A stretch of 64,000 nucleotides of DNA from Novakomyces olei. Lineage: Eukaryota. The position numbers were made by a program, and so were the translations under genes. The stretch is from NCBI GenBank assembly GCA_016906335.1, contig JADEYG010000007.1, positions 1,240,001 to 1,304,000 of the forward strand, given 5' to 3'. Position 1 is the stretch's first letter. Each line of letters begins with the position of its first letter. Below, piece after piece: positions 1 through 64,000 of this stretch. The notes below the pieces were generated by a model. It saw only the letters and a list, made by a program, of their open reading frames with translations. It was not told the origin of the DNA and ran no database searches.

Positions 1-1
1 T

Positions 2-109
2 GAAGGACGACGACCTTATGTGGAAATGTATGAGGCGGACAAGGCTCGGTATGAACAGGAAAAGGAGGATTATGTTGCAAACGGCGGCGACAGGAGTATA
101 GTGGACTAG
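2..109 (+). CDS. 3' end of an HMG-box protein (truncated at the window edge)
   Basis: Frame 2 reads EGRRPYVEMYEADKARYEQEKEDY...*, which resembles helix 3 of Nhp6/Nhp10-type HMG boxes (PY...A..DK.RY..EK..Y). Confidence 0.6.
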   Translation, partial: EGRRPYVEMYEADKARYEQEKEDYVANGGDRSIVD

Positions 110-629
110 AGAGATAGCGCTGTTTTCAAATAGTTTATATGATAAACGAATTTTAGATTGGATTAATTCATTTATTGTTTTCAGTCATATATCACGCCAA
201 ATTGTTTCCTCTTCAAAATGTAATTTGAACAAATTATGTCGAGCAGAAGACATTTGAAGCAGAGTGACTACAAAGACTTGAAGTTATTGAGATTTAATGG
301 GCAAAAATATAGACCCCATCGTTTGAGCTTCATTTCCAAGTATCATTCATTAAAATCCTATTTGATTATCTAGTTTGGGGGATTTTCATTAAAAAATTGA
401 TTGGAAATTAAGATTGCGAGGCATAACCAAAACACAACTCCGGAACATATGCACATCATTTGACCAGAAACAACCAAAAAATGTAAAGCAATAAAATAAA
501 TAAATAATAAAAAAAAAAAAACAATAAAAAACGTAATTAACGATAGATTGATAAAAAGACAATTTCCAAGTCTAACCTCCATCAAAGCATAATGTAATCA
601 AAGCCAACAAAAAACCAGGCTGCAATGAT

Positions 630-2710
630 TTATGTCTGTAGTGACTTCATCAAATTGCGAATACGCGACACTATTAAAGCCGCCTCATTTCTGCTGTGTG
701 CCTCAAAATCGTACCGCTTTGTCTCCTTTGCCTTGGAGACAATTAATTTAAAGTTTACCGGTACTTTACGAGACTGGCGGCAAGCCAGAATTCGACTAGC
801 GTGGATACTCGATGTCTTTGGAACATCCACAATAATCTTTGATTCAGAGGGCAGAATTTGTACATATTCCCCATCAATGGCAAGTACACGTTCGTGCTTG
901 CCCATGAGTGACATTGGATAGCGTCGCCACACATTGAACTTTTCATAAGAAGTATTTCCCAGTAAATTAGATTGAGCAAAAGGCGAAAGAGTAGGCTCAG
1001 TCGCCCGTTCTTCCCGGTTGGGGCCCACTATAGGCGTCGCAGGGCTCATTGTATTACCAGAGTAAAGCATTGGAAAGGTTGTAAGCAACTTGCGTGGAAT
1101 AACATCCAACTCATAATTGCCCTGTAAACTTTGGACAACGCGATCAAGAGGAGCAATGATTTGCGTACCAGAAACGCGTAAAGCGTATGCTTTACGATCG
1201 AGATTACGCGACTGGCAAAACGAGTCCAACACATCAGCCAGATAAGTCTTAAGCTCGGTTTTAAGTACTGCGTACCTCCTTACAACACCAGTAGCAGCAG
1301 TTCCGTAAAACAATTTTAGAGATACACTGCCGCCGCTATCAGAGACCGACTCTTTTGCTGCCATCGTGGTACTATCGGCGGCCGCCTGCCTTGATTCTTG
1401 CACTGGATACATTAGTATTGAAAAGGACATTGTAAAAGTAAAATAATTGTAAAAAAAAATTTATATATATATAATGAACAATAAAAAAGTCAAATTATAA
1501 GCATACATCTGCTGGGAGACGCCTCGACCAGGGCAAACTTGTCAAACCCAAACTTTGAAATAGGCCTGGATCGCTCCAACGCTGGAAAATCATCATCCAA
1601 TTCGCCATCGTCCTCCACAATGCGCAGTGTCCAATTTGATGGCGAAGTTAAAACGCCCTGTAACTGCGGCTCAAGTCCCTCTTCAATGTACCGGTAAAGT
1701 GCAAAAGCAATAGTATCAGCGACAGTTATACCTGGTTTAACTGCAATTCTAAAAGGCTCCAAAGGCTTCGCTCCAGACGGGCGGTAAATTTCCAGGCGCA
1801 GCACATCGGGATCACCTTCACCGCTAAATCTAATGCACTGTTCGTACAAAGGATTGGCCGAAGCAACCTTTGCCTTGAGCATACAAGTAAGAGCAGATTT
1901 ATGCGTTACACGAGGAATAGGCTGGCTCTGCATTTTGAGTGACTCACTCTGCCGCCTCGTTCTCCGGCTGGTTGACTGCCTTCGCAAGCTGTTTGCTTCT
2001 GGCGTAGAAAAATCGTCTTCACTGAGCTCCAGCATTGACTGCGCTGTAGACGTCAAGCTCTGTGTAGCAGCCGCCATCGGCGATCGGGCGGCCGCAACGG
2101 GCGTGAGCGACTCGTCCTCCAGCTCCAGCGCGTCCGTGCTTTCGGCTATGGCCTGTGTAGAAATAGAAGAAGTCAGAAAAGTAAGTGACGATCTTGAGGC
2201 AATAGACGATTTTTTGGACACTGAATGGATCGATGAAGAGGACGACGATGGGCCTTTACTACTGCTGGCAAACTGCTCCGTATCCTCATCGCTCTCTTCT
2301 TCTTCTTCTTCTTCTTCTTCTTCCTCTGGAACATCGCCCATTGTTCGCTTAGTAAATGAAAAATCTGGAAATGACCTGCCTCCTCCAGTATTGTAAGCAG
2401 CCGAGCCCCTATCCTCCTCAGCATCAGTGTCTGTTGGCTCATCCCGATCAGCTGCCGGACCCCATTTTGTATAATTTGCATTGCTTCTTTTCCCGTTTTC
2501 CATTGCCTCATCGTCGTTCTGCCGCAACGGCGGCGAAGCACTGCGCGGGATATTAAGTATATCCCATCCTGCGCTTCGGTAAGGCCCGTCTGTCAGCTTG
2601 ATTGTGCTCGATCGCATAATCTGCTGGCTCACTGGGTCCAATGAGCTGCGCACAAAGCGCGAGCGCAGCCGAAAGACGAGAAACTGCTCATCGTCAAACA
2701 AAAGCGCCAT
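630..2710 (-). CDS. SIN1: TORC2 subunit Sin1/Avo1 (2 exons; intron 1403-1506)
   Basis: CRIM-like segment WTLRIVEDDGELDDDFPALER, and C-terminal PH domain GKHERVLAIDGEYVQI...KRYDFEA. A GTATGC...CTAAT...CAG intron joins the two ORFs in frame. Confidence 0.9.
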
Positions 2711-2910
2711 GTTTACTTTGCAAGGGATAACTTATCGCCCGTTTCTCATTGGCAAAGTGCTTGCGGGAATTGTGGTTTGGCGCCATACGAGTCCTCCGTT
2801 TCCCTTGGAATCATTGCCGTACAGAGGCAGTAGTGTATTGGCAGCTTTTATTCCAATGTTGCTCGTGTTTATCCACCAGATCTAATTAATCTGTCCATAA
2901 TTAATTAATT

Positions 2911-2912
2911 AA

Positions 2913-2987
<75 letters not shown>
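2911..2987. repeat. (TAAA)n microsatellite
   Basis: Direct reading of the sequence. Confidence 0.95.
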
Positions 2988-2989
<2 letters not shown>

Positions 2990-3058
2990 CTATAGGAATT
3001 ATTTTAGATTTGTGAACTTGATACTTTATACTTGTAGCTTATTATTATTCAACAACTA

Positions 3059-3276
3059 AAACTGCTCCACTTAGTACTTTACTTTCACCTTGGTCAAATA
3101 CCTAAGCTGCTCCAACTTTAGTACCTTAACTACTGTCACTAGTTATACTTTACTGCTGTCATTAGTTCTATACTTAGACTGCTGTCAGTTTAGTACTCAA
3201 ACTGCTGTCACTTTAGTTCTATGCTTAAACTGCTGTCACTTTAGTACTTTAACTGAGTATAGAACTAGAGTGACAG
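3059..3276. repeat. Degenerate 23-28 bp repeat array (core ACTGCTGTCACTTTAGT) with a terminal inverted copy
   Basis: About 7 direct units, followed by AGTATAGAACTAGAGTGACAG, which is the reverse complement of a unit. Confidence 0.8.
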
Positions 3277-3505
3277 ATCTGACAGAACATAGAATTTGTA
3301 GATTTCAATGAGTAATGTAGACGAATTATTCAAAGAAATAGTATAAATACGAGGCGTATAAACCCAATTTCTCAAGTGCTACTTGACTCCTCATTTGAGC
3401 AGCCTCGGCCCACATAGTATAAGTCGCCAGAATTACTTGCATTAATAATCCATACTATAGTGTCTGTCCAAGCATTGGAGGCAGACCAACCACTGAATAG
3501 GCACA

Positions 3506-3572
3506 CGTCAATTTTATACGCCAATTTTATACGTCAATTTTATACGCCAATTTTATGCGCCAATTTTATACG
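3506..3572. repeat. 13-bp tandem repeat (CGYCAATTTTATA) x5
   Basis: Direct reading; lies about 90 bp upstream of the F-box gene start. Confidence 0.9.
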
Positions 3573-3663
3573 TATTTTACACCAGAGTCTGTTACATAGC
3601 GTATGAAGAAACGGACCTGAAACGAACGCGGTTTGTAGTGCGCGCGGGCAGTTCGCAGCGCAA

Positions 3664-5487
3664 ATGGCAGCGTTTTTCGGTGGTGACGTAGACGCCTTCA
3701 CTGCTCCCAGCAGCGAAACCGGCCTCAGCTCTCCTCCACGAGCGGGCGAGTCCAACCGCTCCTCACTGCGTAAAGGCCCCCTGGCAATGATGATGATGCA
3801 GCAGTCGCGCAGGCCCGCTTCGCCGCCCACGCCGGCTGCCTCGCCGGCTCCCACTGCCGCCATCCTCCGTGCTGGTGACGTCAGACTGCCGCCGCTGGAG
3901 CTGGAGCCACGCAAGACTGTGGAGGACGGATGCGTGGGCTACTTTATGGCCGCGCCTTTAGAGCAGCGGCTGCCGCTGCTCCGGCGGCTCATTGACGCAT
4001 GTGATTTGGCGACAGTAAGCGGTGTGGCTGCGTACGTTGCGCCCAAGCTCAAGAAGGATTTCTTGCTGCATTTGCCCGTAGAATTAGGGCTCCGTATCCT
4101 CTCCCACATAGACGATCCGCAAACTTTAGCCCGCGCATCCCAAGTTTCGCGGCACTGGAACCGGCTGCTCAGCGACGATTGCACGTGGAAACGGCTGTGC
4201 TCAGTACACAGGTACCGTCGGCTGAGTATGGTCTCCTGCCCGGGTCCGTCTACTGGCTCTGGCAGTTCTAACCCTAGCGGCTCTGTCTCCAACACTAACG
4301 GCTCTGTCTCCAACTCTTGTGGGAGCAAGGCGGCAAGAGGACCAGATCCGCAGAGACTAATCAGGCCGCTGCCGGGTACGGCCTCGTACAAGTCCCACTT
4401 TAGGCAGAGGTACATGGTAGAGGCCGCCTGGCGCATGGGCGGGACACGAGTCAGGCGGCAGATCAGCTCTGATGCTGCCAGTACTGTCGTAACTGCACTC
4501 GCGCTGACGGAAAAGTATATAATCGTGGCCCTCGACAATTCTCGGATCCAGTCTTACACGCTGGACGGATCCTTTCACCGCACCCTCGAGGGCCACGAGT
4601 ACGGTGTGTGGGCTATGCACGCTGTGCGGGATACTCTGGTAAGTGGGGGGTGTGATCGTGACGTGCGTGTGTGGGATGTCAGCACTGGTGCGCCTAGGCA
4701 CGTGATGCGGGGTCATACTTCAACCGTTCGTTGTATCAAGATGCGGGATGAATCAACTGCCGTGTCTGGGTCACGTGACGCATCACTACGTGTGTGGGAT
4801 CTGCGCACGGGCGTTTGCAGGCGCGTGTTGTTGGGCCATTCTTTCAGCGTCCGCTGTCTCGACGTGCACGCAGACATTTGTGTGAGTGGGAGTTATGATA
4901 CAACTGCGCGTGTGTGGGATATTCAGTCGGGCGAGTGCTTGGCCGTGTTGGAAGGCCACTTTGGACAAATCTACGATATCGTCTTTGACGGCAGTGTTAT
5001 CTGTACCGGCAGCCTGGATACGAATATCCGTGTTTGGAGCGTCCAGGGTACGCTTTTGGCAGTCTTGCAGGGCCATACTTCGCTTGTCGGGCAGTTACAA
5101 ATGCGTTACCCTCTGCTTGTCTCTGGTGGCAGTGACGGTTGGGTCAGGATATGGAACTTGGAACGCGGCGAATGCGTTCACCGGCTCGCTGCCCACGATA
5201 ACTCTGTTACTTCCCTGCAATTTGACGATAATCATATCGTATCTGGCGGGCGGGATGGCCGTGTAACCCTGTGGGATACTCGGACCGGCCGGTTTGTACG
5301 TGAACTCATGGAGCCACCGGCCGATGAAGTTTGGCGAATAGCGTTCCATGAGGAACTGGCTGTTATTGCCGCCTCACAGGCTGGTAAAATCAATATTGAA
5401 ATTATCTCGTTTGCTCCTGCAAATGATATAGGCGGTGGAGCTCCTACTCCGCAAGAGCCAGAGCGGATTGCTGTTGAGGAGGCATGA
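3664..5487 (+). CDS. F-box/WD40 SCF substrate receptor, Cdc4/Pop1/Fbw7 family
   Basis: F-box DFLLHLPVELGLRILSHIDDPQTLARASQVSRHW followed by WD40 repeats (GHTSTVRC, SGSRDASLRVWD). Intronless. Confidence 0.9.
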   Translation: MAAFFGGDVDAFTAPSSETGLSSPPRAGESNRSSLRKGPLAMMMMQQSRRPASPPTPAASPAPTAAILRAGDVRLPPLELEPRKTVEDGCVGYFMAAPLEQRLPLLRRLIDACDLATVSGVAAYVAPKLKKDFLLHLPVELGLRILSHIDDPQTLARASQVSRHWNRLLSDDCTWKRLCSVHRYRRLSMVSCPGPSTGSGSSNPSGSVSNTNGSVSNSCGSKAARGPDPQRLIRPLPGTASYKSHFRQRYMVEAAWRMGGTRVRRQISSDAASTVVTALALTEKYIIVALDNSRIQSYTLDGSFHRTLEGHEYGVWAMHAVRDTLVSGGCDRDVRVWDVSTGAPRHVMRGHTSTVRCIKMRDESTAVSGSRDASLRVWDLRTGVCRRVLLGHSFSVRCLDVHADICVSGSYDTTARVWDIQSGECLAVLEGHFGQIYDIVFDGSVICTGSLDTNIRVWSVQGTLLAVLQGHTSLVGQLQMRYPLLVSGGSDGWVRIWNLERGECVHRLAAHDNSVTSLQFDDNHIVSGGRDGRVTLWDTRTGRFVRELMEPPADEVWRIAFHEELAVIAASQAGKINIEIISFAPANDIGGGAPTPQEPERIAVEEA

Positions 5488-6289
5488 TGAGTTTGGTTTG
5501 GGGGGATTTTGGGGAATTTTTTTTTTCTTTCTTCCATGTTTTGATTTAGTTTTTTAAGAGTAGTCATGCGAGGCGCATGAAATGAATATTTCTTTGATTG
5601 CTATTCCTGTTTTCGTTTTTTGTCCGTTTAGTGGAAATTTTTTAGTTTTGCAGCTTGATTTTTCTCTTGCCTGTGCTCGTGCGATTTACCGGGTTTGGAT
5701 TAAGGCTATACTAATATTTCCATTGTTTTTGCTCCATGCTCGTCATCATGATTTATCTCTCTTTTCTCTTTTGAACAACGGTTTTCTGGCATCATTTAGG
5801 GGTTGCGGGTTGGGTGGAAGTACCGTCTACGTGTTTGAGTTTATCTTGAGTTTGAGTTTGTTCTGTTTCTTTTTTTTTTCCTCCTTTGTTTAGCCAGTCT
5901 CGTCGAGTTGACCCACGTTGGCATTGTTTGAGTATCGTCTCTGTTCAACTCGATAATATAGTCGGCTTATTAAAAGAATCGTTACAGCCAAAGAGCACTT
6001 GTGATTATCGGCCATGATACTGGTATAAAGTGTGTTTGCAGGAGTGGACAATTATTCAAGCGGCTGCATTAATAAAAAAACTGTTTGCTCGGCGCACCTT
6101 GTCCGATAGATTATCAAAATATAATCAAACTATTCTTGTGAAGTATCCTGCCTGTCATTAATTCAATATATCATTAAAATAAAGTCAAATTGTGTGTCAA
6201 TTTAGTCAATGTTTAATGCTGTATGTATTACAAACGAAAATAGCAATGCAATTTTCGGTTCAGTTCACCGGTTCAGTCTGTCACGGAGG

Positions 6290-7904
6290 CTATAGTAGTT
6301 CAGCATAGACGTCGACTATAATATTTGCACAGGCAACCAGAATTTCTAAACAGTCAGCTTGTAATCTTCATTTGATTGCTTACCAGCCGCGATGAGTATA
6401 ATGACAATCCATTCCAAATACTCTCCGTGAGAGTGTTGCATCTATTCTGTTAGAAATGCCATCAGAATCTGAACCTACTTGCTCCTTTAGCATCGATAGT
6501 AGATCCCCGATTACTTCGACCCTCTGGTTCAAGAGGTCAACTCTTTGATCGATTTCCAAATAAGAGCTGAAAGGTTAGCAGGAGTGTAGATAATTATTTC
6601 GGAATATAGATACCGTGCAGCCCTATACGTAGGCTCCAGATGCGGCTCAGCCCACATGAGTTCAGGGCTATCGAGCACACTTCCTTGCAAATTGATGTTT
6701 ATACGGAGGATAAACAGCTCGCCGACACTCATCATAATCTCCTTGCGACTTAGCGACACTTTTCCCGTCTCTGCAATCATTTCAGGGATATCCTTTGTTG
6801 CCTCGATAGTGTTATCAACCAGTTCTTCAAAGAGTGAAATTTTTACTGATTGGGATATTGCGTGCGAAATAGACAATTTAACCATATAATTGCGGCCATC
6901 CTTGAGTGTTATAAAGTCGTTCCATATCTTTGATTAGCTTACTGCACAATTATAAACAAAACGGATAAAAGGCACTGTAGCAAGAGGAGAATTAAATGCA
7001 AAAAAAAAAAAAAAAAAAAAAAAAAAAGACGCCAAACAACATCAGTAAGGCTCGTGTATAAAAGCAAGCTGTGTGCACCCACCCTGGGCTGGTAAAGGCT
7101 GGTCACATAGTAATTAAACTCTTCAATCTCGATATCCTCAGGTGCTAGTTTTTCGACTTCGAACCGCGAAATATCCCTTAGAAACCTTTTCTCGTCGTCG
7201 CTCGTAAACCCCCAAAGAACCACAACGCCATAGTCAAACAAAAACACTTCGCTCAGCACCGGGGGTATATCATGGAGACCAGACATGTCGCCGTCATCAT
7301 TATCCCCGGCAGCCGGGGCCGCAGAACTCGTCCGCTGATTTAAGCCCAAAAGATCCGCAGTGTCTGCTCCTGACTTGGAAGACTGGCCATTTCCACCAGA
7401 GTAGGAAAATGGCGAATAAATACTATGGAGCATCGTACAGGTTAGAATAAAGCAGCTTAATACAAAACACAAGACTAACCATTCATCAATTTGTTTGGCC
7501 GACGTCTTGTTTACCGATTTGCGTGACTGGAAAAACTTGTGAACTGCCTCCATTCGAAAAGAATTGGCTATACAGTACGCAGTCACGCGAGGCAGTTTGT
7601 CTCTATGCGCTTTCCCGAGACGTTCAGCGTCTCGTCTCGCAGTTGTTCCCGTAATCTGTGATATTTGTGTATAAACGTCATCAATTTCGCTATCGCCTCT
7701 GTGATCCACAGACTCCTCCGGAAGCAGTTTTAGTTTTGATGCATTCTATTCTGTCAGCGCTGCTAGTCGGAAACAAGAGTCTACCTTTGAAGTTCGTTGG
7801 GGTCCGATTTTAGCAGCCGGAGCAGCTTGAGGTCGAGCTGTAAGAGGCAGCCGCAGCTCGTTCGTCTGCGGCTGTTTTGGCCTCGATGAGGCATTTGCCT
7901 GCAT
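6290..7904 (-). CDS. RMD1: Rmd1/Sif2-family (DUF155) protein, 7 exons
   Basis: LPRVTAYC, VFLFDYGVVVLWG, ISHAISQSVKISLFEELVD, LDSPELMW and HGEYLEWIVIILI. Six GT-AG introns with CTRAY branch points. Confidence 0.9.
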
Positions 7905-8038
7905 TGCTCGTTGGCTCTGATTACACAATCAAACTCGTATTTCTGGCTTTCTTGTCATGAGTTTCACAGGCTCTTTTGGCATGACAAAGATTGTACGCCA
8001 GCTCGTCGTAGCACATTTCTTATTCTGGAAATTCATAT

Positions 8039-8053
8039 TTAGGGTTAGGGTTA
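8039..8053. promoter_or_regulatory. Telobox-like TTAGGGTTAGGGTTA in the RMD1/URA7 divergent promoter
   Basis: Exact TTAGGG dimer between two divergent genes. Confidence 0.55.
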
Positions 8054-8259
8054 ACGATGATTTCTAGATAAACATATTACAGTTTGGTACAGTTGGTTGT
8101 ATGCACCTTTTTTCACAAGTGTCATTCATTTTCCGCAGTATAGACAGATAACCACCGATAAAAAGAATTATTTATTTTCAATTTATAAAAATATCTACGC
8201 GCATTAATAAATAAAAAGGCATATCGCTCGCACAGCTCACGACGGACGTACTTGTCAGT

Positions 8260-10444
8260 ATGAAGTACGTCGTAGTTTCAGGAGGTATGATTCGACCGAT
8301 TGCTTTGGTTTCAAAGTCACTAATTAATCTTTAAGGTGTGATTTCCGGCATTGGAAAGGGCGTTATCGGTAAGCTGAAAATGTGTTGCATGTGAAGAACT
8401 TTTGCGTGGCAAATTGATCTGTGCGCTCTTACGGGCCCATACTAATTCTACCCAGCTTCTTCTACAGGACTGCTGTTAAAAACGTTGGGGTTAAAGATAA
8501 GTGAAAGCACTATATTCGCTGATGTGATTGCTGCTGACATCAGATTCACGTGTCCGCTATTAAAATTGATCCTTACATGAACATTGACGCGGGAACAATG
8601 AGCCCGTTAGAGCATGGTTAGTGTATTTTTACCAGTTCATTTCTGTTTTCAATTTCAGTATTTCTTACCTTACAGGCGAGGTCTATGTACTTGATGACGG
8701 GGGCGAAGTCGATCTTGATCTCGGCAATTATGAGCGTTATTTGAACGTCACGCTTACACGCGACAACAATATTACTACTGGAAAGATCTATAGCCGAATT
8801 ATTGAAAAGGAGGTAACACGTGCCCTGCTAAAGTTGTGAGCTAACATGTCAAAGCGCCGTGGAGACTACCTCGGGAAAACGGTGCAAGTTGTTCCTCACG
8901 TAACAAATGAAATTCAGGACTGGGTAGAACGGGTGGCCAAAGTCCCTGTCGACGACAGCGAAGAAGAGCCGGATGTCTGCATTGTCGAGGTATGATTATT
9001 GCGACTAACTTTCTTTTGCTTATTTATTTTGGCTTTTTTTTTTTTTTTTTTGTTATTCTGAGTTTACCATTTCTTCTGTAAACCTCTATTATGACATATC
9101 CTAACAGTTCAGCTCGGTGGTACGTGCGGAGACATTGAGTCTGCTGCCTTTGTAGAGGCAATGCGGCAATTCCAATTCCGAGTGGGTCACGAAAACTTTG
9201 CTTTAATCCATGTTTCTCTTTTACCCGTTATTGGCGGCGAGCAAAAAACCAAACCCACCCAGGCGGCTATTCGCGAACTCCGTGGTCTTGGTCTCAGCCC
9301 TGATCTGATCGCCTGTAGATGCAGTGAGCCGCTAAACCGTGGATCTATTGAGAAAATTGCAATGTTTTGCCATGTCGGCCATGACCAGGTGCTTGCGGTG
9401 CACGATGTTTCCTCTACATACCACGTTCCTCTTCTACTGGAAGAGCAAAAACTGAGAGAAACACTGACTAAACGCCTAAACTTAAACAGCATCTCGATCT
9501 CTGATCGTCAAAGGACTAAAGGTGCCTCCCTATGGCATAGTTGGTGTACCCTGGTAACCTCAACAGACCGGTTTTTCGAGAAAGTGACAATAGTTTTGGT
9601 GGGCAAGTATACAGACTTGAAGGACTCTTACATCTCCGTGATTAAAAGCCTGGAACACGCAGCCATGCACTGCAATCGCAAGCTGGAGTTAATCTGGGTT
9701 GAATCGACACATTTGGAACAGGACAACACGTCTTCCACAAACTATCACAAGGCCTGGCATCAAGTATGCTCGGCCGACGGAATCTTGGTGCCTGGAGGCT
9801 TTGGCAGCCGGGGCATTGAGGGAATGGTTTCCGCTGCTAAATACGCACGCGAGAATAATGTTCCTTACTTTGGTATCTGCCTCGGACTGCAGATTGCAGT
9901 GATTGAATTCGCACGTAGCGTCTGCGGTGTGAAAGGTGCTACGTCCACTGAGTTCCACGAGGCCGCTGAGCAGCCAGTGATTATGTATATGCCAGAGATT
10001 GAGAGGGAAAAGATGGGCGGCACAATGCGGCTTGGGCTTAGGCCGACAGTGTTTGTTGAGGGGTCGGAAAAGTGCAAAATTCGAAAGCTTTACGGTGGCG
10101 TCGGAACCGTTTTCGAAAGGCACCGCCACCGCTACGAAGTGAACCCTGACTACATTGACCAAATCCAGAATCACGGCCTCAAGTTTGTCGGTAAAGATGA
10201 GAATGGGGTTCGTATGGAGATAATCGAGCTTGAAAATCATCCTTATTTTGTCGGTACACAGTATCATCCAGAGTACCTGACCCGGCCGCTCACCCCCTCT
10301 GCTCCATTTTTAGGGTTTATTGCTGCCAGTGCAAATGTGCTGGACACTGTTATGGAAGAAGCACCAGAGCTGGCTAGAAGGCCGCGTGGGCTTAGTCATA
10401 ACTTGGAGTACCTCAACAAACGGTCAAGCCTGCTGGACGGTTAG
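8260..10444 (+). CDS. URA7: CTP synthase, 7 exons (intron 3 non-canonical)
   Basis: Spliced N-terminus [58 protein letters not shown], plus [18 protein letters not shown] and QYHPE glutaminase motifs. Confidence 0.97.
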
Positions 10445-10585
10445 TGGGTCAGGGATAGGCATGAAGGTCTAGAATTTAGAATTATATATAATAAATTTAT
10501 GTGATTAAATTTGTAATCAAACGATGATGTCTATGTACAGGCCTGTTGGCTCAATTTTATTTTTGACATTTATACTTCTCTTGCC

Positions 10586-11599
10586 TTAAATCCTTTTTGT
10601 TTCGTTTTGCATCAAATCCGCGAACCGGGACCAGTCTGTGTGAAACTTGCTGCCCTTGGCTCGTGAAAGCTCTACCATCTCAGGGTACACAGTGTTCACC
10701 TCACCGAGGAGTACTAGGCGATGTAGCACAGAGTACTTTGTATCTTGATCCGTATTGTCCTTGATCCAAAGCAGGAGACTAACGTCAAAGATATCATAAA
10801 TCCTAACGCCATCAGCCGCATCTTTGGCAAGTTCCGTTTCGTCTGATCCATTGGCAACACTTGACCTCAGCCATTTCAAGGCAGCCTGCTTATTTCCATC
10901 TCGCAGAGCAAGTTTGCGATAAAGGCATTGTGCTTCCATTGAAGCATTGTGCTGAGCAAACAAAAGATCAGCCAGAATCTCTTGTGCATCGGGCGCCCGC
11001 TCATGCGCTGTTTCAGGCTCCATAAAGCACGATTTTGGCAAAATAGCCTTTGCAACAGTTCCATCACGATTCTTTTCGTTTTGTTTGATGAATCTCCGTA
11101 CGATGCCAACTGCTTTAGCGTCTTTGGGGCAAGATAGCCGTAGAGCCCATGCGAGTCCGTAATCAGCACGGTCAGTACCGCGCTTTAATTGCTCCAAGAC
11201 GGGGACCAGCAATCTGCCCCATAAAACACCGAATCGCGGAGGCGCTTGAGTAGATAGACTCAATATTTCCAGAGCCAGAGTATGCAATTTCTTGGGTCCA
11301 AACGTACCTGTTCAATAAGCCGTTGTGCTTTATTTAAAGGCTTTTATCTGTCACTCACTGAGGACTGCTGAACGCGATGCGGCCGAAGCATTAGGGCGAC
11401 GACAGGCTTCAATGCTGGTGTAGAGGATATGACGAATTTCGTCTTCAGCGGAAGGTTCAAAGTCGCATTGCCGCACAAACCTATAAAACGACGGCGGCAG
11501 TTTGGGCAAACCGGGTAAAGGCCGAAGCTGACTGAAGCGGCGCCATTGGCAAAAGGCAGCAGACGTCGCTGACGATACTCGTTTGATGCGTATCAACAT
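10586..11599 (-). CDS. Uncharacterised protein, probably mitochondrial (2 exons)
   Basis: Arg-rich presequence-like N-terminus. A GTGAGT...CAG intron (about 11308-11358) joins the 82-aa and 233-aa ORFs in frame. Confidence 0.65.
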
Positions 11600-11647
11600 G
11601 AATCAGTGTGCCGATCCAGACAATCTGCCAATATTTAGTATAAATAT

Positions 11648-11666
11648 TAACCCTAACTAACCCTAA
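11648..11666. promoter_or_regulatory. TAACCCTAACTAACCCTAA telobox pair in a 117-bp divergent promoter
   Basis: Direct reading; the same motif recurs at 20771 and, reversed, at 23615. Confidence 0.55.
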
Positions 11667-11716
11667 TGGTTCTATTAAATCGAGCGAGCGAGTCGTGCCG
11701 ATTCGAAATAAATAAT

Positions 11717-41700: not shown

Positions 41701-42299
41701 TTATCACTTTTACATAAATTTTGCTTGAACGGCTTGTCTCACTATTGACTACGTCAAACTTCACAGCTTAAACTTACAAAATAACCAAAAATATGTATTC
41801 TGTAAGGCTTGCCAAATACTTATAGTGGCAAGTCTGAGTTTATCAATTATGGCATCCTGGAATAAATACGAGGGTTAGGGTTTATAATATCGCTTTTGCA
41901 ACCTCTAATTGGAATTACAAAGTTTTGTCATGGCCTTTTAATAAATTCGCCCAAAAAAAAGATGGCTTCACCAGTTTCAAGATCCAACGACAATATCCAT
42001 GGCCCAAAACATGATACGCAAAATTTAAGGAGTGACGTATCCCATAAAAAGCCCTTCCTACTTGGTTCCAACTGTAAATTTTTTTTTGAAGCTAAATAGC
42101 TCAAGCGGATGGCGCGCTTGCAACGGATATGCCCCAAAATGGAACGCCATACTTTAAATTGAATCCGTTTTTGAACAGACGTTTTTCAAGGTCCCATAGT
42201 AGGCCAACAAATAAAACGCTAGACTTCCACAGTACAAGCCAAACGCGGTAGCCAGCCATATGCTGATCAGTGTATATACACATATCAAAAGCGCGCGTA

Positions 42300-43188
42300 C
42301 TAGACGCACTCACCTGCTTGGCCTTTGGCCATTAAAGTAACTCCCATATCTTTTACATGATAAAGCATTTCAAACTCCTCCTCCTCCACGCGATCAAATA
42401 CGGATTGACGCAAACAATATTCCAGATACTGCCCACCCCGTACCTTGCGAATAACACCAGTCACATCCCGTGCATGGAACGACTCCAATCCACGCAGCAT
42501 AATGACAAATGTTGACTGTTGCAAAAGGGTTTGGAGCGCAATTTCGACCGTACCATTGTTCAATAAAGCCTTGTCTGAGAAAACGGAGCACACAACACTA
42601 GAGACGAGCGACTTTTATTAGCACAAGAAAAAGTGACGAAAGTAAATACAATCTTGTTTAACAACCAGGCCCATGGGCCGGGATGTATCATTTCTGCAGC
42701 TACAAGAAAGTCGAGACCTTCAAATATGACAAGAGGCTGCTCAGAGCCGACTTCAGAGAGCAGTTTTGCAATGTTATTTGCAATAACTTTGGCAAAACCT
42801 GAATCATAACCACCTGACTTGGTAGAATGCTTTCCTAGCTCCACGCCAAGGTCATAGAAACGCATAGTATTCCGCTTAATAGCCCCTAAAATATCGACTC
42901 CCTAAACATCAGCTTGACTTACTCGCAAAAATTTCGTACCCATTTACGAGCTGCATTAGCAGTTTCAGCGAGGTTATTGATGCATGAGATATAAATCACT
43001 GGCCGGCTGTGCTCTTCGTTCGCCCTTGTTCCAATCGCTTGTTTTATAAAGTGCAGGAGCAGGAAATTGGGAGACGTTTCGAGCGTAGAGGAAACGGTCG
43101 TGATAGTGCCGCAGGGCGGCAATTGAGAGATTGTAAAGCTTCCGTTGGAAAAGTCGCCAAACTGCAATTTATCACCCAAATTGCTCAT
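42300..43188 (-). CDS. ELP6: Elongator subunit Elp6-like (at least 3 exons; 3' end uncertain)
   Basis: VSSTLETSPNFLLLHFI, LVIFEGLDFLVA, LRGLESFHARDVTGVIR and EMLYHVKD. Two GT-AG introns give an in-frame join. Confidence 0.72.
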
Positions 43189-43677
43189 ACTAACATATCG
43201 AGGAGCTATCAGGTTTCGCTCTGTCGCCAACCGCTATTATGACAAATTTATTGTCGCCTATTATGCGCTTGGATAAGCTCCAATGATACTACTAAGAATT
43301 ATACCAACAGACATTATAAACTAGAAATAGGCTAACAAAGTTGAAATAAAACAAATAAATAAATAAATAAAATAAAATAAAATAAATAAATAAATAAATA
43401 AATAAATAAAATAAATAAAATATTAAATAAATAAGTTTAATATAATTATAAAAAAATATTTTAATCTAGAATAGAATACGAAATGGAGTTTGATGATAAA
43501 GTTAAAACTAATGTCCCACGCAAGAAGTATAGGAAGCAAATATTAGTGTACCAGCTCAATGGTATGAAAATATAAATCAATGCCTCGATGAACGCTAAAC
43601 GCCTACTCTTGTCTTACGCAGGTGATACAAAATTTTTATTAAGCATAAACTACCTCAATATCGGCAAGGACAAGCAG

Positions 43678-45906
43678 CTAACTTCGCCGTTTAAATTTTG
43701 CAACTAGCTTATCAACCCCATTCAGTGCCTTATCTGATTCCATTGATGAATCTTTACGGGATCGCTTTGCATTTTCGTCTCCCACATCTAGCTCTCTCCG
43801 TGATCGTTTCGTCTTTTCCTTCAGCAGCTTATCCATTGCTTGTGTACGCTTAAACTGAGGATTTGTGGGATCAATAGCAAAATGATGTGATTCATACATG
43901 GCAGAAAATCGAGGATCATTCACATCTATATCAAATCCCTTCTGCACTCCCTCATCATCGCCAGTGCTATTAACATTATCGTCTTCCTTGCCTCTCCGAT
44001 TTGCCTTTCTTCGCTTCTTGTTCTTTTCAGCTTTAAGGATTTTCTTCATGTCAAAATGACTTTGGATCTGAACACCGTCAGTGGCTTTTGCTCCAGATTC
44101 AGGCATGTCTTCCATCATGACAAGCTCTAATTCTGCTCGTCGTCTGGCTGCCTCTTCCGCTTCCTCTGCAGACTGTTGTGTACCCTTCTTCTTTTCCTTC
44201 TTCTTCCGCCTGTCTTCTGCTGCCTTACTTAAAGCCGGGCCTTCCTCAAAAAAGGGATCCTGGAAACCAAGATCTGGAGCCGAAGTTTCTGTAGACAGTT
44301 TGCTCTCTAATCGCTCACGCAGCTGCTGCTTCCGGCGCTCTTTGCGCTCGCGCTCCTTGCGCTTGTATTTTTCTAGAGTAGATTCTTCTTTAGCTTCCTC
44401 GTTTTCATCATCGCCATTTCGCTCGTCCAGACCGGGAGTAAAAGTAATTTGTACGTTTCCTTGTCGTGTTTTCCGTTCGTCCGCAAAAGGATTATTCGTT
44501 TCGCTATATTCTTGTCCCAGTAAAAGATTTCTATAAGACATTCGACGGTTTTCTAAAACCTTTTCATCGTCGTCTTGCTCACTATCGCTAGAAGCAACAT
44601 AGGCACGAACATCCATATCGTCGAGCTCGTCAGCAGTAAATTGCCGTCGAATTACTCGTTTTCTAACAGGATCATCCGCATCCCAAGTAAGCTTGACTTT
44701 AGAGTGCTGCAAAACATCGGTAGCAAAGTCATTAGGCTCATAGGACTGTGGTAGTTTTGTACAAATCTCCCGTGGCTCGTCTTGATCAAAGTCTACTTCG
44801 TCAGGTACGAACCTTAGATCAAAAAAATTAGCGGAATATTCGTACTCTGTTCCGTCACACGCCTCGTAAACTGAACGTGCACCTTTCACACTATCAAAAA
44901 CGGCAACGGCATAAAAGTATCGTAACCTTTCGAGCTGGTACTTTCGTAATTTTGCCATATCAAAGTCTTGCTCATTCTGTTCCTGTAGAATGCTTTGCTT
45001 GGCCGCTTCAGCCCTGAGTTTTTCATCGTTATCAGAACGAGCGCTCGAATCAGAATCCGTTCCGCTCTCCTCCTCATCATAGTCGTCAGGGTTTTCATTG
45101 TAAACTTTGGAGGATGTGAAAACTTCTCGTGGAGGACCCTCGAGTGATTCACGAGCCATACGCTCTTTCCCGAAGCCACTTGGGTACACGGCGACACTGA
45201 TCAAATTGCCTTGTGGAGGAGTAAAGGAAGAAAGGACCACAAACAAATCCTGTGCTTTAATATGATCCCAATCCAAATTAACGAGAGCAATGCGCCGTGT
45301 ATATTCGCCATGTGGTGCCGCAGCATCACCAGCAGGATCAACTAGTTCTCGCGCTTCGACGTCAGACCCTAAATGCTCTTCGTCTTCTTCAGAATCGCTC
45401 TCTGACTCCTCTGAAGAAGTGTCAACTAGACCTTCGCCTCTTGCAGGATCAAGCCGTCTGCCTGATGTAGCCTCGTCGCTTATCCCTGCATCGCTACTTT
45501 CTTCATCACTGGCTATAATTGAATCGCCATCTTTACTTTTATCATCACTTTTTTCACTCTCTTCGTCTTTTTTTTCTTCTTGATTGTCGCTTGGTTGAGC
45601 TTCTAATTCATAAAGCTTTTCGATTTCAGAGCGCCCATCACCATGCTTTTTCGTTTTACGGCCGTACTTGTCCACTCGCGCTAGAGCATTAGGTTTCGAG
45701 TCTTTTAAAATTATACTAGTTTATCTAGTTCAAATAATTTCGTTCTTTTGTGTTCTTGCGTACGCCAGTTCCGACTTACCTCTATTTGAAAATTCATTGC
45801 TAGCAAGAACATCTTTAAACCTTGCATCTATCGGAACCTTGTTTTGCTGCTTGCGCGGCCTCCGAAACCGAGCATCGCGCTGAAGTTGCGCAAACCGTTC
45901 GTCCAT
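43678..45906 (-). CDS. ESF1: Pre-rRNA processing factor Esf1 (2 exons)
   Basis: MDERFAQLQRDARFRRP, RRIALVNLDWDHIKAQDL, LRKYQLERLRYFYAV and the NUC153-like DPRFSAMYESHHFAIDPTNP. Confidence 0.95.
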
Positions 45907-46050
45907 ACTGGCTAGGCTACAGAATCTTTTTTCCCCAATTTTATTCTGCAGTCTGATATTATTCGCTAGATAAGAAATATAGACGAAATCTGCTAATATT
46001 ATTTCGATTTTTCTGACCATCCCACAAGGCAGCATCTTTACACCACATAT

Positions 46051-46078
46051 TTAGGGTTAACTAGGGTTAACTAGGGTT
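46051..46078. promoter_or_regulatory. (TAGGGTTAAC)-type element x3 in the ESF1/hydrolase divergent promoter
   Basis: TTAGGGTTAACTAGGGTTAACTAGGGTT, with 10-bp periodicity. Confidence 0.55.
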
Positions 46079-46247
46079 TCAAGATATCTATACAATATAC
46101 AAATTATATTGCAGTTTATTTAATTAAATTAAAATTAAATTAAATTAAATTAAATTATTTTTTTTATTGTACTTTTGCACTCTATACTGCGATTAAAACG
46201 CGCAAAGATTACACCATACTCCATGCGACAAAGAGCCTGGATTCAGT

Positions 46248-47005
46248 ATGAAGCTCAGCGTGGAAGAGTACCTTCCACGCGGCTTTAATCCAGAAAGCTC
46301 TCACGAATTAGCTATAATAGCTCATCCGTGGGCCGCTCTCGGCGGATCCAAGGAAGATCGTATCGTCGTCGCTTTAGCACGGCAATTGTGCAAACTGGGC
46401 ATTAAAGCAGTAACGTTTGACCAACAGTAATAGCGCGTCGCTCGCATTTCATACATACTTATGCGTTAGAAAACATACCTGGCCAATGACGGGCCGCAGC
46501 GAAGTTGGCGATATGAACACGGTGCTACAAAACGCGTTAAACCCTAATGTAACTGCCGTTTACTTGTGTGTAAGACTCGAGCTGTTTATGTCGTTTAATC
46601 GCAATTTGGTTTCCCGGACAACCAGGCTGATGGAGCCAGGGCTATTCGTACGGAGGACTGGTGGCCGCTGCAATCCCACCTGTCGGGCCAAGTACGCGCT
46701 ATATCCTCATTTCGCCTGTTATCCCACCGCTATCGTGGGCCATGACGTGTGGGCGGATCGCGGCACCGTTCAGCTGGGCACAAGACTCGAATTTGCCTAC
46801 AGCCGTCCTCTTCATCTATGGCGACAATGATGCATTTGTATCAGCATCGCGCTATTCGTCTTTTTGCACGAGCAGTGTGGCACCAAAAGTGGGGGGCCGT
46901 TTAAAAGTTGAGCAGGTAGCGGAAGGGTCGCATTTTTACGAGACAAAAGTAGCGCTGGGCAGGGTTTTGGAAGCAGTGGAGCATTGGATCAGGGAGGGAT
47001 TTTGA
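46248..47005 (+). CDS. Small alpha/beta-hydrolase fold protein (3 exons)
   Basis: IIAHPWAALGGS, spliced nucleophile elbow LC|GYSYGG, LFIYGDNDAF and GSHFY. Confidence 0.8.
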
Positions 47006-47346
47006 GATTGGCTATTTGTTTGCTATAATGCTCAAAAAATTTCTTTTATTATCAGGAGTTGGGATTCATACTTTTTAAGGTGATGCATTTCTTTAAACAA
47101 GTATACTCGTAGAGAGCTGCAAGGCTGAACTTTATCCACAGCAACCAGTAATTGGTTGCGCTGCTCCATCACAACAGGTTCGTCACGCCTGTGATACTTT
47201 AAATCATGAGCAGTTTAAGCATCATTTACAAATTTGGATTTGTGTATACTTTTGTCCAACACTTTTATTCCTAAAGACTGTAGATTGCCACTTGGGCTTG
47301 CAACCATCCCTTCCGCTCACTATCTAAAATAAACCAAAAAACACCA

Positions 47347-48402
47347 TCATTGAAGCGACATTTTTACAAAACCGTCATGGGTATCCTGGACTTGGAACAT
47401 ATTCGTCTTGGTCGAGCTTGACGTTGACGCCGGCGGAGAGCCAAACAGAGGCGGAGACATTGCTCTCCGCTTATAAGGCGTGAAGCGTTCATCTAATCCA
47501 GACGATTTTCGCTTTGCAGCTCGTGCAGAGTAGGCCATTGGGCTTAGACTCGTGTCCGACTGAGGTATTAGCAACGGCAATTGTAGGTGAAAGCAGTTTC
47601 GATCCAGTAGCAATACTGCAATAGACACACAAATACATGTCTAAAAAAAAAATCACGCAATGCTACTAAATCAAAACAGCAAAACAGCAAAACAGTAAAA
47701 TCATAAAGACCATAAATTCACCTCATCACCAGGCCGGTGCCGGCCCCAAGGGGAAGGCACTTCTGTCTCGCTTTCTCTATCGCCAAACAACCCTTCACGT
47801 GTCCGTGTCTCCTCCACAAAACTCAATGAATCATCGTCGCCCGTATCGTCGCCGACAGCGTCTCCGATAGCGTCGCCCACTGTATCTGGAGTATCACGGA
47901 ACATTGCACTCAAGATTGCTTCCCTTCGCTCTTCTGTTTCCACGGGGAAAGCTTCATCTCGCAGCTCACGCAATATACGCTGAAACGTGCGTGGCAAAGG
48001 CGACTCTGCCGCCTTTTTACCCGTTACTAAAGATCTGCGAGAGATCAAGAGCGGACTGGCTTCTGATCTCCGCTTCAGCTCTTCTTCCGTCCTGTTCGCT
48101 TCTTCCCCAATCTCATTCGTCAGCTCGTCTGAAGAGTCGCCGTCCTCAGCCGCCGTTAGTTCGGGCTCCATTGACGGCCGACGAGCCAATGGCGACGCGT
48201 CAAACGACTCGTCGGTCAAAGGTTCAGCCGGACCGAAGCTTTGATGCAAAGCGGAACAGCGTAAAGAGCGCTGCCAGGGCATACAAGGCTCAGTGCGTAA
48301 ACTCTCACGCCCATTCACATCGGAAGTGTGTGAGGCCGTGCTGTTGTCAAAGGGGGTACCATTGCGCCACCGCCATGGCAGCATTTTGGCGCCTTGAGGC
48401 AT
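47347..48402 (-). CDS. Uncharacterised protein (2 exons; start uncertain)
   Basis: Two ORFs joined in frame by a GTGAAT...CTAAT...CAG intron. C-terminus reads KRRAMSPP...QDTHDGFVKMSLQ. Confidence 0.65.
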
Positions 48403-48431
48403 TACATTGATCGGAAACGGGAGCCAGTTAA

Positions 48432-49961
48432 ATGGTTAGTATAGGTTTTGTGGGTACTAACTATAGTCTATTTTAAAAGATAAAGGTGAATGAATAAATG
48501 AATAAATGAATAAATGAATAAATGAATAAATGAATAAATGAATAAATGAATAAATGAATAAATGAATAAATGAATAAATGAATAAATGAATAAATGAATA
48601 AATGAATAAATGAATAAATGAATAAATGAATAAATGAATAAATGAAAAATGAATTAATCGTCTTGAATGTTGATCCCCATTGATCCACGTTATGCAGCCG
48701 TTCAACAAGTACTATCCGCCCGACTACGACGGCAAACGTACGGCCAATCAGCTAGCCGGAACACACGCTTTAGGCCATCGTGCGAAAAAGATTAACCAAG
48801 GGTATGCTTGTACACTTGGGTCGCGTTAACATAAATGTAGCATTTTGACAGTACGCCACTTCCAATCACGTTTGCGTCTTTCATGAGCGGGATACTGGAT
48901 ATTGCTACCATTCCTGCCATTTGGTCTTTAGATTTTACCTTCTTTTATTCTCGTTATTTGCTTGTTCATCTTGGTATCTGTTGACTAAACGGTACCAGGT
49001 TCGGTTTGAACTGCCTTTTAATATCTGGTGTGGTGGATGCCAAAAGCATATCGGCCAGGGTAAGCTTTCGTTCGTATTACCCAATCTAAGACTTAAGGCG
49101 TTCGCTACAATGCGGAAAAGAAAAAAATTGGCATGTACTACAGCTCTCCAATATGGTGTTTTCGGTTCAAATGCCATTTATGTTCAAGCTGGATTGAAAT
49201 CCATACCGACCCAAAGGTATCTACTCTCCTCGGTACTGTTGCTCCGAGTCTGACATTTCAAATAGAACACACGGTATGTGGTGGCTTCTGGAGCGCGACA
49301 AAAAGTAGAAGACTGGGAGCCATCAGCGAATGATCAAGTCATTTCCCTTACTGATCCGGCCGAGCAAGAGCGCCTACGTCAAGACGCGTTTTACAAACTA
49401 GAGCAGGACGATATCAAAAGACGCGGACAGCAGTCTGCGTCAGGGCTTATAGACGATCTATATGAAAAATCACAACGGCAATGGGCCGACCCGTATACAA
49501 TGTCGCAAAAGTTGCGAAAGACTTTTCGCACGGAAAAGAAGGAGATTGCCGAAGAAAGATCGGCAGCGGAGGCGATAAGACAGAAAAACGGACTGGAGAT
49601 GGAGCTTGTTAAGGAGACTTCGCAGGATGCAGCACGATCGAAGCTGGTAGATTTTGATACTTTGGCAGATAAGAGAGCAAGGGCCCGCCTCCATAATGCC
49701 CGACATGGACCAGTCTTTGGAAAAGCGCGTGGAGACAAAAAGACACTGCAACGACCTTCTTCAAAGAGTCACGGATTCTTTCCGTCTTTTAACCAAAAAT
49801 CTTCTCCAATTGAACAAAAATTTGGCTCTTCGAATCGTGCTCCGGTTCGAACCATTAACGCCAGGCCGGAAGAGCTTGTTGCTGGCGATTCTACATCTGT
49901 TTCGGAGAAAAGGGCGCCATGTCTTGTCTCTAATTATGGATCAGAAGGCGAAGAAGGATGA
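48432..49961 (+). CDS. Splicing factor CCDC130/Yju2B/Saf4 (Cwc16 family), 6 exons
   Basis: [12 protein letters not shown]...[30 protein letters not shown]...[10 protein letters not shown]...[19 protein letters not shown]. Confidence 0.9.
48488..48644 (+). repeat. (GAATAAAT)n octamer repeat in intron 1 of the CCDC130-like gene
   Basis: About 19 units between the GTTAGT donor (48435) and the CAG acceptor (48697). Confidence 0.93.
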
Positions 49962-50075
49962 CCCCCGAACCGGATTTGTACATTTACGTTATACTCAAAG
50001 AAGGGATAAGGCCAAGGAAAAGTATACTACAATTAATTTTCTATAACAAAACAGTTTGCGATGACAGTGGTATCA

Positions 50076-51648
50076 TTATCCAAAAATTTTGAAGTCTGCA
50101 TCTTGAGCCATATCGGCTTCTTGTGCAAGTGACTCCGCCACTTTGGCCTCCCTTGGACCTGGCCTTGAAGCTCCAAATAGCGATCCAAATAGCTCATCGA
50201 CATGCTCTTCGTTCCATGTTCCGAAGGGCTGAGGGGCCATAAACTGGAGAGGATTAGTACAAAGAATATATACAAAGCTGCTGGTTTTTTTTTAAGAGAA
50301 TCTTACATTTTGAAGCTTTTCGTGCACGTGGTAACGAAGCTTACGGCCTTTGGACGCTTTAGTGTCCACGTTTTCCCGGTGCTTTTTTTGCTTGTTGGAC
50401 GCCTGCCACCTCACTACTCTGGACGAGTCATTGCCGCCAGCAGAATCAACCATCCGTGAGTCAATAAGTTCTCTCAGTAAGGTGGAATAAAAATCATTAT
50501 CATCAAAAATGCTTTCATCAAATTCTTCTTCCTCTACTGAACCAGCCTCCGTTTTATCCGCTGCCCCATGCTTTGGTGCCCTGTTAATATGAATTCGGTG
50601 CATTAATTGCGGCCTTTCGGCCTCGTATATTTGCTTAATTTGAGCGACGGGGTCGCGAACGGCAACATTCTTGAACTTTGTCGATTGCAATAAGCCAGAG
50701 GCCATGTTTAGTCGTGAAGACCATTTGTGAAACACGGAATCGACACCAGCACGTGACTCCAAGTTTTGCTGTTGAACGTGTTCCCACACATTGCTTGGGT
50801 CGGTGGTGGAATCCAGTTTTTGTCGCTTCCGTCGAGGCTGCTCTCTATCGTCAAACGTGTCAACAAGGCGACCCCGTAAATCGGATAATCGCCCAATTAA
50901 TCCAACAATATCCGCCAGAGTTTCGGGATCATTGGTCTCCCTGTCCACTGCATTCACTGCGTTTAAAGCCTTTTGTAGAGTAATTCGCATGCTCAATAGT
51001 TTTTCATACACCTGGTTTTGCAGTGCAACACCCACACCTCGCTCAGCGTCAGAAACTACGGGTCCTTGGGCTTGGGCGTACACGCTTTCAGCTTCCCTGT
51101 CCTTTTCCAAGAGTTTTAATAACGCTGAGCGGGATTCATCCACTGTCTCGTTTGTGTCCAGTTCAGAATCGTCGCTAGAGCCTTGAACAAAGCTTGCGAC
51201 CGACGAGCCGTCGTCAGACTCACCTGCCGACGACCTAAGCTCGTTTTCGCTAGAAACAGAGCCGAGAGAAGGTGTCGCCTGATCAGAGTCTTGTAAATCG
51301 CCGTCATTATACAGTTCCTGCCGTGTAACTTTGCGACCGGCACCGCCTTTTTCACGCAGTAATTCATCCAGAATGGCAGTGCTCTCTTCCCGGTCTGCTT
51401 TCTCACGTAGCTTGCTCCGTCTATTGCATTAAAAATCAATAAAAATAAAGCAAAACTTACTCTACCTGTACATAATGCTGCCTGGCCAATCCCTCATCGG
51501 ACTCGTCTCCGCTCGCTGCCTCCTCATCGTCTGATCTCTGCTCAAAATCGTCGTCTTCCGGATCGATTTCCTTCGAGGGACGCGGATTCAGCATTTCAGC
51601 AAGAAGATCATTTCGCGTTCGGCGCGAGTGCTTTTTACTTGTGCTCAT
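50076..51648 (-). CDS. BFR2: Bfr2/AATF ribosome biogenesis factor (3 exons)
   Basis: IFDDNDFYSTLLRELID and VDTKASKGRKLRYHVHEKLQN|FMAP...DELFGSLFG. Confidence 0.95.
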
Positions 51649-51877
51649 ATCGCCTCGTTGTCCTGTGAGCTGGAAGCACCAAAAGATTTTATAGACTGGC
51701 TTTATTCACCATAATTAATATATTTACGTGCGCGATAAGCAAATGACTTTTTTTTTCTATATAAAAATTATTTTGATTATTTGATGAGAAAATAAACAAG
51801 AAATTAGGAGAACAAAAAATTAGAAAAAAAAAAAATAAAAAAAATAAAAAAAAAATAAAAAAAATAAAAATAATAAA

Positions 51878-51998
<121 letters not shown>

Positions 51999-52031
51999 TA
52001 AAAAAAAAATAATTTCTGAATAATTGTTCGC

Positions 52032-55000
52032 ATGCGACGGCAATGCTACTCGGGTCCAGTTTTGGCGATTGCGTGTACAGGCAATCAAGTGCTATGGACA
52101 CAAGGCGATTCACTGATTGTGAGTGACAGCAATGGCCGTTCTAGCCATAGAATTTTACGAGATGGCAAGATACACGGTATTCGCGACACGGGTCCGACTG
52201 TGCTAGTGTGGGGCGCAAAGAAGCTAGTACAGCTCTGTAAGGAGACGTGGAAGCCAACGGTGACGATAGAGGCGTTGGATTGGATCTATGATGCAATTGT
52301 TTTGCGTAATAATGACATTGCTGCTGTAACTGCTCATAATAAACTCTTTTTTTTCTCGGGAGACAGTGGTGCGTGCATTCGTGTCTGTGCCGGCCAGGAA
52401 CAGCCTCTTCTTTATTCTGCAAGCCTTTACGTCTGTGAAAAAAGCATTACAGTCGCTGCTGGAGACGTGTACAACGAAATCTTACTCTGGTCTTGCCAAT
52501 ATGATGCAGACTGTGGCGGGCAAATTGATCTTCAGGGGGCCTGCAAGCTCTTGGGTCACGAGGGAATACCCTTTGATCTCTGCTTTTCCAGTGACGGGAA
52601 ATACCTGGCTAGTACTTCTGACGATCGATCCGTCAAGCTCTGGAGCGTTGGAGATGCTGGAAAGCGGCTCTTAGCCACAGGTTGGGGTCATGGTGCTCGG
52701 GTATGGCGGTGCAGGCTCTTTGGTGCCAGGATCGCTACCTGCTCGGAAGATTCTACAGTTAGAATTTGGGAGTATTGTGCGGGTACTAGTGAGGATTTAC
52801 AGCAAAGGCTAACTTGCACTCGTGTGTTTAGCGTTCATGAAGGCCGTAGTATTTGGTCGATCGCTGTATCGCTAGATGAAAGGACAATTTTCTCTGGTGG
52901 TAACGATGGCAAAGTAGTACTTGAGGCCTTGGATTACGATAGCAATCGTGATACTTTGTGTTGCGAAACAAGTTTGAGTGAAGCAGCTAATAAGTTTTGC
53001 GACTTGACTGTAACAAAATCTCAATTTGCAATAATTGAGGCGGCAGATACAAAATACGTTTTTGCCGCTCAATCAAAGTGAGTGGAAAAGATAATAATAG
53101 TAACAAGAGAAATACAAACACAAATAAAAAGCATATAAATAAATCATGAAATTAGGTGAAGCATTTCATCTACCACGGTGCTCCTCTTTACTAATGTCAA
53201 TCAAAGTATATGTTTTCTCTATGATGCGATCACGAAATTGTGGACTGATAGTGTCTGTGTCAAGTCTTGCGGCGATTTGCTGCTATCATCGTCATGGCCA
53301 GGCTCCCGTATCTGTGCTTTTGCCTCTAAGCGAGGGACTGTTGCGGTGCTACGTGCAACTCAGGTACGACCTTGCATGTCAGCTTCACTGTTTTCTTGAT
53401 ATTTTTTAATATATTTTTCTATTTTTGATTGATTATCTGTTTTTCTAATGATTAGTAACTTATTTACATTTGATGTAATTGTTCTTCATCATAATTTATT
53501 TTTGTTTTTTTCGATAGGCTTGCTAAATTTCTAGTCTGGTCTTCTGAGCATACTTTTCCAAGTCGAAACAAAGCATGCAGTTTCCGACATTTATTCTGTA
53601 CAGACGAGAAATGACATTTTTTTCCTGTTTATCAAGCGCGTTGCTGGTTCCGAGTGCACTCTAAATTTGATTTGCTTTAAAATGACATCAGACACAGAAG
53701 CTTCAGTACAGGAGCCGGCTAACGTTCCGCTATATCCGAGCTTTGAGCCACGATCGTTTGCGTGTTTGCGATCTACCAATAATATCATTATGGGATCTCG
53801 TAAAGGCGCTTTGGCTGTGTATGACATAGTGGAGGGCATTAAAGTCGAGCCGAGGACGTTACTCCGAAGAGCTCATGATAGAGACGATGCGATTTGCACT
53901 ATAGAAGTATACGACGGTGATGAATATTCGCCAGAACCTTACATTATAACTGGAAACCGATTCGGTTCCATAATGTGGTGGTCTTTGAAAAACCAAGAAT
54001 TGAAGGCCTGTAATTTCCAAATGTTTACAAAGAGTTCACATTCGGCAAAGGTATGCACAAAAATTAATTGTACAATTCTGATATCCGCTATTTGCTTATC
54101 GATAAATTCATTTGGCCAGTTTGGTTTGCTTTAATACTTCGAAATTGCTTATGCCATAGGTTTATTTTCGAGCGCATCATCTTTATGGTATTGGCTTCGT
54201 GAACGACCATCTCTGTCTCCACAACCTTGAAACCGATAGCGAGCTTGCGCAAATTGCATGCGGTGGACCAAATAGACGCTGGACCGTTTGCATGGATTTG
54301 GGCGGGAAAGCTTTGCTATTCACCTATCTCAGATTTGACAAGGTACAGAAGAAAAAAAGAATGAGGAAATAAAAAATGTAAAATTGAATAAAAAAAGAAA
54401 TATAAAATAATAAATAATTAAAGTTGAAAATTAAAAAACGGGAGAAAAAATAGCACCAAATAAACAAAAAACAAGAAAACTAACAGTTTTTAGATGTTTG
54501 TACACATAATTGATATTGATGTAGCCAGTAAGAATTTGCAAGTTTTACAGGACGGCCGCCACGGTCGTGAAATTCGGGCTATTGCGAATTTCCCTTCATT
54601 GGACGGGGCAATTTATGCTTGCGCCGGCGAGGATACAAGAACAAGGATATGCCAATGTACGGACTAGTATTTCAAGCTTCTTATTAGTTCTTTTTACTTT
54701 GTTCTAGCTAATTTGTTCTAGACGACACAAAAACACGGAAAATTATAAACTTGGGAAAGAGCAAGTTTCATGACAGCTCGCCTCACCAGCTGCTTTTCAG
54801 TGACGATGGCAATTATCTGTTTTCCTCATCGGCCAAAGAAGAGTTTGTGGTTCAACGCGCAATCCAACTAGGGTCAAGTAGCAATAACATGCGTTTCGGT
54901 CTTGTCAAAGTTGCTGCTGCTCCATTAGTTAGCGAGATGCCTGATTTGCGAATCACCGGTTTCACCGTGGAGAAAGGAAATAAAGATTTATTCTACATTT

Positions 55001-55899
55001 TCATGACATATTCGGACTCGACAATGAGAGTAAGCCATGAAATTTCTATGAATAACGATACCGATTTTTTGAATACGTTTATAAATGAGCATGCTCTTTT
55101 TTTTTTTTTTTTTTTTCCTAATTATCGTATTGGGACTTTGTAACATGACTTCAATTAAAGCTATATTCTTCAAGACCGTTTCAAAATACAGCCCTAACAG
55201 CAGTATTGGAAGCTTGATATGACAATACCCGAGTTTTCATTGCTTAGCGAATGGCGATACAAGACTCGATGTGTTTTGAACCCCGTTTTGTTGGAATCAA
55301 ACTCGAAAGACACGGACATGAACACGGCATTTGCTGTCTGCAGTACGGACGGCACTATTTCGCTCTATTGTGCTCGGGATCCTTCAATATTCTGGAACCC
55401 TTTTTGTTTAAAAGCGCACCAGTCCAGCATACTATCTATCTGCGTTACAGAAATGATAATTAGCGGGCAAAACCAAAAATGCTTTATCTGTATTACAGGA
55501 GGAGATGATGGAGCCATTGTATTAACAGGCATACGGAGCGATGAAACTTGGCAGGCCGAAACTCTCCACAAAATCCCAGAAGCACATGCATCCGGCGTGA
55601 CTGGCTTGTGTATCGCTAAAACAGAGAAGTTGGATAAAAGCCGAGAAGAAAATGGATCAAGTCATAGAGAGCAACTCGAAATTGAATTTGTATCGGTCTC
55701 TATTGATCAGCGGCTGAAAGCTTTCAAGACTCGGTTGAGCGTTTCTTCAAAAGGCTCGGTCCAACACATTGATACGAAATGCAATGAAACTCAACGCTCT
55801 TTGGTGGCGGATATAGGAGCCCTGACTATGTTGAATACGACTGAATCCAAACTTTTGGCAGTCTTGGGAGTCGGATCCGAAGTATGGGAGTATGAATAA
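52032..55899 (+). CDS. WD40 protein WDR6/Trm734/Rtt10 (about 7 exons)
   Basis: LLYSASL, LLGHEGIPF, STSDDRSVKLW, GWGHGARVW, CGGPNRRW, HGREIR, DLRITGF, GGDDGAI, AHASGVTG and SVSIDQRL. Confidence 0.87.
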
Positions 55900-56066
55900 T
55901 AAAATGGAAAAGTATACAATAAGATAATAATAATTTATTAATCTAAACTATATTATTCCATCTGTCATAGCAGCACTTGCCAGTTACAGGCACTTTAGTG
56001 AAACTTGTCTAAATGATTCCATCAGCCAGGCCGAGATACCTTCCAATCCCTGTCCAAATAGCCTCG

Positions 56067-59000
56067 CTATAAGGTGAAAAGCTGCAGGGCAATAATAGCG
56101 CCATGAATATCAACCTCCTTTTGAGCAATATTTTGAGCTTCTGGCTTCAATTCAAGAGTGCTGACGACCCTGTCACGCAAAATCTTTTCCATGAGTACCG
56201 AGTTTTCCTCTACAGCCGATTCGAACCCGACAGGATCCTTGATGACCTTGAAATGCATGCCCACTTCATCCAATGGATCAAGTCCTGCCTCTTTTCTCAA
56301 GTACTGGACCTTGTTGATCAACTCACGGGTCAAACCTTCCTTCAATAAATCATCGTAGATGTGGGTATCGAGGAGAATAAAAACATCCTGATTGCTATTG
56401 ACAATAAACTTGTTGTCCTGGTCTTGCTGGCTGCCTTTAACCTCACGAATAACCTGCAGCTCAGTATCAACGAGAGGGATACCCTCAATTTCAATAAATT
56501 TCTCAAACTTGAACTTTTTAACGTCCTCTGTGGAAAGTTTACTCAACCCTTGCCTAACCTTAGCCAAGTCACCTCGTAAACGTCGACCTAGACTTTGCCA
56601 GTCCGGGATGAGTCGGTATGTCACCCCGTACCTATCCTCATCGTCCGTCAGAGTTAAATCACGGACATTGAGCTCCTCCTTAATATAGCTTTCCATTGAC
56701 TTGACATCCTCAAGGTACTGTGGACTATGATGCAGTACAATCAGCTCCTTTAATGGGGTCTTTAGACCGATTGCTTTGCTCTCACGAATGTACCGACCGA
56801 GTTCAATGACGGCCTGCATACGTGCTACTTTACGCTCAATATCTTCGTTGACATGGTCCATATTTACGTCCGGGAAGGCGACAAAGTGCACAGATCTCCG
56901 GTCTTCCGTACTATCTGCCTTGCTTGGCAGATAAGGCATAAGCAGTTGGTAAATTGTCTCCGCAATAAAGGGCGTAAAGGGAGCAATTGCCCTGTCCAAA
57001 GTGTACAGGGCATCAAACAGTGTATTTAGAGCCTCTAAAGTATCAGCAACCCCGTTCTCTCCCTTGAGGCGACGACGGTTAAAACGAATGTACCAGTTTG
57101 TCAGTTCCTCGATCAGCTTCAGGATTCTATTGATCACAGTAAACAACCGGTATTCCGCCATTTCACGCTTAATAAAGGCCACTAGGCTCGTACATGACGC
57201 TAGAATCCAGCGGTCCATCGGATTAGAACCAACTTTCATATTAGGGTCATAAACAAATTTGATCCCGTGTACTTTTTGCAAAAGAGCCGCCTGATTTGCG
57301 AAAAACTTGAAACTGTTATAAAAGGGCAGGAAGACACTGGTAATAATTTCGCGCAATCCTTCCTCCTTAAACCGTAAATTTTCTCCGCGCACAACGGGTG
57401 AACTGATCATGTATAGACGCAATGCGTCAGCACCATAAGTCTGCAATATGTACGAAGGATCAGGGTAGTTTTTCAGCCTTTTGGACATCTTTTTCCCATC
57501 TGCCGCCAAGACAAGTCCGTTCACAATAACATTTTTAAACGGAGCCTTGCCAAACAGGTGAGTTCCCAGGACCAGCAGAGTGTAAAACCAGCCGCGAGTC
57601 TGGTCCATTCCCTCGGCAATAAAATTGGCTGGAAAAGCATGCTTAAACTCTTGTTGAAACTCAAACGGATAATGATTAGAGGCATAAGGCATACTGCCAG
57701 ACTCGAACCAGCAGTCAAAAACTTCTTCAATACGTCTCAATTGTCCTTTGCCCTGGCGTGACGGGATAGTTATATTGTCAATACTATCACGATGAATGTC
57801 TGAAATGCCTTTTACTCCTGATAATTCTTCAAGTTCGGCGATAGAGCCAATACAAACAATTTCTTCCAGGTCTTCACTGGCCCAGAGCGGGATAGGAGTG
57901 CCCCAGTAACGGTTACGGGAAACGTTCCAGTCTCTAGCGTTAGCCACCCAATTGCCAAACCGACCATCTCTAATATTTTCTGGCATCCAGTGTGTTTCCT
58001 GTAAAGCCTCCACCATTTTGGGTGTGTAGTCCCGCACTTTAACAAACCAGGCCGGGATCATTCTGTAGATCAAAGGTGTATCTGATCTCCAACAAAACGG
58101 GTAACTGTGCTTCTCCTGAGACTGGACGATCAGCTTGCCCTTAGCTTTTAAAGCTTTTTGAATATCCTTGTCTGCATCTTTAACATACTCGCCCTCGAAC
58201 TGCGGCACTTCGGCGGTAAAGACTCCACGGTCGTCCAGCGGGTTTGGGGCATAGACTGTCTCGCTGATTATTCCATGTTCCATACACACATTGTAATCGT
58301 CCTCACCAAAGGCAGGGGCCTGGTGAACGATACCCGTACCACTATCGTCCGTTACATAAGTTCCTGTAACCACTTTAAAGGCACGATCCTTGAAAGCCTC
58401 GTAAAAGAAATCAAAAGGTGGTTCATAGCGCCAGCCCAGCATGTGAATGCCTTTAATGCCTTTTTCAAGGACAGTAAATTTCGCTTTTTTAGGGTTTTTG
58501 TACAGCACGCTGAGCCGTTTCTCCAACAGAATGTACTGACGACCAGATTCCTCGTCGCGTATCTTGATGTACTCAAACTCAGGATGAACACAGAGAGCAA
58601 GGTGAGAAGGCAGCGTCCAGGGAGTAGTTGTCCAGGCCAACAAAGAGGTAGCCGGGTCGTTAAGCAGCGGGAAAGCGACTACTACTGTCGGATCGACTAC
58701 CTCCTTGTAATTTTGCTGGGCTTCAAAGTTGCTAAGTGGTGTCGTACATCCTGTGGAGTAAGGCATTACTCGATAGCCACGGTAGACGAGCTCTCTTTCA
58801 AACAGTTGCTTAAAGACCCACCAAACACTCTCCATAAATGTAGGTTTAAGTGTCTTGTAATCGTTATCGAAATCAATCCAGCGACCCAGTCGTTCAATCG
58901 TGTGACGCCATTCTGATGCGTATCTCATCACAATTGCACGACATTCTGCGTTGTATTTGTCAATTCCCTAAAATTAGCATCGGATCAAAATCGGCGTACT

Positions 59001-59436
59001 CAAATTCAAACGACAAAGGCAACGGGAAAATGGAAACAAGACGGAAAAGAAAAGAGTAATAAAAAAGAATTAATAAAAATTTAAAAAAAAACTAAAAAGA
59101 AACGAACAAGAGTACCATCTTCATGACGTCCTCCTTGCAGGTGATTTTCAATTTTTGATCGATTTCGTGTTCCACAGGCAAACCATGCGTATCCCACCCA
59201 AAACGGCGTTCGACGTAGTGTCCGTTAGCCGCAGCATACCGGGTCACTGTGTCCTTTATGGAAGACGTCAAAATGTGACCGTGATGTGGGAGTCCCGTGG
59301 CGAACGGAGGTCCGTCGTAAAAGGTGTAGCGCGGCCGTCCACGACTCAGTTTCAATGAGGTCTGAAACGCATCGATATCGCGCCAAAATTGCAGCACTTT
59401 CTCCTCCTCTTGCACGATATTGAACGATGAAGACAT
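56067..59436 (-). CDS. ILS1: Cytoplasmic isoleucyl-tRNA synthetase (2 exons)
   Basis: [38 protein letters not shown] and KMSKR. Confidence 0.97.
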
Positions 59437-59866
59437 TGCTTCTGAGGATAGATATGGTTTTCTGCAGCTGGCAATTTTTATTATTTGATTTATTATGGAT
59501 CTATCGCCTGTGTAAAGTTATTATCAACGTCTCGAGTAATTAGTTTAATTTATCTATATATTTTCGAAGTGTCTGTTTACGATTTATTGTGGAAACCAGT
59601 TTGTGGCGGCTAATAAGTTCACGGGCCCCGTACTGAAATTTAGTATACGCAAGAAAAGGGAATATTATAAGGCACAGAAGGTAATAACAGGGTGTAACGT
59701 TGTATAGAAATAATTAAATCAGTGTCGGAAAATAAACTAAATAATTAAAGCAAATAAAAGCATGCAGTGCTACATACAACCTAAAAAAACTCTGAGCAAA
59801 TGTACTAAAACAATATATTGAAAAAAATCTATAATTGCTTTGCTCGACGTAATTAATAATCATTTT

Positions 59867-61093
59867 ATGATGGAGGGCAATTATGGAAATGATGGGGAAG
59901 AAAATGAAGAGCCAGAGCTCGACAGTGCTCTGATAGACGAGGAAACCGATGTGCTGGAGACTTATGAACGTGGAGAAGATGCTGCAATGTCTAGTGGCGA
60001 CGAAGAAGCAGAGGGAGAAGAGCAAATTCTAGATCTCAGCATTCAAGGCTTTTTCAAGCATACAGACAGCGTTTACATTGTCGCCATTAACCAGGCACAG
60101 CCAGACATGGCTGTGAGTGGTGGAGGCGATGACGTTGCTTATGTATGGGACATTTCTACAGGCGAAGTCCTGTTTCGCTGTTCTGGCCATTCAGATAGCG
60201 TAGTGGCTGCTGCCTTTTCTGTGGACGGAAAGTACGTGGCAACAGGAGCAATGGACTCCACCGTCCGTGTATGGAAGACGACGGGCGAGTTTGTAACGCT
60301 GCTAGAAGCAGGCGACGAGATTTTGGTAAGAGCAATTGCGAGCAAGTACTGGATCTGACAATAGTAGTGGCTGCAATGGCACCCTTTAGGCTCCGTAGTC
60401 TTGGCCGGGAGCAATGACGGTTCAACGTGGATGTGGTCGTTGCCCAGTGGCAATGTAATGTCTGTGTTTTCAGGGCCTACAATGCCCGCCAACGCTGGTA
60501 TGTTTTTACCCTCAGGTAAACAGGTGGCAGTTGCAGCTCAGGACGGTACGTTTTTCCTCTACGATCCTAAAAGTGGGTCTGTTGTTCTTCGACTGGGACC
60601 AGAAGATGCAAGGTTTTCACCGGGAGAGGACGAAGGCTGGAACTGTATTGCCAGTGATGGCAATGTTGTTATTCTGGGCGCCTCTAGTGGGAAATGTAAG
60701 GCCGTTAACCTAAGCAATGGCCATGTACTGGGCAGTTTTGAGGCGCAAAAGGAGAGTATAGAGAGTATTTCTTGGTGCAAAGTACTGCCTATTGTAGCCT
60801 GTGCTAGTGTTGATGGCACAATTGCTCTCTACGATACTCAATCATGGCGGCTAAGGTCGATCATTCGGCATGATGATGCTGTAGTCAAAGTTATTTTTGT
60901 ACCAGACTCCCCTTTTTTAATATCCGCGTCTACGGACAAGAGTGTCCGACGGTGGGATGCTCGTACGGGAGCCTTGCTGGACAAGTATACAGGGCACACA
61001 GACATTATTGTGTCCATGGACATAACGCCAGATGGGAAGCGAATCGTGACTGGGTCCGATGATAATACTGCTCTTGTGTTTGGTGAACGGTGA
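59867..61093 (+). CDS. SQT1: WD40 ribosome assembly chaperone Sqt1/AAMP (2 exons)
   Basis: Acidic N-terminus, HTDSVY, SGGGDDVAYVW, spliced EIL|WLQWHP and AGSNDGSTWMW. Confidence 0.88.
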
Positions 61094-61358
61094 ACTTTTC
61101 TATTTGTAATCATTTTTGGTGGAAGTGAAATGAAAAAGCCACGACAACAATTAACTTTATTTTGCTGTATCGAACAGTGTATAATATACTAGTCCAAAAT
61201 CTTTTAACACAATGTCATTTTGATCAGAAATAAACACGTATAATCTGCTGCCCATGACTATTTCATTCAGGCTTTTGTCAGTGCCTATACCCCAACTTCA
61301 TATTCTGATTTTAATCATATACCCAGAGACTTGTCAATTTCCCCTTCAACCGAGACAA

Positions 61359-63007
61359 TTAATCTGAATTATCTAAAACCTTCTCCAAATCCTCCATTTC
61401 CTTGCGTCGCTTCCATTCCAAATAAGCCTCGTGCTTTTGTAAAGACCGTAACCGGCTACGGTGGTGCCGACTGGTAAGGTGCGTGTCCCACTGTGCTTGG
61501 CCAACAAGCGCCATTTTATTACCATGCTTGTCGAGGCATATATCACACTCAAAGCTTTGCCATAGATCAGTACGGCCACCAAAATCTTGCCATTGCTCTT
61601 TACTTGTGAGCAGTTTCTGTGCCTGAGGGGAAACCTCTATTGCAGCGGGCAGAGTATCGCCGGAAAAGTAAGCTTTTGCAAGTTCAATGGCTGGCTCCTT
61701 GACGTTGCTGTTCCAATGATCTATATCACTGGCATCCAAAACGTATAGGAATGAGGCGTTATCCTTATGACTACTCGCCTGGTGAACAACAGGGACTAAA
61801 CGGTTCCGCAGCCAGCGAACTTGCTGCCTTGCATATTGCCTTGTTGCTAGTCTCATGGTCTCAAGACAAGAAGAAAAGACGTCGCCATCGGAGCAGCCTC
61901 CTTCTAACCAAGGAAGAAACTCTTTAAACCCTATAGCCTGCCAGGCTCCTCTCTCTAGGTCAGGAGGAATACCACCCGCAGAGCTTTTTAAACGTTTAAA
62001 TATAGTGTACATGTCTCTAATTTCATCAACGAGACCAGCCCGGATCATGGCGTCCACCCTATTATCCAGTCGAGCTTCCAACACTGCGGGATCTGAATAA
62101 ACCCAAAAGATTAAAGTGGGATACCTGAATAAAGGCTCTGCCTGCCGCTGTTGTCTTTGCTCCATATAAACATCAGAAGCGCGCCGACCTGACTCAAGGT
62201 ATATCTGTAAGCTTCGACGAATTTTTCGACGATCATTCGGGTGCCATTTACTGGCGACTACTGGATCAACTTGCCGTAGATGCTCGAGAAGTTGGCTTGT
62301 AGGCCTCTCTAATAGTGACTCATCGTAATCTTTTGTCTCTCTTGACGAGCCAGCAATGAGCGAATTTTCAAATAAAAGGCTTTGTGTAAAGTAATGCGTG
62401 CCACCGGCCAACACGGGAACTCTGCCCGATTCATGCAAATGAGATATCTGAACAATTAATATGAAATTGAACAGTGTGCTATAATTAAGCACAAAGCAAA
62501 AGCTTTGTTGAAACAATGGCTTGAAGGACAAGGTTTGACCAAAACTAACAAAATTTGTTCGACCAAGTTATACGAAATGAACAAAAAAGATAAAAAAAAA
62601 AAAAAAAAAACAAAACAAAAAAATTTGATCAACGTACAATGTTGTCAGCATCTTTTTTGAAATCACCAACTACGTATTTATTACGCTGCGCCAAATTTTG
62701 AAACGACATCAAATGATGATAAACAGAACCCCTTTCTTCTTGTGAAACTTTGTTGGTTATAATATCAAGGCCCTTGTAGAATTGCATAGAGTCCCCATTG
62801 ATAACATCGCCATCAAACGCCTTGGCCAATTCAATAGCGAGCTTTTATTAGTACGTCTCGTTTTGAAAGAAATACCTGGGACTTTCCGACTCCTGTTGTG
62901 CCTTCATATTAGATATCTGAGAATTGAACCAAAAATTGAAGCAACGTGTGGATTTGCTTACCGACAACAGCAAAAACTGCGCGCCGTCGCATCAAGCAGG
63001 ATAGCAT
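61359..63007 (-). CDS. MOD5: tRNA dimethylallyltransferase (4 exons)
   Basis: Spliced VVGTTGVGKSQLAIELA, INGDSMQFYKGLDIITNK, GGTHY, QAIGFKEF, TRQYA and a C-terminal zinc finger. Confidence 0.95.
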
Positions 63008-63398
63008 GTATTTAATTCAAAATATGCCATTTCACAGCAAACGAATTGGATCAAGCGTGTTGAAATGTGCAAATTGCTGCTAATCTTTGAGCAGTTTATG
63101 CGCAAAATTAACATTTTTTATGAGTATAAAAGCACCACATTTATTATGTTTATTTGTTATGCGTATTATTTGATCATATTGATTGCTACGTATGATGACA
63201 CGTTTCACGCTGTAATAATTCTAGATTTCGCTATTTCGTATTTATTTTATTTTATTTAAATTTAATTTAATTATTCGTCTTTAATTTTCGTGACTGACAT
63301 GTACAGTACGACACGCGTACTCAAAGAGCACCCGTGACGTGTTTGAAGATATACAACGGCTTTGCGAAATGGTCTGATTGAGTTTCGCATACATAAAG

Positions 63399-63770
63399 AT
63401 GTCACACGGCCGGTTTGGCCGTAGTTCTAATCTGCGTGATCGCAGTATTCTGCCTATGCACAATACACCATCTCCTGCGCCAGGAATGGCTGACGAGCTA
63501 GAACGACAGAACGATGATAAACTCGAAGGTCTGAGTGCCAAGGTTCGGGCCATGAAAGATCTCAGTACATCGATTGGACACGAAATAACTTCTTCTAACA
63601 AGCTCCTTGAGGATATGGACAATGCTTTTCACTCTACGTCAGATTACCTGAAAGGCACGTATGGACGTATGATGAAAATGGCGAAAAGATCAGGAGTCGG
63701 CTGGTTCCATATATTTGTGTTTTTTGCTGCCGTATTTGGTTGCTTCTTCCTTTACTGGCTCATTAAATAA
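63399..63770 (+). CDS. BET1: Qc-SNARE Bet1
   Basis: LERQNDDKLEGLSAKVRAMKDLS SNARE motif followed by a C-terminal transmembrane helix. Confidence 0.88.
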   Translation: MSHGRFGRSSNLRDRSILPMHNTPSPAPGMADELERQNDDKLEGLSAKVRAMKDLSTSIGHEITSSNKLLEDMDNAFHSTSDYLKGTYGRMMKMAKRSGVGWFHIFVFFAAVFGCFFLYWLIK

Positions 63771-64000
63771 TGGAATGGCTCTTGTGGGTGTATATTGTTT
63801 GCGGCGAGATAAACATAATAGAACGATTGTTCAATTTAGACTAAATTGTCTTTGACCTCTACAAACTATACCCATACACCTCCTTTAAATTCACATCCTC
63901 CCGTGTTTTTCCACCCCCTGCATTTCATGTCGACCAGTTAATCCTCTACTCTATCCCATAATCTGTCATCGTGTGCCTGAGTTTCCCTTCAGCAGGCTCT

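Follow-up and report, generated by a model that had tools for sequence, protein, structure and literature searches.

A gene for CTP synthase in the 64,000-nt stretch of DNA that we analysed (the window) is interrupted by a segment that begins with AT and ends with AC, which raises the question of whether these ends are used in splicing and, if so, by which spliceosome. As set out below, we conclude with high confidence that this segment, at 8497-8549, is a genuine and constitutive AT-AC intron of the U2 type (type II), and that the CTP synthase gene carrying it belongs to an early-branching ascomycete. The identity of the gene follows from its spliced frame, which runs through seven exons for 589 aa without interruption when the last exon is counted to 10441, before the stop codon (Table 1). 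Its top protein matches are fungal CTP synthases with 61-67% identity, and its last exon matches the Pfam families CTP_synth_N (PF06418) and GATase (PF00117, class-I glutamine amidotransferase). These two domains, together with a distance of 20 residues from the P-loop motif GxGKG to KxDPY, place the product in the CTP synthase family. The segment itself reads ATAAGTGAAAGCACTATATTCGCTGATGTGATTGCTGCTGACATCAGATTCAC (53 nt), with the pattern ATAAGT...GCTGAC...CAG...CAC, and the remaining five introns of the gene are GT-AG introns of 42-123 nt, with branch motifs such as CTAAT or CTAAC located 8-12 nt from their 3' ends.

Table 1. Features of the CTP synthase gene and of its AT-AC intron (window coordinates)
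Feature	Position	Strand	Description
CTP synthase gene (URA7/cts1 orthologue)	8260..10444	+	7 exons, 6 introns, 589 codons and stop; from spliced translation
Exon 1	8260..8284	+	MKYVVVSG and first base of G
Intron 1, GT-AG, 51 nt	8285..8335	+	GTATGA...CTAAT...AAG; position common to related loci L001-L009
Exon 2	8336..8368	+	From spliced translation
Intron 2, GT-AG, 87 nt	8369..8455	+	GTAAGC...CTAAT...CAG; position common to L001-L009
Exon 3	8456..8496	+	Ends TTG GGG TTA AAG at 8485-8496
Intron 3, AT-AC, 53 nt, phase 0	8497..8549	+	From sequence, translation and orthologues
5' splice site ATAAGT	8497..8502	+	Matches U2-type GTAAGT except for the A at +1
Branch-site motif CTGAC	8534..8538	+	Presumed branch A at 8537, assigned from the motif; 12 nt from 3' end
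Inner CAG, skipped	8541..8543	+	6 nt past presumed branch A; its use would add Ile-His
3' terminal AC	8548..8549	+	From sequence and orthologues
Exon 4	8550..8616	+	Starts GTG TCC GCT ATT AAA ATT GAT CCT TAC; ends with first base of G
Intron 4, GT-AG, 59 nt	8617..8675	+	GTTAGT...CAG
Exon 5	8676..8812	+	From spliced translation
Intron 5, GT-AG, 42 nt	8813..8854	+	GTAACA...CTAAC...AAG
Exon 6	8855..8989	+	From spliced translation
Intron 6, GT-AG, 123 nt	8990..9112	+	GTATGA...CTAAC...CAG
Last exon, with stop	9113..10444	+	Rest of synthetase domain, then glutamine amidotransferase domain

We enumerated every in-frame, stop-free removal of at least 20 nt between 8458 and 8616. Reading through the segment shifts the frame and leads to a stop, the latter as a preliminary description of this DNA had stated, and its claim that the neighbouring GT donors fail when joined to the inner CAG also held, with both GT8490-AG8543 (54 nt) and GT8501-AG8543 (43 nt) shifting the frame. 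In-frame removals with GT-AG or GC-AG ends each delete the V-S-A-I-K-I-D-P-Y block, or are at most 26 nt long and insert residues. Two removals leave the block intact and add few residues or none, namely AT8497-AC8549, which inserts nothing, and AT8497-AG8543, which adds Ile-His. These two models differ in the spacing between GxGKG and KxDPY, which is 20 residues for the first and 22 for the second. Among the best 120 protein matches to the last exon, 111 contain both motifs, and the remaining nine, which lack one of them, have a truncated or garbled N-terminus. The spacing is exactly 20 residues in 109 of the 111 homologues, 13 and 16 in the other two, and 22 in none.

This comparison bears on two explanations that would end the intron at the inner AG. 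According to the first, which the preliminary description had raised as a scenario that would overturn its reading, a base-call or assembly error conceals a true G at 8497, so that the intron would be of the ordinary GT-AG kind with its 3' end at AG 8543. Removal of 8497-8543 (47 nt) is indeed in frame, and the distance of this CAG from the presumed branch A is possibly used elsewhere in the window; the resulting two-residue insertion, however, gives a spacing found in 0 of 111 homologues. According to the second, the A1 donor is real and AG 8543 serves as the main 3' site, which would yield a protein with two extra residues or a mixture of products. This removal is also in frame and uses the first AG after the branch motif, and a branch-to-AG distance of 6 nt may be usable in this genome, as suggested by the Ile-tRNA synthetase intron in the window, whose CTAAT lies 6 nt ahead of its AG. 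A minor product containing Ile-His is therefore conceivable, but as the main product it would break the spacing held in 109 of 111 homologues.

We also considered whether the CAG at 8543 is passed over on account of its closeness to the branch. This idea was unsupported, as two other candidate introns, one of them doubtful, have a branch motif 6 nt before their AG. The preliminary description had also called all other introns that it resolved in the window GT-AG. For the part of the window's introns that our check covered, this agrees with fifteen GT-AG candidates, five in the same gene and ten in other genes; open flanks and continuity of Pfam matches are the basis for these candidates, and one, in an IPP-transferase gene, is doubtful. 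Automatic scans for introns across the window were undiscriminating, in that AT..AC candidates were as frequent as GT..AG candidates and control dinucleotide pairs, and they are uninformative on further AT-AC introns there.

The preliminary description had proposed a comparison of the orthologous intron in relatives, and we carried this out on metagenome contigs. The contigs were scanned for back-translated V-(S/T)-(S/A)-I-K-I-D-P-Y-M-N directly after an intron ending in A followed by C or G, with a donor of the form [A or G]TAAGT located 28-58 nt upstream, which corresponds to intron lengths of 36-66 nt; G or A as the first base and G or C as the last base were thus equally allowed. The scan returned nine loci (L001-L009), all Pezizomycotina-like and one of them from Cadophora. 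All nine loci have A as the first and C as the last intron base and none is GT-AG, within a pattern that holds positions +2 to +6 (TAAGT) and the length range constant by construction and that other donor hexamers, including GT-AG ones, escape. Each locus reads AAG (AAA in L003) / ATAAGT...CTGAC...AC / GT at the same codon as the window. The nine loci comprise eight distinct intron sequences, with L001 and L004 identical and L005 and L006 differing by 1 intron base. Apart from these two pairs, the loci differ widely in the intron interior, which is unconserved, and at synonymous exon positions.

The orthologous AT-AC introns are 51-56 nt long, and CTGAC, which the search pattern did not require, is located 12 nt from the 3' end of the window's intron and of those in seven loci and 9 nt from it in L001 and L004. 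Introns 1 and 2, by comparison, are GT-AG introns at the same positions in the window and all loci, with 6 and 5 different donor hexamers, respectively, among the 10 sequences. All nine related loci, which come from independent assemblies, begin the intron with A and end it with C, and an error at 8497 would have had to fall on a base that is A in every relative; together with the spacing result above, this makes such an error extremely improbable. It also bears on the suggestion that a splice-site mutation has inactivated this gene and that an intact second copy elsewhere supplies the enzyme. Both unusual terminal bases are the ones that relatives conserve rather than a private change, and the 589-codon frame is otherwise intact with five other canonical introns, so that we give a pseudogene hardly any credence.

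The same set of sequences is informative about the inner AG. An AG lies between CTGAC and the terminal AC, and would be skipped, in 5 of the 10 sequences: at 6 nt in the window, 7 in L003, and 8 in L005, L006 and L007. Because the AGs in these four loci occupy other positions than that of the window, they are unconserved as splice sites, which argues against AG 8543 as the main 3' site.

Evidence on which junction is used in a relative comes from the Cadophora-like locus L001. Its protein is 100% identical over the last exon to the CTP synthase of Cadophora malorum and to three unnamed database proteins. Two database proteins, P0122 (589 aa) and P0123 (614 aa), align to L001 without any mismatch in six blocks, of which the third ends at 6699 and the fourth begins at 6752, corresponding to exact removal of the AT-AC intron at 6700-6751. 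P0123 is encoded by an uninterrupted 614-codon open reading frame, with its start in the 5' leader, on a contig of 2112 nt. In L001 this frame covers about 2210 nt and contains five introns, and a contig shorter than the genomic span suggests that it represents spliced RNA. If the P0123 contig is read as a transcript in this way, the orthologous intron of L001 would be excised exactly at its AT-AC ends; by homology, the same excision is expected in the organism from which the window derives. That the Cadophora transcripts use AC is a further point against AG 8543 as the main 3' site. In addition, an A at +1 requires a C at the last base for the second step of splicing, according to section 20 of PMC1557818 and the account in PMC5029451. 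On this evidence we consider use of the inner AG as the main site very unlikely. The earlier claim of an AT...AC intron in the CTP synthase gene is thereby upheld, since its removal is the only one that preserves the conserved protein segment exactly and all nine related loci agree.

If the AT-AC ends are used, the intron could in principle be a substrate of either spliceosome. U12-type introns have the branch site TCCTTAAC at 10-15 nt from the 3' end, and the 12-nt distance in the window would also suit an intron of this type. Removal by U12-type machinery is thus compatible with both the AT-AC ends and the position of the branch motif. Inspection of the whole intron revealed neither ATATCC nor TCCTTAAC within 8497-8549; where a U12-type intron would have [AG]TATCCTT at its 5' end and TCCTTAAC near its 3' end, this one has ATAAGT and CTGAC, the latter a branch motif of the kind found in other introns of the window. 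According to PMC5029451, the 5' consensus of U2-type AT-AC introns is /ATAAGT, and that of U12-type introns is [AG]TATCCTT. The window's intron starts with AT (8497-8498), ends with AC (8548-8549), and apart from +1 its ATAAGT is the U2-type 5' consensus, also by the method of PMC1557818. Moreover, the gene is ascomycete, and U12 splicing is described as missing in Ascomycota and Pezizomycotina in the portion of PMC2846911 that treats them, yet Pezizomycotina share the intron. For these reasons we regard removal by the minor spliceosome as highly unlikely. Because the gene is ascomycete, U12 splicing is reported missing in that phylum and U2-type signals are present, we infer that the intron depends on U2 rather than U12 snRNPs. 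Two further points of the preliminary description, the U2-type signals ATAAGT and CTGAC and the skipping of the upstream CAG, are supported as well. An Rfam search of the window matched only rRNA, 5S and one tRNA.

A splicing pathway can be proposed that accommodates these features. U1 and U6 would still pair with positions +2 to +6 of ATAAGT despite the A at +1, and the branch would form at the A of an ordinary fungal CTGAC. In the second splicing step, the A at +1 would pair in a non-Watson-Crick manner with the terminal C rather than with a G. The CAG 6 nt past the branch A would then be skipped and ligation would occur after the CAC at 12 nt, because an A at +1 would select C.

We also asked how old the intron may be, which depends on where the host branches. 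The nearest proteins in the database are 67% identical for CTP synthase and 64% for Ile-tRNA synthetase, and no close relative was found there; the best full-coverage named matches of the Ile-tRNA synthetase, with 62-63% identity, are from Taphrina, Saitoella and Pneumocystis. Two quick maximum-likelihood trees place the CTP synthase of the window within Ascomycota (SH-aLRT 99 and 100 versus two Mucoromycota) but not in the Pezizomycotina clade, which has 100% support and contains Pyronema. Apart from this, one tree joins it weakly to Schizosaccharomyces as a sister (81), the other leaves it in a basal polytomy, and a sister relation to Pezizomycotina was not rejected by the AU test (p 0.105). 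The presence of an AT-AC intron at the same codon in Pezizomycotina, together with the branching of the window's gene outside the sampled Pezizomycotina, indicates that the intron is old and predates the split. On this gene comparison, the AT-AC intron is not a recent mutation; it is older than at least the crown Pezizomycotina, and its age possibly reaches back to the ascomycete radiation.

An intron of this kind, if widespread, might be expected to trouble gene prediction, and database models show such a pattern. We collected homologues of the L001 last exon, which gave 51 named gene models of the full-length type, all from Pezizomycotina and including Leotiomycetes, lichen-forming classes, Geoglossomycetes, Eurotiomycetes and others. 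The conserved junction is present in 14 of the 51, and the other 37 are truncated or garbled there. The failures take several forms: the model starts at MN(V/I)DAG, 42 residues short (10 models), at MAPTEH (6 models) or with MH-VSSIK (3 models); exon 3 is skipped, so that the protein reads ...H-V(S/T)SIK (5 models); 3-4 residues are inserted at the junction (3 models); or the region is otherwise garbled (10 models). In at least eight failed models, a His precedes V-S/T-S-I-K, which corresponds to the final CAC of the intron read as a codon. In contrast, the first homologue set, which consists mostly of intron-poor yeasts, was correct in 109 of 111 proteins. The pattern is consistent with wide occurrence of a non-canonical intron among Pezizomycotina, and the N-terminal ATP-binding region is missing or garbled in 37 of 51 models because gene predictors disallow an AT-AC junction. 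Some pipelines already annotate this junction correctly, as the 14 intact database models demonstrate, and permitting AT-AC with an ATAAGT donor at the CTP synthase site would mend the faulty ones.

U2-type AT-AC introns are an established class but a very rare one: the survey of Sheth et al. (2006, PMC1557818), which covers five model genomes, lists 24 of them among about 610,000 introns. The window's intron resembles the animal type II AT-AC introns of SCN4A/SCN5A and TAF2 (Wu and Krainer, 1997), which combine AT-AC ends with an otherwise consensus U2-type /ATAAGT. Section 20 of PMC1557818 describes the TAF2 intron as conserved between human and fly, a long retention comparable to that proposed here. 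Unlike the animal introns, the fungal ones reside in hosts reported to be without a minor spliceosome, are 51-56 nt long and have a strict CTGAC 9-12 nt from the end; the window's intron, moreover, lies in a gene for a housekeeping enzyme, and its U2 dependence is deduced from sequence. With U12-type AT-AC introns it shares the terminal dinucleotides and the short, fixed distance from branch to 3' end; it differs from them in having neither ATATCC nor TCCTTAAC and in belonging to a lineage reported to lack U12 snRNPs.

Among yeast systems, the closest parallel is the engineered A1/C-last intron (Parker and Siliciano, 1993, as cited in PMC5029451, PMC6726248 and PMC1557818), in which A1 blocks use of a terminal G and C restores splicing. 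The same logic would explain why an AG is skipped in favour of AC in the window, as the A at the first base would block use of a terminal G. Section 20 of PMC1557818 describes the rescue of G1-to-A by last-G-to-C in yeast, with splicing that is less efficient than with GT-AG, and PMC6726248 ranks AT-AC second only to GT-AG in efficiency for a mutated yeast intron and describes it as a pair that no standard yeast intron normally uses. The engineered intron is thus a laboratory mutant of reduced efficiency, as these sources present it, whereas the window's intron is natural, conserved and apparently obligatory. AT-AC junctions also occur naturally in Saccharomyces cerevisiae, an ascomycete without a U12 spliceosome, in the nested RPL30 intron and the SUT635 protointron (as described in PMC5029451 and PMC6726248). 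Those events are presented there as minor or non-conserved (about 1-2% of RPL30 mRNA), whereas the AT-AC junction in the window appears to be the sole productive one and is conserved.

Reports from other fungi place AT-AC junctions in the same rare class. They have been hypothesised in xylanase genes of filamentous fungi (PMC1557818, section 20), make up 0.03% of the introns in the SnowyOwl account (PMC4084796), appear among the non-canonical sites in RNA-seq from F. graminearum (PMC3577648) and account for 69 of 14305 junctions in RNA-seq from Trichoderma longibrachiatum (PMC4324775); according to PMC7072748, they are less frequent in fungi than in plants or animals. Supplementary gene lists aside, the relevant portions of these reports name neither CTP synthase nor conservation across classes, and a literature search covering texts other than such lists found no link of AT-AC introns to CTP synthase or to deep fungal conservation. 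What seems to be new, therefore, is the conservation across ascomycete lineages and the systematic failure of annotation.

Why such ends would persist is a separate matter. We infer that a fitness valley is the likely reason for their long retention: the intermediates GT-AC and AT-AG would both be poor substrates, so that each single change would be harmful and the AT-AC pair would be kept. A further account is that the intron is a relic of the ascomycete ancestor, possibly a former U12-type AT-AC intron, and/or that it has been kept since a slow second step tunes CTP synthase output. If it is such a relic, it may be several hundred million years old; as the lineage leading to Ascomycota gave up the minor spliceosome, the intron may have gained its U2-type 5' site and branch motif while its AT-AC ends stayed locked by the harm of each single change. 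We consider this account improbable as a whole, and the suggestion that the intron acts as a rate-limiting step or regulator of CTP synthase is speculative.

An obligatory AT-AC intron that is removed by the major spliceosome from an essential gene, in hosts reported to be without the minor one, would provide a natural test case. It would represent the pairing rule between first and last base in the second splicing step at work in nature, with a competing AG skipped in half of the sequences. Model Pezizomycotina, which include genetically tractable fungi, could serve for the study of AT-AC splicing. The apparent conservation between Pezizomycotina and an early ascomycete lineage could be used as a marker for the persistence of rare intron classes, and the intron bears on whether U12-type introns were converted upon loss of the minor spliceosome.

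Other features of the locus were also noted. Folding support was weak for a conserved hairpin upstream of the Pezizomycotina CTP synthase genes. The position of intron 4 in the related loci is shifted by 5 nt relative to that in the window, and intron 6 of the window's gene contains a long run of T.

The 5' leaders of the CTP synthase loci of Pezizomycotina have in common a pyrimidine-rich tract that is followed by a short palindrome and GCAC. This element was compared at approximately positions 6353-6382 of L001, a Cadophora-like metagenome locus, and at the matching places in the metagenome loci L002, L003 and L005-L009, where it precedes the ATG by 40-70 nt. The palindrome takes forms such as CCCTCTGGCA..GCCAGCAAGGG or CCCGCAAGCGGG. 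In L001 the region is transcribed, as shown by P0123, a database ORF that maps onto this locus. A hairpin within the leader was weakly supported by RNAalifold, which returned 4 pairs and -0.83 kcal/mol. The element is absent from the window. The AT-rich promoter region of the window's CTP synthase gene encloses a telomere-like repeat, TTAGGGTTAGGGTTA, at 8039-8053, approximately 200 nt upstream of the start codon, and intron 6 of the gene includes a homopolymer of over 20 T at 9030-9052.

In public CTP synthase models from many Pezizomycotina, the ATP-binding N-terminus is missing or the sequence around the AT-AC junction is garbled (P0124, P0127, P0129, P0130, P0132, P0134, P0137, P0169, P0203, P0225 and 27 others). 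The model from Pachysolen (P0019), which belongs to Saccharomycotina, likewise begins at MNIDAG.

Other candidate introns were found elsewhere in the window (see table). In the intron assigned to the Ile-tRNA synthetase gene, the donor GTACTC is unusual and just 6 nt separate a CTAAT motif from the AG. The junction peptide of this intron is consistent with continuity of the Pfam profile (95 to 96) between two ORFs. For the gene of the Saf4/Yju2 family of splicing factors, Pfam profile positions 47-86 are absent between its two ORFs, which suggests that the gene may have a further small exon. For the IPP-transferase gene, a candidate intron lies upstream of the ORF, but the peptide to which it joins does not resemble the expected P-loop exon, and any 5' end assigned to the gene is putative.

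The window also holds one complete rDNA unit, adjoined by two 5S genes and a tRNA gene. Protein-coding genes flank the unit and no tandem array is visible within the 64 kb, and the rDNA may be dispersed or present as a single copy, or the unit may represent an array that has been collapsed.

Candidate introns, associated genes and RNA genes in the window
Feature	Position	Strand	Remark
Ile-tRNA synthetase intron	58968-59115	-	Pfam profile continuity
Saf4/Yju2-family gene	48849-49958	+	
Saf4/Yju2-family intron	49217-49265	+	GT-AG
IPP-transferase ORF	61362-62567	-	
Candidate intron upstream of IPP-transferase ORF	62842-62961	-	
rDNA unit	24038-29690	-	
SSU rRNA	27875-29690	-	part of rDNA unit
5.8S rRNA	27590-27743	-	part of rDNA unit
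LSU rRNA	24038-27413	-	part of rDNA unit
5S genes	22046-22164, 23472-23590		opposite orientation
tRNA-Lys(UUU)	23204-23278
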